Shown: positions 1 to 60,252 of the stretch, piece by piece
Numbering within the stretch: the first letter of the stretch is position 1
Layout of the letters: the number at the start of each line of letters is the position of its first letter
Origin: Acidimicrobiia bacterium
Lineage (GTDB): Bacteria; Actinomycetota; Acidimicrobiia; Spongiisociales; Spongiisociaceae
Assembly: GCA_011523395.1 (NCBI GenBank)
Contig: WTGW01000041.1
Coordinates: 1 to 60,252 of the forward strand
Length of the DNA: 60,252 bases
Direction: 5' to 3'
Translations under genes and position numbers: made by a program
The notes under the pieces: model-generated
The model's input: the letters and a program-made list of their open reading frames with translations, nothing else
Told to the model about the DNA's origin: nothing
Databases searched by the model: none

Positions 1-132
1 GAACCCCCCGGCCAGCTAGCTCCTGGCCCCGCGAAGGCACGGCTGATCCACGATGATCCCTCATGTCTAGGGCACGGAGCCGCAATGGAGGGGCAACGCA
101 GGAGTAAAGAACCCTGCACGTTTCAGTGCGGG

Positions 133-150
133 TTGTCACTACAATGACAA
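133..150. promoter_or_regulatory. inverted repeat TTGTCA-N6-TGACAA upstream of a small ORF
   Basis: Perfect 6+6 inverted repeat read directly, in a locally lower-GC patch about 55 nt upstream of the ATG at 203. An operator or -35 role is a guess. Confidence 0.2.
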
Positions 151-202
151 TCTCGGCATTGGCGCACGCGATAGTGGTGGGGGACGGGAAGGGAAGTTGT
201 TC

Positions 203-373
203 ATGGATGCGGTAGCGATTACAGCTGTTGGTTGGGTAGTTGTGATCTCGCTGAACCTCTTCACCGTGGTGATGAGCCGGCGCGACAAGGTGGGCGAGCG
301 TCTTGGGCAGTTGGAGCAACGAGTTGCGCGGATCGAGGGTCATCTCCGCGTAGGCACCGGCGACGTCACTTGA
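203..373 (+). CDS. small (56 aa) hypothetical membrane-anchored protein
   Basis: ATG preceded by GGGAAGGGAAG. Translation is MDAVAITAVGWVVVISLNLFTVVMSRRDKVGERLGQLEQRVARIEGHL..., an N-terminal TM helix followed by a heptad-like segment. It falls below the 60-aa cutoff of the ORF track. Confidence 0.3.
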   Translation: MDAVAITAVGWVVVISLNLFTVVMSRRDKVGERLGQLEQRVARIEGHLRVGTGDVT

Positions 374-439
374 CGACTCCCATGCTGCTGGAGGCGGGGC
401 AGGACCACCAGTAGCAGCTATCGTGCGACGATCCGGTCC

Positions 440-1378
440 TTGAACACCTTCCGGTCGTGGGTGGGCGCCCGGACGGGCCGCCCGAAGCGGATCAGACGGG
501 TCGCTATCCCCGTGGTGATCCTGACGCTGATCTATGCGGCTGTGTCCTTCTACATCGCTGACAGCGCGCTCGACGCGGAGGCGAACCCGCTCGAGGAACG
601 CCCCCAGGACTTCGCCCTGAACTACGAGGAGGTCGAGTTCACGCCGCGCGGTTGGCCCACGATCGTCCTCCGAGGGTGGTGGCTACCGGCCCCCGACGCC
701 CGCGCGACGGTGATCCGAGTGCACGGCATCGACAGCAACCGCAGCTCCATGCTCGCCATGGCTCCGGCTCTGATCGAGAGCGGATACTCGGTGCTCGCCT
801 TCGACCTGCGCGGCCACGGCGAGTCCGACCTGGCCCAGATGGGCGCCGGAGTCCACGAGCAGGACGACCTGCTCGGCGCGGTCGACTACCTGATCCGCGA
901 ACGCGGGGCGGAGGCCGGCGCGATCTTCCTGCATGGCAATTCCTACGGCGGCGCGATCGCCCTGATGTCGGGATGGCGCGAACCTGCTGTCGCCGGTGTC
1001 TTCGCCGACTCGGCCTTCGCCTCGCTGTCCGATCTGGTAGTCCAGGAGGTAGCGCGGCGCACCTCCGCCCCTTCCTGGCTGGCCTCCGTCCTGCGGCCGG
1101 GCGTGATCCTGATGGCTCGCCTCTCCAAGGGCATCGACATCGGAGGGGTCTACCCGGCTGGAGACGCTGCCAGATACTCCTACGCCATCGGGCTTGCCCA
1201 CTGCGACATCGACGACCGCATCCCGATCAGCCACCTCGAACGTATCCGGACCGGGCTCCGGTACCCGCCACGCGTCACCGTCTACGAAGGCTGCTCCCAT
1301 GGAGACGCCTGGGACGACTACCCACGTCGTTACGAGGCAGCCTTGATCGCCTATCTCGACGCGCGGCTGGGGTACTGA
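440..1378 (+). CDS. membrane-anchored alpha/beta hydrolase
   Basis: N-terminal TM helix (VAIPVVILTLIYAAVSFYIA), FDLRGHGESD, and a nucleophile elbow GNSYGG (GxSxG). Confidence 0.85.
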   Translation: MNTFRSWVGARTGRPKRIRRVAIPVVILTLIYAAVSFYIADSALDAEANPLEERPQDFALNYEEVEFTPRGWPTIVLRGWWLPAPDARATVIRVHGIDSNRSSMLAMAPALIESGYSVLAFDLRGHGESDLAQMGAGVHEQDDLLGAVDYLIRERGAEAGAIFLHGNSYGGAIALMSGWREPAVAGVFADSAFASLSDLVVQEVARRTSAPSWLASVLRPGVILMARLSKGIDIGGVYPAGDAARYSYAIGLAHCDIDDRIPISHLERIRTGLRYPPRVTVYEGCSHGDAWDDYPRRYEAALIAYLDARLGY

Positions 1379-1541
1379 TCGACCGGCGGCCCGGACGCAG
1401 CGGACGGGCCGGGGCGAGATCGGGAAAGCTCCCCCGAGGAGGCGATCACCCATGAAAAGTCCGGTCTCGCGGTCGCGAACGCACGTCGGGTGATACTGTC
1501 GAACTGAGGTCTGGAAGAACCGGACTCGGTAAGCGAAGGAG

Positions 1542-2513
1542 ATGACCGTGGTGGATTTCGACGATCGCCTCGATGAGGCACACAAGGCCGTTCTCGAGAT
1601 GATTCCGGATACGCTGCTGGATCTCACGGACATACCCACGGCGCGGCTAACTCTCGAAGGCTTCATGGCCGCCATGGCCGCGCAGGCTCCTGAGTTTCCC
1701 GGCGTTGAGGTCGAGGACCACTGGGCTCCCGGAGCGGACGGGGATCCGGACGTGATGGTTCGGGTCTACAGACCTTCAGATCTGGAAGCGGGCGCGCCGG
1801 CGCTCTACTGGATCCACGGCGGTGGAATGGTGATGGGCGATGTCGCCACGAACGACACCGACTGCAAGGGTTGGGCCACCGATATGAGGTGCGTGGTGGC
1901 GTCTGTGGAATACCGCCTCGCCCCCGAGCATCCGCATCCCGCACCAATCGAGGACTGCTTCGCCGGCCTGAAGTGGTTGGTCTCCAACGCGGGCAGCCTC
2001 GGGGTCGACGCTGATCGCATAGCCATCGGCGGCGCTTCTGCCGGGGGTGGCCTGGCGGCGGCTCTGGCCCTGGTTGCGAGGGATCGGGGTGTCGGCATCA
2101 TCTTCCAGCAGCTGATCTGCCCGATGCTGGACGACCGCAACATCACCCGTTCCAGTCACTGGGTCCACCATCCGAAGGTGTGGAACCGCAAGGCGAACAT
2201 CATCGGCTGGAGCTCCCTGCTGGGCAAGCCGGCCGGTTCCGATGACGTTTCCCCCTACGCGTCCCCCGCCCGAGCCGAGGATCTGTCCGGGCTGGCGCCC
2301 GCCTTCATCATCATCGGCGACTTGGACCTGTTCGTGGACGAGTCCATCGAATACGCCCAGCGGTTGGCAGCGGCCGGAGTGCCGACCGAACTGCACATCC
2401 TCCCCGGAGCAGTCCACGGCACCCAATTCTTCCTCCCTACGGCGGAAGTAAGCATGCGCTGGAAGGCCATCGAGGCGGACGCGCTGCGCATAGCCCTCCA
2501 CGGAGCGGGGTGA
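1542..2513 (+). CDS. alpha/beta hydrolase fold-3 carboxylesterase/lipase (HSL family)
   Basis: HGGG oxyanion motif (WIHGGGMVMG), GGASAGG nucleophile elbow, and late Asp/His (DLDLFVDE, GAVHG). Confidence 0.9.
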   Translation: MTVVDFDDRLDEAHKAVLEMIPDTLLDLTDIPTARLTLEGFMAAMAAQAPEFPGVEVEDHWAPGADGDPDVMVRVYRPSDLEAGAPALYWIHGGGMVMGDVATNDTDCKGWATDMRCVVASVEYRLAPEHPHPAPIEDCFAGLKWLVSNAGSLGVDADRIAIGGASAGGGLAAALALVARDRGVGIIFQQLICPMLDDRNITRSSHWVHHPKVWNRKANIIGWSSLLGKPAGSDDVSPYASPARAEDLSGLAPAFIIIGDLDLFVDESIEYAQRLAAAGVPTELHILPGAVHGTQFFLPTAEVSMRWKAIEADALRIALHGAG

Positions 2514-2783
2514 TCCCCGGGCCGGTCATTGTCGGAAGGCCGCGCATCGCCGCTACCGCATGCCGCCGATTCGACCCGTGCAACCGCCACGGCCCGCATC
2601 ATTAAGCCCGCCTGGGATTTGCAGTCAGGCAACCAGCAGTTGGCCAATCCCTGGTTGAGCCGCAACACCGGATGGTGTAAGTCCGGCGGGATAGCCCGAC
2701 GGGTGAAGAGAGGCACTGGATAGCGCGGGGCGGTCAGGGTTAGCTCGTACCGGCATCATGTCCAAGCGGGGCCGCTTCCGGTG

Positions 2784-3008
2784 CTAGGGGTTGGCCACTC
2801 TTAGGACAATGGACAGGTTGATGCCCACGAGTGCCATGCTCAGCCCGACCATGAGGCCGATAATCCAGCGGGTCTGGATGGCGACAGACCGCTCGACCCT
2901 TAGCAGGGCCTCGGCGACCGTGGTCTGGGTCTCGGCTCGTACGACATCGGCGCGGGCATTCACGTATCCCTCGGTGGCAGTGGCCATTCCTTTTTCCTTC
3001 CTAGTCAT
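2784..3008 (-). CDS. small hypothetical protein with C-terminal TM helix
   Basis: Ends in WIIGLMVGLSMALVGINLSIVL. The internal ATG at 2987 is preceded by AGGAAGGAAAAAGGA and may be the true start. No family recognised. Confidence 0.4.
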   Translation of the reverse strand: MTRKEKGMATATEGYVNARADVVRAETQTTVAEALLRVERSVAIQTRWIIGLMVGLSMALVGINLSIVLRVANP

Positions 3009-3110
3009 CGTGACTTACCTCGCGCCTACCGTGAGTATATGCCAGAGGGGTGTCGTACGGGCTGGCCGATGGAAGTACAGGTGGCCCGGATGTGGCAAGA
3101 TCGGGGGGAC

Positions 3111-3707
3111 ATGACGGGTTCTGAAAGCATCGCCGGGGACCTGCCCGAGGGCGCGGAGGAAGAGTTCACCTCGCTGGCGGGACGGTTGCTGGTGGCCATG
3201 CCCGGGATGGTCGATCCCAACTTCAACCGGACGGTCGTGCTGATGATCGAGCACACCCCCGAGGGTGCGGTCGGGTTGGTATTGAACCGACCCACGGAGG
3301 CCGACCTGCTGGATCACCTACCCGGATGGTGGTCGGTGGCCGCGAACCCACGCGTCGTGTTCGTGGGCGGCCCGGTCGGGGAAGGCGGCGGTCTGGGTCT
3401 GGCCAGGGGCGCCGGAACGCAGCCCCTGGAGGGCTGGCCTGAAGTGGTGGGTGTCCAGGTGGTCGATCTGGAGGCCGAACCAGACTCGGACGCCGGTCTG
3501 GAGGCCCGGGTCTTCTCCGGTTACAGCGGGTGGGGTCCCGGGCAACTCGAGTCGGAGCTGGAGGCCAGGGGATGGTTCGTGGTCGATGGCGAGCCCGAGG
3601 ACGTCTTCACCCCGCAACCGGAGAATCTGTGGGGAGAGGTGCTGAGGCGGGCAGGAGGCCGGTACGCATTCTTCTCGACCTACCCGGAGAACCCTCGGTT
3701 GAACTAG
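3111..3707 (+). CDS. YqgE/AlgH family protein (UPF0301)
   Basis: LLVAMPGMVDPNFNRTVVLMIEHTPEGAVGLVLNRP is the family signature. Start moved to the ATG at 3111, after a G-rich SD. Confidence 0.85.
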   Translation: MTGSESIAGDLPEGAEEEFTSLAGRLLVAMPGMVDPNFNRTVVLMIEHTPEGAVGLVLNRPTEADLLDHLPGWWSVAANPRVVFVGGPVGEGGGLGLARGAGTQPLEGWPEVVGVQVVDLEAEPDSDAGLEARVFSGYSGWGPGQLESELEARGWFVVDGEPEDVFTPQPENLWGEVLRRAGGRYAFFSTYPENPRLN

Positions 3708-3786
3708 AGGTCTGCCGGCTGCCTTCCTCGCCGGTTCGCTTGTCGCGTGGTAGGGACCCGCCGAGGACAACTAGGGTATCCCGACA

Positions 3787-4848
3787 GTGCGTTCGACCGA
3801 CCCGGATCTCCTCAAGGAATACGCCCTCAGGATCTGGCACTACAAGCAGGGCGAGGTGGTCAGCCTCATGGTCCACCTGGGGGATCGGCTCGGCCTCTAC
3901 CGGGCGATGGCCGGAGGCGAGGAGATGACCCCCGATGAGCTGGCCGAGCGGACCGGCCTGTCGGAGCGCTGGGTCCGGGAGTGGCTCCTCGGCCAGGCCG
4001 CGGCCGGGCTGATCGACCGCACCCCGGAGAACAGGTTCTCGCTCAGCGCCGAAGGCGCGCAGGTGATGGTCGACGAAGACGCCATGGCCTTCGCCGCCGG
4101 CGCTTTCATCGGGGGGTTCCATCCCGGACGCATCGATGACATGGTCAACGCCTTCCGCACCGGAATCGGCATCACCTACCACCGGATGGGGGAGTCGGTC
4201 GCCCGCCAGGTGGACCGCATGAACAGGGTCGGGGTGGGCCCCTTCCTGCTGGAGCGGGTGCTGCCCTCCGTGGACGGGCTAATGGGGAAGCTGGAGGCCG
4301 GATGCCGGGTGGCCGAAGTGGGGAGCGGAGGGGGCATCGCCCTCCGAACCCTGGCCGAACGATTCCCGGCCTGCACCGTGGATGGCTACGAACCATCCGG
4401 TATCGCATGCTCCCGGGCCCGGCGCCGCATCCGCCACCTGCCCAACGCCACCATCCACGAGGCCGGCGGCGAGGACCTGGCGGGTGAGGGCCGCTACGAC
4501 CTGGCGCTGGCCCTCGACTGCATGCATGACGCGCCATTCCCCGATCGCATCGCAGCCGCAGTCCGGCGATCCCTGAAGGACGACGGGGTGTGGCTGATCA
4601 AGGACACGTATTGCTACGAAACCTTCGAGGACAACCTGAGGAACCCCATGCTGGCCATGCAGTACGGCTACAGCCTGTCGGGTTGCCTGCTCTCGGCCGC
4701 CTCCCAGGAGGGCGCCGCCGGGCTCGGTACCCTAGGATTCCATCCCGCCGAAGCGGAGCGCATCGTCAGGAATGCCGGTTTCACCTCTTTCCGCATGTTC
4801 CGCCTCGAAGACGACCCCATCCACAACTACTACGAGGTCCGTCCTTGA
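3787..4848 (+). CDS. class I SAM-dependent methyltransferase with N-terminal winged-helix domain (Rv2258c-like)
   Basis: GTG start. N-terminal wHTH-like segment (MTPDELAERTGLSERWVREWL) and SAM motif I VAEVGSGGGIA. Confidence 0.8.
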   Translation: MRSTDPDLLKEYALRIWHYKQGEVVSLMVHLGDRLGLYRAMAGGEEMTPDELAERTGLSERWVREWLLGQAAAGLIDRTPENRFSLSAEGAQVMVDEDAMAFAAGAFIGGFHPGRIDDMVNAFRTGIGITYHRMGESVARQVDRMNRVGVGPFLLERVLPSVDGLMGKLEAGCRVAEVGSGGGIALRTLAERFPACTVDGYEPSGIACSRARRRIRHLPNATIHEAGGEDLAGEGRYDLALALDCMHDAPFPDRIAAAVRRSLKDDGVWLIKDTYCYETFEDNLRNPMLAMQYGYSLSGCLLSAASQEGAAGLGTLGFHPAEAERIVRNAGFTSFRMFRLEDDPIHNYYEVRP

Positions 4849-4879
4849 CCGCACCCGCCCCCGAGGGTAAGCGCCGCCC

Positions 4880-5458
4880 ATGGCAGTAGACATCGCCGGC
4901 TTCATCACCGACATGAAGGCTCATGCGGTCGACCACGGGTTTCACGTGCACGCCGAGCGTCATTTCATCGAGTCCTTCTCGCTGGGCCAGGCCTGGGAGG
5001 TGGACCTGCATCCTGAGGAGGCCTGCGAGGGACCGCTCGAGATGCTGATGGTGCTGGAGGTGGAGCCAAGGGTGATCCTGGCCTTCGAGGACCTGATGGC
5101 GCAGCATCTCGAGATGGACGAGGAGCAGGAACGCCAGCTGGAACTGCCCCTGTTCTTCAAGTGGGCCTTGCCGCCGCTGCCCAACCCTCCCGACCTGCTC
5201 ATCCTCGCCACCGAGTTGGCCGGGGTCTCGGGCACGACCCTGCCGGTGGAGGTGTCCGCCACCGACACGTACATGTCGGTGACCGACCCGGCCCGGCGAA
5301 GCCTGTCGCTGGTGGGCCGGCTCGACTTCCGGCTCCGGGACATGTTCCGGCGGGAGATCAACGTGTGCGACGTCCTCGAATGCGCGCACGGCCTGAGCAT
5401 GTGGCTCCTGGAACAGTCGGAGTCATGGCTGGAGGGACTGGAGCCCCCCGGCCTCTGA
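4880..5458 (+). CDS. acidic hypothetical protein
   Basis: Clean 192-aa ORF filling the gap between neighbouring genes. No motif recognised. Confidence 0.5.
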   Translation: MAVDIAGFITDMKAHAVDHGFHVHAERHFIESFSLGQAWEVDLHPEEACEGPLEMLMVLEVEPRVILAFEDLMAQHLEMDEEQERQLELPLFFKWALPPLPNPPDLLILATELAGVSGTTLPVEVSATDTYMSVTDPARRSLSLVGRLDFRLRDMFRREINVCDVLECAHGLSMWLLEQSESWLEGLEPPGL

Positions 5459-5482
5459 GATCTACCGGGACCCGGCCGGAGG

Positions 5483-6571
5483 TCAGGAGCGGCGGCGGCG
5501 CAGCACCAGGTCGAGATCCTCTACGAAACGACGGTTCTCGGATTCGGTTCCTATGGACACGCGGGTCCATTCCTCGGTGCCCTTGCGGATGAGCGTTCCC
5601 ATCTCCAGGAGTTCCTGGACTATCCCCGGGGTACCGGCGCCGAGGCGCAACCAGATGAAGTTGGCCTGGGTGGGAACGTAACGGATGCCCCGGTCGGACA
5701 GGGCGCCCTCGAGGTATTCGACTCCCCGGCGGTTGAGCTCGAACCGTTCCCTCACCCGCTCGGGGAAACGCAGGGCGGTAGTGGCGGCCACCTCGGCCAG
5801 GGAACCGACCACGAACGGGCTCTGGGCCTTGCGGAGAGACCGGAGGGTGGGGGCCTGGCCGACCATGTAACCGACGCGGAGGCCCGCCAGCCCGTAGATC
5901 TTGGAAAAGGTGCGGGCCACCACCACGTTGGGACGTTCTACGGCGAGGGGGACGATGCTGGACTCCTCCTCGGCTGCCACGAACTCTCCGTAGGCCTCGT
6001 CCACCAGCACCAGGACCGACTCGGGAACCCGATCGGCGAACTCGTGGATCTCCGCTCGGGTCACGTAGCTCCCCGTTGGGTTGTTCGGGTTGCATACGAT
6101 CACGAGGGTGGTGTCGTCCCGGATCGCCCCGTACAAGGCCCCGAGGTCAACCCGGTGGGCTTCGTCGAGCGGGACCATGATGCTCTCCGCATCGGCGTAC
6201 ACCGCGTTGATGGGGTACATGGCGAACGAGGGCCACGGGTAGACGATGCTGGTCCCCTGGCCTCCCAAAGCCCGGGCCGTCGTGGTGAGGTTCTCCGAGC
6301 TGCCAGCGCCGGGCCACACACAGTCCGGGGTGATGCCCAGCGTCTCGGCCAGGGCCTCTCTCAGGCGGGCCGTGCCCTCGTCCGGGTACCGGTTGATGCC
6401 TGTGGCGGCGCCGGCGATAGCGTCCAGAACCTCGGGAAAGGGAGGAGTCGGGTACTCGTTGCCGGCCAGCATGGCAATCCCTCTGGCGCCGAAACGGTGG
6501 GCGAACTCCTCGAAGCCCGGGCCGCCGTCGTAGGGAACGAGGTCATCGATGGCGGCTCGTATGCGGACCAC
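5483..6571 (-). CDS. histidinol-phosphate/aromatic aminotransferase (class II, HisC family)
   Basis: NPNNPTG motif, PLP-lysine context FSKIYGLAGLRVGY, and RYPD. It is not in a his operon, so substrate is uncertain. Confidence 0.85.
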   Translation of the reverse strand: MVRIRAAIDDLVPYDGGPGFEEFAHRFGARGIAMLAGNEYPTPPFPEVLDAIAGAATGINRYPDEGTARLREALAETLGITPDCVWPGAGSSENLTTTARALGGQGTSIVYPWPSFAMYPINAVYADAESIMVPLDEAHRVDLGALYGAIRDDTTLVIVCNPNNPTGSYVTRAEIHEFADRVPESVLVLVDEAYGEFVAAEEESSIVPLAVERPNVVVARTFSKIYGLAGLRVGYMVGQAPTLRSLRKAQSPFVVGSLAEVAATTALRFPERVRERFELNRRGVEYLEGALSDRGIRYVPTQANFIWLRLGAGTPGIVQELLEMGTLIRKGTEEWTRVSIGTESENRRFVEDLDLVLRRRRS

Positions 6572-6731
6572 TGACGGGAGCTTAGTTAGACCGGCAGGGA
6601 CCGAGCCAGGGTCTCCGAATCGTCCCCCGTGGGAAACTTTTCGCTAGCCCCGATGGTCATAAACGAGTCGGGGGCTTTGGAGCCCGCCGTAGACTCGGCG
6701 GATAGCGGGCGGGGGGTCTTGGCTCCCTAAA

Positions 6732-8831
6732 ATGCCGCCAGCAAGCGGAAGGAACAGTTCGGTGTTGCAGATCCTGGACCCGGCGGGAAAGCTGGTCGGC
6801 GAACCGCCCGATCTGGACGCCAAGGACCTATTGGAGATGTACCGGTTCATGGCGCTGGGACGGCGCTTCGACCGACGCGCCATGAGGTTGCAGCGCCAGG
6901 GCCGTCTCGGCACCTTCCCACCTGGAGAGGGACAGGAGGCAGCCCAGGTGGGTTCGGCGTACGCGCTCGAACCCGACGACTGGGTCTACCCCAGCTACCG
7001 GGAGCATGCCACCCAACTGGTCAGAGGGATGCCGTGGTCGGTGATGCTGTCCTACTACCGGGGCCTTCCCAACCGTGACTGGGATGTGCACCGGTACCGC
7101 ATGAACATCCACACCATCCCGATCGCCACCCAGCTGCCCCACGCTGTCGGGCATGCCCACGCCGCCCGCCTGGCCGGGGAGAACCTGATCACCATGGTCT
7201 ACTTCGGCGACGGGGCCACCTCCGAGAGCGACTTCCACTCCGCGATGAACTTCGCAGGGGTCTGGAAGGCGCCGACCGTGTTCCTGTGCTCCAACAACGG
7301 CTGGGCGATCTCGATGCCGACCCGGCGCCAGACCGCCGCCACCGACCTGGCCGACAAGGCGATCGGTTATGGAATGCCGGGCGTCAAGGTCGACGGGATG
7401 GACGTGCTGGCCGTCTACTCGGCCACCAAGGAGGCCGTGGACCGGGCCCGCCGCGGGGAGGAACCCACCCTCATCGAGGCCATCACGTACCGGTTCGGCC
7501 CTCATGCCACCGCCGACGACCCGAGCCTGTACCGGAGCGAGAGCGAGGTGGAGGCCTGGCGGGCCCGTGACCCGCTCGACCGCATGCGCCGCTACCTCGA
7601 CAGCCTGGACCTGTGGTCGGACGACATCGACGAGCAGGTGACGGACGAGGCGAGCGAGATGGACCTGGCCCTGGCGGAGATAGAAGGGCGGGAGCCACCG
7701 CCCCGGGAGGAAGCGGTGCGGCACGTCTACGCCAAGGTGCCCGACGCGCTGTCCCGCCAGTACGAGACGGCTCTGAGACGCGAGGACTCCGGCCCTTCCG
7801 GGCTGGAACCGGGCGAGCGGTGGCGGATAGGGCACGACCCTGTGCTCGAGGGCCCCACCGCCCACTGGAACATGGCGGAGGCGATCAACGCCGCTCTTGC
7901 GGAGGTCATGGACCGCCATCCGGAGGCCATCATCATGGGCGAGGACGTGGGCCGGACCGGAGGCGTGTTCCGCATCACCGCCGGCCTCCTGGACCGATTC
8001 GGCGCCGGCCGGGTCATCGACTCCCCGCTGTGCGAGACGGGCATCGCCGGCACCGCGGTGGGGATGGCCATCGGCGGGGCGCGTCCTCTGGTCGAGATCC
8101 AGTTCGACGGGTTCGTCTACCCGGCCTTCGACCAGATCGTCAGCCACATGGCCCGGTTCCGTTTCCGCACCAGGAGCAACGTTTCGCTCCCCATCGTGGT
8201 GCGCTGGCCCAACGGCGGCGGCATCGCGCCCCACGAGTTCCACGGCGACAGCCCGGAGGCCTACTTCGTCCACACTCCGGGCCTGACGGTGGTAATCCCT
8301 TCCACCGCGGTCGACGCCAAGGGCCTGCTGGCCGCGGCGGCGGAGAGTCCGGATCCGGTGCTCTTCCTGGAGCCCAAGGTGCTGTACCGGGCCGGACGCG
8401 AGGACGTCCCCACCGGCTACTACACCCTCCCGATCGGGCGGGCGCGGATCCGCAGAACCGGCGACGACGTGACGGTGGTCACCTACGGGGGAATGGTCCG
8501 CGTGGCGATGTCCGCCGCCGGCGAGATGGAACGCGAGGGGGTGTCGTGCGAGGTGATCGACCTGCGCACCCTGAAGCCCTGGGACCGCGACACCGTACTC
8601 GACTCGGTAGCCAGGACCGGGCGCCTCGTACTGGTTCAGGAGCCCCCCCGAACCGCTGGAATGGCCGCCGAGGTGGCGGCCACGGTGGCGGAGGAGGCTC
8701 TGTACGATCTCGAGGCCCCGATAGTGCGGGTGGCCGGCTTCGATGCCCCCTGGCCCCAGTTCGGGGTGGAGGAGCACGCCATCATCACCCCGCGCCGGGT
8801 GGTCTCGGCCGTGCGGGAGACCCTCGGCTAG
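6732..8831 (+). CDS. fused 2-oxoacid (pyruvate/branched-chain) dehydrogenase E1 alpha-beta
   Basis: N-terminal half carries the TPP motif (GDGATSESDFHSAMNFAGVWKAPTVFLCSNNGWAIS). C-terminal half is E1-beta-like (MNMAEAINAAL...IIMGEDVGRTGGVFRIT...DSPLCETGIAG). Confidence 0.9.
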   Translation: MPPASGRNSSVLQILDPAGKLVGEPPDLDAKDLLEMYRFMALGRRFDRRAMRLQRQGRLGTFPPGEGQEAAQVGSAYALEPDDWVYPSYREHATQLVRGMPWSVMLSYYRGLPNRDWDVHRYRMNIHTIPIATQLPHAVGHAHAARLAGENLITMVYFGDGATSESDFHSAMNFAGVWKAPTVFLCSNNGWAISMPTRRQTAATDLADKAIGYGMPGVKVDGMDVLAVYSATKEAVDRARRGEEPTLIEAITYRFGPHATADDPSLYRSESEVEAWRARDPLDRMRRYLDSLDLWSDDIDEQVTDEASEMDLALAEIEGREPPPREEAVRHVYAKVPDALSRQYETALRREDSGPSGLEPGERWRIGHDPVLEGPTAHWNMAEAINAALAEVMDRHPEAIIMGEDVGRTGGVFRITAGLLDRFGAGRVIDSPLCETGIAGTAVGMAIGGARPLVEIQFDGFVYPAFDQIVSHMARFRFRTRSNVSLPIVVRWPNGGGIAPHEFHGDSPEAYFVHTPGLTVVIPSTAVDAKGLLAAAAESPDPVLFLEPKVLYRAGREDVPTGYYTLPIGRARIRRTGDDVTVVTYGGMVRVAMSAAGEMEREGVSCEVIDLRTLKPWDRDTVLDSVARTGRLVLVQEPPRTAGMAAEVAATVAEEALYDLEAPIVRVAGFDAPWPQFGVEEHAIITPRRVVSAVRETLG

Positions 8832-8875
8832 CCGGGTGCGGCTCGGCCTCCGGGTCGGGCGCCCACGTCAGGTTC

Positions 8876-9568
8876 CTATGCCGGGCGCCCCGCCTTGAGG
8901 AATCTCGAACCGAGCATGATGAACCAGATCACCCACGGGAAGTAGCAGGCGCGTCCGATTGCGATCATGGCCTCGCTCGGGGTGGTGTAACCGATGATCA
9001 GCGCTGCGACGGAGATGGCGGACACCACGGCGATCACCAAGGCGGCCGTCCTGTGGAGGCCACTACGTTCCCTGGCCGCCAGGCTCAGGCTGAAGGCCAG
9101 CAGGCCCAGCGATACGGCAATACCGGATACCAACGTGACGCCCAGCCCGGTCCGGTAGGTCGGTATGGCGGCTGCCAGAGCCTCCGCTGACGACACCTTG
9201 GTCTGCGCGAGCAGGTGGTCGAGCCCGGTGGCGAGTATCCATCCGACACCACCCACGGTTGCGCTCAGCAGACCGAACCTCGTTCCGGCGGCGGCGTAAT
9301 CAGGCCCCGTGGTCACCCGGCTCACTCCGGACAATCCGTACAGCAGGAGGAGCAGGCCGAGCGGTACGAAGAGCGCGGACAGATGCGCCAGGAAGGGATT
9401 CGCGGCCAGAGCCGTGATCCTGCCGACGGAGTCCATCGAATCCGCCGGCTCGACGAGCAGCCCGCCGGGCTCGACCAGGAAGAAGACCAGGGCCATGGCC
9501 GGCCCCACCATGAGCGCCCAGGCCTCCAGCCTGTGTATCGCATCGGTTCTCATGGAATCGGTTCTCAT
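8876..9568 (-). CDS. polytopic membrane protein, hypothetical
   Basis: About 6 hydrophobic helices. The 5' end carries a 15-bp tandem duplication giving MRTDS-MRTDA. Confidence 0.65.
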   Translation of the reverse strand: MRTDSMRTDAIHRLEAWALMVGPAMALVFFLVEPGGLLVEPADSMDSVGRITALAANPFLAHLSALFVPLGLLLLLYGLSGVSRVTTGPDYAAAGTRFGLLSATVGGVGWILATGLDHLLAQTKVSSAEALAAAIPTYRTGLGVTLVSGIAVSLGLLAFSLSLAARERSGLHRTAALVIAVVSAISVAALIIGYTTPSEAMIAIGRACYFPWVIWFIMLGSRFLKAGRPA

Positions 9569-9820
9569 GGTTCACCCCTTTCCCCCGAACGCACTGAAGG
9601 AGAACCCCTCTGCTGCGCCGGATGGTAGCGGCCGCCCGTCTCGCCCTCCGGGGTTTCGGGGCCGGCGAGCCGCGGCGGAGGGAGCACACGGGCCGGCTCC
9701 TGGCTTCCGGACCAACCTGCACACCCCACATGGTTCGGAACGACGAGTAGGCGCACGGCCGCTGCCCATCGAACGGCCATCCACCCTTAGCTTGCGGTCA
9801 GAGGCGACCCCACCCTCCCC

Positions 9821-10075
9821 AGAACGCGAAAATCGCGGGCGCCTGCCTCCGGCCTAGGGCCCTCCCCCGCCACCACCTGTCCTGCCTGGAGCGTGGCCGG
9901 CCATGCCCGACCGGCTGCCGGGCGATCGGCCTTCGCTCCTCGAAGCTCGTCTGACCCCTTGGCCGGCAAACCGATCGGTCGGTAGCTGTTCACCGGCGTA
10001 GGTGATTGGCGTCAAGCAAGGTATACCGGGGTTGTGACAGATCCGGGCCATCCCGGGGAGAACGCGAAAAATCGG
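9821..10075. repeat. intergenic repeat family, copy 1 (most divergent)
   Basis: Aligns by eye with 12498-12730 and 19357-19606. Shared blocks are CCCTCCCCCGCCACCACC, GAGCGTGG, CCGATCGG and GGGGTTGTGACA. Bounded by CGCGAAAA at 9825 and 10063. Confidence 0.8.
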
Positions 10076-10157
10076 GTCAGGACCGGCGGGCGATGGCGTC
10101 CAAGGATCTCCTCGTCACCCGTTACCCGCCTAGCCGGATCCGGCGGCCGCGCTCGGG

Positions 10158-10919
10158 TCAGGCCAACTCTGCGGTCGTGAACACCACGTGGAACGGCACG
10201 CAGTAGATCACCAGGGTCACCTGCTCGGGTATCACGTAGTCTGCCGGCACCTCGTAGTTCTGCGAACCGATATTCCCCTTGAGGGGGCCCAGATCCACGT
10301 AGCCGGCCTCCCGGAGATGATCACGACCCGCCAATCCATGGACCGGAGTCAGGAGGACGTGGAGTTGGGGACCATTGGTCACCTCGATGTCCTCGAGACG
10401 GATGATCCTCGACCCGTCCTCGAGCTCGTACAGGACGACCTCGCCGGATCCCTTGTGGAACGAGTCGGCATCCACCAGGTTCCCCGAGAGCAAGGCCACC
10501 GGGCCGGTGGGCGCGGGCGGCAGGGTCGTGGTCGGCTCGTCCTCGGTCGCCGCCGTGGTCGCCGGCGCATCGCCATCAGGGGCCGCGGTCGTGGCCGTCG
10601 AGGTGGTGGTCGCCACCGCGGACGCCGCGGTCGTGGGCATCTCGGGCATCTCTTCGTCGGCCGGCGTGTCCGTCGCTGCGGCCTCGAGCATGATCTCCTC
10701 CACCTCCTCGGCGGTCATGTCGTCGGGGACGACCGCCATGGCGGCGAGGGGGAACGGTTCATCCACTACCCGGTCGATGAAGAGCGGCGAGCCGAGCCAC
10801 CAGCCAAAGGCCAGTGCGGGTATGGCGACGATCACCGCCGCCACCTGGATGGAACGTCGCTTGTAGAACGGGGTGCGGTCGCTGTTCATGCGGGCCTTCC
10901 TGTGTGCCTCTCTATACAT
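10158..10919 (-). CDS. DM13 domain-containing secreted/anchored protein
   Basis: Signal-anchor (VAAVIVAIPALAFGWW), a Thr/Ala/Pro-rich linker, and a C-terminal DM13-like block (DSFHKGSGEVVLYELEDGSRIIRLEDIEVTNGPQLHVLL). Start trimmed to the ATG at 10919. Confidence 0.7.
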   Translation of the reverse strand: MYREAHRKARMNSDRTPFYKRRSIQVAAVIVAIPALAFGWWLGSPLFIDRVVDEPFPLAAMAVVPDDMTAEEVEEIMLEAAATDTPADEEMPEMPTTAASAVATTTSTATTAAPDGDAPATTAATEDEPTTTLPPAPTGPVALLSGNLVDADSFHKGSGEVVLYELEDGSRIIRLEDIEVTNGPQLHVLLTPVHGLAGRDHLREAGYVDLGPLKGNIGSQNYEVPADYVIPEQVTLVIYCVPFHVVFTTAELA

Positions 10920-10970
10920 GACAACGCCTCGCCCGCATGAATTGTTCCCCAGCGAGGATCGCCATCCGAG

Positions 10971-11543
10971 GTGCTGTACCCTGACCCTCCTATGGGAGAC
11001 AGGATTGTCGCAGTCTACGGCTCCTCGCGGGCTCTCCCCGGTGACGGCGTCTACGAGGAGGGCGTCGAGCTGGGCCGCCGGCTGGTAGAGGCCGGGTTCG
11101 GGGTCACCAACGGCGGCTACTCGGGGCTGATGGAGGCCGTGTCGAAGGGCGCGGCGATCGCGGGCGGACGGGTCGTCGGCGTGACCGCCCCGGTGCTCTT
11201 CCCGCACCGGCCGGGCGGGAACGGGTTCCTGACCGAGGAGATACAGGCCGCCGGACTGCTCGACCGGATCAGGACCATGTCCGAGCTTGCCAGCGCCTAC
11301 ATCGTGATGCCGGGCAGCATCGGAACCCTCACCGAGTTGATGATCGCCTGGAACGACGCCTACCTGGCCGCCGCTCGGAATGCGGAACCGATGCCGATCC
11401 TCGCCTTCGGGAGCGCCTGGAGCGAGATCGTCGATCGGCTGACCGGGGAGCTACGGACCACCGGCGGCCTGGTCACCATGGTGGACAGCCCTGCAGAGGC
11501 GGTCGAGGTACTGCGGCGCCGGCTCGGAGACGGCGCGCCATAG
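10971..11543 (+). CDS. LOG/TIGR00725-family Rossmann protein (lysine-decarboxylase-like)
   Basis: GGYSGLMEAVSKGA and PGSIGTLTEL (PGGxGTxxE-like) motifs. The start could instead be the ATG at 10992. Confidence 0.7.
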   Translation: MLYPDPPMGDRIVAVYGSSRALPGDGVYEEGVELGRRLVEAGFGVTNGGYSGLMEAVSKGAAIAGGRVVGVTAPVLFPHRPGGNGFLTEEIQAAGLLDRIRTMSELASAYIVMPGSIGTLTELMIAWNDAYLAAARNAEPMPILAFGSAWSEIVDRLTGELRTTGGLVTMVDSPAEAVEVLRRRLGDGAP

Positions 11544-11628
11544 CTCTCAACCGTGCTGAGACGGCCGATGGCCCCGATAAGATGACGCATACCTCGATGA
11601 CCCGACCTGCTCCCCGGTACCTGCCCGA

Positions 11629-12492
11629 ATGAGGGATTCTCCTGTCGAACAGGCAGCCGGTGGCGTGGTGTGGCGCGAGGGACCGGGAGGGATCGAGGTT
11701 CTCCTGGTCCACCGGCCCCGATACGACGACTGGACGTTTCCCAAGGGCAAGCTGGAGTCCGGCGAGTGCCTGGTGGAGTGCGCCAGGCGTGAGGTTGGGG
11801 AAGAGACCGGAGTGCGCCCCCTGATCGGGCGCTACCTGGGTCACATCTCCTACACCAAGCGGGAGAGCCTCCGGAAGGTGGTTCATTACTGGGCGATGCA
11901 GGCCGGTGAGGTCGACTTCGTGCCCTCCTCCGAGGTGGACCGGGTCCGGTGGGTCCACGAAGCATCGCTGGCCGATCACGTGTCGTACCCCACCGAGCGC
12001 AGTCTGGGCGAGGGCCTGACGGACGGCTGGCGGGACCCGGCCGACCGTATCTTGCTGGTCCGCCATGCCGATGCCGGCAAGCGAGACCGGGGGCCGCGCC
12101 CCGACAGCGCCCGGCCTCTCTCGGAACGGGGCCGCGCCGAGGCGACCGGCCTGATCCGAGGACTGGAGGGCTTCCCGATCGACGCCGTACTCACCAGCTA
12201 TGCGGCGCGTTGCCGCCAGACGGTCACTCCCGTGGCCACCGCCCGCAAGCGCGTCCCCCAGCTGGCGATCGAACTCTGGGAGGAGTCCGGGCCCGCCGAG
12301 GTAGTGGAGCTATTGGGCAACCGGCCTGAGGGGACCAGCCTGCTCTGCTCGCATCGCCCGATAGTGGGAACGATCCTGCGGGCGCTCATGGGCGCGGACC
12401 AGGCTCTCGTCCTCGAGAAGGGCTCGACCTGGGTATTGGACTTCGCGAACGGCGAGTTGGTCAGCGCCAACTACCTGTCCCCACGCCGCTAG
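11629..12492 (+). CDS. Nudix hydrolase fused to histidine-phosphatase (SixA-like) domain, MutT1-like architecture
   Basis: Nudix box GKLESGECLVECARREVGEETG, followed by the LLVRHADAG phosphohistidine motif. Confidence 0.85.
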   Translation: MRDSPVEQAAGGVVWREGPGGIEVLLVHRPRYDDWTFPKGKLESGECLVECARREVGEETGVRPLIGRYLGHISYTKRESLRKVVHYWAMQAGEVDFVPSSEVDRVRWVHEASLADHVSYPTERSLGEGLTDGWRDPADRILLVRHADAGKRDRGPRPDSARPLSERGRAEATGLIRGLEGFPIDAVLTSYAARCRQTVTPVATARKRVPQLAIELWEESGPAEVVELLGNRPEGTSLLCSHRPIVGTILRALMGADQALVLEKGSTWVLDFANGELVSANYLSPRR

Positions 12493-12497
12493 GCCGG

Positions 12498-12730
12498 AAC
12501 TCGCGAAAACCGGGTGCTCCGCACCGGGCCCCTCCCCCGCCACCACCCATCCTGTTCGGAGCGTGGCGGGCCGCGCCCGGCCGGGAAGCGGGTCCTCGCT
12601 CCACGAGTTTCATGTTCCCTCGGGCCGGCCGTTCCGATCGGTCTCATCTAATCGGCCGGTACTGGTGCTTGGCGATAGACACCATACATCAGGGGTGTGA
12701 CACACTCTGCCCTCCCACTCCCGGGCAAGA
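12498..12730. repeat. intergenic repeat family, copy 2
   Basis: Very similar to copy 3 (long identical runs, for example TGTTCCCTCGGGCCGGCCGTTCCGATCGGT). Starts at CGCGAAAA (12502). No distal CGCGAAAA. Confidence 0.85.
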
Positions 12731-12802
12731 CCCGCCCGGCCTCCTGGCAGGACGATCGCCCGGGTTGTCACCGTGCTGGGTCGGTTGGCCTGGCAGGGGA
12801 AT

Positions 12803-14245
12803 ATGCTGTGCCATCGGATGGGTACTGGTCACTCGGCTGGGAACGCATCGGCACGCCTGCCGACACTTCGCACGAGCCGCATCGCGTGGCTCGGAGTCCT
12901 GGTTGCAGGGTCGTTGCTGGTTGCGGGGTGCGGGGCCGCCGACAATGGATCCGGCGTTCCGGCCGAACCGCCGGCCACCACGGCCGAACCTGCCGCAGTC
13001 GAAGGTTCTGATACCGCCCCGGCGTCCACACAGCCGACTACCGCGACCGGCGCGGCGGCGGCTCCTGAGCCCTCCACAACCATGGTACAGCAGGGAGACG
13101 AGACGGAGCAGGAGGTAACGGACCTGGTCGAGGTGGATCCGGAGGCCGGACCCGACCCGAAGCAGGGTCTGGACCCGGTGGTGGCGTACGCCATCGAGGC
13201 GTGGCCCACCGACTGGGCCAACCGCACCATCGACCTGTCGGAGCTGCTGCTGGGGATCGGCATGATCGATCCGCGGGATGCCATCCCACCCATCGATGAC
13301 CCAGTCTTCGAGCCCCTCGATGAGGCCGGCGAGTGGCTCGACAACCGGGCGCCGGGGATGCTGGTGTCCATCGGCGGCGAGTCGCGCTTCTACGCGCTCA
13401 GCATCCTCCACCGCCACGAGATCGTGAACGACCGGATCGGGGGCATCCCGGTCGCGGTCACCTACTGCCCGCTATGCAACACCGCGCTGGCCTTCGACCG
13501 CCGGGTGGACGGGGAGGAGCTTCGCTTCGGGGTGTCGGGACTCCTGCGCAACTCCGACCTGGTCATGTGGGACGACGGGACCGTCTCGCTGTGGCAGCAG
13601 ATCACCGGCGAAGCGATCGTGGGCGCCGCGGCGGGAACGGTCCTCACCCACATCCCGAGCGCCATCGTGTCGTTCGGGGACTTCGCCGCCGCCTATCCGG
13701 ACGGACAGTCCCTGTCCCGGGACACTGGATTCGGCATACCGTACGGTTTCAATCCCTACGAGGGATACTCGAGCCGGGCGGCGCCCTATCCCTTCTTCAC
13801 CGGAGAGGTCGACCCCCGCTATGGAGCCTTGGAACGGGTGGTGGGGGTGACCATCGCCGGCGCCGCCACGGCCTATCCATTCCCGCTGATCGCTGAGGTC
13901 GGGGTGGTCAATGACTCCGTAGGAGGGGTTCCGGTAACGGTGTTCTGGGGTGGCGACACCGCCGATGCGCTCGACAGCGGGGTGGTGCGCGAGGGTCGGG
14001 CGATCGGGACGGGCATCGCCTACCTGCGCCAGGTGGATGGGCGCCCGCTGACATTCGTCAAGGAAGGTGAGGTGTTCCGGGACCAGGAAACCTCGTCGAC
14101 ATGGACCCTGCTGGGCGAGGCGGTCAGCGGACCGCTGGCGGGAACCCGGCTGGAGATCGCCGTCCACCGGAACGACTTCTGGTTCGCGTGGGGAGCCTTC
14201 TTCCCGGAGGGGGACGCCTACGAAGGATCACCGGGTGCGGGCTAG
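12803..14245 (+). CDS. DUF3179 domain-containing lipoprotein
   Basis: Lipobox LLVAGCG, a low-complexity linker, then DUF3179-like blocks (DAIPPIDDPVF, YCPLCNTALAF). Start chosen at the ATG at 12803. Confidence 0.65.
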   Translation: MLCHRMGTGHSAGNASARLPTLRTSRIAWLGVLVAGSLLVAGCGAADNGSGVPAEPPATTAEPAAVEGSDTAPASTQPTTATGAAAAPEPSTTMVQQGDETEQEVTDLVEVDPEAGPDPKQGLDPVVAYAIEAWPTDWANRTIDLSELLLGIGMIDPRDAIPPIDDPVFEPLDEAGEWLDNRAPGMLVSIGGESRFYALSILHRHEIVNDRIGGIPVAVTYCPLCNTALAFDRRVDGEELRFGVSGLLRNSDLVMWDDGTVSLWQQITGEAIVGAAAGTVLTHIPSAIVSFGDFAAAYPDGQSLSRDTGFGIPYGFNPYEGYSSRAAPYPFFTGEVDPRYGALERVVGVTIAGAATAYPFPLIAEVGVVNDSVGGVPVTVFWGGDTADALDSGVVREGRAIGTGIAYLRQVDGRPLTFVKEGEVFRDQETSSTWTLLGEAVSGPLAGTRLEIAVHRNDFWFAWGAFFPEGDAYEGSPGAG

Positions 14246-14330
14246 GTCCTGAAGTCACCCAGATGGTGTCGGCGCCGCGGGCGCGTCGCTTCCGGAGGAA
14301 CGCCGGAGGTGACGGTTAGGTGAGTGGTGG

Positions 14331-15482
14331 CTATATGAGGTCCTGCTCGCGGATCCCGAACGACGGGTGGCGGAGCCGGCAGAGGGCCAGCTTCTCCAGC
14401 TGACGGATCCGTTCCCTGGTGAGGTTGAACTCCTCCCCGATCTCCTCCAGCGTCCTGGGCACGCCGTCCAGGAACCCGTACCTGAGCGAGAGTATCCGGC
14501 CCTCCCGGTAAGGAAGCCGGTCGATCGAGCGGCGCAGGCAGTCGGACACGTCCAGCTCCACGGTGACCTGCACCGGATCATCGGCATCCTGGTCCTCTAT
14601 GAAGTCACCGAGCTGGGCGCCGTCCTCACCGACCGGCTTCTCGAGCGAGGCGGCATCCGAGACGCTCAGGGCCAACTCCACCTTGTCGAGGGTGACGCCG
14701 GCCTCCTCGGCGATCTCGGCCGGCTTCGGATCGCGACCCAACTCCGCCTTGAGGCTGGCCTGCGCAGCCCGGACCGCCGCCAGCGTATCGTGGAGGTGGA
14801 CGGGGATGCGCACGGTTCGGGACTTGTCTGCGATGGCACGGGTGATGGCCTGGCGGATCCACCAGGTGGCATAGGTGGAGAACTTGAATCCCTTGCGCCA
14901 GTCGAACTTCTCGACTGCCCGGATCAGACCCAGGTTGCCCTCCTGGATCAGATCGAGGAAGTCGATCCCGGAGGTGTTGGCATACCTCCGGGCGTTGGCG
15001 ACCACCAGCCGGAGGTTGGCTGTGAGGAACTCGTCCTTGGCCCGGCGACCCCGGTCCCGCTTGCGCTTGAGCCTGAGCCGGTCCTTCTGGAGCTTCTTCC
15101 GGTCGTCCCTGAGCCTGCTCCAGGACCTCTCGAGCTTGTGCCGCTCCTCCTCCGGAAGCTTCATCTCCCGGTTACGGAGCCGGCGCTCCCTGGCCCTTAG
15201 CCTGTCCTCCCTCTCTTCGAGATCGCCGTCCTCCAGCGCGGCGCCGGCCTTCAGCCCCTCCTCGATGGCCTGGGCCAGCTCGACCTCCTTCTCGGCGTTG
15301 AGCAACTCGTACTCGCCTATGGCGGCGAGGTACTGGCTCACGAGGTCGGTAGTGAGCCGACCCTTCTCGTCGGTCAGCTTGTTGGTGTTCCTATCCCGCT
15401 CCCGCTTTGTTACCGAACCTGCGGGTGCCACCGGTTTCTGCCGGGTCGGGTTTGCGACAGCCATGCGGTTCCCTCCACTCAT
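14331..15482 (-). CDS. RNA polymerase sigma-70 factor, RpoD/HrdB-like (group 1/2)
   Basis: Regions 2-4 are unmistakable ([53 protein letters not shown]; [17 protein letters not shown]). There is no acidic region 1.1. Confidence 0.95.
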
Positions 15483-15515
15483 CGCCCGCCGGCCGTTCCG
15501 GCGATTAACTCCTTG

Positions 15516-15547
15516 CGGTAAGACCGGCCCCGGGGCCGGTCTTACCG
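15516..15547. promoter_or_regulatory. perfect 32-nt palindrome in the sigma-factor leader
   Basis: CGGTAAGACCGGCCCC|GGGGCCGGTCTTACCG with 16+16 perfect arms, 34 nt upstream of the sigma start codon. Confidence 0.5.
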
Positions 15548-15859
15548 AGACTACTCAACTCCTGCCTGCCGCGTGTCCAGCGCGTGAAGCCGACCCCCCG
15601 CCGGTCCCTCAACACCGAACACGTTCATGCTACGCGCACCGGCGAGGTAACGAGGGCGCTGGTCGGTCGGGCTCTCGCGGCAAGCGATACCCGTGCGCCG
15701 ACATACTCCACAACGCCTTTCCGGCCGCGTTTCTTCCGTCTTTTCGATTGGCGATGCCTTTCAACGCCCGGAGCCGCCCCGGACGGCAAGCACACGCACC
15801 TACGTAACATGGTGCTGACGACCCCAGGGGGATTCAATGCGCCGATACCGTGACCTGCC

Positions 15860-17905
15860 ATGGCGCTGCTGAGGGACCTGCCGCTCGAGGGGTTGTCCCC
15901 TTACCTGATCCAGCACCGGGACAACCCGGTCGACTGGCACCCATGGGGAGAGGAGGCCTTCGAGGCCGCCAAGACCGCGGACCGCCCGATCCTGCTCTCG
16001 GTCGGATACTCGACCTGCCATTGGTGCCACGTCATGGAGCGGGAGTCCTTCCACGACCATGCAACGGCCGATTTCATGAACCGGCATTTCGTATCGGTCA
16101 AGGTTGACCGCGAGGAACGACCCGACGTGGACTCCATATACATGGACGCGGTCCACACCATGACCGGGCGGGGCGGCTGGCCCATGACCGTGTTCCTGAC
16201 GCCCGGCGGCCGCCCGTTCTTCGCCGGGACGTATTTCCCCGATGTGGACCGCCACGGCATGCCGAGCTTCCGCCGCGTGCTGGAGGCGATCGAGCACGCC
16301 TGGCGGAACAGACGGAAAGACGTGCGGGAACAGGCGGACCAGCTGACCGGGGCGATCGGGCTCGCCCTCCCACCCGCCGAGGACCTGCCCGGCCGGGGCC
16401 GGGTGAGCGCCGCCTACGAGACCCTCTCCCGGCAGTTCGACCTGCAACACGGCGGCTTCGGCGGCGCCCCCAAGTTCCCCCAGGCGCCGATCCTGGAGTT
16501 CCTGGCCAGGATCAGCGGCCTCGCCACGGCGACCAAGGCCAAGCCGATGCTCACCACCACGCTGACCCGCATGGCGCGGGGCGGCATCCGGGATCACCTG
16601 GGCGGCGGGTTCGCCCGCTACTCCGTGGATCGGGTCTGGCTGGTGCCCCACTTCGAGAAGATGCTCTACGACAACGCCGACCTGGCCCGCCTGTACGTCC
16701 GTGCGTGGCAGATCACCGGTGCCCCGTTCTACCGGGAGGTGGCGGTCGACACCCTGGGGTACATGTTGCGCGACCTCGCCCATCCCGGGGGCGGGTTCTT
16801 CGCGGCGGAGGATGCCGACTCCGAAGGCGTGGAGGGCAAGTTCTACGTATTCGATCACGAGGAGTTCCACGAAGTGGTCGGCCCGGACGACGGGTCCGTG
16901 GCCGCCGCCTACTTCGGGGTGTCCCCGGGCGGGAACTTCGAAGGCGCCAACATCCTCTACGAGGCCGTCACCGTGCCGGAAGTGGCGGCACGGTTCGGCG
17001 CCCGGGTGGAGGAGGTCGAGGGCGCGATCGGGCGAGCCAAGGAGAGCCTGCTGGCTCGCCGGAGCACGAGGATCCGGCCCGGCCTGGACCACAAGATCAT
17101 CACCGTGTGGAACGGCTTCGCGCTCCGGGCGCTGGCGGTGGCGGGCGCGGTGCTGGGGACAGGGGCCTACCTGGAGGCGGCCCGGGCGAACGCCCGGTTC
17201 GTCCTAGGCGAGATGCGCCGCCCCGACGGGCGCCTGGCGCGGGTCTGGAGCAACGGTCTGGCGCCGATTCCGGGATTCCTGGAGGACCACGCGTCGTACG
17301 CCCTCGGGCTTCTGGAGCTCTACCAGGCCACGGGCGAGGTCGAGTGGTTCGTGGCCGCCCGCGAGCTGGTCGACCTGCTGGAGGAGCACTTCGGCGGCCC
17401 GACCGGGGTGGTGTTCGCCAGCGCCGCCGACGCCTCCCACCTGGTGGTCCGGCCCTCAGACCAGCAGGACAACCCGAGCGCCTCGGGAGCGTCGCTGGCG
17501 GCGGAGTGCTACTTACTGCTCGGTCATCTCACCGGGGACTACCGGTATCACGAGTGCTTCGAGCAGATCGTCCGGGCCGGTGACCGGCTCCTCGAAGCGG
17601 CCCCGTCCGCGGCCGGTCACCTGCTGGCGGCGCTGGCCACGTCCCAGATGGGCATTCGGGAGGTGGCCATGACCGGCCCTCGCGCCCTGGAGTGGGCCGG
17701 CCGGCTCGCCGGCGCCTACCGGCCCGACCTGGTGTTGGCCCCGTCCCCGGGTCCTGGCGAAGAGGTTCCGGTGGTGGCCGGCCGCCACCGGGAGGGCGAG
17801 ACCCTCGGCTATGTCTGCGAGCGGGGCGCCTGCCGGATGCCGGTCGGATCCTACGCCGAGCTGGAGGTCCAGGTAGCTGGGAAGGGCTACGATCGACCCT
17901 CGTGA
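15860..17905 (+). CDS. thioredoxin domain-containing protein (DUF255/YyaL family)
   Basis: [44 protein letters not shown], followed by a long alpha/alpha-toroid-like C-terminal region. Confidence 0.9.
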
Positions 17906-18849
17906 TACACGAGAACGCCCTCGACGCCATCGGCTGGACACCCCTGGTCCGGCTGGCCCGACTCCATCCACCGGGGAACCTGGTGGCCAAGCTGGACTAC
18001 CTGAACCCGGCCGGGTCGGTCAAGGAGCGGATCGCGGTCAACATGATCGACCACGCCGAGCGGCAGGGGTTGCTGGGTCCGGGAGGGACGATCATCGAAC
18101 CGACATCGGGGAACACCGGGGCCGGCCTGGCCATGGTCGGGGCGGTCCGGGGGTACCGGGTGATATGCACGGTTCCCGACAAGGTGGCGACCGAGAAGAT
18201 CCGCTTGCTCGAGGCGTACGGAGCGGAGGTCATCGTCACCCCTACCAACCTGCTCCCGGAGGACGAGGACTCCTACTACGGAGTCGCCCGCCGCCTGACC
18301 GAGGAGATCGACGGCGCCTTCAGCCCCGACCAGTACTCCAACCCCTTCAACCCGGAGGCCCACTACCTGACGACCGGTCCGGAGCTGTGGGAGCAGACCG
18401 GCGGTGAGATCGACGTGTTCGTGGCCGGGGTGGGCACCGGCGGGACGATCTCGGGGACGGGACGGTACTTGCGGGAGCGCAAGCCGTCGGTGGAGCTGGT
18501 GGGGGCCGACCCGGAGGGATCGATATACACGGCCGCCCGCGAAGAGGACATCCACCAGTACCGGGTGGAGGGCGTAGGGGAGGATTTCTGGCCCGAGACC
18601 CTGGACCAGGACATCGTCGACCGGTACATCATGGTCGACGACCAGCAGTCGTTCGACATGGCGCGGCGGGTGGCCGAGTGCGAAGGGGTGCTGATCGGCG
18701 GCTCCGGGGGCATGGCCGTACACGCCGCCCTCGAGGTGGCGGAGGAGGACACCGGCCGCCTGGTCGTGGTACTGCTGCCCGACTCGGGGCGGGGCTACCT
18801 GTCGAAGATCTGGGACGAGGAGTGGCTGGCCGAGCACGGCCTTGAGTGA
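17902..18849 (+). CDS. PLP-dependent cysteine synthase / cystathionine beta-synthase-like enzyme (no CBS domains)
   Basis: The GTG start overlaps the upstream TGA (GTGA). Motifs are SVKERIA (PLP Lys), [12 protein letters not shown] and [10 protein letters not shown]. Confidence 0.9.
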
Positions 18850-18876
18850 GCGGCTCGGCAATTGCCGCTCCTGAGT

Positions 18877-18914
18877 AGAAAAGAGGCCGGGGCCCCGATC
18901 ATGGGGCCCCGGCC
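18877..18914 (-). terminator. intrinsic terminator (12-bp GC stem, T-tract on the minus strand), possibly bidirectional
   Basis: GGCCGGGGCCCC-GATCAT-GGGGCCCCGGCC. On the minus strand it is followed by TCTTTTCT. It also lies 36 nt after the plus-strand cysteine-synthase stop. Confidence 0.65.
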
Positions 18915-19160
18915 TACGTTCGAGAATCCAGAATGCCTACCCGTTCTTCATCGTGAGATCCTTAGCCTCACTCGATGCCGCATGAGGACCGGCATGCGGA
19001 CGGGAAAGCCCGGTGGTCCGAGTTGGAGTCGCCACCGGACCGGCGGTCACGCCCAAGGCGCGGCCACCGGAAGCGACCCGTGGCCGCTAGCGCTCGGCCA
19101 CCTCCAGGGTCCTACTAGAACTGTCTAACAAGTCGGATCACCTCCTTTCTCTGGTAGGCG
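18877..19160 (-). ncRNA. candidate ~280-nt transcript with perfect extended SD, 14-codon mini-ORF and a structured GC-rich body
   Basis: AGAAAGGAGGTGATCC (minus, 19135-19150), a TTG 9 nt after GGAGG, the ORF MLDSSSRTLEVAER-stop (19087-19131), hairpins such as CCGGTGGCGA...TCGGACCACCGG, then the terminator above. No family recognised. Confidence 0.35.
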
Positions 19161-19356
19161 CCAATTTAGCGGCCCGTTGTGCATGAGAGGTGCATGACGG
19201 GCCCGGCGATCGCGGGCGGGACCTTCCCGAGGACCCCAGCCCGCAGGCGACGACCGGCCAACCTCAGGCTCACAACGTCACACACGGTGCCGTGAACCTC
19301 AGGAACAGGCCACCTAATGTGACGCCCTCCGCCTCAAGAACCGCCCAGGTGCCAAA

Positions 19357-19606
19357 ACTCGCGAAAAACCGGTGCTCCGCACCGGGCCCCCTCCCCCGCC
19401 ACCACCCATCCTGTGGGAGCGTGGTCGGCCATGCCCGGATGGATGCCGGGAATCGGCCCTCGCTCCATAAGCCTTTGATGTTCCCTCGGGCCGGCCGTTC
19501 CGATCGGTTATCAACGCATCGGCCGGTATCGGTGCTTAGCGATAGGCAATATATACCAGGGGTGTGACAGGTCCAAGCCCCTTCCGCCAGTCCGCGAAAA
19601 AACCCC
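19357..19606. repeat. intergenic repeat family, copy 3
   Basis: Bounded by CGCGAAAA at 19360 and 19593. On the minus strand it carries a TATATT box, the CCGGCCG...CGGCCGG hairpin, the G-tract GGGTGGTGGCGGGGGAGGGG and CCGGTGC-GGA-GCACCGG-TTTTT. Confidence 0.85.
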
Positions 19607-19674
19607 CGGAAACCGAGGGCGCCTGGCTGCTAGTCACAACCTCCGGGTGGCTTGCCCGGGACGGGTAACCGGAA

Positions 19675-20280
19675 TCAGAGGGCGTCCGCCAGGGCGCCCC
19701 AGAGGTCGGCTACGGCGGAGCCCAGCCCTCCCAGCGCCCAGCGCAGGACCAGCGCCACCACGGCTACCCCGGCGGCGGCGAAGATCATCCGGAGCCGGTA
19801 GGTGATCGTCTCCTCGCTGTCCTCCAGGTAGGAAGGATTGGCGACCGGCGCCCGGGCCATGGCGCGCCGGCGCCCGAGCGATTGCCTGGCGGCCGAGATC
19901 AGCTTCGTCCCGGGCAACTCGGGTAGCTCGAGAGGCTCGCTCCCCGGATGAGTCGCGAGATCCGGCTCCTCCAACTCGACGATCTCGATGTCGTACAGGG
20001 TGTCCTCGTCCAGCCCGGCCTCGGGCTCGGGTGGCGGCGACAGCAGCCTGTGCTCGTCGACCCGCCGCAGGGCTTCCTCCAGGAGAGGCATCGGCAACTT
20101 CAGCGCGGCGGACACATCCACCAGCTCATCGCTGTCAGGGATGGCGGAGCCCTTTTCCCAGCCGACCACCACCTCGATCGGCCGACCGGTTCGGGTGGCG
20201 ATGTCCACCACGGAGACATCCATCTCCTCGCGGCGCTTCGCGAACAGGCGGGCGAACGCCAGCCCTCCGTCCGGAGACAT
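19675..20280 (-). CDS. XRE-type HTH protein with C-terminal TM helix (RodZ/anti-sigma-like topology)
   Basis: N-terminal HTH-like segment (VVDIATRTGRPIEVVVGWEKGSAIP), an acidic linker, and the C-terminal helix IFAAAGVAVVALVLRWALGGL. ATGA overlap with the upstream gene. Confidence 0.6.
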   Translation of the reverse strand: MSPDGGLAFARLFAKRREEMDVSVVDIATRTGRPIEVVVGWEKGSAIPDSDELVDVSAALKLPMPLLEEALRRVDEHRLLSPPPEPEAGLDEDTLYDIEIVELEEPDLATHPGSEPLELPELPGTKLISAARQSLGRRRAMARAPVANPSYLEDSEETITYRLRMIFAAAGVAVVALVLRWALGGLGSAVADLWGALADAL

Positions 20281-20684
20281 CAGTGGGTCAGGATCTCAGG
20301 AAGGCTGTCGGGCTCAGGCCCGGCGGTCACCCGTAGCAGACCCAAGTCCTTGACGTTCCAGCACAGGGTCATGCCACCCGGGACCTGGAGCCGCAGGACC
20401 GGCTCCCCGTCGGCGCCTCCGGCGTGAACCTCGCCGAGCGCCATCGCGTCGGTCAGGGGAATGGAGGCGGAATAGGCGCCGTCGGCACTGAGAGCCGTTA
20501 CGTGAGTGGCGGCGGTACGGGGACGAGCCGCCTCGATCAACGGGCGCACGGCCACCACCACGCCCGCGGCGCCGTGATCCGGAGTTCCCATGTCGTGGAG
20601 GGTCTCCAGGTCGTAGCCCCGGGGACGATCGACCAAACCGTTCACCCGCAGAACGGGTGGTTCCGCAGGTCTTCCACCAGCCAT
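20280..20684 (-). CDS. small SUOX/YedY-fold (molybdopterin-oxidoreductase-like) domain protein
   Basis: Resembles the oxidoreductase molybdopterin-binding fold (LRVNGLVDRP...DLETL; LCWNVKDLGLLRV resembles the K-S-V-K-W-L block). It is only 134 aa and shows no obvious Mo-ligand Cys context. Confidence 0.45.
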   Translation of the reverse strand: MAGGRPAEPPVLRVNGLVDRPRGYDLETLHDMGTPDHGAAGVVVAVRPLIEAARPRTAATHVTALSADGAYSASIPLTDAMALGEVHAGGADGEPVLRLQVPGGMTLCWNVKDLGLLRVTAGPEPDSLPEILTH

Positions 20685-20921
20685 GTTCCAACGGTAGCGC
20701 CACGAGGGTGCCTAACCGCGCCTTGAGACGATGACGAGAACCACCCGTACGGCCCGGACCGAGATCGACCGGAGTCCCGGATACCTGACCAGGTCGATCC
20801 GGGCAAGCAGTCCGGCCATTGATCGACTCGCTACCGCCTGGTGGGTCCCCCTAGCGCCGCAGCAACCCTTACAGTGGTCGGAGGCGCCCAGGAGCACGCC
20901 CGGGCAACGGGAAGGTAACGG

Positions 20922-21515
20922 ATGGCGAGAGGGTTAGCGGCCGGCGACCGCCAGCGCCCCGACCACAGGCCGGGAAAGGTCGGGGTGTTCAGAACGGTCG
21001 CCGCTGTAGTGGCCGGCTCCCTGCTTGTCGCCGCATGCGGAACAAACCCGCCCTCAGGCCCAGACCGTGCCACCGCTGAGTCCGCTATCCACGCGGCCGT
21101 GGTGCGCCAACTCGTGGAGTTCGACAACACATTCGGTCCGGATCATCGATTCACCGAACTGCTGATACTCGACCACGTCGACACCCACGCAGGCGACCCG
21201 ACCCGGCAAGGCCAGCCAGGAGGTTCGCTTACCGACGGCCAGCGTTCAGCTATCCGCGCCGCCGTTGAACACCTGGCACCGGTCAGGTTCATCAGCAACC
21301 GGGACGAATACATAAGACGGGATGTGCTCCAGCCCACCATCCCTGGAAGCGTGATCATCACCGTCGCGCCGGTCGAGTTCGACGACAAGGGAGCAACCGT
21401 CGGGGCGGGACTGTGGTGCGGAGGCACCTGCGGTCTATGGCTCACCTACCGCCTCGCTGAAGAACCCGACGGTTGGACCGTAACCGGCAGGGAAGGACCC
21501 TGGGCGATCTCCTAG
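20922..21515 (+). CDS. hypothetical lipoprotein
   Basis: Lipobox SLLVAACG. No family recognised. Confidence 0.5.
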   Translation: MARGLAAGDRQRPDHRPGKVGVFRTVAAVVAGSLLVAACGTNPPSGPDRATAESAIHAAVVRQLVEFDNTFGPDHRFTELLILDHVDTHAGDPTRQGQPGGSLTDGQRSAIRAAVEHLAPVRFISNRDEYIRRDVLQPTIPGSVIITVAPVEFDDKGATVGAGLWCGGTCGLWLTYRLAEEPDGWTVTGREGPWAIS

Positions 21516-21696
21516 AGACAAACCCGGCAACCGCCTCCCCGCCCAACCCTGTCTCCTTGGCGATTCGTCCCGGTCAGGGCGATCCCGAACCGCCACCGGA
21601 TTGGATCCCCGGTCCCGACTAGCGAGCAGATCGACCCTTCGACGGCCGACGGATGAGGCGGACGACCCGCCGCGTCCATCCGCTAGAGGTTGGTGG

Positions 21697-22470
21697 CTAC
21701 CAGATGCTCCACCCGCCGTCGACGACGAGATTGGTGCCGTTCACGAACGCCGATCCCTCCGCGGCCAGGAACACGACCGCGGTCACGTAGTCGTGGGGCA
21801 GGCTGTTGCGACCCACGGGCGTCTGGTCGGCCAGCTTCTCCCACAACGCCCTGGCCTCCTCGGTGGGGTTGGGATGCCAGGTGATCATGCCGGGGCTGAG
21901 GCTGTTCACCGTGACCCCGGTCCTGCCCAGCTGGCACGCCAGGTAGTGGGTGAGCCCGATGAGCCCGTGCTTGGCGGCCGTGTACGCCCCGGCGCCGCCC
22001 CGGCGGGTCGTGTTGCGGGCGTCCTGGCCGATCGAGCCGTAGACCGACGAGACGTTGATGATCCGGCCGAAGCCCCGCTCCGCCATCTTGGGACTGAGGA
22101 GATGGATGAGGCGCATGGCCGCAACCACGTTGACCTCGTAGGTGCCGCGCCACTCCTCAGGGGTCTGCTCGGGCCAGGGCTTGATGAACGGATCGCCCCC
22201 GGCATTGTTGACGAGGATGTCGATGTGCTCTGGTATCCCATCCAGTTCCTCGTACAGGGCGTCGTCGGTCAGATCGCCGACGATGTAGCGGTGCTCAGGT
22301 CCCAGCGTGGAGAAGGTCTCGGCGAGCGCATCCCCGCTGCGGGCCACGCTCAGCACGGTGGCGCCGTGGCCGGCCAGCCCGTGTACCAGGGTGCGGCCGA
22401 GGCCATAACCCCCGCCGGTTACCAGTGCGGTCTTGCCGGTGAGGTCGAACATATTCGAGTGAACATCCAT
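21697..22470 (-). CDS. SDR family oxidoreductase
   Basis: TGGGYGLG cofactor motif and YTAAKHG catalytic YxxxK. Confidence 0.9.
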   Translation of the reverse strand: MDVHSNMFDLTGKTALVTGGGYGLGRTLVHGLAGHGATVLSVARSGDALAETFSTLGPEHRYIVGDLTDDALYEELDGIPEHIDILVNNAGGDPFIKPWPEQTPEEWRGTYEVNVVAAMRLIHLLSPKMAERGFGRIINVSSVYGSIGQDARNTTRRGGAGAYTAAKHGLIGLTHYLACQLGRTGVTVNSLSPGMITWHPNPTEEARALWEKLADQTPVGRNSLPHDYVTAVVFLAAEGSAFVNGTNLVVDGGWSIW

Positions 22471-22497
22471 CTCGGTGACTCCTTCCTTCAGTTGCGG

Positions 22498-22890
22498 TCA
22501 GCCGTCCAGGATCGCGGTTGCTTCGATCTCCACCATCAGGTCGGGGTGGAGCAGTTCGCTGGTGCCCACGAACGCGCTGGCCGGCTTGGGTTCCACATCC
22601 GCGAAGGCCTCACCATGGGCGCGACCTGCCTCGGCCCACAGGCTCATGTCCGTCAGGAACACCCGGGTCCGGACGATGTCGTGCACCGACCCGCCCAACT
22701 CCTCCACCGCGGAGACGATGATGTCCATGCAGCGCTTGGACTGCGCGTACATGTCGCCCGCGTGCAGGATCTGCCCTCCCGGACCGCTCGACGATGTACC
22801 GGCCACCTCGATGATGTTCCCCACCCGGACCGCTCTTGAGTACCCGACCGCGGACCACTTCCTGTTGGACGGTACCGATGTTCTCTCCAT
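22498..22890 (-). CDS. RidA/YjgF family reactive-intermediate deaminase
   Basis: 130-aa YjgF-like sequence (YSRAVRVGNIIEVAGT..., TRVFLTDM..., VEIEATA). Start trimmed to the ATG at 22890, after GGAAGG. Confidence 0.8.
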   Translation of the reverse strand: MERTSVPSNRKWSAVGYSRAVRVGNIIEVAGTSSSGPGGQILHAGDMYAQSKRCMDIIVSAVEELGGSVHDIVRTRVFLTDMSLWAEAGRAHGEAFADVEPKPASAFVGTSELLHPDLMVEIEATAILDG

Positions 22891-22999
22891 AGCTACCTTC
22901 CTTCGCCGGATGATTCCCGGAGTCTTGCAGTATCGGCCACCGGATGCGGGCCGAACCTCCCTCTGAGGCAACTCCGCGCGAGGAACATCCGGCCCTCCG

Positions 23000-23740
23000 T
23001 CACTTCACGATCGAGAAACCACCATCCACACGGACAACCTCTCCGGTGATGAACGAGGCCCGATCCGAGAGCAGGAACGCGATCAGCTCCGCGACCTCAG
23101 CAGGTTCGGCGAAACGCTTCAGGGCATGACCCTCGAGCCGCTGATCCACGTCGAAGGCCCCCCGCGCCGCAGCCTCTCTGATCATCGGCGTGTCTACGTA
23201 GCCGGGTGCTACCGCGTTGACCCGGATCCCGTGTCCCGCCCACTCGGCCGCCAGGGTGCGCGTCAGCGCGCCCACGCCGGCCTTGGCCACCGCGTAGGGC
23301 AGGCGGCCGGGCCAGGCGAAGTCCATCGCCACCGAGCTGATGTTGACAATCGACCCGGCCGAACCGGCCTCCACCATCGCCTGAGCCACCGCTTGGGCCA
23401 GGAAGAAGGCCCCGTCGAGATGCACACCGAGGATCGAACGCCATCCGGCCCGGTCGAGTTCGAGGCTGGGGGCGGCATGATGGTTGCCGGCTGCGTGGAC
23501 AAGCCCTGTGAGCGGGCCCCGGTCGGCAAGGCGCGCCACGGCTCGGCGGACCTGCTGCTGGTCGGCCACGTCGCATATCTCGCCCCTTACCCTGGGATCG
23601 GACTGCAGGTCCGACAGCCCGGCGGGGTCCAGGTCGACGGCCCCGAGGGTGACCGTGTCATAACGCTCGAGAAGCAGATCGCACACCGCCCGGCCGATAC
23701 CGCTCGCGGCCCCTGTCACCACGACACAACCCCCGGTCAC
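23000..23740 (-). CDS. SDR family oxidoreductase
   Basis: VTGAASGIG and YAVAKAG motifs. The GTG start overlaps the upstream stop. Confidence 0.9.
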   Translation of the reverse strand: MTGGCVVVTGAASGIGRAVCDLLLERYDTVTLGAVDLDPAGLSDLQSDPRVRGEICDVADQQQVRRAVARLADRGPLTGLVHAAGNHHAAPSLELDRAGWRSILGVHLDGAFFLAQAVAQAMVEAGSAGSIVNISSVAMDFAWPGRLPYAVAKAGVGALTRTLAAEWAGHGIRVNAVAPGYVDTPMIREAAARGAFDVDQRLEGHALKRFAEPAEVAELIAFLLSDRASFITGEVVRVDGGFSIVK

Positions 23741-24666
23741 GCCCTCTCCTCTCCCCGGCGAGCCGGGCCTCTAACTGATCGAGGCGTCCGGACGCCCGCG
23801 TGATGGATCATGGGAGCCAGGCCGGGCACTCCCGCATCACAAGCGTATAGGTGCCCGGATCCATCTGCGGGACCACCGTCTTGCGTGGATCGAGCGGAAG
23901 TGACGACAAGGGTGGTGAGGTCGTCGCCCGCGAACGCCACCGCAGTGACGTTGGGGACCGGGAACCGGATCTCGTGATCGACATGACCGTCGGGATCGTA
24001 CCTGCGGACGGCACCGGTCCCCCAGAAGGCGATCCATAGCCCTCCCTCGATGTCGAGGGCTATCCCGTCCGGAAGGCCGTCCTCTTCGGCAAAGGTCAGG
24101 AACACCTCCTCATCCAGGTGCCCCTGGCCCGGATCCCATTTGTCGCGCCGGACGATGTGTTCGAACGTGTCCACGTGGTAGAAGGCCTCCCCATCCTCCA
24201 GCCATGCAATGCCGTTCGAGAGCGTGTACCCGGTGGCCACCGGGGTGATCCCGCCGCCGTCGTACCGCCAGAGGGTTCCCGCCAGCGGCTGCCGGCTGTG
24301 AGTGGTCGTCCCGAACCAGAACGCCCCGTCCGGACTGCACGCCCCGTCGTTGGTGAGCGCCCCGGACGGACCGTCGCCGAGGCCGACCTTCTCCAGGAGA
24401 ATCCCGCGGCTGTCGAGGAGCCCGACCCCGTCGCCCAGAGCCGCCACGTAGACGTCCGGTACGGGGCCGAGACCGATGGCCGTGCACCGGGTGGCCAGCG
24501 GGTACCGGGAGTGGGAACCGCTACGCCAGTCCATCCGGTGCAGGACGGACGCCTCGCTCGCATCGATCCAGGCGACCGTGCCGGTCCGTGGATCCCAGAC
24601 CGGCGACTCGCCCAGGTCATCGCCGGACGGGACCAGTACGCGCCGGCCTCCTGATGTCCCCATCAT
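23737..24666 (-). CDS. SMP-30/gluconolactonase/LRE family protein
   Basis: LGESPVWDP..., DGAFWFGT, and PDGIALD blocks typical of the six-bladed lactonase fold. Confidence 0.85.
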   Translation of the reverse strand: MMGTSGGRRVLVPSGDDLGESPVWDPRTGTVAWIDASEASVLHRMDWRSGSHSRYPLATRCTAIGLGPVPDVYVAALGDGVGLLDSRGILLEKVGLGDGPSGALTNDGACSPDGAFWFGTTTHSRQPLAGTLWRYDGGGITPVATGYTLSNGIAWLEDGEAFYHVDTFEHIVRRDKWDPGQGHLDEEVFLTFAEEDGLPDGIALDIEGGLWIAFWGTGAVRRYDPDGHVDHEIRFPVPNVTAVAFAGDDLTTLVVTSARSTQDGGPADGSGHLYACDAGVPGLAPMIHHAGVRTPRSVRGPARRGEERA

Positions 24667-24700
24667 CCTTCCCGGAAGGTGCCTCTACCGGTCTTGTGGA

Positions 24701-25480
24701 TCAATAGTTGCTCCAGCCCCCGTCCACCGTTATCACCTGGCCGGTGATGAAGTCGCTGGCAGGACTCGCCAGGAACTGGCAGGCGGCAGCGATGTCGTCC
24801 GGCATCCCGCGCCAGGGGAGCGACTGAACCTGCTGCATCCACTTGAGGGTGGCGGCCGGGTCTCCGCCCTCCTCCTGCTCCCGCTCCACCACGATCGCGC
24901 CGGGGACGACGCAGTTGACCCGGATGCCGTTGGCGCCCTCCGCCCGCGCCAGCGAACGGGTGAACGAGATGAGCCCGCTCTTGGATGTGACGTAGTGGAG
25001 CGAACGCGGGTCTCCGGTGTTGGCCATGACCGAACCGATGGTGATGACCTTGCCGTACGAACGCCGCCGCATGCCTCCGATCGCATGGCGCGCCAGCACG
25101 AAGACCCCGCGGAGGTTGACCTCCATCACGTGGTCCCACTCTTCAACGGTGATCTCGTCCCAGGGCAGCTTGTCGGTGGCGGCCGCGTTGGCGATGACCG
25201 TGTCCACGCCCGGAGGGAACGTCGCCTCGATTAACCGCACGGCGGCGGCGGTCTGGGCATCGTCGGCCGCATCGGCCGTGATCGGCAGCACCCGGTCCTC
25301 GCCCAACTCCTCCACCAGCGCGGCCGAGAGGCGCTCGTTCCGATCGGAACCCCGATGGGTGAGGGCCACGCGAGCTCCGGAGGCCACGAACCGCCGGACT
25401 ATCGCGGCGCCGATGCCTCTCGTGGCCCCCGTCACGAGGGCCACCCTGCCCTCCAGCGAGAAGTCCGCGTCGCCGCGCAA
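24701..25480 (-). CDS. SDR family oxidoreductase
   Basis: TTG start after GGGAGGTGA. Motifs VTGATRGIG and YVTSKSG. Confidence 0.9.
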   Translation of the reverse strand: MRGDADFSLEGRVALVTGATRGIGAAIVRRFVASGARVALTHRGSDRNERLSAALVEELGEDRVLPITADAADDAQTAAAVRLIEATFPPGVDTVIANAAATDKLPWDEITVEEWDHVMEVNLRGVFVLARHAIGGMRRRSYGKVITIGSVMANTGDPRSLHYVTSKSGLISFTRSLARAEGANGIRVNCVVPGAIVVEREQEEGGDPAATLKWMQQVQSLPWRGMPDDIAAACQFLASPASDFITGQVITVDGGWSNY

Positions 25481-25590
25481 GTCACCTCCCAGGCGCCGTC
25501 ACCGATACGCGGCGACGATAATCAGCCAACCGCTCCCCCGGCGGTATGGCAGGGTTATCCTGCGCCGCCTACCGGACCTGAGGGTACGCA

Positions 25591-27171
25591 ATGTTCGATC
25601 TGCTCTTCCGCAACGCGACCCTCGTCGACGGGACCGGATCACCTTCGAGGCGCGCCGATGTCGGCGTGAGCGGCGACCGGATCGGGGCGGTGGGGACGAT
25701 CCCCACGGGTGCGAGGGCCCTGACGACCCTCGACGCCACCGGGAAGGTACTGTGCCCGGGCTTCATCGACATCCACACCCACTCGGATCTGAGCCTGCTG
25801 GCCGACGGGACCGGGGAGAGCAAGCTCCTCCAGGGAGTGACCACGGAGGTGGTCGGCAACTGCTCCTTTGCAGCCTTCCCGATAGAACCCTCCCGGCTTC
25901 ACCTGCACTCCGATCATCTGGCCCGGGTGACCAGCCCGGTCTCGCCGCACTGGGTAGACCTCGAGGGGTACGCGGCGGCCCTGGAGGATGAGGGCTTGGC
26001 CATCAACGTAGCTCCGCTGGCCGGTCACGGGACGCTGCGGGTGGCGGCGATGGGCATCGACCGCAGGCCTCCCACCGGCGAGGAGCTGGGCCGGATGGTC
26101 AGGGACCTCGAGGGCGCGCTCGACCAGGGGGCCTTCGGGATGAGTACGGGGTTGACGCACGTTCCCAGTTCCTACGCCGACTTTGACGAGATAGCGGAGC
26201 TGGCCCGGGTTCTGGCGCGGCGGGAGGCCTTGTACGCCACTCATTCGAGACCGGGTGAGGACCGGGAACGGGGCGCCGTCGGCGAGGCCGTCGACCTGGG
26301 ACGGCTAACGGGGGTTGCGGTGGAGTTCAGCCACCTGGCCATCAACGACCCGGACCTCTGGAACACCGGTGAGCGCGTGCTGGAGCTCTTCTCGGAGGCG
26401 AGGGAGTCCGGCGTGGATATCTTCTTCGATGTCTACCCCTACCATGCCTCCTCGTCCTCCCTCACCCAGTACCTACCGCCCTGGGTGCAGGAAGGGGGAA
26501 CGGAGGCCATGCGGTCCCGCCTGGCGGATCCGGCCACCAGAGCGAAGGCGCTCCACGACATGACACTCGGGTGGTTCGGAGGCATACCCTGGCTGTTCGA
26601 CCGCTTCGTCATCAGCGAGTGCCCGGACGGCTTCGGAATCTCCCGGTCTCTGGAGGAGCTGTCAGCCGAGGCAGGCGCCGACCCGTACGAGATGACCCTG
26701 GAACTGTGCGAGCGCTACGGCAACCTGGCACAGGTGGTCCTGTTCTACCGGACCGAACAGGACGTCCGGACCTTCCTCGGCCATCCGTTGGCCGTGGTGG
26801 GATCCGACGGGAACGCCGTGCCGCTCCACCAGCCGCATGCTCGGCCCCATCCACGCTTCTTCGGGACCTTCCCGCGGGTTCTCGGAAGGTACGTGCGGGA
26901 AAGGCAGATCCTGACCTTGGAGGACGCCGTGCGCAAGATGTCCGGGGAACCCGCCCGGCGGCTGGGACTCGAGGGACGGGGAACGGTCAGGGAGGGGAAG
27001 ATCGCGGATCTGGTCGTCTTCGATCCCGAGACGGTGAGGGACACGACCGGTTTCGGCCAGGTTCCCGCCGCGCCGGTCGGCATCGAGACGGTGGTCGTGG
27101 CGGGGAGGGTCCTGGTCGAGGGTGGCGTGGTCTCCACCGAACGGCCCGGACGGGTGCTGCGCAGGAACTGA
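25591..27171 (+). CDS. N-acyl-D-amino-acid deacylase (D-aminoacylase) family amidohydrolase
   Basis: DLLFRNATLVDGTG...GKVLCPGFIDIHTHSD N-terminus and ~525-aa length are typical of the family. Confidence 0.85.
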   Translation: MFDLLFRNATLVDGTGSPSRRADVGVSGDRIGAVGTIPTGARALTTLDATGKVLCPGFIDIHTHSDLSLLADGTGESKLLQGVTTEVVGNCSFAAFPIEPSRLHLHSDHLARVTSPVSPHWVDLEGYAAALEDEGLAINVAPLAGHGTLRVAAMGIDRRPPTGEELGRMVRDLEGALDQGAFGMSTGLTHVPSSYADFDEIAELARVLARREALYATHSRPGEDRERGAVGEAVDLGRLTGVAVEFSHLAINDPDLWNTGERVLELFSEARESGVDIFFDVYPYHASSSSLTQYLPPWVQEGGTEAMRSRLADPATRAKALHDMTLGWFGGIPWLFDRFVISECPDGFGISRSLEELSAEAGADPYEMTLELCERYGNLAQVVLFYRTEQDVRTFLGHPLAVVGSDGNAVPLHQPHARPHPRFFGTFPRVLGRYVRERQILTLEDAVRKMSGEPARRLGLEGRGTVREGKIADLVVFDPETVRDTTGFGQVPAAPVGIETVVVAGRVLVEGGVVSTERPGRVLRRN

Positions 27172-27277
27172 AGCCGGCCGTACCGACGCTCCTGCCACCT
27201 CCGTAGGCGTCGCGGGTCGCCGATCCGCCCGTTATTGTCGGAAGCCGGACCAACCCCGCCTTCGCGAAGGAGCGAGC

Positions 27278-28765
27278 TTGCGGATCGCCGTACTGGGCCT
27301 CAGCCACGAGTCCAACACCTACTCGCCCGTACCGGCGAGCCTTGATCGGTGGCTTGCGGCCGGTCCCGTGGAAGGGGCCGACCTGTTCGACCGCTACGCC
27401 TCTTCGGAGGCGAGCCTGGCCGGATACCTGGAGCTGGCCTCGGAACCCGGAATCGACCTGGTCCCACTGGTCTTCTACGACCTCACGCCCATGGGCGCCA
27501 TCACGGCCGACGCCTTCGAGACCATGGCCGGGCGGCTCGTCGCCGAACTGGAGCGGCACGGCCCCTGGGACGCCATCCTGCTCGCCCTGCACGGTGCGGC
27601 CGTCTCGGAGGGTTACCGCGACGCAGACGGGGAGATCCTGAGGCGGGTGCGTTCCGTGGCCGGCCCCGACGTGCCCATCGGCCTGGTGCTGGACATGCAT
27701 GCCAACATCTCCCCGGCCATCGGCGAGCACGCCACGCTGGTAACCACGTACATGACCAACCCCCACCTTGATGCCAGGCGGCGGGCCCGGCTGGCAGCCG
27801 ATCTCACCCTGAGGACCGTCCGGGGGGATATCCGGCCCGTCATGGCCCTGGAGATGCCTCCCCTCGCCGTCAACATCCTGCGGCAGGGCACCGACGACCC
27901 CCCGATGCGGGAGCTCGTCGCCCTCGCCCATGAGCAGGCGCGACGCCCGGGGGTCCTGGCCATGAGCGTCGCGGAGGGATTCCCCTACGCAGACGTGGAG
28001 GAAATGGGTATGGCCTTCCTCTGCGTCACCGACGGAGATCCGGACCTCGCCTCGGAGGCGGCGCGGATCGTGGCGGGCGAGGCTTGGCGAATGCGGAGTC
28101 AACTCGATGGGAAAGCGGTCGCGATCGAGGACGCCCTGCTTCGGGCCGCGAACGATGCGAGCCGGCCGATCGTGTTGCTCGACGTGGGCGACAACGTCGG
28201 AGGGGGAAGTCCTGGGGACTCCACCCATGTGCTCGCGGCCGCCCGGCGGCTCGGTATCGGCGGGCTCTTCCAGTCCTTGTGCGACCCGGAGGCGGTTCGG
28301 GCCTGCCAGGAGGCGGGCGTCGGTGGATCGGTCAGCCTCTCGGTCGGGGGCAAGACCGACGGCCTGCACGGCGAGCCGGTCCCGATCACGGGCACGGTCC
28401 GCCTGCTCGACGGCGGGAAGTTCGAGGATCCCGGGGCCACCCACGGCGGGTTCCGTTTCTACGACGCAGGCGATCGGGCCGTCGTCCATACCGCCGAGGA
28501 CCACCTGCTGATGCTCATCAGCCTGCCGATGGGCAACACCAGCCTGCAGCAGCTGATCAGCGCGGGTATAGATCCCCTGGAACGGCAGGTGATCGTCGCC
28601 AAGGGAGTGCATTCGCCTCGAGCCGCCTTCGAGCCGATCGCCGCGGACATGATCTGGATGGCCACCCCGGGATGCACCACCGCAGACCTGGGCCGGCTCG
28701 ACTACCGGCACCGTCGGAGACCGATGTTCCCGTACGAACCCGAAGCGAGTTACCCCGAGCGTTGA
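27278..28765 (+). CDS. MlrC-like M81 family metallopeptidase (copy 1)
   Basis: TTG start after GAAGGAG. RIAVLGLSHESNTYSP N-terminus (DUF1485) plus the MlrC C-terminal domain. Confidence 0.8.
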   Translation: MRIAVLGLSHESNTYSPVPASLDRWLAAGPVEGADLFDRYASSEASLAGYLELASEPGIDLVPLVFYDLTPMGAITADAFETMAGRLVAELERHGPWDAILLALHGAAVSEGYRDADGEILRRVRSVAGPDVPIGLVLDMHANISPAIGEHATLVTTYMTNPHLDARRRARLAADLTLRTVRGDIRPVMALEMPPLAVNILRQGTDDPPMRELVALAHEQARRPGVLAMSVAEGFPYADVEEMGMAFLCVTDGDPDLASEAARIVAGEAWRMRSQLDGKAVAIEDALLRAANDASRPIVLLDVGDNVGGGSPGDSTHVLAAARRLGIGGLFQSLCDPEAVRACQEAGVGGSVSLSVGGKTDGLHGEPVPITGTVRLLDGGKFEDPGATHGGFRFYDAGDRAVVHTAEDHLLMLISLPMGNTSLQQLISAGIDPLERQVIVAKGVHSPRAAFEPIAADMIWMATPGCTTADLGRLDYRHRRRPMFPYEPEASYPER

Positions 28766-28799
28766 CCCCGCGGCCGCAGGTCGGGCGACCGGTGCCGAC

Positions 28800-30065
28800 T
28801 CAGAACAGGGTCCGCGCCACCGAGACAACGCGGTAGTCACGCCCCACGATCGGGACCGCCCTCCACTTGTCGAAGGTGGTGCACGGATGCGAGATGCCGA
28901 AACCCACGAGATCGCCCACGGCCAGCGGCGTCTCTTCCTCCAGGTCGATGAAGGCGTGCTGGTCGTTGAGGGCCACCGTCCGCATCGGTGGCGCCGCCTC
29001 GACCACCGCCTCTCCCTTCGTGCGCACCTTCTTGGCGACCGGCAGCATCCCGTCGAAGGAGATGTCGCGGCGGCCCAGTCCCACGATCGCCCGGGCCGGT
29101 TCCGGCCGGGACAGGACCGTCCCCCACACCTCGATGGCGGGGATCAGGTGCTCGGGATAGCCGGTCCTGCCTGTCTCTCCCATAGGGGACGTGCGATGCA
29201 CCGAGCCGTCGTCGTGGGTCAGGTAGCAGCCGCTGCGGATCACCACCCGGTAGGGCTGCCCCAGTTCGGCCCGGGAGAACCGTGCTACCACCCGGTCGAA
29301 GTAGGAGCTGCCGCCGGCGGTAAGGATCAAGTCGGGACAGGGCTCGAACCACCCGCGCCGGGCTACCTCGCAGGCCAGATCCACCATCTGATCGAGGAAC
29401 GCGTCGACCACCTGGAGGGCACTGCGGTCACCCTGGGCTCCCAGGATGCCTTCGAACCCGGCGACTCCCGTCAGTGCAAGATGCGCGGACGAGGCCGCGG
29501 CGGCCGCCACGGCCAATCCCTCATCGATGGTCCTCACGCCCGCCCGTCCTCCGGGAACTCCCATCTCCACCAGGACCGGGAACCGCCGGTCGGGCTGCAA
29601 ACGGCCCAGGACCCCGTCGAAGACGGCCACTCCGTCGAGCGAGTCGACGTAGCACATGACGTCGAATCCGTCGTCCCGGGCTGCGGCCAGCCATTCGATC
29701 TCGCCGGGGGACACCACCTCGTTGGCTATCAGCACCCTGGGAACGCCGCACTCCCGCATGACCTTGGCCTGCCAGGTGGTGGCGGCGGTGATCGCCCAGA
29801 CCCCGTCGTCGACCTGCATCCGGAAGAGCTCGGGAGACATCGTGGTCTTGCCATGTGGAGCCAGGTCCACCCCGTTCCGCAGGCAGAACGAGCGCATGGT
29901 CCTGCGGTTGTGGTCGAGGGCCGAACGCAGGAGCACGGCTATCGGATAGGCGACATCGCTGTCGAAGATCGACCATCCGGCCCTGTCCCCGCCACGGAGC
30001 GGGAACCCCTTCGGCCGGGCGGCGTCCGGGGTGCTCGCGCCGGCAGGCTCGATCAGGTCATGCAC
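28800..30065 (-). CDS. alanine-racemase-fold PLP enzyme, D-serine dehydratase (DSD1)/amino-acid deaminase-like
   Basis: PHGKTT PLP-lysine context and a C-terminal D-serine-dehydratase-like domain (GFGISHPCTTFDKW). The GTG start overlaps the upstream ABC ATPase stop by 8 nt. Confidence 0.7.
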   Translation of the reverse strand: MHDLIEPAGASTPDAARPKGFPLRGGDRAGWSIFDSDVAYPIAVLLRSALDHNRRTMRSFCLRNGVDLAPHGKTTMSPELFRMQVDDGVWAITAATTWQAKVMRECGVPRVLIANEVVSPGEIEWLAAARDDGFDVMCYVDSLDGVAVFDGVLGRLQPDRRFPVLVEMGVPGGRAGVRTIDEGLAVAAAAASSAHLALTGVAGFEGILGAQGDRSALQVVDAFLDQMVDLACEVARRGWFEPCPDLILTAGGSSYFDRVVARFSRAELGQPYRVVIRSGCYLTHDDGSVHRTSPMGETGRTGYPEHLIPAIEVWGTVLSRPEPARAIVGLGRRDISFDGMLPVAKKVRTKGEAVVEAAPPMRTVALNDQHAFIDLEEETPLAVGDLVGFGISHPCTTFDKWRAVPIVGRDYRVVSVARTLF

Positions 30066-30834
30066 GGAGGCTGACGGCCCGCGCCGAATGGACGAGCGCG
30101 GCGGTGTAGGGGTCGACGGGGCGGCTGAGCACCTCCGTCATGGGCCCGGCCTCCACGATGATGCCGTCCTTCATGACGATCACCTGCTCGGAGACCCTGC
30201 TGATAACCGCCAGGTCGTGCGAGACCATCACCAGGGCCAGGCCGAGTTGCTCCCGCAGGTCCATGAGCAGGTTGAGCACCTGTGCCTGCACCGAGACGTC
30301 GAGGGCGCTGGTCGGCTCGTCGGCATAGAGGACGTCGGGCTCGACCGAGAGGGCACGGGCCACCCCCACCCGTTGCAGCTGCCCGCCGGACAGCTGGTGC
30401 GGGAATCTGGGGAGTACCTCGTCGGTGAGTCCCACCCGCTCGAGCCAGCCGATCATCTCGGTGTCGGTGGGCACGCGGCGCTCGATCGCCCGGACCGGCT
30501 GGCTCAACGACCGGCGGATGCTCATGCGTGGATCGAGGGACCGCCGGGGACTTTGGAACACGATCTGGTTCCGCCTACGAAGCTCCCGCGGGTCGTTCGC
30601 GAGCCAGTCCCCCAGCTCGCGCCCGTCGAAGACGACATCGCCCTCCTGGTGGATGAGGAGACCGCACAGAACCCGGACCAGGGTCGATTTTCCCGACCCC
30701 GACTCACCGACCACGCCCACGGCCGATCCCGCTTCGATGGACAGGTCGAGATCCTCGAGCGTCCACGGCAGGGCGCCGCGTCCCCGCACGCTCGGGTAGC
30801 GGAAGTGCAGCCCTCGGGCCTCAACTAGCGGCAT
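30058..30834 (-). CDS. peptide/nickel ABC transporter ATP-binding protein (DppF/OppF-like)
   Basis: Walker A GESGSGKST, signature LSGGQLQRV. Start trimmed to MPLVEARGLHF (30834). Confidence 0.9.
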   Translation of the reverse strand: MPLVEARGLHFRYPSVRGRGALPWTLEDLDLSIEAGSAVGVVGESGSGKSTLVRVLCGLLIHQEGDVVFDGRELGDWLANDPRELRRRNQIVFQSPRRSLDPRMSIRRSLSQPVRAIERRVPTDTEMIGWLERVGLTDEVLPRFPHQLSGGQLQRVGVARALSVEPDVLYADEPTSALDVSVQAQVLNLLMDLREQLGLALVMVSHDLAVISRVSEQVIVMKDGIIVEAGPMTEVLSRPVDPYTAALVHSARAVSLRA

Positions 30835-31819
30835 CGAGGTCTCCCTCCGAGCCGGCCACGACCTCGATCGGGTTCCAACACTTGAAGATATGGCCGTCGC
30901 CCGCCACCGAGATCTCGGGGGGTTGCGCGCACGAAGCGATCTCCGCGCTGCACCGACCCCGGAACCGGCAGCCGGACGGGAACCTGTCCAGGGCCGGCAC
31001 CGAACCGGGGATGACGTCGAGCTGCCGGCCCACGATCTCGCCGAGATGCTCGTCATCGGCGATACCGGGGTTGGCGGACACCAGCGCCTGGGTGTAGCGG
31101 TGCCGCGCCTGCCTGATCACCCTCCGAGCCGGACCGAGTTCGACCAGCTGGCCGCCGTAGACGACGCCTATCACCTCGCTGATCGTCTGGATGACGCCGA
31201 GGTCGTGGCTGACGAAGAGCAGGCCCATCTTGCGCTCTACGCTCAGCTCACGCAGCAGCGAGAGAATGCCGCTCTGGACCGTGACGTCCAGCGCCGTGGT
31301 CGGCTCGTCGGCGATGAGCAGCTTCGGGTCACAGGCGATCGCTATCGCTATCAGGACGCGTTGTTGCTGACCTCCCGACAGCTGGTGCGGGTACCGGCGC
31401 ATCAGGCTTCTTGCATCGGGTAGATGGACCTGGGTGAGCAGTTGGAGAACGCGTGCGCGCAACCGGTCGCGGGGAAGATCCATATGCAGACGGATCGCCT
31501 CGGCCACCTGGCGACCGACCCGCATCATCGGATTGAGCGCCTTGGCGGGATCCTGGAAGATCACCCCGATGTCGCGGCCGCGCACCTCGGCGAGCCGGCG
31601 ATCGCTCAAGCCGACCAGTTCCCGGTCATTGAAACGGACCGATCCCGACACGACGGCGGTGTTGGGCTGCAGGCCGACGATGCTCATGGCCGTCATCGTC
31701 TTCCCCGACCCGGACTCGCCCACGATCCCCAGGCGAGTACCGGCCGGGATATCGAGCCGCTCGACGGAGACGATGGTGTGGCGACCGATGGCCACGTCGA
31801 GGTCTCGGATCTCGAGCAT
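30821..31819 (-). CDS. peptide/nickel ABC transporter ATP-binding protein (DppD/OppD-like)
   Basis: GESGSGKTM, LSGGQQQRV, and a C-terminal oligopeptide-ATPase extension with Cys motif (CRFRGRC). ATGA overlap with the permease. Confidence 0.9.
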   Translation of the reverse strand: MLEIRDLDVAIGRHTIVSVERLDIPAGTRLGIVGESGSGKTMTAMSIVGLQPNTAVVSGSVRFNDRELVGLSDRRLAEVRGRDIGVIFQDPAKALNPMMRVGRQVAEAIRLHMDLPRDRLRARVLQLLTQVHLPDARSLMRRYPHQLSGGQQQRVLIAIAIACDPKLLIADEPTTALDVTVQSGILSLLRELSVERKMGLLFVSHDLGVIQTISEVIGVVYGGQLVELGPARRVIRQARHRYTQALVSANPGIADDEHLGEIVGRQLDVIPGSVPALDRFPSGCRFRGRCSAEIASCAQPPEISVAGDGHIFKCWNPIEVVAGSEGDLDAAS

Positions 31820-32694
31820 CAGATGAGCCCCGAGCGCGAAGCCTGCTGCGGATCGAGGATGGTGCGCAGCCCGTCCCCGAGGAGGTTGAACCCGAGCACG
31901 GTGAGGACGATTGCCACGCCGGGGAAGAACATCAGCGTCGGGGCTGCCTCGAGCAGGGGCTGGGACTCCTGTAGCAGTCTTCCCCAGGAGGCGGTGGGCG
32001 GCTGAGCGCCTATGCCGAGGAAGGCCAGGGCCGCCTCGATCAGGATTGCTGCGGCGAACATGACCGAGCCCAGCACGATCAGGAGGGGGGCGATGTTGGG
32101 CGTCACATGGTGCAAGAGCACGTACCACTTGGTTCGGCCGTAGGCGTAGGCCGCCTCCACGTAGTCGAGCGCCAGGATCTGGCGGGCGGGGCCGATCGTC
32201 ACCCTGGCCGCGATCGGGATGAACCAGAAGGTGATCGCCACGATCGCCGCCTGGTTGCCGGGCCCGGTCGATGTCGCCAGCACCAGGGCGATCAGGATTC
32301 CGGGCAGCGCTACGCCGACGTCGATCAGCCGGGACAGCACGTTCCGCCAGAAGGGGCCGGCACCGGCGGTCAGGAGCCCGAGCAGGGCGCCCACCACGAT
32401 CGCCACGAATGTCGACAGCAAGCTGACGTACAGGGAGTTGCGGGCGCCCGCCATGAGTTGGCTGAGGACGTCGCGGCCGAACTTGTCAGTACCGAACACG
32501 TATCTGTCGCTCCCCGGCGGCAGCAACCGGTCCGCAACGACCAGCTTCAGGGGGTCGTGCGGCGTCCACACGTACGAGAGGAGGGCGATGAACAGGAAGG
32601 AGCCGACGAGCGCTCCGCCGATGATCAGCGGCAGGGGCAACCGCAGGACGCGACGCCACACCGGCGGTCTGGATCGGGCGCGCTCGTCAAGCAA
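31819..32694 (-). CDS. ABC transporter permease (DppC/OppC-like)
   Basis: Six TM helices and a BPD-type permease core. Confidence 0.9.
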   Translation of the reverse strand: MLDERARSRPPVWRRVLRLPLPLIIGGALVGSFLFIALLSYVWTPHDPLKLVVADRLLPPGSDRYVFGTDKFGRDVLSQLMAGARNSLYVSLLSTFVAIVVGALLGLLTAGAGPFWRNVLSRLIDVGVALPGILIALVLATSTGPGNQAAIVAITFWFIPIAARVTIGPARQILALDYVEAAYAYGRTKWYVLLHHVTPNIAPLLIVLGSVMFAAAILIEAALAFLGIGAQPPTASWGRLLQESQPLLEAAPTLMFFPGVAIVLTVLGFNLLGDGLRTILDPQQASRSGLI

Positions 32695-33652
32695 CTGCCT
32701 TGCCTCCCTGGCTATCGCGAATCCTCGGATCGATGAGGACGTAGGCGATGTCCATGAGGAAGTTCATCACGAGAATCATCAACAGGATGACCAGGATCAG
32801 CGACTGCACGACTATCACCTCGCGGCCGAGCACCGAGGTGACCAGAAGGCGTCCGATGCCGGGGATCACGAACACGTTCTCGATCACCACCGTGCCAGCC
32901 ATGAGGGCGCCGAGCTGCAGGGTGCCGACGGTCACCAGAGAGACCGAGGCGTTCCGCACTCCGTGGACCCGGGCCGCGCCGCGCCGGGTACGCCCCTTGG
33001 CCATGGCGGTGCGGATGAAGTCCTCACCCATCACGTCGAGCATGGCTGAGCGGACATAGCGGGTCAGCACCGACGTGATCCCCAGGGAGAGGGCCAGCGT
33101 CGGCAGCACGAGCCCTTTCACCGCCTCGACCAGGTCTTCGAACGGGGAAATGTAGCCGCCGGTGGGGAACCACCCGAGCCGGATGCCGAAGACCAGGACC
33201 ATGATGAGTCCCGCCCAGAACGCCGGTATGGCGATGCCGATCTGGCTGGCGACGTCTATGACCCCGCCGCGGAGCTTCTTGACCTGGATGGCCGAGTACG
33301 TTCCGAGCGCCAGGGCAGCCGGGATCGAGATGAGCAGTGAGCCGAAGGCCAGCAACGTGGTCGGGCCGAGCCGCCGCAGGATCTCGTCGAAGATGTCGAA
33401 ACGCGCCGAGTAGGAAGTACCGAGATCTCCCGTGAACACTCCGCCCAGCCAGCTGAAGTACTGCACGTACCAGGGGGCATTGAGGCCCAACTCCTCCTGA
33501 AGGGCCTCCAAGGCGCCGGGGGTCGCGTACTGGCCCAGGATGACGTGCGCGACATTGCCGCCGATGGAGCGCAGCAGGCCGAAGACGATCATCGATCCCA
33601 CGAAGGCGGCCAGGACCAGTGATAGGACGGACCGGGTGATCACGCGCGCCAC
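32687..33652 (-). CDS. ABC transporter permease (DppB/OppB-like)
   Basis: Typical DppB N-terminus and EAA-loop region (FIRTAMAKG). Confidence 0.9.
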   Translation of the reverse strand: MARVITRSVLSLVLAAFVGSMIVFGLLRSIGGNVAHVILGQYATPGALEALQEELGLNAPWYVQYFSWLGGVFTGDLGTSYSARFDIFDEILRRLGPTTLLAFGSLLISIPAALALGTYSAIQVKKLRGGVIDVASQIGIAIPAFWAGLIMVLVFGIRLGWFPTGGYISPFEDLVEAVKGLVLPTLALSLGITSVLTRYVRSAMLDVMGEDFIRTAMAKGRTRRGAARVHGVRNASVSLVTVGTLQLGALMAGTVVIENVFVIPGIGRLLVTSVLGREVIVVQSLILVILLMILVMNFLMDIAYVLIDPRIRDSQGGKAVA

Positions 33653-33741
33653 GCGAACCTCCCCCTAGGAGGGTGTGTCCTCAGGGGTATACCACACCGC
33701 GGCGCCCGGCGGGACAGCGGGCCGGCGGGAGAAAGCCGAGT

Positions 33742-33771
33742 GGGGGTCCGCCAAACCAATGGCGAACCCCC
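33742..33771 (-). other. intercistronic hairpin between the SBP and permease genes
   Basis: GGGGGTcCGCC-N8-GGCGaACCCCC. Such hairpins commonly stabilise the SBP message in ABC operons (inference). Confidence 0.4.
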
Positions 33772-33822
33772 ACCGTGGTTCGGTGACCCCGAGGCCCACA
33801 CTTGTCAGGCTTCGGCCATCCT

Positions 33823-35502
33823 TTAGGAGTCAGCCCAGTGCAGGTCACCCGCGTAAATGTGGATGTCCGGTAGGCGGTGCTGCTTGATCCCGGCCAGATC
33901 CGAGCGGTACAGCACCGGAACGTTCGGCTTCTTGGTCGCGAAGATCCATCCCTCGTCGGCCACGTAATCGTGGAGCTCGCGCTGTGCCGCGACATACTCG
34001 TCGTAATCGGCAATGACCTCGATGGCGTCGATCATCGCGTCCATCTCCTCGTCGCAGAACGCCTGGTTCCCACGGCCGAAGGGCTGCCGGTTCCGGTCAC
34101 AGCGATAGTTCGTCAACGGTGCGCCGCTGGTGATCTGGAAAATCTGGTACTGGCCCTGCGTGTTGACCTGGTCCAGCCAGGTCGCAAGGTCCAGGCTACG
34201 CAGCTCGATCGTCACGCCGATCTCGGCCATTTCGGCCTGGAAGACCTGTGCCATCACGGTGTGCCACGCGACGTTGGCGAACGGGAAGTCCAGCACCAAC
34301 TCGCCCGGGCCGTAGCCGGCCTCGGCGAGCAGCGCGACCGCCCGCTCCGGGTCGTAGGGATACGGGCAGTAGTCCGAGTCCCACGCGATACCCGAAGGAA
34401 CCGCCATCGAGCACGAGGGCGTGGCCGTCCCGGCCGTCGCCGCGTCGATGTGCGCCTGGCGGTTGTGACCGTGCTGGATCGCCTGGCGAATCCGGACGTC
34501 CTGGAACTCCGGAACGTTGGTGTCCAGCAACCAGTAGGAGACCTCGGTCCCCGGAATGAGAACCAGTTCGATCCCTTCGTTATCACCGGAGACGGCGAAG
34601 ACCCGGTCCATGCCCTCGGCGATCACCGACGCGACCATGTCGAGCTCGCCGCCCAGGAGGGCGTTGATCGCGGCGGTCTCATCCGGGATGAAACGCTGGA
34701 TCGCAGTCTCGAAGTAGGGCTTCTCACCCCAGTAGTCCTCGAACCGGGTCATGGTCAGGTCCTGGTCGATCCGGTACTCGGCGAACACGTAAGGTCCGGT
34801 GCCGAGGACCGTTGTCGCGGCGTCGTGGTCCTCGAAGAAGTTCTCCGGAACCATGATCCCGGCCCGATCCGCCATGGTGTTGACGAACGTAAGGCTCGGT
34901 GCTGCGAGAGTGACCTCGACCGTGTAGTCGTCGACCGCCTCGGCAGACGAGACGGCTCCGTAGGGGCTGGCCGTCCTGTCGACGCTGGCTTGAGAGTTGG
35001 CGTTCATCGAGTACACCACGTCCGCGGAGGTGAAGTCGGATCCGTCGTGGAAGACAACCCCCTCGCGCAGGTTGAAGGTCACCGTGAGGCCGTCGCCGCT
35101 GACGTTCCAAGATTCGGCCAGAAGCGGGGAGAGCGAGCCGTCCGCCTCCATCAGGACGAGCGTCTCCCAGACGTTCAACAGCAACGGTGCGGTGACCGCC
35201 GTCAGTCCGGTCTCCCGGTAGTCCCAATTCGGGGGCTCCTGCGTGTACGACCAGGTTACGGTCGTTCCGCGCGGGTCTTCGACCTCCTCCATCGCCGCCG
35301 TCGTGTCAGGAGCACTCGTGGTCTCCGGAGTCTCCGGAGTCTCCGGAGCCGCCGTCGCAGTGGTCGTGGTTGCTTGGGTGGCCGGCGCAGCAGCCGCCGT
35401 GGTGGTCGTCTCGTCCGCTTCGTCGGTACCACAGGCAAAGGCAACCAGAGCGAGCGCTACCAAAAGCAGCCCCAGCCTGCCCTTCTTGTACCAATGTCTC
35501 AC
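33823..35502 (-). CDS. ABC transporter substrate-binding lipoprotein, family 5 (peptide/nickel)
   Basis: GTG start at 35502, 6 nt after GGAAGGAGG. Lipobox LVAFACG, a Thr/Ala-rich linker, then an SBP_bac_5-like body. Confidence 0.9.
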   Translation of the reverse strand: MRHWYKKGRLGLLLVALALVAFACGTDEADETTTTAAAAPATQATTTTATAAPETPETPETTSAPDTTAAMEEVEDPRGTTVTWSYTQEPPNWDYRETGLTAVTAPLLLNVWETLVLMEADGSLSPLLAESWNVSGDGLTVTFNLREGVVFHDGSDFTSADVVYSMNANSQASVDRTASPYGAVSSAEAVDDYTVEVTLAAPSLTFVNTMADRAGIMVPENFFEDHDAATTVLGTGPYVFAEYRIDQDLTMTRFEDYWGEKPYFETAIQRFIPDETAAINALLGGELDMVASVIAEGMDRVFAVSGDNEGIELVLIPGTEVSYWLLDTNVPEFQDVRIRQAIQHGHNRQAHIDAATAGTATPSCSMAVPSGIAWDSDYCPYPYDPERAVALLAEAGYGPGELVLDFPFANVAWHTVMAQVFQAEMAEIGVTIELRSLDLATWLDQVNTQGQYQIFQITSGAPLTNYRCDRNRQPFGRGNQAFCDEEMDAMIDAIEVIADYDEYVAAQRELHDYVADEGWIFATKKPNVPVLYRSDLAGIKQHRLPDIHIYAGDLHWADS

Positions 35503-35754
35503 CCTTGGCCTCCTTCCGCAGAGGATTGCCACCCTGCTCCTTGGGCCGGCAGGATGGCTAGCAACTACATCACACTACGCCGACTTCACCCGCCCATCAA
35601 CTGGTATTGGCCCAAAACAGGCCCGACAGTCGCTGTTCAGCTGCCTCTTCCAAGCCGCCGGTGCGTCCTTTCTGATCTCCAGCGCAAACGCCCATCCGTT
35701 GGGCCCTCCTAAGGACCAGGAAATGCCACAGATCACGGGTCCGAGCGTTGCCGG

Positions 35755-36636
35755 TCAGATGTCGATCACATCCAACTCATCGGCCAGGATTACGTCGCCG
35801 TCGAAGATGGCCTCCACGTCGGATCTGGCCCTCGCTTCCGACTCCTCACCCTCCAGCCCGGGTCCCCGATGGACCAGGATCAGCTTCTCGACCCCCGCTT
35901 CACGGGCCATCAGCGCCGCGCCGGTGGTGCCGGTCTGGCCCGGAGCCTCGCCGCACTCCTGCATCGCCTCCTGGTGGTCCCAGCACATGCTGACCAGGGC
36001 GGTCGCCCCCCGAGCGAGATCGACCACGGAGTCGCACGGCTCCGTGTCCCCGGTCACGACGATGCTCGCCGTCTGCGTCTCGATCCGGTAGGCGAGGGAG
36101 TCGAGGAACGGCTGCACGTGGACGGCTTCTGCAGACCGCACCAGCCAGTCGGGACCCTCGATCACGGAGCCGGGGCCAATATCGGCGGCGTCCACCACTG
36201 GAGCCGGGCGCGGCAGGACGCCCCCTCGGTTCACGAAGACCCGCTGGCTGACCGGCGTCCCGACCCGGGCCTTCCAATCGTGGGCGAAGACCCCGTCCTC
36301 GCCGATCAGGCCCTCCGTGATGCTGGCCGTGAGCGTCGGTCCCCGGACCTTGAGCATGCCCTCCCGGCCGATGCTCTGGTCCCACCTGCAAAGCAGGAAG
36401 CAGGGGTAGTCGGCGTCGTGATCGAAATGATGGTGCGTGAAGAAGAGATGGTCGATGCGGGTCGGCCACAGACCGGCCTTCACCAGCTTGTGGGTGGCGG
36501 CCGGACCGCAATCGAACATGACCAGGTCGGACCCGGTATCGACCACATAGGCCGTGCCGAAACGCTGCGGCGTCGGTGTCGGCGTCCCGGCACCGATGAC
36601 ATAGAGCCTGCTCACGAGATCCCTTCCTACCGTCAA
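35755..36636 (-). CDS. MBL-fold metallo-hydrolase
   Basis: HxHxDH motif (THHHFDHD). Confidence 0.8.
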   Translation of the reverse strand: MTVGRDLVSRLYVIGAGTPTPTPQRFGTAYVVDTGSDLVMFDCGPAATHKLVKAGLWPTRIDHLFFTHHHFDHDADYPCFLLCRWDQSIGREGMLKVRGPTLTASITEGLIGEDGVFAHDWKARVGTPVSQRVFVNRGGVLPRPAPVVDAADIGPGSVIEGPDWLVRSAEAVHVQPFLDSLAYRIETQTASIVVTGDTEPCDSVVDLARGATALVSMCWDHQEAMQECGEAPGQTGTTGAALMAREAGVEKLILVHRGPGLEGEESEARARSDVEAIFDGDVILADELDVIDI

Positions 36637-37046
36637 TCCCTGTCCTGCGCCAGCCAGCGCTGCTCGCTTCCGGCGGGAGCGTACATCCAGAAGACCACCA
36701 TCGGCCCATCGGGGCCGGCGGTGGTCACATGGTGGGCGTATGGAGGTGTCACGACCACCGAACCGGGCGACACGTCGATGGTCGTGCCTTCGATGGTGAT
36801 GGAACCGCTGCCCCTGAGCACCGTGGCGATCTCCTCGGCGCGGTGGGTGTGGTCGGGCGTGGAGAACCCACTTGGCAGTGCCGCCACACCGATGGCGATG
36901 TCGGACGACGTCCCGCGTTCCGGTGTGACCTGGACCGCCAGCACCCTTCCCTCGATCAGAGGGAATCCGGGACGGCCACCTTCTTCCAGAGCCGCGAGCG
37001 CCTCGTCTGCCAAGGCGGAGAGGTCTCGTACCTGATAATCACCCAT
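36633..37046 (-). CDS. cupin domain protein
   Basis: Cupin_2-like His cluster (TPDHTHRAEEIATVLRGSG). 4-nt overlap with the MBL gene. Confidence 0.75.
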   Translation of the reverse strand: MGDYQVRDLSALADEALAALEEGGRPGFPLIEGRVLAVQVTPERGTSSDIAIGVAALPSGFSTPDHTHRAEEIATVLRGSGSITIEGTTIDVSPGSVVVTPPYAHHVTTAGPDGPMVVFWMYAPAGSEQRWLAQDRD

Positions 37047-37379
37047 CCCAGCCTCCCATTCGCTCCGATCCGGCGGTCGTCCAACCCTGGCCGCTCATGT
37101 TGCCCCTGCACCCACTCGACCGGAATCGTACCCGGCGGGCACGGCCTAAGGGGGTACTGAAAAACGTCCAGTTGGCGCGATAGCAGTCAACGAAACCCCA
37201 GGTAGAAGCAGCGCGGGACAACCACTCCCCGTCCTCTTCAGCACCCTCCTATCATTCCCGCCATGGACCCTCCATGGATTGCCGAGGTAGGCACTGTGGC
37301 AGCGGATCCCCTTCAGCAACGCCGAAGCAGCCGTGGAAGTATGGCAACCCGCCGAAAAGTCTCTCAGGGAAAGTAACCC

Positions 37380-38471
37380 ATGCTGATAACCGCTCCTGTC
37401 CTCGTCAAACCCAGGGAGCCGATGCAGATGCTCGATCTGGAACTCGACGATCCGGGCTTCGGGGAAGTCCGCGTGAGGATGGTGGCCAGCGGGGTGTGCC
37501 ATAGCTGCCTCCATGCAGCCGACGGTTCCCACGTCGGCATTCCCATGCCCATCGTTCTCGGAGACGAGGGCTCCGGCGTAGTGGATGCGGTGGGCCCCGG
37601 TTGCCGATCGTTGTCACCCGGGGATCACGTCATCATCTCCTGGGCGCCGGACTGCGGCAGCTGCCGCCCGTGCTGTCTCGGTTACCCGGCCCTGTGCCTG
37701 AACAACCCACCGGTCGGAAGGATGGGAGACGGCCGCACCCGCTTCCACTACCAGGGGGAAGACGTCTACCACTACGGTCCAGCCACCTACGGGCCCTACA
37801 TAGTCGTCCCCGAGGAGGCGGCCGTGAGCATCCGGAAGGACTTCCCCCTCGACCTCGCCGCGCTAATCGGATGCTCGGTGACCACCGGATTCGGTGCGGT
37901 GGTGAACACCGCCGGTGTCCGTTCCGGACAGAGCGTGGCGGTCATCGGTTGCGGGGGCGTCGGGCTCAACGCGGTGCAGGGTGCGGCCGCAACGGGTGCC
38001 TACCCGATCATCGGCGTCGACGTCGTCGACTCCAAGCTCGAATACGCCCGCCATTTCGGGGCTACTCATACCATCAACTCCCGGGCAGAGGACCTGATCG
38101 ACGCGATAACGGCTCTGACCGGGGAAGGGGTCGACTACAGCATCGTGGCGGTGGGCAGTACCACCGCGATGGAACAGGGTCTGGCGATCCTCGCCAAGCA
38201 GGGAATAGAAGTCATCCTGGGCCTTCCGGGCACCGGGGAGACCTTCGCGGTCGATCCCTTCCTGATGATGCAGGGAGAGCGAAAGATCCTGGGATCCCGG
38301 TACGGGAGCGGGAACCCCATGGTGGAGTTCCCCAAGATGATCGAGCTGGCCATGGCAGGCCGGCTCAACATCGACGAGCTGGTCACCAGGAGATACGACC
38401 TCGACGAGGCGGACGAGGCCTTCAGGGCACTGGCGGCAGGGGAGCAGGCCCGAGGACTGATCGTCTTCTAG
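37380..38471 (+). CDS. zinc-dependent alcohol dehydrogenase family (class III-like)
   Basis: GVCHSCLH, GDEGSGVV, a structural-Zn Cys cluster (CGSCRPCC) and the GCGGVGLN Rossmann motif. Confidence 0.9.
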   Translation: MLITAPVLVKPREPMQMLDLELDDPGFGEVRVRMVASGVCHSCLHAADGSHVGIPMPIVLGDEGSGVVDAVGPGCRSLSPGDHVIISWAPDCGSCRPCCLGYPALCLNNPPVGRMGDGRTRFHYQGEDVYHYGPATYGPYIVVPEEAAVSIRKDFPLDLAALIGCSVTTGFGAVVNTAGVRSGQSVAVIGCGGVGLNAVQGAAATGAYPIIGVDVVDSKLEYARHFGATHTINSRAEDLIDAITALTGEGVDYSIVAVGSTTAMEQGLAILAKQGIEVILGLPGTGETFAVDPFLMMQGERKILGSRYGSGNPMVEFPKMIELAMAGRLNIDELVTRRYDLDEADEAFRALAAGEQARGLIVF

Positions 38472-38617
38472 GAGGGTTCCGAGAGTGTCCCGTCGGCCCG
38501 ATAGCCGGAAGGAGACCCGAGTTAGAAGCATCGCGGGCCACGTTTCCCCGTCATTTCCGGAACCGTCCTGGAGAGCCGGAGAGACCAGCCGGCCAAAGCT
38601 GGCAGGAGGTATCGAGA

Positions 38618-40096
38618 ATGGGTAGTACCGAGCGGATCCTGGTGGCACTGTTTCGCCAGGAGAGCCACAGCTTCGTCCCCGGCGCCACGACGTTGGCCGA
38701 CTTCGAGAGGTTCGGGATACCGACCGGCTCCGATGTCCTGCGGCGAGCCGGTAATCGAGAGATCGACGGTTACCGCGATGCTGCCGAGGAGTTCGGGGTC
38801 GAGTTGGTCCCCGCGCTAGATGCCAAGGCACAATCCGGCCCGCCCCTGGATGACGCCACCTTCGAACACCTCGCCGGCAGGGTGTGCGACGCGATAAGCC
38901 TCAACCGTGACCGGATCGACGGGGTGATGCTGGGCCTGCACGGTGCGATGGTCACCGACAGCCTCGACGATGCGGAGGGTGAGGTTCTGGCCCGGGCACG
39001 AGCCATCGTCGGGCCGGACATTCCCATCGCCACCACGCTCGACCTTCACACCCATATGACGCGGCGCATGGGCGAGACGGCGGACATCCTGGCGGGATAC
39101 CAGACCTGCCCCCATGTGGACCTGCGGCGTACCGGCGAAGTAGCCATGCGCACCCTCATACGGACCATCCGTGGTGAGGTGGAGCCGGTGGTTTCCCAGC
39201 GGAAGGTCCGGATGATGACCGGGGCGGAGACGCATGACGACCGCCGGTTCCCCAACCGGGAGGTTATAGCCGCCCTCCACGAGGCGGAGAGAGACCCGCG
39301 GGTACTGGCGGCCAGCGTGTTCTGCACCCAGCCCTGGCTCGACATCTCGGAACTGGGTTGGACGGTGGTCATCGTCACCGACCGGGACCCGGATCTGGGC
39401 CGGTCGCTCGCCGACGAGATAGCCATGAAGGCCTGGAGCCTGCGGGACCACTACCTCGTGAAGAAGACCGATGTCCACGAGGCAATCGACACGGCTCTCG
39501 CGTCGGACGGCGTCTTCGCCCTGTCGGAGGGTTCTGACAGCACCACCGCCGGAGGACTGGGTGACGGAAACCTGCTGCTGAAGGCACTGCTGGATCGTGG
39601 CGTCGACGTTCCATGCCTGCTGATGGTCAGCGATCCGGCGGCGGCCGCGGCCTGCGCGCAGGCCGGCGTCGGCGCCAGGGTGACCACCCCCCTCGGAGGC
39701 AGCGCGAACCCCGCCTTCTACAGCCCCGTGGAGGTGACCGGCACCGTGGCCACCCTCACCGACGGACGGTACATGAACCACTACGGGGGAATCCGGGCCG
39801 TTGACATGGGTCCGACCGCATTGCTCCAGGTGGGGTCGATTTCGATCATGGTGACCACGCATCGCCCACCCATGGTCGACTACGAGGCTTACCTCAGCGT
39901 GGGCGCCGACCCCCGGGAGATGCGGATAGTGCAACCCAAGTCCGCCGGCGCCTACCTCGAGTACTACGAGCAGATCGCGACCTGCATCGACCTGGACGTC
40001 CCGGGTCCCTCGGGCAGCGATCTCACCGCCCTTCCCTTCAAACGGATAGAGAGGCCGCTCTGGCCCTGGGACCCCGACCTGCAAGACCCCTGGTAG
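38618..40096 (+). CDS. MlrC-like M81 family metallopeptidase (copy 2)
   Basis: ATG after GGCAGGAGG. ILVALFRQESHSFVP N-terminus and MlrC C-terminal domain. The longer 831-aa track ORF is an out-of-context upstream extension. Confidence 0.8.
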   Translation: MGSTERILVALFRQESHSFVPGATTLADFERFGIPTGSDVLRRAGNREIDGYRDAAEEFGVELVPALDAKAQSGPPLDDATFEHLAGRVCDAISLNRDRIDGVMLGLHGAMVTDSLDDAEGEVLARARAIVGPDIPIATTLDLHTHMTRRMGETADILAGYQTCPHVDLRRTGEVAMRTLIRTIRGEVEPVVSQRKVRMMTGAETHDDRRFPNREVIAALHEAERDPRVLAASVFCTQPWLDISELGWTVVIVTDRDPDLGRSLADEIAMKAWSLRDHYLVKKTDVHEAIDTALASDGVFALSEGSDSTTAGGLGDGNLLLKALLDRGVDVPCLLMVSDPAAAAACAQAGVGARVTTPLGGSANPAFYSPVEVTGTVATLTDGRYMNHYGGIRAVDMGPTALLQVGSISIMVTTHRPPMVDYEAYLSVGADPREMRIVQPKSAGAYLEYYEQIATCIDLDVPGPSGSDLTALPFKRIERPLWPWDPDLQDPW

Positions 40097-40365
40097 GTCT
40101 GGTCCGCCCCGTCTCTTCACGCGCGGAGTCTGTCAGGGTGGATCGCGCCTGCTACGAACCGCCTAGGCCAGGAGTACGACATCGGGCAACCCTCATCCAA
40201 CCCGTTCGGGGCGTCACAACCACCGGGCGGAAGGACGGCTCAGCCGGAACGATGCCATCGACGTGACCGGTGCAGGGAGCGCGGCGCCCGGATCTCCTCG
40301 CTAAGTTGGCTTGACGGACCGGATGGTCGAGTTCGGGTACGGCAGACAAGGTAGATGAGGAGACC

Positions 40366-41988
40366 ATGATCCAGGCCACGGTGAATCCGGCAACGGTCTC
40401 GCAACCCCGGTACGAGCTGATCGTCGAGAAGGACGTGGATGTTCCGATGCGCGACGGGCTGGCACTGAAATGCGATGTTTTCCGGCCCGACGATGAAGGT
40501 GCGTTCCCCGCCATCATGACCTTCGGGCCGTACCCCAAGGACGAGCACATGGACTACGGCGACAGCGCCGAGGAGAACGGCCCTTACATGCATTGGGAAT
40601 CGGCCAACCCGGAGTGGTGGATCCCGCGGGGCTACGTTCAGGTACGGGTGGACATGAGGGGTTCGGGCCATTCCCCCGGGTTCTGTGACATCGTGTCAAC
40701 CCAGGAGACGCTGGACTACTACGACGCCATCGAATGGGTGGCGGCACAGCCGTGGTGCAGTGGCAGTGTGGGTCTCATGGGGATCTCGTACTTCGCATTG
40801 AACCAGTGGAACGTGGCTGCGCTCCACCCGCCGGCGCTGAAGGCCATGATCCCGTGGGAGGGCTGGTCGGACCTGTATCGGGACTCCACCCATCAAGGGG
40901 GGATCTTCAGCGATGGGTTTTTCTCGTTCTGGTATTGGGATCGCGTAGTCAAGCGGACACTCGGCGATAACACCGAGCGATGGCGCGACCAGTTCGCACC
41001 GTTCTTCGACGACATACGCGACCACGAATTGGACGGCCCTTACTACCGCGAACGGTCTGCCCGCTTCGATGAGATCACCGTGCCGTTCCTGAGCGCCGGC
41101 AACTGGGGCGGCGCCGGTCTCCACCTGCGGGGCAACACGGAGGCGTTCTTCCGATCTGCCTCGGAACAGAAGCGGCTCCGGATGCACACGGGAACCCACA
41201 TCGGACCGTTCTACCGTCTCGAAGCCCGCCTGGACCAGATTCACTTCTTCGATTACTGGCTCAAAGGCATCGACAACGGTCTCATGGAGGAGCCACCGAT
41301 CAAGCTCGCCATCCGCACCTCGGCGGACGAGGAAGATTGGCGTTTCGAGCACGAGTGGCCCCTGGCCCGGACGAGCTGGACCAGGATGTTCTTGAGCGCC
41401 GACGATGGTGGGCGGCTGGCGCCGGACGCGCCTGGTGCGGCGGGTGAGGTGAGCTACTCGGCCGAGGGACCCCGCTCAGACGAGTTCAGGGGAGCAAGCT
41501 TCTCGACCGAGCCCTTTGATGAGGATGTCGAGGTCACGGGTCCGCTGAACCTCGTGGTGAGCGTGTCGTCGACCACCGACGACATGGACATCTTCTTGGC
41601 GGTGCGCAACATTGCGCCGGACGGAAGCGAGGTGTGCTTCCCCAACGGTTGGGCCCAACCCAGCCCCGCATCGCGGGGATGGCTCCGGGCATCCCACCGG
41701 AAGTTGGACCAGAGTCTGTCACTCCCTTTCCGTCCCTACCACCAGCACGACGAGATCCAACCCCTGGTTCCGGGCGAGCCCACTGTTGTCGAGGTCGAGA
41801 TCCTGCCCATGAGCAACGTGTTCAAGCAGGGACATCGTCTGCGGCTCGACATACAGCCTTGGGAGGACGACCCGACCATCCGCTACTCGCACGACAACTC
41901 GGAACATTGGCGCGGACGCCATACCATCCATGTGGGAGGCGATCAGGCCGCCTACCTGCTGGTCCCCATCATCCCTTCGTCCGCCTGA
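40366..41988 (+). CDS. CocE/NonD family hydrolase (S15 X-Pro dipeptidyl-peptidase-like)
   Basis: Catalytic Ser context GLMGISYFA and a C-terminal jelly-roll region. Family-typical N-terminus (VPMRDGLALKCDVFRP). Confidence 0.8.
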   Translation: MIQATVNPATVSQPRYELIVEKDVDVPMRDGLALKCDVFRPDDEGAFPAIMTFGPYPKDEHMDYGDSAEENGPYMHWESANPEWWIPRGYVQVRVDMRGSGHSPGFCDIVSTQETLDYYDAIEWVAAQPWCSGSVGLMGISYFALNQWNVAALHPPALKAMIPWEGWSDLYRDSTHQGGIFSDGFFSFWYWDRVVKRTLGDNTERWRDQFAPFFDDIRDHELDGPYYRERSARFDEITVPFLSAGNWGGAGLHLRGNTEAFFRSASEQKRLRMHTGTHIGPFYRLEARLDQIHFFDYWLKGIDNGLMEEPPIKLAIRTSADEEDWRFEHEWPLARTSWTRMFLSADDGGRLAPDAPGAAGEVSYSAEGPRSDEFRGASFSTEPFDEDVEVTGPLNLVVSVSSTTDDMDIFLAVRNIAPDGSEVCFPNGWAQPSPASRGWLRASHRKLDQSLSLPFRPYHQHDEIQPLVPGEPTVVEVEILPMSNVFKQGHRLRLDIQPWEDDPTIRYSHDNSEHWRGRHTIHVGGDQAAYLLVPIIPSSA

Positions 41989-42241
41989 GTCCGGGCGGTG
42001 GTCCACCCGCAAGCCACCGACCCTGACCAGTCCCGGTCGCGACCGGGTTCGGCAAGTCGCACGGCGCCGCTCCGGACACCGCTGCCAACGTCGTCGATCA
42101 TCCGTCCCCTATGGCTCGTGAACCAATCGTTGACCTGGACATTTGCACGCTATGGGGGACCAGGGCTCGGGTCAAGGTAATGGTACGAAAGACAGACAGA
42201 AAAAACCTCCATTGTCCACGCGATTTAGGGGCCAGAATCTG

Positions 42242-42271
42242 TTGACAACTTGGCTTTCGCCCCGGTAACTT
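42242..42271 (+). promoter_or_regulatory. sigma-70-like promoter TTGACA-N18-TAACTT
   Basis: Read directly in the lower-GC spacer 30 nt upstream of the SBP start, which itself follows GGGAGGGG. Confidence 0.35.
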
Positions 42272-42299
42272 TCCGTTTCTAGCGTCTAGGGAGGGGAAC

Positions 42300-44057
42300 G
42301 TGTCGCGATCAGACACTTCAGGCAGACAAACGCCCACGACCATATGCCGCCTTCTGGCCTGCGGTCTCGTCCTGGCTCTCATAACGGCCGCCTGCGCCTC
42401 GGAGAGCGAGGATGCCGAAACTCCGGCAACCACGGTAGCAGCGCCCGAGACGGTCGCTGCAACGACCGCTGCCGAAGAGCCCGCCGAAACCATGACGGGG
42501 ACCGAGCGCCTTGTCTATGGAGTGCTCGCTCCCCAGGTCGAGTCGAACGATATCGACCGGGAAGTCCAGCCGCAGGACGACTTCCAGTTGAGGCCGATCT
42601 ACGAGAACCTCATCGGTAACAACCCAGCCACTGGGCAGTGGGAGCCGATGCTGGCCGAGAGCTGGGAAATCGAGGGGAACAGCCTCCGCATGCACCTGAG
42701 ACAGGGAGTCGAGTTCCACAACGGGATGGGCGAATTCACGGCGGCTGACGTCGTCTTCACCCTTGACCACCTGGTGAATCCAGCCGGCGCCCAGACAGGG
42801 ATCGCCGACGTGATCCGGGAGACGGTCGACGAGATCGAGGTTGTCAACGATCACGAGATCGTGTTCCACCTCGCCAGCGCCAGCTACGAGTTTCTGGAGG
42901 CGCTCAGCTACGGAGCGACCGGAACCGCGATGATGAGCAAGGCGGACTTCGATGCCCGCGGGGGTGCGATACCAGGCCTGGACGAGCCACCGCTGGCCGG
43001 CACCGGACCGTACCGCTTCCTCGAACGCACGCCGGGCGTCAACGTGGTATTCGAAAGGGTGGACGACCATTGGCGGAAGACAGGCGCCTTCCAGGAGGTC
43101 GAGTACCGGTACTTCAATGATGTCGCCACGTTGCAGGCCGCGCTACTGGCCGGAGAGGTCCATGTCACGGAGCTGCCGAGCGATCTGACGGACGCCGCGG
43201 TGGCCGCGGGCATGGTGGCAGTGGAGTCGGGGTTGCCCGGCACGCGGATCGCGCTGAACTTCGTCGGCGCGTTTCTCGACCCGCCGGCCACGGGTGCGGA
43301 TGATCCGTCGATCTGCGAGAACCGCAACGACAGTCCATGGTGGGATGTCCGGCTGCGACGGGCGGCCAGCAAGGCCGTCGATCGCGATGCGCTGAACCAG
43401 GCCTTCTACGGCGGGAGGGGTTCGCCGCTCTACCTGTGGTTCTGGCTCCCCGAGGTCACCGGATGGGATCCCGCGTTCGAGGAGAGATTCGCGGACGAGT
43501 ACGGATACGACCCTGACGCGGCGCGGGCTCTCCTCCAGGAGGCCGGCTACGCAGACGACGAACACGAGATCATCGTCCTGGGCACACCCGATTCGGGAAG
43601 CCCGGAGTCCGGACCTGTGATGGAAGCGGTAGCCGGAATGCTCAGCGATGTGGGCTTCAACGTCCGGCTCGAGATCATGGACGACGGCGAGGAAGTCGAA
43701 CGGCTGGAGGGTTACTACTACTCCGGGCAGGCCGCCCTGGAATACGACGTCTTCAACAGCGAGATCGTCACGGGCTTCGACGCTCAGGGCCACTCCTCCC
43801 ACGGGAGCGGCAGAACGGTCGAGAACTGCGCCATCGACGAGCAGTACCGCAAGGTGGTGCGGCTCTGGACGGCCGAGGAACAGGACGAGCCCTACAGGGA
43901 ACTCGGACACATGGTGTACGATTTCGTCGGGCACCTGCCGCTGTTCCAGGTGCCGGTGCTGAGGGTGTTCAATCCAGAGGTCGTCTCCTCTTACACCTTC
44001 CCAGGCTCAGGTGTGGGTTCGCTGTACACCTTCATCGAGCACATCGAGGCGGCGTAG
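42300..44057 (+). CDS. ABC transporter substrate-binding lipoprotein, family 5 (copy 2)
   Basis: GTG start, lipobox LITAACA, and an SBP_bac_5-like body. Confidence 0.85.
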   Translation: MSRSDTSGRQTPTTICRLLACGLVLALITAACASESEDAETPATTVAAPETVAATTAAEEPAETMTGTERLVYGVLAPQVESNDIDREVQPQDDFQLRPIYENLIGNNPATGQWEPMLAESWEIEGNSLRMHLRQGVEFHNGMGEFTAADVVFTLDHLVNPAGAQTGIADVIRETVDEIEVVNDHEIVFHLASASYEFLEALSYGATGTAMMSKADFDARGGAIPGLDEPPLAGTGPYRFLERTPGVNVVFERVDDHWRKTGAFQEVEYRYFNDVATLQAALLAGEVHVTELPSDLTDAAVAAGMVAVESGLPGTRIALNFVGAFLDPPATGADDPSICENRNDSPWWDVRLRRAASKAVDRDALNQAFYGGRGSPLYLWFWLPEVTGWDPAFEERFADEYGYDPDAARALLQEAGYADDEHEIIVLGTPDSGSPESGPVMEAVAGMLSDVGFNVRLEIMDDGEEVERLEGYYYSGQAALEYDVFNSEIVTGFDAQGHSSHGSGRTVENCAIDEQYRKVVRLWTAEEQDEPYRELGHMVYDFVGHLPLFQVPVLRVFNPEVVSSYTFPGSGVGSLYTFIEHIEAA

Positions 44058-44105
44058 CTAGAGAGAGTCCTGATCGGTGTTCAACCTTCAGAAGAGGTCC
44101 GCTAT

Positions 44106-44139
44106 ACGGATGAGGGAGGCCGTGCGCCCCCTCATCCGT
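44106..44139 (+). terminator. hairpin downstream of the SBP gene
   Basis: ACGGATGAGGG-N12-CCCTCATCCGT with an 11-bp stem. No U-tract, which is common in high-GC actinobacteria. Confidence 0.35.
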
Positions 44140-44166
44140 ACGTGATCCCGCGGTGAATGCCGGCCC

Positions 44167-45027
44167 ATGAAACCCGCTCCGTTCGAATACGCAGCACCAG
44201 AAACGGTGGAGGAGGCGGTGCGCATCCTGGCCGAGAATGCGGACCGGGCCAAGATACTCGCCGGGGGCCAGAGCCTCGTCCCGATGCAGAACCTGCGTCT
44301 GGCACGCCCGGAGATGCTGGTCGACATCAACGGGATCGACTCAGCCTCATTCGTGATGGTCGATTCCGATGTGCTGCGGATCGGGGCATTGGCACGACAT
44401 ATCCAGGTTGAGGAGGCCCGCGTGCCCGGGCCACTGGGCGGTCTGCTTGAGGAGGTCGGCCGCCAGGTGGGTCATCTCCCCATCCGCCTGCGCGGTACGT
44501 TCTGTGGAAGTCTCGCCCACGCCGACCCGGCCGCCGAATGGTGCGCCTTGCTGGCGACCGCAAAGGGGAACGTGGTGGCCCGTGGGCTAGGAGGCGACCG
44601 GGTCATTGCGGCCGATGACTTCTTCGACACCGCGTTCACCACCTCTCTGGCTCTGGGGGAGATGGTGGTGGAGGCGCGCCTGCCCGTCCTTTCCGAAGAC
44701 TGGCGGTTCGGAACCGCGTTCCTGAGTCGCAGAGCGGGAGATTTCGCGGTGGTGCTGGTGATAGCCCTGATCCGGGTAGTCGAAGAGAAGGTTGCCGAGG
44801 CCAGAATCGGACTCGGGGGTGTCTCGGACCGACCCGTCAGAGCGCGATCGGCGGAGGCGATGCTGGTCGGGGAGCGCCTGAACCGCGAACTGCTGGAGCA
44901 CGCCGGTCGGGCTGCCGCGGATGGAGTGGAGCCTCTGGGCGATCTACACGGGACGGCCGAGTTCCGGCGGCATCTCGTCAAGGTTCTGGTCCCGCGTGCC
45001 CTCTCCAATGCTTGGGGACTCGGATGA
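44167..45027 (+). CDS. molybdenum hydroxylase FAD-binding medium subunit (CoxM/CutM-like)
   Basis: MKPAPFEY...ILAGGQSLVPMQNLRLARPEMLVDINGI is the canonical FAD_binding_5 N-terminus. Confidence 0.9.
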   Translation: MKPAPFEYAAPETVEEAVRILAENADRAKILAGGQSLVPMQNLRLARPEMLVDINGIDSASFVMVDSDVLRIGALARHIQVEEARVPGPLGGLLEEVGRQVGHLPIRLRGTFCGSLAHADPAAEWCALLATAKGNVVARGLGGDRVIAADDFFDTAFTTSLALGEMVVEARLPVLSEDWRFGTAFLSRRAGDFAVVLVIALIRVVEEKVAEARIGLGGVSDRPVRARSAEAMLVGERLNRELLEHAGRAAADGVEPLGDLHGTAEFRRHLVKVLVPRALSNAWGLG

Positions 45028-45058
45028 AACGGATACCGCTACTACCAGGAGCAACGTC

Positions 45059-45541
45059 ATGAGCCGGGCGACGGTACCTGTCACGCTCGAGGTCAACGGG
45101 GAGACCTGGGACTTGGAGGTGGAACCGCGCTGGTCGCTGGCGGAAGTGGTCCGTTCCCGATGCGGGCTGACCGGGACCCACTTGGGATGCGAGCAGGGTA
45201 TCTGCGGATCGTGCACTGTCCTTGTGGACGGCGATCCGGTGCGATCCTGCCTGATCTACGCGGTGCAATGCCGGGACAGCCGGATAACCACCATCGAGGG
45301 TCTCGCAGCGGGAGGGGACATCGCGGACCTGATGGAAGCCTTCTCGATACACCACGGCCTGCAGTGCGGTTTCTGCACCCCTGGGTTCCTGGTATTGGCC
45401 TCGGCGGTCCTCGAAAGGGATCCGTCCATCAGCGACGGGGACTTGGAGGAGGCTCTGTCCTCCAACCTCTGCAGGTGCACCGGCTACTACAGCATAATCA
45501 AGGCAGTCCGGAGCGTGCGTGATCAGACTTCGGCCTGCTGA
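45059..45541 (+). CDS. molybdenum hydroxylase [2Fe-2S] small subunit (CoxS-like)
   Basis: CEQGICGSCTV, CGFCTPG and NLCRCTGY cluster motifs. Confidence 0.9.
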   Translation: MSRATVPVTLEVNGETWDLEVEPRWSLAEVVRSRCGLTGTHLGCEQGICGSCTVLVDGDPVRSCLIYAVQCRDSRITTIEGLAAGGDIADLMEAFSIHHGLQCGFCTPGFLVLASAVLERDPSISDGDLEEALSSNLCRCTGYYSIIKAVRSVRDQTSAC

Positions 45542-45595
45542 CACCGCCGTCCCGAGACCCGACCCTCCTACCGTAGCTTCGAAGAGAGGTGCCGT

Positions 45596-46579
45596 TTGCG
45601 CCGCATAGACATCCACACCCACTTCATCAGCCCGGACTTCGCCGACCATCTGGAGGGTCGGAACGAGTATCCGACCATCGAGTGGCGAGGTGACAAGCGC
45701 GTGATCCGCTCCGCGGTCGGACTGGTGGTGCCGGTTCTCGACAAGTTCACGGATCTCGACGTCAAGCTGGCCGACATGGACGAACTCGGTGTCGACTTCG
45801 CGGTCCTCAGCCATGCCGTTCCCGGACCGGAGGTGCTCGGCGGGAACCAGGCGGATGAGTGGGCGAGACGTATGAACGACCACCTGGCCGGCCTGATCGC
45901 CAGGGCGCCCGACCGGATTTCTGCGTGGGGGCTGATCGGATTCGGGGACCCGGACACCTCCAGGCAGGAGATGGATCGCTGCGTCAAGGAGCTGAGGTTC
46001 CCCGGCTTCCAGTTGTACGCCAACATCGCCGGCCAGGCACTGGACGCGCCCGGTGTGGTCGAGATCATCGGCTATGCGGCCGAACTCGGCGTGCCGTTGA
46101 ACCTGCATCCGACCGTCCCCAGGAACCAGATAGGGATGGACAACCTGACGGTTCTCACAGGTCTCGGATTCGTCGCGGACACGTCCCTGAGCACCCTCAG
46201 GCTCATCTTCGCCGGTGTCTTCGATCGCTATCCCGAACTGACGCTCATCGTTCCGCATATCGGAGGGGTTCTTCCCTACATACGCGGCCGGATAGCCGCC
46301 CACAGCGGTAGGGCCCACATCCAGGCCCACGGTGCGGACCTGGAGCGCCCGATCGGGGACTACCTGCAGAACCTGTTCATCGATTCGGTTACGGGCGACC
46401 TCGGGTCCCTTCGCCTGGCGTACGATCTCATGGGGCCCTCGAGGATCCTGTACGGAACGGATCACCCCTTCGGGAACTACCGGCAGGCAGCCGGAATAGT
46501 GGATCAACTTGGCCTGCCGGAAGGTGAGCAGGCCATGATCTATTCCGAGAACGCCATGCGCGTGCTCGGAATCGGCTGA
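45596..46579 (+). CDS. amidohydrolase_2 (ACMSD/decarboxylase-type) family protein
   Basis: TTG start. IDIHTHF metal motif, HPT..., and a late GTDHPF block. Confidence 0.8.
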   Translation: MRRIDIHTHFISPDFADHLEGRNEYPTIEWRGDKRVIRSAVGLVVPVLDKFTDLDVKLADMDELGVDFAVLSHAVPGPEVLGGNQADEWARRMNDHLAGLIARAPDRISAWGLIGFGDPDTSRQEMDRCVKELRFPGFQLYANIAGQALDAPGVVEIIGYAAELGVPLNLHPTVPRNQIGMDNLTVLTGLGFVADTSLSTLRLIFAGVFDRYPELTLIVPHIGGVLPYIRGRIAAHSGRAHIQAHGADLERPIGDYLQNLFIDSVTGDLGSLRLAYDLMGPSRILYGTDHPFGNYRQAAGIVDQLGLPEGEQAMIYSENAMRVLGIG

Positions 46580-46604
46580 ATCCGTTAACGCTCGGAGTTA
46601 CTTT

Positions 46605-47588
46605 TCAGCCTTGTCCTTCGGCTGTGACCAGATGGCAAGCCGCCTCGTGGTCGTCCCCGACCGTTAATAGGGGAGGCGTCTCCTCGCACTTGCTCATGAC
46701 CCACGGGCACCTCGTGCGGAACCGGCATCCGGTGGGCGGATTGATCGGGCTCGGAATCTCCCCACGCAGAGACGAGCCGATGGGAGGGTCGTCCGGGTGC
46801 GAGCGGGGCAGTGATTCGAAGAGTTCCTTCGTATAGGGATGGTCGGGACGGTCGAACAACTGCGCGGTCGGCGCGAGCTCGACGATCCGTCCCATATACA
46901 TGACGGCGACACGATGGGCCACCGTGGGCACCACGTTCAGGTCATGGGTGATCATCAAAAACGACGTTCCGGACTGTTCCTGGAGTTCCGCCAAGAGGTT
47001 CAGGACCTGAGCCTGCACGGCGGTATCAAGTGCCGACACCGGTTCATCGAGGATGATCAGGGAAGGATTGGAGATGAGAGCCGCGGCCAGTGCTACCCGC
47101 TGGCGCTGACCTCCGCTGAACTCGTGCGGGAACCGCCGGGCGTCGGACGCCTTCAGGCCGACGCTCTCCAGCGCGTCCACTACCCTCGCCCTCCTTTCCC
47201 GTGACGAGAGATCCGTGTTCGCCTCGAGAGTCTCCCCCACTGTACGCCCCACCTTTATCCTCGGGTTGAGGGAGCCCCATGGATCCTGGAATACCGCCTG
47301 CACCTGCATGCGGTAGCGGCGCTGCTGGCGGGCGGTCAGGGTTGCGATGTCAAGGCCGCCGACTCTGATCGACCCGGCGGAGGGTCGCACCAGGCGGAGC
47401 AGCATGTTGGCGGTGGTCGTCTTCCCGCAGCCGGACTCCCCGACCAGAGCGAGAGTCTCGCCCTGGCTGATGGAGAAGTCGACTCCGTCCACTGCGTGCA
47501 CCTGTCCCAGCAGTTGGGTGCTGAGAAGGCCGCCTCTGACCGGGTAGTGCTTCGTCAGCCCTTCGACGACTACGAGCGGTTCAGCCAC
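46605..47588 (-). CDS. peptide-type ABC transporter ATP-binding protein (OppF-like, copy 2)
   Basis: GESGCGKTT, FSGGQRQRV, and a C-terminal CRFRTRC motif. Start set to the GTG at 47588 (VAEPLVVVEGLTKHY). Confidence 0.85.
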   Translation of the reverse strand: MAEPLVVVEGLTKHYPVRGGLLSTQLLGQVHAVDGVDFSISQGETLALVGESGCGKTTTANMLLRLVRPSAGSIRVGGLDIATLTARQQRRYRMQVQAVFQDPWGSLNPRIKVGRTVGETLEANTDLSSRERRARVVDALESVGLKASDARRFPHEFSGGQRQRVALAAALISNPSLIILDEPVSALDTAVQAQVLNLLAELQEQSGTSFLMITHDLNVVPTVAHRVAVMYMGRIVELAPTAQLFDRPDHPYTKELFESLPRSHPDDPPIGSSLRGEIPSPINPPTGCRFRTRCPWVMSKCEETPPLLTVGDDHEAACHLVTAEGQG

Positions 47589-49618
47589 GGCTCTTCCTCG
47601 GCCCTCAAGCAAGCCGACCTGTGCAGCTCGCCGATGACGGTTTCGGGCGGGTACCGCTCGTCGCACTCCTCGGTCGCATAGGCGCAGCGGGGAGCGAACC
47701 GGCAGCCTACGGGCAGGTCGATCAAGGAAGGCGGGTTTCCCTCGATCGTCTTGAGGCGGTCGGTGCGGGTGTGCGCGGCCGGTCGGGCCTCGAGCAAGGC
47801 CCGCGTGTAGGGGTGTGACGGGCGGTTGAAGATGTCACGAACCGCTCCCTGCTCCACCAGCCGCCCGGCGTACATGACGGCTACCCGGTCGGCCAACTCG
47901 GCGATGATGCCGAAGTCATGCGTGATGAGCAGGAGCGCGACGCCGGTCCGCGCCTGAAGGTCCTTCAGCAGGTGTAGGAACTGGGCCTGGATGGTGGCGT
48001 CGAGCGAGGTTGTCGGCTCATCGGCGATGATCAGCTTCGGCTGGCCGATCATCGCCATCGCGCTGACTACCCGCTGTTTCATACCGCCGCTCAGTTGATG
48101 CGGGAAGCTGCGCAGCCGACGTTCGGGATCCGGGACATTGACCGATCGCAGAGCTTCAACGGCTCGACTCTGGACTTGGGCCGCGCTCAAGTCGGGAAAC
48201 CTCGCCCGGATCGCCTCGTTGAGAAGGCTGCCCACGGTGAAGACCGGATTGAGCGACTGCTCCGGGTCCTGGAATATCATGGACAGGTTGGCTGCCCGGA
48301 AGCCACGCAGCTCGGATTCGGGGAGGGTCGAGACATCCGTGCCGCCCACCCGTATCTCACCACCCACGATCCGTGACACGTGTTCGGGCGTGAGGCGGAC
48401 GATCGACAGTCCGAGCATCGTCTTGCCGCTTCCTGATTCCCCGACGATGCCCACCGTCTCGGACTCGCGAACGCTCAGCGTGACGCCGTCCACCGCCCGC
48501 GTCACACCTGCTCGGGTGAAGAGGTACGTGCGTAGGTCGCTTACCTCGAGCACGGCCGGCGGGAGACCGTCCGAAGGGTGTTCAGGCACACCGGCTTGCC
48601 CGTCCCCCCGAGCCGGTGTCCGGCCGGCCGGCCGCAGCGGAGAACCCATCTGCTGGCGAGTGCGCGGGTCGAGGTAGTCCCTCAGCCAGTCTCCGAGAGA
48701 GTTGAGCGCCAGCACGATGCTCAGGATCGCCAGACCCGGGAAGAAAGACACCCACCATGCCGAAGCGATCAGGTCCCTCCCACCGGCCACCATGACCCCC
48801 CAGCTCGGGTTCGGAGGTGGGATGCCGGCGCCGATGAAGCTCAGAGATGCTTCCTCCAGGATGACGAGACCCACCTGTAGGGTCGCCACGACGATCAGCG
48901 GGCTCACCGTGTTGGGCACGATGTGCCGGCGGATGATCTTGAGCGCGGACAGCCCCGAAACCCGGGCCCGCGCCACGAAATCCTGCTCGCGGATACTCAG
49001 CGTCTCTCCCCTGACCTGCCTAGCTACGTACGCCCAGACGGTGGCGGAGGTGAGGACGATCACCAGCTGGAACGAGGGCCCTATCGCCGATACGACCACC
49101 AGGGCCAGGAGGACGAAGGGAAGGGAAAGGAAGGTGTCGATCATCCACATGATGACCTTGTCGATGAACCCGCCGAAGTACCCCCCGACCAGGCCCAGGC
49201 TCCCGCCCACCAAGAGGCCGATGCCGATGGCGGACATGGCCACCGATAGGGAGATACGCGCTCCGAAGATTATCCGTGTCAGGATGTCGCGGCCTTGCCC
49301 GTCGGTTCCGAGGGGATAGGTCCAGCTGCCGCCCTCCACCCAACCGGGCGGCGTGAGCCGCTCGAGCAACTCGCCGCGCAGCGGGTCGTGAGGGGTAAGC
49401 CAGGGAGCGAGGATGGCGGGAATCACCAGGAGGCCGGCGAGAATCAGGATGGGGAGCCATGGCAGTCGCGGCATCTCGGCCAGCAAGCGCCTGCGAGCGC
49501 CGGGCGTTCTTCCGGTAGCCGGTGGCCGTGGCTCTGCGGCTGGATCCGCGGAAAGCCGGTCAGGGCCGCTCACCCGGCCACCGCCTTCCCTCCGAGGCGG
49601 ACGCGAGGGTCGATCCAC
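47570..49618 (-). CDS. fused ABC permease (DppC-like) - ATPase (DppD-like) protein
   Basis: N-terminal ~330 aa has six TM helices of a BPD permease. The C-terminal half has GESGSGKTM, LSGGMKQRV and CRFAPRC. The exact start is uncertain (ATG at 49474 is an alternative). Confidence 0.85.
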   Translation of the reverse strand: MDRPSRPPRREGGGRVSGPDRLSADPAAEPRPPATGRTPGARRRLLAEMPRLPWLPILILAGLLVIPAILAPWLTPHDPLRGELLERLTPPGWVEGGSWTYPLGTDGQGRDILTRIIFGARISLSVAMSAIGIGLLVGGSLGLVGGYFGGFIDKVIMWMIDTFLSLPFVLLALVVVSAIGPSFQLVIVLTSATVWAYVARQVRGETLSIREQDFVARARVSGLSALKIIRRHIVPNTVSPLIVVATLQVGLVILEEASLSFIGAGIPPPNPSWGVMVAGGRDLIASAWWVSFFPGLAILSIVLALNSLGDWLRDYLDPRTRQQMGSPLRPAGRTPARGDGQAGVPEHPSDGLPPAVLEVSDLRTYLFTRAGVTRAVDGVTLSVRESETVGIVGESGSGKTMLGLSIVRLTPEHVSRIVGGEIRVGGTDVSTLPESELRGFRAANLSMIFQDPEQSLNPVFTVGSLLNEAIRARFPDLSAAQVQSRAVEALRSVNVPDPERRLRSFPHQLSGGMKQRVVSAMAMIGQPKLIIADEPTTSLDATIQAQFLHLLKDLQARTGVALLLITHDFGIIAELADRVAVMYAGRLVEQGAVRDIFNRPSHPYTRALLEARPAAHTRTDRLKTIEGNPPSLIDLPVGCRFAPRCAYATEECDERYPPETVIGELHRSACLRAEEEPWLNRS

Positions 49619-50508
49619 GCGTACAGCAGGTCGACCGTGATGTTGGTCGCAACGATGATGGCGGCGGTGAACAGGGCTATCGCCTGCACAACCGGGAAGT
49701 CACGGCCTGCCGCCGACGTGAACGCGAGCAGGCCGACTCCCGGCCAGTTGAAGACGATCTCGGTAACCGTCGCCCCGGCTATCAGATGGACGAAGACCTG
49801 GCCGAAGAACGTCAGTGGAGCGATCAGGGCTGGTTTGAAGGCATGCCGCCACCGGATGCGCGTCGGCGAGAATCCCTGCAGGCGGGCCAGCTTGATGTAT
49901 TCGGCTTGAAGGGTCTCCAGCATTCCCGAGCGGAGCAGGCGGAGGATGGCGGCGATCCCGAACAGGGCAACGACGATGCTTGGCATGACATAACTGGACG
50001 GACCCGTGTCACCGGACGTGGGTAACCAGCGCAGCCGCACCGCGAAGATCCAGATAGCGACCAAACCCAGCCAGAACTCCGGAATGGATTGCCCGATCAG
50101 GGCTAGGAACCGGGCGGAACGGTCCGCCCACTTTCCTCTCCTCGTGGCCGCCAGGACTCCGAGGGGTACACCCGCGATCGTTATCAGCAGCAGAGCGGCG
50201 CCGGCCAGCCGGAGCGTCGCCGGAAACCGTGACCAGATCACCTCGGTGGCAGTGGCCTGGGATACGGTGAAGGAGTCTCCGAAGTCCCCCTGCAGTGCTC
50301 GCTGTACGAAGACGACGTATTGCTCGTGTATGGGTTTGTCGAGACCCCAGTTGGCCGCTACCGCCGCCCTGTCCTCTTTCGACATGTCGCTGGGGGTGAG
50401 GACGGCAATAGGGTCGCCCGAGATGCGGGCGAGCACGAACACTATGAGTGACACGGCGAACAGTGTCAGAAGGCCCCGGACGATGCTTGTTAGAACGTAC
50501 CGGCCCAT
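49570..50508 (-). CDS. ABC transporter permease (DppB-like, copy 2)
   Basis: DppB-type N-terminus and permease core. Confidence 0.9.
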   Translation of the reverse strand: MGRYVLTSIVRGLLTLFAVSLIVFVLARISGDPIAVLTPSDMSKEDRAAVAANWGLDKPIHEQYVVFVQRALQGDFGDSFTVSQATATEVIWSRFPATLRLAGAALLLITIAGVPLGVLAATRRGKWADRSARFLALIGQSIPEFWLGLVAIWIFAVRLRWLPTSGDTGPSSYVMPSIVVALFGIAAILRLLRSGMLETLQAEYIKLARLQGFSPTRIRWRHAFKPALIAPLTFFGQVFVHLIAGATVTEIVFNWPGVGLLAFTSAAGRDFPVVQAIALFTAAIIVATNITVDLLYAWIDPRVRLGGKAVAG

Positions 50509-50515
50509 AACCGCG

Positions 50516-52777
50516 TCAGGCGTTTCCCCCGGCTGTAGCTCGCGAGATGGCGGACCACACCTGATTGGGGGAGGCGGGCATTTCCATGTCCGTCACCCCC
50601 AGCGGTCGCAACGCGTCGACGATGGCGTTGATCACGGCGGGCGGAGTGCCGGAAGTTCCCGCTTCGCCCGCGCCCTTGGCCCCTATCGGAGAGTTGGGAT
50701 TGGGCGACTCCACCGCAGCGAGCCGTAACTCGGGAAGCTCCGACGCAGTGGGGAGCAGGTAGTCCATGAAGGTCGAGGTGAGCGGCTGGCCCTCATCGTC
50801 GTACACAAATTCCTCGTACAGCGCCTGGCCCACTCCCTGAGCAACCGAGCCTTCCGTCTGGCCGTGAACCAGCCACGGGTTGAGGATCGTTCCGCTGTCG
50901 TCGACGGCGGCGAGCCGAACGATTTCCGCCTGTCCGGTCTCGGGGTCCACCTCGACCACAGCCACGTACGAACCGGACGGGAAGGCCCGCGGCGACGAGT
51001 ACATCACCTCGCTGCTCAGAGGTCCGGCCTTCTCCGCGACCTGGTCGATGGTGATCTGCTTTCCGGTACCGGGGTCCGCGAAGACACCCGCGTCATAGAC
51101 CAGTCCTTCCGAGACCCCCAGCAGATCGGCCGCCCGAACATACGCTGTTTGGAGGAGGTCGCTGGCAGCCTCGTAGAGCGCCGAGCCCCCGACTTGCATC
51201 GAGCGGCTGGCGAAACTGCCGACACCCTTCGGGACTTCGTCGGTGTCCTTCTGCAGCACCGTCACCCTGGATGGATCCACCCCGAGTACGGACGCCACCA
51301 ACTGGGAGAAGACGGTCTCATGGCCCTGGCCCGTCGCGGCCGAGCCGCTGCGCACCACGATCCCCCCGTCCCACCCGACTTCTATCGCTCCGTACTCAGG
51401 GCTCGGATCGGCGCCGCCCGAGAACTCTACGAACGTGCAGATACCTATTCCGAGCGGCAGTCCGTCACCCGAGCGCCGCGCGGCACGTTCGGCCTTGGCA
51501 GCTTCGTAGTCGACAAGGGAGAGCGCCACCCTCAGCGTCTCCGAGTAGTTGCCGCTGTCGTAGGTGATCCCGGTGGCCGTCCGGTAGGGGAAGCCGGAGG
51601 CAGGGACGAAATTGCGGAACCGTAGTTCGGCCGGATCCATGGACAGCCTCGCGGCGAGATCGTCCATGGCACGTTCGATCAGGTAGGCCGCTTCCGGACG
51701 TCCGGCGCCTCGGTAGGGACAGGTCGGCGCCTTGTTCGTCACCACCCCCTTGAGCTTGGCGGAGATCGCCGGTATCGCATAGGGCCCGGAGATGACGGCG
51801 CCGGTGAACAGGGGAACGTAGGAGCCGGTCTGGGTGTAGGCGCCCAGATCCCCGATGATCTCGAACTCCGCCGCCAGCAGGTTCCCTTCGAGGTCGGATG
51901 CCAGACTGATCCTCTGGTACTGGTCCCGACCATGAGCGGCGGCGATGAGGCTCTCTCGCCGATCCTCGATCCAACGCACAGGCCTTCCTAGCGCGAGGGC
52001 AACCTCGACCGCCACCATGTACTCGGGATAGGTATGGCTCTTCTGGCCGAAGGCGCCACCGACATCGGGCGTCCTGACCCTGAAGCCTCGAGGCACCCGG
52101 TCGCCGAAGCCGGCTACGAGCGCCGCCTTGAGGCGATGCGGCGCCTGGTGCGAGACCCAGATCGTCATGTGATCGCCTTCCGGTACCACCAGGATGGCCC
52201 TGCCTTCCATCGGGGAGTGCGACAGCCGGCGGTTCCAGTCCGCTCGGCGTACGACCACAGGAGCAGTAGCGATCTGCTCGCTCACGTCCGATCCCATGTG
52301 GACATCGAGAGCCAGGTTCGACAGCGGCGGGTACAGCTTCGGGCTGCTGTCCTTGACAGCCTCCCGCGGGTCCGTAACGGGTTGCAGCGGGTCCAGGTCG
52401 ACCCATACCCGGTCAGCGGCGTCCTCTGCGGAGTACCGGTCCGAGGCGGCCACCACCGCCACCGCCTCCCCGGTGAACCGGACCGTGTCGCTCGGTAGGG
52501 AGGGCCGGTCACGTCCTTTGGACGGACCCTCGTTTCCGTGCGACACGGGGACGGGCGGGAGATGGGGCAACTCGGCAGCCGAGTAGGCGGCCACCACGCC
52601 GGGGCTGCCGAGTGCCGGCGCAACGTCGATCTCGATCACGCGCGCGTGCGGCGAATAGGACCGTACGAAGGCCAGTTCCACGCAGTCGGCCGCGTGGATG
52701 TCACTGACGTAGCATCCCGAACCGGCCATCAGGCGGGCGTCTTCCCGGCGCCCGGACCATTGGCCGGCTTCAGTCAC
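50516..52777 (-). CDS. molybdopterin-binding large subunit of xanthine dehydrogenase/aldehyde oxidase family (form II CoxL-like)
   Basis: ~750-aa a/b-hammerhead plus Mo-binding domains. The active-site loop reads PYRGAGRPE (AYRGAGR type), not the AYxCSFR of genuine CO dehydrogenases. Confidence 0.9.
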   Translation of the reverse strand: MTEAGQWSGRREDARLMAGSGCYVSDIHAADCVELAFVRSYSPHARVIEIDVAPALGSPGVVAAYSAAELPHLPPVPVSHGNEGPSKGRDRPSLPSDTVRFTGEAVAVVAASDRYSAEDAADRVWVDLDPLQPVTDPREAVKDSSPKLYPPLSNLALDVHMGSDVSEQIATAPVVVRRADWNRRLSHSPMEGRAILVVPEGDHMTIWVSHQAPHRLKAALVAGFGDRVPRGFRVRTPDVGGAFGQKSHTYPEYMVAVEVALALGRPVRWIEDRRESLIAAAHGRDQYQRISLASDLEGNLLAAEFEIIGDLGAYTQTGSYVPLFTGAVISGPYAIPAISAKLKGVVTNKAPTCPYRGAGRPEAAYLIERAMDDLAARLSMDPAELRFRNFVPASGFPYRTATGITYDSGNYSETLRVALSLVDYEAAKAERAARRSGDGLPLGIGICTFVEFSGGADPSPEYGAIEVGWDGGIVVRSGSAATGQGHETVFSQLVASVLGVDPSRVTVLQKDTDEVPKGVGSFASRSMQVGGSALYEAASDLLQTAYVRAADLLGVSEGLVYDAGVFADPGTGKQITIDQVAEKAGPLSSEVMYSSPRAFPSGSYVAVVEVDPETGQAEIVRLAAVDDSGTILNPWLVHGQTEGSVAQGVGQALYEEFVYDDEGQPLTSTFMDYLLPTASELPELRLAAVESPNPNSPIGAKGAGEAGTSGTPPAVINAIVDALRPLGVTDMEMPASPNQVWSAISRATAGGNA

Positions 52778-52953
52778 CGGTTACCTCGGCCGACCGATTG
52801 TCTCCGGTCATCGAGCCACTCACCATCCGCAAAATCTAGGAGTTCTTTGCTCTATCTGTCAAGGAGTTCACGGGGAATGCGACTGCTCGACGAAGACGAC
52901 TCCTCCGAGGTGGCTGGTCCGCTTTCGGCGGTGCCGGGCTCTCCTCTCACCGC

Positions 52954-54621
52954 TCAAGGTCGGGCCATCTGGGCGTCCCTGTCCGCGACCATATTGACCA
53001 GGTCCTTCTTGGACACCTTCCCGAAACCCGAGAGAGGGAAGTCCTCGAAGATCTCGAGCCTCTCGGGCAACTTGAACTTCGCTATCTCCTTGGACATCAG
53101 ATGCTGTACGAGACCGTCGAAGTCGAGTTCGGCGCTGTCTTGGAGGATGACACAGGCGCACATGCGCTCCCCCAACCGCTCGTCCGGAACCGGCACGCAG
53201 GCGACGTTCATCACCGACGGATGGCTCAGGATGAGATTCTCGACCTCCTCTGCGGAGATCTTCTCCCCCCCACGGTTGATGAGGTCCTTCTTCCTGCCGG
53301 CGACGATGTAGTTGCCGGAAGGGTGGAGGCGCATGAGGTCTCCGGACCGGTAGAAACCGTCCTTGGTGAAGGCTCTGGCGTTGTGCTCGTCGGCCCGGAA
53401 GTAACCGCGGATGGTATAAGGCCCTCGGCAGATCATCTCGCCCACGTTGCCTGCCGGAACCTCTCGGTCTTCGTCATCGACAAGCCGTACCTCGTCGTGA
53501 GGACACACCGGCCTCCCACATGTCTCGCGCCACACGTCCTCCGGATCGCCGAGACGCACGAACATCAGGACGCCTTCCGACATGCCGAAGTTCTCCTGGA
53601 CTGTGCAGTTCGGGAACAGGCGCACGGTCGCCTCGCGTACCTTGGGCTGGAGGCGCTGGCCTCCAGACTGGATGATCCGCACCGATGACAGGTCGTAGTC
53701 GCTCGCCGATCCGGAGTTCAGCCAGGCGATGAGAAGCGCCGGCACCACGTGGATATGGGTGATGGCATGCTCCTGAACGAGCGCGAACACATGCTCGGGG
53801 CGAGCCGACCGCGACATCACCGCACGCGCCCCGGAGAACAGGAAGCCTTGCATGCCCGGGCAGGCCAGCGGGAGATTGTGCGCCGCCGGGAGAACCACGA
53901 GCAAGGCGTCATCGGGCCGTACCTCGGTGGCCGCTACCGCCAGGCGGCTGTTCAGGGCATAGTCGTTGTGCGTTCGCGGGATCAGCTTCGGAACCCCGGT
54001 CGTACCCCCCGACAACTGGAGGACAGCCGGCTCGTCGGGATCCAGCTCTAGCGCGTCGAGATCGGTGACGGTAGTACTCGGCGGCCGCTCCTCCAGGTCC
54101 TGCAGATCTACGAAAGGACCTTCGGTTCCGACGGGAATCCGACCGAGCACCAGTCCCCAGCGTAAGGAGTCCTGCTCGTGGGTGATACGGGTCACCATCT
54201 CCAGGTAGCTGAAGGACCGGTAGCCCACCGGCGTGGCGATGGCGACGGCGCCGGAGTTGGCGGTGAACTGCGAGATCTCCATGTACCGGTGCGACTGGAG
54301 CGCCATCAAGGGGATGGCGCCGATCCGCTGCAGGGCGAGGTACAGCACCATGAGTTCGGGTACGTTGGGCAACTGGATAATCACACGATCCAGCGGGCGG
54401 AGCCCCAGGTCGTACAGATTGCGCGCCAGCCGGGTGGCCCGAGTTTCGAGGTCCCGGTAGGTGAGGGAGTCACCTTCCTCGCCCACGAGCGCGGTGCGCG
54501 ATGCGTACCTGGAGAAGCGCTCGGCATACTCCTCAAAGAGCGTACGGTCCTGCCAGTAACCAAGCTCCCGCCACCGTGCCGCGACCTCGGGCGGATGCGG
54601 AACGAACCCCTCGATCGGCAT
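52954..54621 (-). CDS. aryl-acid adenylating enzyme, (2,3-dihydroxybenzoate)-AMP ligase family (EntE/DhbE-like)
   Basis: Family-typical N-terminus ([15 protein letters not shown]) and core [21 protein letters not shown]. Start trimmed to the ATG at 54621. Confidence 0.85.
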   Translation of the reverse strand: [555 protein letters not shown]

Positions 54622-54641
54622 GGCTGAGCCTCTCCCCTCCG

Positions 54642-55415
54642 TCAGGTGACAGCCGCGAATCCGCCGTCTATCACGATGACCTGACCGTTCACGAACCGGT
54701 TCGAGACAAGGAGGTTGACGATCACCTCCGAGACGTCGTCGAACGTGGCCACCCGCTTCAAGGGCGTCTTGTAGGCCCGTTTGGACATTGCGCCTTCGTA
54801 GTGGCCACCGAGTGCTTCCGCCATCCAGGCCCCCTCGATCCATCCGGGGGCAACTGCATTGACGCGGATCTCCGGACCCAGGGCTCCGGCCAGGGTTCGT
54901 GTCAGGCTGATGACCGCAGCCTTGCTGGCCGAGTAGGGGAACGGCTGCGGTCCGGGTCGGAGCCCTACCACGCTGGCCGTGTTGACTATCGCGGCCTGGT
55001 CGGACTCGCGAAGCATGGCGACCGCCGCCCGGGTCACCTGGAAGAGGCCGCGCACGTTCGTCGCGAACACGGCGTCCCAGTCGTCCATGGACAGGGCCTC
55101 CAGGTCGGACGGGGGTACGTTGACCGTTCTTCCCGCGTTGTTGACCAGCTTGTCCAGCCGACCCCACGCGGAACGTATGTCACCCAGCATGCCGATCACC
55201 TCCCCCTCGTCGGCGACGTCCGCCCGCAGAACTAGAGTCCCTACGCCGAACTCCTCGCAGCGGGCCGCCACCTCTCCGGCTTCCTGCGCGCTGGATCGGT
55301 AGTTCACGGCAATGTCGTATCCGGCGCTCGCCAGGCCCAGGGCGGTGGCGGCGCCGATTCCACGGGAGGCGCCCGTCACGAGTGCCGCCGGCCTCCTATC
55401 CGATGCCCTTCTCAT
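54642..55415 (-). CDS. SDR family oxidoreductase (FabG/EntA-like)
   Basis: VTGASRGIG and YSASKAA motifs. Confidence 0.9.
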   Translation of the reverse strand: MRRASDRRPAALVTGASRGIGAATALGLASAGYDIAVNYRSSAQEAGEVAARCEEFGVGTLVLRADVADEGEVIGMLGDIRSAWGRLDKLVNNAGRTVNVPPSDLEALSMDDWDAVFATNVRGLFQVTRAAVAMLRESDQAAIVNTASVVGLRPGPQPFPYSASKAAVISLTRTLAGALGPEIRVNAVAPGWIEGAWMAEALGGHYEGAMSKRAYKTPLKRVATFDDVSEVIVNLLVSNRFVNGQVIVIDGGFAAVT

Positions 55416-55436
55416 GACCCTCCTGCGTCCCCTGTC

Positions 55437-56276
55437 CTACAGACCGAGCACACGCTCGGCATTCCGATGGAACACCCCTTCAAGCACGTCATCCGTGTAG
55501 CCGAGATCGCCCCACTCCCGGAAGAGGCGCTCGTACGGCATGGATGGGTAGTCGGAGCCCCAGAGTATCTTGTGGCGTAGCCGGCTACGGATATCACGCT
55601 TGAGTTGATCCGGGAAGTACTTGGGCGCCCAGCCGGAGAGTTCCCAGTAGACGTTCCCCTTGTGCAAGACGACCGCCGTCATCTCGTCCACCCACGGCCA
55701 ACCCGGATGCGCTGCGATGATCGTCATATGCGGAAAGTCCGCGGCCAGGTGATCGACCGCCATGGGGTGTGCGAAGTCGATCCTGGTGCCCGAACCCCCC
55801 GGCATCCCTGCCCCCATGCCCGTGGTTCCAACATCGATCATTACGGGAACACGGAGTTCGTCAACGAGTTCCCACAACGGGTACAGGCTCCGGTCGTCGA
55901 CCGAGTACCGGCCCATGATGGGATGGAAGTGGAAGCCGAGAAGTCCCAGGTCCCGGATCGCGCGCTCTGCGTCGTCGAGCGCAGAGTCCTTCCACGGATC
56001 GACCGCGGCCCAGCCCTGGATCACCCGGTCCGGATAGTCGTCCCTTAGCCTCGCGATGAAGTCGTTCGAGCAAGGCGGGTAGCCGGTGACGCTCTCGATG
56101 TCGAACGCCACGAGGATCGCTTCGACGCCTGCCGCCTCGAAGTCGTCGATGACCTCATGCTCCTCTTTGGCCACCCACTCCCGCTTCCAGTAGCGGGCGA
56201 GTTCATGGATGTATTCACCCTGAGACTCGATGAACTCTCGGGTTCCCGAATAGGCATGGAGGTCGATCTTCCTCAT
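55437..56276 (-). CDS. amidohydrolase_2 family protein
   Basis: IDLHAY N-terminal metal motif, internal HFHP, and late GSDYP. Confidence 0.8.
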   Translation of the reverse strand: MRKIDLHAYSGTREFIESQGEYIHELARYWKREWVAKEEHEVIDDFEAAGVEAILVAFDIESVTGYPPCSNDFIARLRDDYPDRVIQGWAAVDPWKDSALDDAERAIRDLGLLGFHFHPIMGRYSVDDRSLYPLWELVDELRVPVMIDVGTTGMGAGMPGGSGTRIDFAHPMAVDHLAADFPHMTIIAAHPGWPWVDEMTAVVLHKGNVYWELSGWAPKYFPDQLKRDIRSRLRHKILWGSDYPSMPYERLFREWGDLGYTDDVLEGVFHRNAERVLGL

Positions 56277-56354
56277 GATGGTCCCCGCGGCGCCTGCGAG
56301 CGGCGTTCAAGGCTGCGCTTCGCAGGCGACTCTAGCCTAGCCAGGAAGTGTTCC

Positions 56355-56570
56355 CGACACAGCAGAGGGTCCGCGCCACCAAGATAACCTGTTGGTCGTC
56401 TCCCACGATCGGGATTGCCCTCTACTTGGCAAATGTGGCACACGGATACAAGTCGAGGACCCAGCGCGATCACCAACCGCCGACGGCGTATCTTCCTCCA
56501 GGTCGATGAGGGCACTCTGGTCGTTGAGGGCCACCGTCCACATCGGGGGCGCCGTCTCGGCCATCGGCCG
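56355..56570 (-). pseudogene. frameshifted 3' remnant of a D-serine-dehydratase-like gene (paralog of 28800-30065)
   Basis: DNA aligns with 28797-29015 (for example GGTCCGCGCCACC, CCCACGATCGGGA, CTTCCTCCAGGTCGATGA, TGGTCGTTGAGGGCCACCGTCC). A 1-nt length difference splits the homologous peptide between two frames (WTVALNDQSALIDLEEDTP versus MRTVALNDQHAFIDLEEETP). Confidence 0.75.
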
Positions 56571-56627
56571 TCCGTCCTCTGGACTCTCTTCAATGTGTTG
56601 AAAGTCCAGGCTGCCTCGCGCGGTCGA

Positions 56628-57407
56628 TCAGGCGCCTACTGTGCTCCTGCCCCCGTCGGCTATGACGTAGGAGCCGATCATGTGACTCGCCTCCGGTGTG
56701 GCCAGAAAGAGAGCCGGTATGGCCATGTCGTCGGGTGTGGGGACCTGTCCCGCCGGTGTTGCCGCGGTGATCGCCTCCCGGCGGCCGGTGTTCCAGTCCT
56801 CCCGCGATACCGTCGACTCCGTCGCCATGAACCCCGGCGCGAAGGCACTCACCCTCACCTTGGGAGCGAATGCCCTGGCGTATGACTTGGTCAGTGCCAT
56901 AACCCCGTACTTTCCCGCGGCGTACTGCGGGGCGCGGGGGCTGCCTCTCACCACCACGGTGGAACCGATGTTGACTATGGCGCCGCCGTCCTCCTGCTCC
57001 AGCATCCTCGTACCGAATTCGTGGATCATGTAGAGGGTTCCCTTTACGTCGACATCGATTACCCGGTCCACGAGTTCTTGGGTGACGTCGCGCCACGACA
57101 TCTGTTCGGTGGCGATGTCCCCGACATTGTTGACGAGCACATCCAACCCACCGAACTGGTCGAAGACCGCGTCGGCCATTGCCTTCACTGCATCCCAGGA
57201 ACTGATGTCAGCCTGGAATGTCGACGCCTCCGAGCCCCTCTCGCGGATCTGTCGAGCCGTCCGTTCCGCTCCTGCTTCGGAGCTGTAGTAATGCACGCCA
57301 ACCCTCGCGCCTTCCGCTCCCGCACGGCGAGCGATGGCGCTGCCGAAGCCGGTGCCTGCGCCGGTGACCAGGACCCGCTTCCCCACAAACCTCTGGAAGA
57401 CCGTCAT
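56628..57407 (-). CDS. SDR family oxidoreductase
   Basis: VTGAGTGFG and YAAGKYG motifs. Start trimmed to the ATG at 57407. Confidence 0.85.
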   Translation of the reverse strand: MTVFQRFVGKRVLVTGAGTGFGSAIARRAGAEGARVGVHYYSSEAGAERTARQIRERGSEASTFQADISSWDAVKAMADAVFDQFGGLDVLVNNVGDIATEQMSWRDVTQELVDRVIDVDVKGTLYMIHEFGTRMLEQEDGGAIVNIGSTVVVRGSPRAPQYAAGKYGVMALTKSYARAFAPKVRVSAFAPGFMATESTVSREDWNTGRREAITAATPAGQVPTPDDMAIPALFLATPEASHMIGSYVIADGGRSTVGA

Positions 57408-57854
57408 AGCATCACCTCGCATTACCTCTTTCGTTCTCACACACCGCTCTATTCGTCACAACCGGGCACGGCCTAAGTTGCGGTGCACCCGATTCGATGC
57501 TGGTTGTGCAAGGACATCGGAGGCTCCCGATACTGACATTCAACCCCGATTCTTCATGTTACCGGACACACCGACCAGTATCCGGCCAAGTCAACACGAT
57601 CATGGCGGCTCCGCCGTCCTTCACCCCGTGGGTACGGCGCCGTACCGGTAACAGAGGGGCTGTCCCGTGTCGGTGGGTCTCGTCCCCGACCCCGGGTACT
57701 GGCGAGATGGAGGGCGGTTGGTCGTCCGCCCGTCATTTCCTACGCCGTCTGCGACGCCCTGCGCCCGCTCGACGTCACACCGACTAGTTTTTGCCCTGAC
57801 CCCGTGGAGGGTTTGGGAGGCCATCCAAGCCGCAGGTCAAGAAGGGTTGCAAAC

Positions 57855-58859
57855 ATGACTTACGATGTCCATGCCCACATCGTGCCCATGGAGTTGATGA
57901 GGTTGCTCAGAAGGCGGGGCCACGAGTACGGCATCGAGGTGATCCATGACGATTCCGGGGAGGAGTTGCTGCGCCTGGCAGGCAGGAAGGTGATCGGCCC
58001 CTTCCCCCGGGAGCTATACGATCTCGAGGCTCGCATGCGAGCAATGGAACGAGGCGGCGTGGATACTCAGGTGGTGTCCCATCGCACCGACTTCAGCGCC
58101 TACGCCCTCGATCCCGAAGCCGGTTCCAGGTACGCCCGCGCGTTCAACCGCATCCTCGCCGAAGAGGTCTCCCGGTACCCGGGCCGCCTCATGGCTTTGG
58201 GCACGGTCCCTCTACAGAACCCCGGCGCAGCAGCCGATGAACTTGGATACATCGTGGGTGAACTGGGCATGGTCGGGGTGGAGATAGCCACCACGGTCGA
58301 TGGGGTGCATCTGATCGACGCGGGACTCGACCCCTTCTGGAAGGTGGCCAATGAACTTCGATGCCTGATATTGCTGCATCCGTACGACCCGTTGGGCGGC
58401 TATGACCTGAGCAGGTATTTCCTCTCGAACGTCTTCGGCAGGCCTGCGGAGTCCACCGTGGCGATGGGCCATCTACTCTTCGGCGGTGTTCTGGAGCGAT
58501 ACCCGGATCTGGTGCTCTGCATGGTCCACGGAGGCGGGTACATGCCCTACCAGATAGGTCGCTGGGTGAAGGGATACAAGATGGCCCCCCATCTCACAGC
58601 CAGGCATATCTCCGAATCACCGCTCGAGTACGTGAGGCGTCTCCACTTCGACACCCTCCTTCACGTCCCGGAGGCACTCGCCTTCCTGCTTGATCTTGTG
58701 GGACCGACCCGGGTGGTGGTAGGCACCGACTATCCGTATCCGATGCATGAACGGACACCTGTGGCGTTCGTCGACTCGGTCCCGCGCCTGACCGACGAGG
58801 CTAGGGAGATGATCCTCCACGGCAACATCTCCCGGATACTCGAGGGAATACGCCGATGA
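57855..58859 (+). CDS. amidohydrolase_2 (ACMSD/hydroxybenzoate-decarboxylase-type) family protein
   Basis: YDVHAHIVP metal motif, LLHPYDP, MVHGGG and GTDYPYP blocks. Confidence 0.8.
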   Translation: MTYDVHAHIVPMELMRLLRRRGHEYGIEVIHDDSGEELLRLAGRKVIGPFPRELYDLEARMRAMERGGVDTQVVSHRTDFSAYALDPEAGSRYARAFNRILAEEVSRYPGRLMALGTVPLQNPGAAADELGYIVGELGMVGVEIATTVDGVHLIDAGLDPFWKVANELRCLILLHPYDPLGGYDLSRYFLSNVFGRPAESTVAMGHLLFGGVLERYPDLVLCMVHGGGYMPYQIGRWVKGYKMAPHLTARHISESPLEYVRRLHFDTLLHVPEALAFLLDLVGPTRVVVGTDYPYPMHERTPVAFVDSVPRLTDEAREMILHGNISRILEGIRR

Positions 58860-59091
58860 ACCCAACCGGGTGGACGGCGCCGCCGAGTCGGGTTCGAATG
58901 CCGGATCGGGTGGCCAAGACCCAACTCACGGGAGGTTCCAGCTTGGTGTCCAGGCACGCCCGCCCGGCCAGGTGAGGGCCTATCCACACACGTTCTAGGG
59001 TCCAGCGAGATTCCAAGGGGGCCGATCTGATCATCTCACACGTCTTGTCACAGACCGGTCTCGAATGAGCGGTTCGTCGAGTTGGTGGAGG

Positions 59092-59120
59092 TTGTCATAT
59101 TGGCGACGGGGTCCGATAGT
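59092..59120 (+). promoter_or_regulatory. sigma-70-like promoter TTGTCA-N17-GATAGT
   Basis: Read directly, about 80 nt upstream of the FAH start. The GATAGT box belongs to the recurring CGATA module described in the findings. Confidence 0.35.
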
Positions 59121-59198
59121 CAAGACTCGACGAACCGACCGTTTCCTGGCAACCGGTAGCATCGTTCCGCTGTCCGATCAACCAGAATGGAGGTCTCA

Positions 59199-60044
59199 AT
59201 GAAGCTGGCCACGTTCAACGGCGGGAAAGTGGGCCGCGTCGACGGCGACCGCGTGATCGAACTCGACGCTGCCACGATGCGCCAGTATTTCGAGCGCGGC
59301 GGTGACGTGGATGAGACCGGGGCGTACCACGACCTGTCTACCGTCAAGCTCGAGGCGCCGATCATCCCCAAGAAATTCTTCCACACCGCCGGCAACTACC
59401 GGGAGCACCATGAGGAGTCACTGAGGGTCAACTGGTCACACCCGGTTCTTCCATGGATAGTGTTCTTCCAGAACATCGACGCGATCATCGGTCCCGACGA
59501 TCCCATCGTCTACCCCCACCATCTGACCAGCGAACTCGACTACGAACTAGAGCTTGCGGTGGTCATCGGAAAGTCGGGGAAGTTCTTTTCTGCTGAAGAG
59601 GCGGACGACTATATCGGCGGTTACCTGGTATTCAACGACATCACGGCCCGTGATATCCAGAGGAGAGAGATGAAGTCCGGTGTCTTCTCCTTCTGTAAGG
59701 GGATAGACACGTTCTGCCCGATCGGACCTTGGATAGTGACTCCCGACGAGGTGGGCGATCCGCACTCCCTCGATGTCGAACTTCGCGTGAACGGGGAGAG
59801 GCGTCAGGCTTCGAACACGGGGAACATGTCGGTGACGATCCACGAGATCGTGTCCCACTACTCCCCGATGGGTTACAGCGCCGGCGACGTTCTCTCCACC
59901 GGAACGGTCTCCGGAGTGGCCGGGTTCAGCCTGGATGCCGAATCTCTGTACTTGCAGCCCGGCGATGTTATGGAGGCCGAGATAGATCGGATCGGAGTGC
60001 TCCGCAACCCCATTGTCTCTTGGGAGGAGTCCCACGGGCAATAA
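59199..60044 (+). CDS. fumarylacetoacetate hydrolase (FAH) family protein
   Basis: ATG after GGAGG. C-terminal FAH core (ELELAVVIGK, FNDITARD, KGIDTFCPIGPW). Confidence 0.9.
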   Translation: MKLATFNGGKVGRVDGDRVIELDAATMRQYFERGGDVDETGAYHDLSTVKLEAPIIPKKFFHTAGNYREHHEESLRVNWSHPVLPWIVFFQNIDAIIGPDDPIVYPHHLTSELDYELELAVVIGKSGKFFSAEEADDYIGGYLVFNDITARDIQRREMKSGVFSFCKGIDTFCPIGPWIVTPDEVGDPHSLDVELRVNGERRQASNTGNMSVTIHEIVSHYSPMGYSAGDVLSTGTVSGVAGFSLDAESLYLQPGDVMEAEIDRIGVLRNPIVSWEESHGQ

Positions 60045-60197
60045 CCGGCTCTTCGGAAAGGGAGGTCGAGGTGACTGGGGTGGGTTGGAAATCCACTAGA
60101 TGTGGGGTGTAGGACCCTCCATAGTCGGATGGTTGTAGCCAATTCCGAGGCTCCGGACGCTCGACCACTGACCGCGGGTTGGCAGCAACCAGACCAG

Positions 60198-60252
60198 TGG
60201 CGGAGGCGGACGGGAATCGAACCCGCCGGGGCACTCTCGTACCCCCACTGGT
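60198..60252 (-). tRNA. selC: tRNA-Sec, 3' 55 nt only (truncated by the window edge)
   Basis: The minus strand reads ACCAGT-GGGGGTAC-GAGA-GTGCCCC-GG-GCGGG-TTCGATT-CCCGT-CCGCCTCC-G-CCA. That gives a long variable arm (7-bp stem, GNRA loop), a 5-bp T stem, an 8-nt acceptor strand, G73 and an encoded CCA. It is collinear with E. coli selC. A 7/5 type-II fold (Ser/Leu) does not fit. Confidence 0.65.

Follow-up and report, generated by a model that had tools for sequence, protein, structure and literature searches.

The region under study is a spacer in a 60,252-nucleotide stretch of DNA (hereafter, the window), flanked by genes with DUF255 and PALP domains. The PALP gene (PLP-enzyme; 17692-18849, plus strand) is convergent with the unit described here, a predicted RNA of about 279 nt read from the minus strand (18877-19155). 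None of the ORFs called mechanically in 18862-19567 has a Pfam match, and indels relative to L102, an unclassified MAG carrying the closest relative of the element, break the frames of the spacer ORFs, in agreement with the initial annotation, which had seen no credible ORF in the spacer; the sequence features that it listed were all found in place. A second sRNA, considered at 19365-19545 of the minus strand, was rejected because its fold was no better than that of shuffled sequences (z -0.79).

Upstream of the unit lies a putative -10 box, TAAATT (19163-19168, minus strand), which the promoter scan did not call and which rests on the relatives, where TAnnnT, a gap of 6-7 nt and A(C)AC occur at the same distance from GGAGG. 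Transcription is accordingly predicted to start at A19155, 7 nt downstream of the box. The -35 position is occupied by a hairpin, GGCCCGT/ACGGGCC (19171-19203, minus strand), with two loop copies of TCATGCAC 11 nt apart, whereas other members have TTGACx-type -35 boxes there. This hairpin and its direct repeat, already noticed in the initial annotation, are identical in L102, and from them we infer a candidate, lineage-specific operator. At the opposite end, terminator analysis confirmed the GC hairpin terminator proposed for the minus strand: 13 pairs, 12 of them G-C (18915-18884), are followed by CTTTTCT (CUUUUCU in the RNA), forming an additional canonical intrinsic terminator (18877-18915) that L102 also has, with A-U in place of a G-C pair at the foot of its stem. 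A shorter form of the RNA, of about 220 nt and ending near 18930 after a family-type 3' stem, is possible.

The 5' end of the predicted RNA carries a maximal Shine-Dalgarno (SD) sequence, AGAAAGGAGGTGATCC (19135-19150, minus strand), which begins 5 nt downstream of the predicted +1 and is the full complement of GGAUCACCUCCUUUCU, the 16S tail that we used for pairing, the host's own 16S 3' end lying outside the window. The proposal that a 16-mer complementary to the 16S tail would be unlikely by chance was borne out, given that the sequence has a single exact match in the window and appeared in 0 of 100 dinucleotide-preserving shuffles. When up to 3 mismatches are allowed, the chance expectation is 0.56 matches, so that nothing but a match of exact or near-exact length stands out. 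The SD is followed by the mini-ORF described initially, with a TTG start (19131-19129), 14 codons (MLDSSSRTLEVAER) and a TAG stop (19089-19087), together spanning 19087-19131 of the minus strand. Read on the plus strand, the segment gives TAACAAGTCGGATCACCTCCTTTCT; its likeness to the 16S 3' end had raised the alternative of a degenerate relic of the 16S rRNA 3' minor domain. That origin is hardly conceivable: SSU rRNA models found no match on either strand of 18700-19800 at E<=10, the promoter, start codon, ORF, covarying helices and terminator all run along the minus strand, and TAACAAG, which relatives lack, is simply the TTG-TTA codons read in reverse complement.

Rfam in gathering mode returned no RF02471 match for the unit. 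Below the gathering cut-off of 45 bits, the Rfam comparison suggested in the initial annotation did find this family, Ms_IGR-5 (RF02471), with 23.0 bits (E 0.0063) and a full-length alignment over 18972-19155(-). The cut-off is also missed by L102 and is passed by L116 (54 bits), an Acidimicrobiaceae MAG which together with L102 holds the nearest relatives of the element, and by L047 (50 bits). With its nearest relatives in L102 and L116, the element probably comes from a deep-branching actinomycetote. We also used a custom covariance model, R1, made from 50 other members with the window and L102 left out; its source sequences, where sampled, score 54-190 bits on RF02471. R1 matched 18950-19155(-) with 58.8 bits (E 7e-12), its sole match in the 60-kb window. 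The 3' third of the unit aligned poorly to both models. Consistent with these matches, the loci fetched with a window-derived motif proved to be RF02471 at 50-190 bits. Conservation in relatives, also put forward as a check in the initial annotation, was evident in L102, where identity is 94-95% within the element and 72-86% across the remaining spacer, making the element its best-conserved part. These results indicate that the minus-strand unit from about 19155 to 18877 is almost certainly a divergent member of the Ms_IGR-5 (RF02471) sRNA family. Its prediction as a discrete RNA of about 280 nt, with putative promoter, extreme SD, mini-ORF and terminator, is supported, and it has homology to an sRNA family for which transcripts and ribosome footprints have been reported. 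The refuting condition named in the initial annotation, that the segment be a clear fragment of a larger known element, applies in part: the element is known, yet present as a whole.

RF02471 is also known as IGR-5 or ncMSMEG15794c in Mycobacterium smegmatis, where the IGR-5 transcript starts at +1A and was captured as NAD-capped. Ms_IGR-5 was validated by RNA-seq in S. lividans (SLIV_16488; PMC8079986), in S. avermitilis the family RNA counts among the defined sRNA transcription units (PMC8780764), and ribosome footprints cover it in M. abscessus and M. smegmatis (PMC4974804). In our searches for RF02471, Ms_IGR-5 and anti-SD sRNA we found catalogue mentions only and no description of a function; in the papers where IGR-5 or RF02471 came up, it figured as an uncharacterised sRNA, and we did not find the 16S-tail complement, the start/stop pair or the dual-use ORF described in them.

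We compared the unit with about 200 relatives. For 5' traits we used 85 copies retrieved through the 3' half only, a set unbiased for the 5' half. Contiguous pairing with the 16S tail, G-U allowed, extends over 16 nt in 69 of these copies and over 15 nt in another 11, so that 80/85 have 15-16 nt of complementarity. Across the 16 SD positions, family copies form 13-15 Watson-Crick pairs; in the window all 16 are Watson-Crick, while most Ms_IGR-5 members have G-U at 1-3 positions. The start codon follows 10-12 nt after GGAGG in the relatives. An in-frame ORF is present in 117/121 loci of the set gathered by 5' pattern, with lengths of 10, 12, 13, 14, 17, 19 and 20 codons, and copies with insertions of 3 to 24 nt still keep the frame. 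In the 3'-half set, all 79 parsed copies have a 12-codon ORF, with TTG, ATG and GTG starts in 61, 16 and 2 copies, TAG stops in 72 and TAA in 7, and no UGA. The same layout, an extended SD and an ORF end of the form GAGGUGGC-N6-UAG, is found in the window and in 79/79 copies. Two deep-branching relatives depart at the start position, which is AUA in L047 and CUG in L064. Judged from these comparisons, the extreme SD, the start-codon spacing and the mini-ORF of the unit are conserved family traits.

A conserved short ORF could belong to a leader peptide that attenuates a co-directional downstream gene, as the initial annotation had considered, and the combination of short ORF, alternative helices and terminator is similar in layout. 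Nocardioides loci have ABC and MFS transporter genes in common, and some of them do carry a co-directional MFS gene about 230-290 nt past the stop. In the window, the leader-peptide option does not fit because the next gene is convergent, the unit ending in two terminators before the PLP-enzyme gene. Among about 120 loci, no downstream or neighbour gene is shared across lineages and convergent neighbours are common; by sequence inspection, the setting in mycobacteria and Streptosporangiales consists of ygfZ-like, pabC-like and Rv0813c-like genes. We found no anti-terminator pairing in the unit and no codon consistently enriched across the family mini-ORFs, and an amino-acid-sensing leader was rejected. 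Attenuation of a neighbouring gene is thus highly improbable.

The predicted fold of the unit assigns a structural role to most of the mini-ORF. Its end, GGUGGCCGAG (19093-19102, minus strand), is the 5' strand of a long-range closing helix, seen both in the family and in the window fold, whose 3' strand is CUCGGACCACC (19012-19022, minus strand); in the window this helix has 10 pairs and one bulged A, and in the family it is 95% paired with both-side changes at 4 of 10 pairs. Opposite the stop codon, an internal loop contains GGCGACUCCAA (19023-19033, minus strand), the window form of the unpaired motif GGCGAAUCC; it aligns with high posterior probability to GGCGAAUcC of both models, and the motif columns are at least 90% conserved in alignment A1. 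The 3' domain (18935-19009, minus strand), according to RNAfold of 18930-19012, consists of an outer stem formed by GCUUUCCCGU (19000-19009) and ACGGGUAGGC (18935-18944) around two inner hairpins, at 18978-18999 (loop GGUCCU, 18985-18990) and 18953-18971. This layout matches the terminator domain of the family, where the automatic alignment of the window is poor and where the outer stem is 94.8% paired in family members, with both-side changes at 11 of 13 pairs.

The loop GGUCCU is complementary at 6/6 positions to AGGACC in codons 7-8 of the mini-ORF (19108-19113, minus strand; codons 5-6 of the 12-codon form), which from its sequence would be the 5' partner of a pseudoknot. The pairing covaries: alignment pair 51-198 is CG in 42, UA in 6 and UG in 2 of 50 sequences and unpaired in none, and in a larger set GGAC/GUCC occurs 128 times, GGAU/AUCC 15 times and mixed combinations 8 times, the switch from C-G to U-A being seen in 6/50 aligned sequences and 15/155 of the larger set. 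For the family structure as a whole, 94.3% of cells are paired vs 83.8% in shuffles, and the covariation score is 0.340 vs 0.154 in shuffles, of which 0/500 reach the observed value, with slid controls at about 0.05. Every structural part of the family is present in the window. Two competing pairings were set aside. A hairpin between the GUCC of the SD tail and the GGAC of the ORF, returned by RNAalifold, has 5 A-C mismatches vs none for the loop pairing in the same 50 sequences; it is possible as an alternative state, and the GAUCC tail of the window pairs more weakly with GGAC than the family GGUCC. The hairpin CCGGTGG...CCACCGG of the initial annotation is present but probably not the main pairing, as CCACC pairs in the family with GGUGG at the mini-ORF end.

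Fold analysis found the 5' pad to be without structure across the family. A hairpin masking the start codon was rejected (median z 0.07; such a hairpin in only about 14-25% of sequences). In the window, the MFE structure pairs the SD with an internal anti-SD-like stretch of the variable domain, GGGUCGCUUCC (19069-19079, minus strand), and this duplex reaches -18.5 kcal/mol in the window and L102 vs -10.6 kcal/mol in shuffles. GGGUCGCUUCC could sequester the SD as a trait specific to this lineage; as a family trait, sequestration by the variable domain was discarded (-11.9 vs -11.9 kcal/mol in shuffles).

These pairings bear directly on the micropeptide option raised in the initial annotation; under such a reading, a 12-14-residue product ending in (R/L)EVA(A/V/E)R would be the functional molecule, highly expressed from the extreme SD. 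Start, stop and frame are indeed conserved, the C-terminal residues are nearly invariant and relatives show ribosome footprints (PMC4974804), but codons 2-4 vary freely in the family, and residue 5 may be R, W or G while its nucleotides xGG stay fixed. In the same way, where residues 10-12 change (A/V/E/T/I/G), the 3' strand shows matching compensatory changes, and together with the fixed xGG these place the conservation at the RNA level. RNA pairing accounts in full for how well the last five codons are conserved, so that their conservation is silent on translation, and a micropeptide would leave about 200 nt of conserved, covarying downstream structure unexplained. The micropeptide option is weak, and we consider a functional peptide quite improbable.

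Over-long SDs slow ribosome escape, and in Gram-positive bacteria RNAs are protected by 5'-proximal SD-like 'stabilisers'. The unit might accordingly be a ribosome decoy or non-coding riboregulator that holds a 30S subunit through its maximal SD, or uses it as a 5' shield, with no productive translation; its function would then be to sequester the 16S tail or to pair its conserved unpaired motifs with other RNAs. Several observations are compatible with this: the 15-16-nt complementarity is far above what initiation needs, the folded core begins about 13 nt past the start codon and could be a roadblock, the start codon is replaced by near-cognate AUA or CUG in L047 and L064, and the conserved unpaired GGCGAAUCC motif is free for pairing. 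The conserved start and stop could, in principle, be due to nothing more than 30S/initiator-tRNA docking together with a structural need for UAR. Yet a decoy needs no in-frame stop, and UAG or UAA is found in 79/79 copies, in a frame that insertions of 3 to 24 nt leave intact. Titration of 30S subunits by this RNA, raised in the initial annotation, is possible mechanically, but an sRNA would hardly outnumber ribosomes enough to titrate them. Taken together, we hold the decoy to be unlikely.

We propose instead, with moderate confidence, that the unit works as an independent RNA on which a ribosome docks, and that this ribosome has to open the folded core in order to translate the mini-ORF. The observations behind this proposal are the homology, the SD, start and stop codons, the reading frame and the covariation of helix and loop; expression and footprints come from the literature on relatives. 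As an independent transcript of the minus strand, the unit would run from about 19155 to 18877. Roughly the first 45 nt would remain single-stranded, offering an SD for the entire free 16S 3' tail and then a start codon, and would act as a high-affinity landing pad for the 30S subunit, probably also protecting the 5' end against decay. Translation of the mini-ORF is most likely, although the peptide is probably not the point. Beyond the start, the ORF body would be part of the RNA architecture, with AGGACC paired to the 3' hairpin loop, the last five codons making up one side of the long-range closing helix of the core, and the stop codon placed in the internal loop opposite the GGCGAAUCC-like motif. 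A docked ribosome would thus have the folded core at the entrance to its mRNA channel and could reach the stop codon only by unzipping the pseudoknot and the closing helix, which would couple translation and RNA fold in cis. We infer both this remodelling by translation and its cellular effect, namely that the RNA may report on, or be controlled by, the availability of initiating ribosomes.

The assignment extends a catalogued sRNA family into a deep-branching lineage missed by the Rfam model, and identifies as core traits of the family an almost maximal complementarity to the 16S 3' tail, a start/stop codon pair kept in frame across phyla and an ORF that serves at once as two structural elements of the RNA. 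Genetics, Ribo-seq and cryo-EM are standard methods in mycobacteria and Streptomyces, both of which have the family, so that the idea of docking coupled to unfolding can be tested directly. If correct, it would represent a new way for bacteria to couple the state of an RNA to translation capacity.

Among known systems, Ms_IGR-5 shares with the unit the 5' sequence ACxxxGGAAAGGAGGUG(G/A)UCCGA, the mini-ORF end GAGGUGGC...CGCUAG, the GGCGAAUCC-type motif, the long-range helix, the GUCC-loop hairpin and the terminal stem, and both are stand-alone intergenic units. The unit differs in having an ORF of 14 codons instead of 12, which ends in CUGGAGGUGGCCGAG and not GUGAGGUGGCUGCC, an extra internal anti-SD, a second, canonical terminator and, in place of the TTGACx -35 box, the repeat-bearing hairpin.

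In STAB-SD of Bacillus thuringiensis cryIIIA and the ribosome-binding stabilisers of B. subtilis, a bound 30S subunit blocks 5'-end-dependent decay. The unit resembles them in its strong SD complement (GAAAGGAGG) within a few nt of the 5' end; classical STAB-SD elements lack a start codon after them and lie in a long mRNA leader, whereas in the unit the SD complement is followed by a conserved start codon and a complete ORF, with no cargo gene. With leader-peptide attenuators such as trpL, ermCL and the mycobacterial polycysteine uORFs, the unit would share the disruption of its own 3'-end helix by translation of a short ORF, but it has no regulated downstream gene, no enrichment in codons for a single amino acid and no mutually exclusive terminator/anti-terminator pair.

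The alphaproteobacterial sRNA CC2171 (RF01867), which is also expressed, has a comparable 5' end with ..GAAAGGAGGUGAUCC, a start codon and a short ORF, and within the latter the segment CAUUGUC pairs with GACAAUG, located immediately ahead of the terminator, to close a multi-stem core. Unlike the unit, it has a GUG start only 7 nt after GGAGG, an ORF of 24-26 codons (MSHC...), neither GAGGUGGC nor the GGCGAAUCC motif, and stops that include UGA. Against the unit, RF01867 scored 19.4 bits (cut-off 75), with only the 5' GAAAGGAGGUGAUCC and the terminator aligned and 106 model positions skipped, so that we regard the likeness as an architectural analogy only. A maximal 16S-tail complement at the 5' end and a mini-ORF built into a pseudoknotted core would be the traits of a wider ribosome-docking class, and we suggest, tentatively and as a rather doubtful extension, that Ms_IGR-5, its Acidobacteriota relatives and CC2171 could form one such ancient class across phyla, in which initiation and unwinding, and not the peptide, would read out or regulate free-ribosome capacity or, in view of the absence of UGA stops among 79 actinobacterial copies, RF1-type termination.

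The sequence features proposed by the initial annotation were all recovered on the minus strand of 18877-19203. Direct reading of the window places AGAAAGGAGGTGATCC, a Shine-Dalgarno (SD) complement of the 16S rRNA 3' tail, at 19135-19150, followed by a mini-ORF (MLDSSSRTLEVAER) with TTG at 19131 and TAG at 19089-19087, and by a G+C-rich terminator hairpin of 13 bp (18915-18884) ending in CUUUUCU; upstream of the unit, a second hairpin (19171-19203) carries two copies of TCATGCAC in its loop. As anticipated, the 16-mer is not expected by chance, being unique in the window and absent from all 100 dinucleotide-preserving shuffles. With three mismatches permitted, 0.56 chance matches are expected, so it is the full length of the exact match that is remarkable. 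The 825-bp spacer, described earlier as lacking a credible ORF, gave no Pfam match for its mechanical ORFs, whose frames are disrupted by indels in the window's closest relative (L102, an unclassified MAG).

Rfam searches at the curated (gathering) thresholds detected no RNA family in the window, tRNA included. In E-value mode the best match was RF02471 (Ms_IGR-5, 'Actinobacteria sRNA'), which aligned full-length to 18972-19155 on the minus strand but remained below threshold (23 bits against a cut-off of 45, E 0.0063); RF01867 (CC2171), which has the 5' GAAAGGAGGUGAUCC in common, matched more weakly. No rRNA model appeared among the E-value-mode matches to the element region, and the proposal of an rRNA-derived relic, the least likely of the rival explanations, was rejected on this ground. 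A motif scan (GGAGGTGRTCCGA-N15-45-GAGGTGGC-N3-9-TAG, one genome per species) returned at least 120 matches, and those listed were nearly all from Actinomycetota (Mycobacterium, Nocardioides, Streptomyces, Actinoplanes, Saccharothrix, Kineococcus, Acidimicrobiaceae and Conexibacteraceae among them), with nine from Acidobacteriota; RF02471 membership was confirmed in 12 of 18 loci tested (50-190 bits). Our own covariance model, built from 50 diverse members with the window and its near-twin L102 excluded, found the element as its sole match in 60 kb (58.8 bits, E 7e-12; 59.3 bits for L102), with high posterior probability over the 5' two-thirds and a poorly aligned 3' third. Ms_IGR-5, first discovered in M. 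smegmatis, has had an Rfam entry ever since, yet the literature cites it only as an uncharacterised sRNA; since the lineage-excluded model finds the element, it is almost certainly, as judged by sequence, a new and divergent member of this known family.

Every family part can be located on the minus strand of the window: a predicted +1 (A) at 19155, 7 nt after TAAATT; the SD (19135-19150) and the ORF (19087-19131); AGGACC, pairing 6/6 with loop GGUCCU (19108-19113 with 18985-18990); GGUGGCCGAG, in long-range pairing with CUCGG(A)CCACC (19093-19102 with 19012-19022); the GGCGACUCCAA motif (19023-19033); and the outer stem around two hairpins (19000-19009 with 18935-18944).

Because the pattern of the first scan imposed the SD and TAG, a second set of 85 non-redundant family copies was fetched from metagenomes with the 3' motif only (GGCGAATNCNNNGCAGYCACCCGR), and 79 of them were parsed for the ORF. 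Pairing with the 16S tail GGAUCACCUCCUUUCU, G-U allowed, extends over 16 contiguous nt in 69/85 copies and 15 nt in 11/85, with Watson-Crick pairs at 13-15 of the 16 SD positions. A 12-codon ORF is present in all 79 parsed copies, 10-12 nt after GGAGG, starting with UUG (61), AUG (16) or GUG (2) and ending with UAG (72) or UAA (7). UGA, the commonest stop in high-G+C actinobacteria, was found in none, so that either RF1 termination matters or the second-position A is structural; the stop codon sits in an internal loop facing GGCGAAUCC (19087-19089 in the window). Among the first-set matches listed, 117 of 121 loci keep the frame intact; ORF length is 12 codons in 95 loci, 13 in 10, 14 in 3 (the group to which the window belongs) and 17-20 in those from Acidobacteriota. 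Swaps among the three canonical starts, UAG/UAA swaps and insertions in multiples of three are, at the level of sequence, the signature of a ribosome-read frame. The likeliest rival, an untranslated 30S decoy or riboregulator, is weakened by this conservation of stop codon and frame.

In two deep-branching relatives, one a Conexibacteraceae MAG and the other an unclassified MAG of Actinomycetes, AUA or CUG stands at the start-codon position and a frame of 14-15 codons is still open; the very strong SD may drive initiation at a near-cognate codon there, or translation may have been lost. Two metagenome contigs, L141 and L229, hold the 3' half of the RNA, with the SD region replaced by unrelated sequence and the ORF also retained in L229; these may have arisen by rearrangement, decay or chimeric assembly.

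The ORF is also part of the RNA fold. Its end, GGUGGCUGCC, pairs with GGCAGUCACC 40-100 nt further downstream, with compensatory exchanges (UGUC/GACA, UGCG/CGCA, UGCU/AGCA, CCGCG/CGCGA, CAGUA/UGCUG), and the loop of the terminator domain's first hairpin is complementary to codons 5-6, xGGA(C/U)x (GGAC+GUCC in 128 sequences, GGAU+AUCC in 15, mixed in only 8). Counted jointly in the 50-sequence alignment, the long-range helix, outer terminator stem and loop pairing have 94.3% of cells paired versus 83.8% in shuffles and a covariation score of 0.340 versus 0.154, which 0 of 500 shuffles reached; sliding the 3' partners by 1-3 columns lowered the score to ~0.05. RNAalifold instead paired the ORF GGAC with GUCC at the SD end, which leaves five A-C mismatches in the same 50 sequences, whereas the key loop pair is C-G in 42, U-A in 6, U-G in 2 and never unpaired; the RNAalifold pairing was thus rejected as the main fold and is at best an alternative state. 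Family-wide, no structure was seen from the 5' end to codon 4, and neither a variable-domain anti-SD nor a start-codon hairpin did better than shuffled controls.

Peptide residues 2-4 vary freely across the family, and residue 5 is R, W or G while the xGG nucleotides stay fixed, so the conserved 'EVA(A/V)R' reflects a constraint on the RNA. The initial annotation is borne out in part: the maximal SD and mini-ORF are conserved family features, but a micropeptide gene, second among the rivals, is unlikely given this RNA-level conservation. The leader-peptide-type regulator (attenuator) it also offered, third in order, lacks a downstream gene in the window.

Several traits are specific to the window's lineage: two additional codons in the mini-ORF, a second complete GGAGG within it, an entirely Watson-Crick 16-mer, an extra canonical terminator (18884-18915) and an internal anti-SD at 19069-19079 (-18.5 versus -10.6 kcal/mol for shuffles), which in the folding model could mask the SD. 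Identity to L102 is 88.5% over 2.4 kb for the whole region; the locus is conserved in this relative, at 94-95% for the element versus 72-86% for the remaining spacer. L102 also carries a selenocysteine tRNA (6237-6327, minus strand) ~1.6 kb from its element copy. At the site of the relatives' TTGACx -35 box, the lineage has the 19171-19203 hairpin with its TCATGCAC copies 11 bp apart, and further upstream a block nearly unchanged in L102 (19223-19300, minus strand) reads AGGTTCACGGCACCGTGTGTGACGTTGTGAGCC and includes a palindrome. Hairpin and block alike resemble protein-binding sites; if so, transcription in this lineage would be regulated and not constitutive. Also on the minus strand, two further terminator-like hairpins (19620-19602 and 19385-19369) flank a promoter-like site (19575-19548); this stretch may represent a second small transcription unit, or else a long 3' UTR belonging to the gene at 19675-20280. 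Its fold, tested over 19365-19545, is not above shuffles (z -0.79), and indels relative to L102 exclude a coding role.

The unstructured 5' stretch of the family RNA, 45 nt, matches the span of a 30S binding site, and the folded core begins ~13 nt past the start codon, which in established ribosome geometry is the mRNA channel entrance. We somewhat favour a ribosome-coupled mechanism in which the RNA would dock the 30S subunit very tightly, probably also protecting a 5' end only ~5 nt from the SD, and the docked ribosome would initiate at the mini-ORF. To reach the stop codon it would have to open the pseudoknot and closing helix, making RNA fold and translation mutually dependent. Data from relatives support transcription and ribosome binding: the RNA was validated by RNA-seq in S. 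lividans (PMC8079986), mapped at both ends as an sRNA transcription unit in S. avermitilis (PMC8780764), covered by ribosome footprints in M. abscessus and M. smegmatis (PMC4974804), and captured as NAD-capped with a +1A start in M. smegmatis (bioRxiv 10.1101/2021.12.14.472595). Genomic context of the family loci gave no functional lead, since neighbours vary by lineage and are often convergent. No description of the family-level anatomy was found in the searchable literature, although subscription papers may hold one; apparently undescribed are the maximal SD, the conserved mini-ORF, the ORF-loop pseudoknot and the stop codon opposite a conserved motif.

The plan of Ms_IGR-5 is strikingly similar to that of alphaproteobacterial CC2171, which we compared through the family consensus and four loci (L241-L244, ~390-620 of each) from Methylobacterium, Azospirillum and Skermanella replicons. 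CC2171 RNAs start with AGAAAGGAGGUGAUC and a GUG 7 nt later, and their conserved ORF (MSHC...; MSHCLNQ..., MSHCPSH..., MSNCSKP... and MSHCLTP... in the four loci) has 24-26 codons versus 12 in typical Ms_IGR-5, with its CAUUGUC pairing with GACAAUG immediately before the terminator. In Skermanella rosea the gene immediately upstream of the RNA is hflX, whose product is a GTPase that splits ribosomes. The acidobacterial RNAs (L003, L025, L029, L036, L045, L055, L071, L097 and L105), with only 21-27 bits on both the Rfam model and our own, share the SD and GAGGUGGCUGAGGCUUAG ORF end of the actinobacterial family and have a GGCCAAUCC motif ahead of CAGCUUACC, but their Ser/His/Cys-rich ORFs have a greater length, 17-20 codons, with the start codon just 7 nt past GGAGG. 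This joining of CC2171-like spacing and N-termini to actinobacterial 3' motifs hints, by analogy, that Ms_IGR-5, the acidobacterial RNAs and CC2171 may form one wider class.

Follow-up and report, generated by a model that had tools for sequence, protein, structure and literature searches.

A putative multicopy family of structured small RNAs in sponge-symbiont Acidimicrobiia

Multicopy families of trans-acting small RNAs are represented by Qrr1-5 of Vibrio, LhrC1-5 of Listeria, RsmX/Y/Z of Pseudomonas, and the rhizobial AbcR and 'cuckoo' RNAs. Their genes are dispersed intergenic paralogues, each with its own promoter and Rho-independent terminator, that are kept across related species, and the RNAs themselves are about 50-120 nt long. 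Three elements in the 60,252-nt stretch of DNA analysed here (the window) have much in common with these families, namely dispersed intergenic paralogues, a promoter and terminator of their own, and conservation in relatives. They differ in that the predicted RNA is larger (~180 nt), is conserved over nearly its whole body, has at least 6-9 gene copies per genome, is not in Rfam 15, and is accompanied by a constant flanking box and by trailing arrays. The three elements are probably paralogous genes of clade-specific, independently transcribed structured small RNAs that would act in trans by binding or titrating a protein or other macromolecule.

Other described systems share some of these properties. 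Like the protein-sequestering RNAs of the 6S/Ms1 and CsrB/RsmZ types, the predicted RNA is of a similar size class, has a 5'-3' closing stem, and is followed by a terminator. 6S RNA is a long irregular hairpin with a large central bubble, encoded by one or two genes per genome; the RNA of the window, in contrast, is a three-way junction rather than a rod with a central bubble, its copy number is far higher, and the Rfam 6S model gives no match to it. Conserved GGA motifs recall CsrB/RsmZ (GAGGGAAC, CAGGAUG, and the GGA of the terminator loop), but there are only about four or five of them; neither a CsrA nor an Hfq gene was found by tblastn in 1.3 Mb of DNA sampled from several genomes, a weak test that covers part of those genomes. 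Orphan riboswitch-like or large structured RNA motifs (raiA and others of the Weinberg/Breaker type), which are known from comparative genomics, likewise combine a multi-stem junction, invariant unpaired bases, a terminator directly after, and a home in uncultivated lineages. The present RNA differs from them in having no Rfam match, no consistent downstream gene, and an unusually high gene copy number. Finally, MITEs and REP/BIME repeats resemble the elements in being short non-coding sequences that recur in many copies between genes, preferentially near gene ends. The 235-bp unit, however, lacks terminal inverted repeats, a variable target-site duplication, and an associated transposase; its syntenic positions are fixed, and its fold is under selection.

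The window, with a G+C content of ~67% and genes for metabolism and housekeeping, is ordinary chromosomal DNA, and it holds exactly three copies of the element, all on the minus strand and all intergenic, on which the repeat finder, nhmmer, and a covariance model (R1) agree. The nhmmer matches (10042-9819, 12704-12493, and 19571-19351, with E-values from 5e-58 to 2e-68) recover the three-copy, same-orientation element that a sequence-only reading of this DNA had described as lying always between genes. R1 scores copies 1, 2, and 3 at 127.5, 141.1, and 161.5 bits, respectively, the next best match in the 60 kb reaching 18.8 bits and the opposite strand of the copies at most 14 bits. Mutual identity among the three paralogues is 61-76%.

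Copy 3 illustrates the parts of the unit, all of them on the minus strand. Its predicted transcript of ~179 nt (19364-19542) would start some 6-8 nt past the -10 box and end with the U-tract, with the 161.5 bits of R1 spread over 19385-19543. A -35 box TTGGAC (19571-19576; family consensus TTGAAw) is separated by a 17-nt spacer with a conserved TGTCACA from the -10 box TATATT (19548-19553; family TAnnnT). The 5' strand of the closing helix P1, CGCUAAGCACC (19531-19541), pairs with 19397-19406. There follow the P2 hairpin CCGGCCGAU...AACGGCCGG (CCGGCCG...CGGCCGG; 19491-19526), in which compensatory changes occur and whose loop presents the motif ACCGAUCGG and encloses the palindrome CCGATCGG (19500-19507); the junction J2/3 (19467-19490), whose unpaired GAGGGAACA is nearly invariant in the alignment; and the P3-P4-P5 arm (19416-19466), with GGAGCG...CGCUCC around GGCCG/UGGCC and CCCGG/CCGGG. 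A G-rich tract (19386-19406) consists of the 3' strand of P1, GGUGGUGGCG (19397-19406), and then G5-N-G3. The terminator (19360-19385), recovered by a terminator scan, comprises the hairpin CCGGUGC-GGA-GCACCGG (19369-19385) and then U5 with the CGCG box (19360-19368). A terminator-like hairpin with T6-CGCG follows the HTH gene upstream (19593-19620; hairpin plus T6 at 19602-19620) and constitutes the 5' TTTTCGCG box of copy 3; it is the second hairpin already noticed in the sequence-only reading. All of the other parts listed there could be located as well (the TGTCACAcccc block, the TAnnnT boxes, the P2 hairpin with CCGATCGG, the G-rich tract, and the GGA hairpin with T5). The G-run is indeed present, but it is not free, as its first 10 nt are the 3' strand of P1.

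The overall layout is shared by the other two copies, as had been proposed, with departures in each. Copy 2 has a predicted transcript at 12506-12675 (minus strand), a -10 box TATGGT at 12681-12686, a terminator hairpin at 12510-12527, and TTTTCGCG at 12502-12509; it is without the upstream TTTTCGCG and has a 7-nt deletion in P5, and a convergent NUDIX gene has its stop codon 14 nt from the end of the copy. Copy 1 has a predicted transcript at 9829-10012 (minus strand), a -10 box TACCTT at 10018-10023, and minus-strand TTTTCGCG boxes both at 9825-9832 and upstream at 10063-10070; its P2 is divergent and its terminator hairpin is longer and different (9837-9862). The -35 boxes of copies 1 and 2 are poor (CCGGAT and CAGAGT). 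The 230-aa ORF downstream of copy 1 encodes a multi-pass membrane protein for which the matches are uninformative.

Alignment of the copies with their flanks points to a housekeeping-type (sigma-70-type) promoter in the family as a whole, made up of a -35 box TTGAAw, a 17-nt spacer holding TGTCACA, and a -10 box TAnnnT, with conservation setting in upstream of this promoter-like pair. TAnnnT stands at a fixed distance in 68 of the 72 distinct copies, most often as TACGTT (38/72) or TATGTT (17/72), and the predicted start, 6-8 nt past it, would fall right at the first conserved helix. At the other end, the putative terminator is a GC hairpin with a U-tract, and six of its seven stem pairs are changed on both sides among the 72 distinct copies; a TTTYCGCG tail lies downstream in 59/70. 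Promoter and terminator are kept in nearly all of the 72 distinct copies. From these comparisons we infer the promoter, the start site, the terminator, expression, and the RNA ends, with a predicted transcript of ~170-185 nt and a three-way-junction body of ~160 nt.

The consensus fold is a three-way junction in the order P1, P2, J2/3, the P3-P4-P5 arm, J3/1, the G5-N-G3 spacer, and the terminator. P1 joins 5' CGCCA-AG-CACC (CGCCAAGCACC) to 3' GGUG-G-UGGCG; P2 bears a loop of ~17 nt with ACCGAUCGG conserved at the loop end; J2/3 is 24 nt long; and the helices are linked by conserved unpaired junctions, namely GAGGGAACA, CAGGA (in J3/1), and GACCA. The CGAUCG core of the P2 loop is nearly invariant. 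In a structure-blind MAFFT alignment of 72 distinct copies, 88.5% of cells are paired, a share that drops to 24-44% in controls with the 3' partners slid by 1-3 columns; 16 pairs are changed on both sides, and none of 500 shuffles reached the observed values. Similarly, a model-based alignment of 83 distinct copies gives 92.5% paired versus 23-47% in the slid controls, and across alignments the number of pairs changed on both sides is 11-16. Covariation, which the sequence-only reading had suggested testing, is seen in P2, where eight of nine pairs have compensatory changes on both sides, and in the terminator. P4 is 83.1% paired. The other helices are almost invariant: P1 is 98.3% paired across the 83 sequences and varies solely by wobbles (C:G to U:G or G:U), and P3 and P5 are 98.4% and 97.1% paired, so that P1, P3, and P5 have the support of conservation and wobbles, with no compensatory changes. 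In an all-against-all covariation scan, one-sided variation against invariant G dominated; P2 pairs alone stood out, and there was no support for a pseudoknot.

The wobbles also indicate the strand. Some 168 cells are G:U or U:G (U:G 30 times at the first P1 pair, G:U in 63 of 83 at one P4 pair), and on the opposite strand these would be A-C mismatches; given this and the antisense R1 scores of at most 14 bits, the RNA sense corresponds to the minus strand of the window, in agreement with the direction of promoter and terminator. Single-sequence folding energy is no better than that of shuffles (z = -0.52), the z-scores being non-significant for both strands, and is uninformative in DNA this rich in GC; the fold of copy 3 that contains the consensus lies 5.4 kcal/mol above its minimum free energy structure. 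The P1 3' strand has the pattern GG-N-GG-N-GG-N-GG, in which the Gs are invariant and the single-base spacers vary. A two-tier G-quadruplex that would compete with P1 is conceivable as speculation, an idea weakened by the pairing of the G-tract with the conserved 5' end. Dimerisation through the palindromic CCGAUCGG loop is conceivable as well. A Shine-Dalgarno mimic in GGGGGAGGG (G5-N-G3) was considered and rejected, since the middle base varies between A, C, and U.

Two independent pattern scans, one with a 3'-half anchor against GTDB representative genomes and one with a 5'-half anchor against metagenome contigs, were confirmed by profile searches, in which pattern matches in Streptomyces and other taxa had no profile match and were set aside as chance. 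Together they place the three window copies in a family of at least 86 copies (83 distinct) in 77 loci, with partial copies occurring as well. Among the matches listed, sponge-associated Acidimicrobiia MAGs and metagenome contigs are the only sources of copies: the carriers are Candidatus Spongiisocius variivorans, Ca. Spongiisocius sp., and further Acidimicrobiia MAGs, along with metagenome records bearing the prefixes MKWU01, LXNI01, and JGI Ga02..., whose sample source was not among the data used. The copies per genome number at least 6-9, which are lower bounds, and the wider set, like the three copies first seen, is free of variable target-site duplications. No copy matched Rfam 15 at the gathering threshold or even at E<=10, in keeping with the failure of the sequence-only reading to recognise a known RNA family. 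Likewise, BLAST against phage and plasmid collections gave no match to the copies, and a pattern scan of the viral contigs of IMG/VR gave three chance matches and no real copies. On this evidence the elements look like a previously undescribed RNA family, found here, among the matches listed, solely in sponge-symbiont Acidimicrobiia. These organisms are uncultivated, and full-text searching of the literature found no paper on their RNA biology.

Nearly all copies (81/82) lie between genes. Of 67 copies, 49 (73%) face a convergent downstream gene and 18 (27%) are followed by a co-oriented one, at distances of up to 1.3 kb, and the upstream gene is co-directional in 46/70, in counts that include orthologous loci and hence are not independent. 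Because only 18 of the 67 copies have a co-oriented downstream gene, the family is not a leader; a riboswitch or cis leader was rejected on the predominance of convergent downstream genes and on the position of copy 2, which abuts the stop codon of the convergent NUDIX gene. The bias towards convergent genes fits both selection against read-through and a set of tolerated insertion sites. When the 346 ORFs within 3 kb of copies were clustered, only synteny groups and generic enzymes emerged, with no recurrent family, no transposase, and no associated family that might supply a partner protein.

The syntenic site of copy 2 is occupied in six further loci (L077, L100, L101, L153, L175, and L176), and so is that of copy 1 (L077, L062, L100, L101, L175, and L176). 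Between species, copies that share a syntenic site have 79-99% identity, as against the 61-76% of the window paralogues, and consequently the paralogues predate the species. Between species the RNA is 82-88% identical and the neighbouring coding genes 83-88%; adjacent intergenic DNA outside the element is not alignable. These comparisons show the predicted RNA genes to be stable, at fixed syntenic sites, and under purifying selection. In a graded series of NUDIX homologues, all examined loci with at least 78% NUDIX protein identity hold copies 1 and 2 at the same sites, with no presence/absence polymorphism among these close relatives. Absence is confined to the outgroup (NUDIX identity 58-66%), which keeps the order E1_dh - DM13 - LOG-like (SLOG/Lysine_decarbox) - NUDIX - DUF3179 - sigma-70 and has no copy anywhere at the locus, its NUDIX-DUF3179 gap being merely 93-152 nt. 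The graded series and the empty outgroup together argue that the family was gained or expanded in the ancestor of a Spongiisocius-like clade and has been stable since. Divergence at the empty outgroup sites is too great for exact insertion junctions to be placed.

The direct repeats CGCGAAAA that the sequence-only reading had placed at the ends of the unit are real. The window contains five occurrences of the 8-mer TTTTCGCG against 0.76 expected by chance, every one on the minus strand and beside a copy. Across the family it lies downstream in 59/70 copies and ~55 nt upstream of the -10 end in 19/70 by a strict pattern, or in roughly half by consensus; in many copies the promoter is preceded by a hairpin with a T-tract. 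A resemblance between the 3' flank of copy 1 (TTTTCGCGTTCTGGGGAGGGTGGGG) and the 5' flank of the family hints at origin by tandem duplication. Further, arrays trail many copies. Their unit of ~35 nt combines a box CCTNAGGWWC with a hairpin like GGCGTCA-N4-TGACGCC, and such boxes occur within 600 nt downstream of 32/79 copies and upstream of none of 83; of 51 strict-motif sites in 662 kb, 50 fall 0-700 nt downstream of a copy. In the window an array of about three palindromic units (CCTNAGGWWC box and GC hairpin) lies by copy 3 (19255-19345, read on the minus strand), and the sole clear array site is at 19294-19308, next to that copy. The arrays evolve fast, with 75-77% identity where the RNA has 88-94%, show higher-order tandem duplication, and fold well on both strands, neither of which is favoured. 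A CRISPR- or guide-like nature was rejected, as the 'variable' parts are degenerate copies of one palindrome; in sequence the arrays look REP/BIME-like rather than guide-like.

In light of this comparative evidence (promoter, terminator, covariation, strand-specific wobbles, synteny, and conservation), the proposal that each copy is an autonomous minus-strand unit of about 190 nt within a family of small-RNA paralogues gains support. Each unit would use its own housekeeping-type promoter to produce a minus-strand RNA of ~180 nt that stops at an intrinsic terminator. The transcript would close on itself through P1, which would carry two arms, P2 with its loop presenting ACCGAUCGG and the P3-P4-P5 arm. 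The discrete RNA from each copy would then act in trans, most likely as an abundant folded molecule for binding or titrating a partner, either a protein or another macromolecule, with the many gene copies supplying dosage. Binding or titration by a folded RNA is favoured because almost the whole molecule, loops and junctions included, is conserved among old paralogues, and not one seed. The same observation weighs on the thought that these are classical base-pairing riboregulators in the manner of Qrr, LhrC, or AbcR, with ACCGAUCGG, GAGGGAACA, and CAGGA serving as seeds for mRNAs. That reading draws on the presence of several paralogues, each with promoter and terminator, on the placement of invariant unpaired motifs in loops and junctions, and on the fact that terminator-bearing small RNAs are common in Actinomycetota. 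Yet it would be unusual for seed-type small RNAs to keep nearly all of a 160-nt body conserved in old paralogues, the motifs that are conserved are rich in G and A and do not complement ribosome-binding sites, and the variable half of the P2 loop, unlike a specificity determinant, is not conserved among copies at the copy-2 site; base pairing, though the leading alternative on mechanism, is unlikely.

If the family were instead a selfish non-autonomous repeat, whether a MITE- or REP-like composite or a cassette recombining at TTTTCGCG, its promoter and terminator would be incidental or would serve the element. Multiple copies restricted to one clade, syntenic sites that are empty in the outgroup and so point to gain, a constant 8-mer that brackets the unit, fast-evolving palindromic arrays in its trail, a tendency to sit at gene ends that face a convergent downstream gene (49/67), and the existence of partial copies all speak for such an origin. 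The MITE alternative raised in the sequence-only reading nevertheless fails on the features that define a MITE: there are no terminal inverted repeats at the unit ends, which carry the direct TTTTCGCG box; the flanking repeat keeps one sequence at every copy, unlike a variable target-site duplication; and the neighbourhood has no recurrent transposase or recombinase. Further, the same sites are filled at every examined locus with at least 78% NUDIX identity, paralogues as old as 61-76% identity keep promoter, fold, and terminator and are constrained like coding DNA, and phage, plasmid, and viral collections hold no copies. A selfish repeat is accordingly improbable. It is also doubtful that what duplicates is a composite module, running from a TTTTCGCG box through promoter, structured RNA, and terminator (with another TTTTCGCG) to the array of ~35-nt palindromic units, and hence a new kind of self-propagating RNA-gene cassette that spread in the ancestor of one sponge-symbiont lineage. 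Such a cassette could move by recombination at the constant box, or RNA and array might work jointly, for example if the RNA were the scaffold of a ribonucleoprotein with the array repeats as its target or as partners in processing. A cis-acting intergenic module, be it a terminator or insulator, a source of antisense read-through, or an orphan riboswitch-like sensor with the terminator as its expression platform, would make sense of the convergent downstream and co-directional upstream neighbours (49/67 and 46/70), of the hairpin and T-tract often found ahead of the promoter, and of an aptamer-like three-way junction whose conserved junction bases come directly before the terminator. It is quite improbable, for a co-oriented downstream gene is present in only 27% of copies and up to 1.3 kb off, no gene family recurs downstream, a plain terminator needs neither a conserved promoter nor a conserved fold of 160 nt, and no conserved helix alternative to the terminator was found. 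Short ORFs do overlap the copies on both strands, but a protein-coding gene or pseudogene remnant is scarcely credible, as many 1-2-nt insertions and deletions separate the copies, no ORF is conserved, and variation tracks base-pairing rather than codons. The peptide MFPRAGRSDR, shared between ORFs, is an antisense reading of the conserved junction and P2 that ends after ~23 codons, a by-product of the repeat as had been supposed.

The reading of these elements as structured, trans-acting small RNAs would add a new family to a known kind of gene, with the cassette-like flanks and the arrays leaving a minority chance of something more unusual. An RNA of ~180 nt that is conserved like coding DNA and has at least 6-9 promoter-bearing copies per genome is a rare combination in bacteria, and its size, conservation, and copy number suggest that the molecule is abundant and important in function, perhaps as a component of a ribonucleoprotein, a protein sponge, or a global regulator specific to this symbiotic lineage. 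It is clearly a candidate for a new Rfam family, could mark the lineage, and could offer metatranscriptomic and pull-down studies of these bacteria a handle. More broadly, the exclusive association with downstream palindromic arrays and the constant box at the flanks may be instructive on how bacterial genomes multiply their RNA genes.

Palindromic repeat arrays accompany the predicted small-RNA genes on their 3' side. Downstream of copy 3 in the window, an array occupies 19255-19345 on the minus strand, and comparable arrays follow RNA copies in loci from other genomes and metagenome contigs (L013, L015, L022, L034, L038, L040, L057, L060 and further loci). Each unit of about 35 nt combines a box, CCTNAGGWWC, with a hairpin resembling GGCGTCA-N4-TGACGCC. 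Nearly all such arrays start within 0-700 nt on the downstream side of an RNA gene: 32 of 79 copies are followed by one, as against none of 83 with one upstream. They evolve rapidly, with higher-order tandem duplication.

Beyond copy 3, in the downstream direction and likewise on the minus strand, comes another conserved non-coding element (18972-19155), accompanied by a terminator-like hairpin (18884-18915, minus). Its identity of 91-97% between strains and species exceeds that of the flanking genes. In Rfam, the element aligns over its full length with Ms_IGR-5, an actinobacterial sRNA, at a sub-threshold 23 bits against a gathering score of 45, and more weakly with the Caulobacter sRNA CC2171. 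Read on the minus strand, the element contains AGAAAGGAGGTGATCC (19135-19150), a perfect 16-nt complement of the canonical 16S rRNA 3' end; the plus strand consequently mimics that rRNA end, and there it is preceded by TAACAAG. The consensus sequences of both Ms_IGR-5 and CC2171 begin with the same motif, and on the minus strand AGAAAGGAGGTGATCC is followed by a 14-codon ORF with a TTG start.

The RNA units themselves are bracketed by an 8-mer, TTTTCGCG, which occurs five times in the window against 0.76 expected (9825-9832, 10063-10070, 12502-12509, 19360-19367 and 19593-19600, all minus) and is placed solely around the three units. Some family members elsewhere (L022, L060, L099, L108) have two to three tandem copies of TTTTCGCGAGTTTT at the 3' end. 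A separate pair of stretches of about 220 bp (28795-29015 and 56354-56573), in the same orientation, 27.6 kb apart and 77-83% identical, probably represents paralogous genes, given that a D-serine-dehydratase-like gene (28800-30065, minus) extends with its 3' end into the first stretch.

Two Spongiisocius genomes have, between copy 1 and the 230-aa membrane-protein gene, a 141-aa lipoprotein-like ORF with a precomputed Pfam hit to Phage_VG64 (L175:1485-1910, L176:1504-1929); the window lacks this ORF at the corresponding position. The syntenic outgroup has neither the membrane-protein gene nor the RNA copy at this site, and its intergenic region there (L170:1120-1340) contains heptamer microsatellites of GGTGCCA and its inverse in place of the RNA gene. 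Partial or decayed copies, chiefly of the 3' half, occur at L119:6431-6515, L152:1753-1835, L103:2788-2867 and L097:2125-2318. They lie downstream of full copies, the distance ranging between about 100 nt and several kb (some 500-600 nt in L119 and L152), and indicate local duplication and decay.
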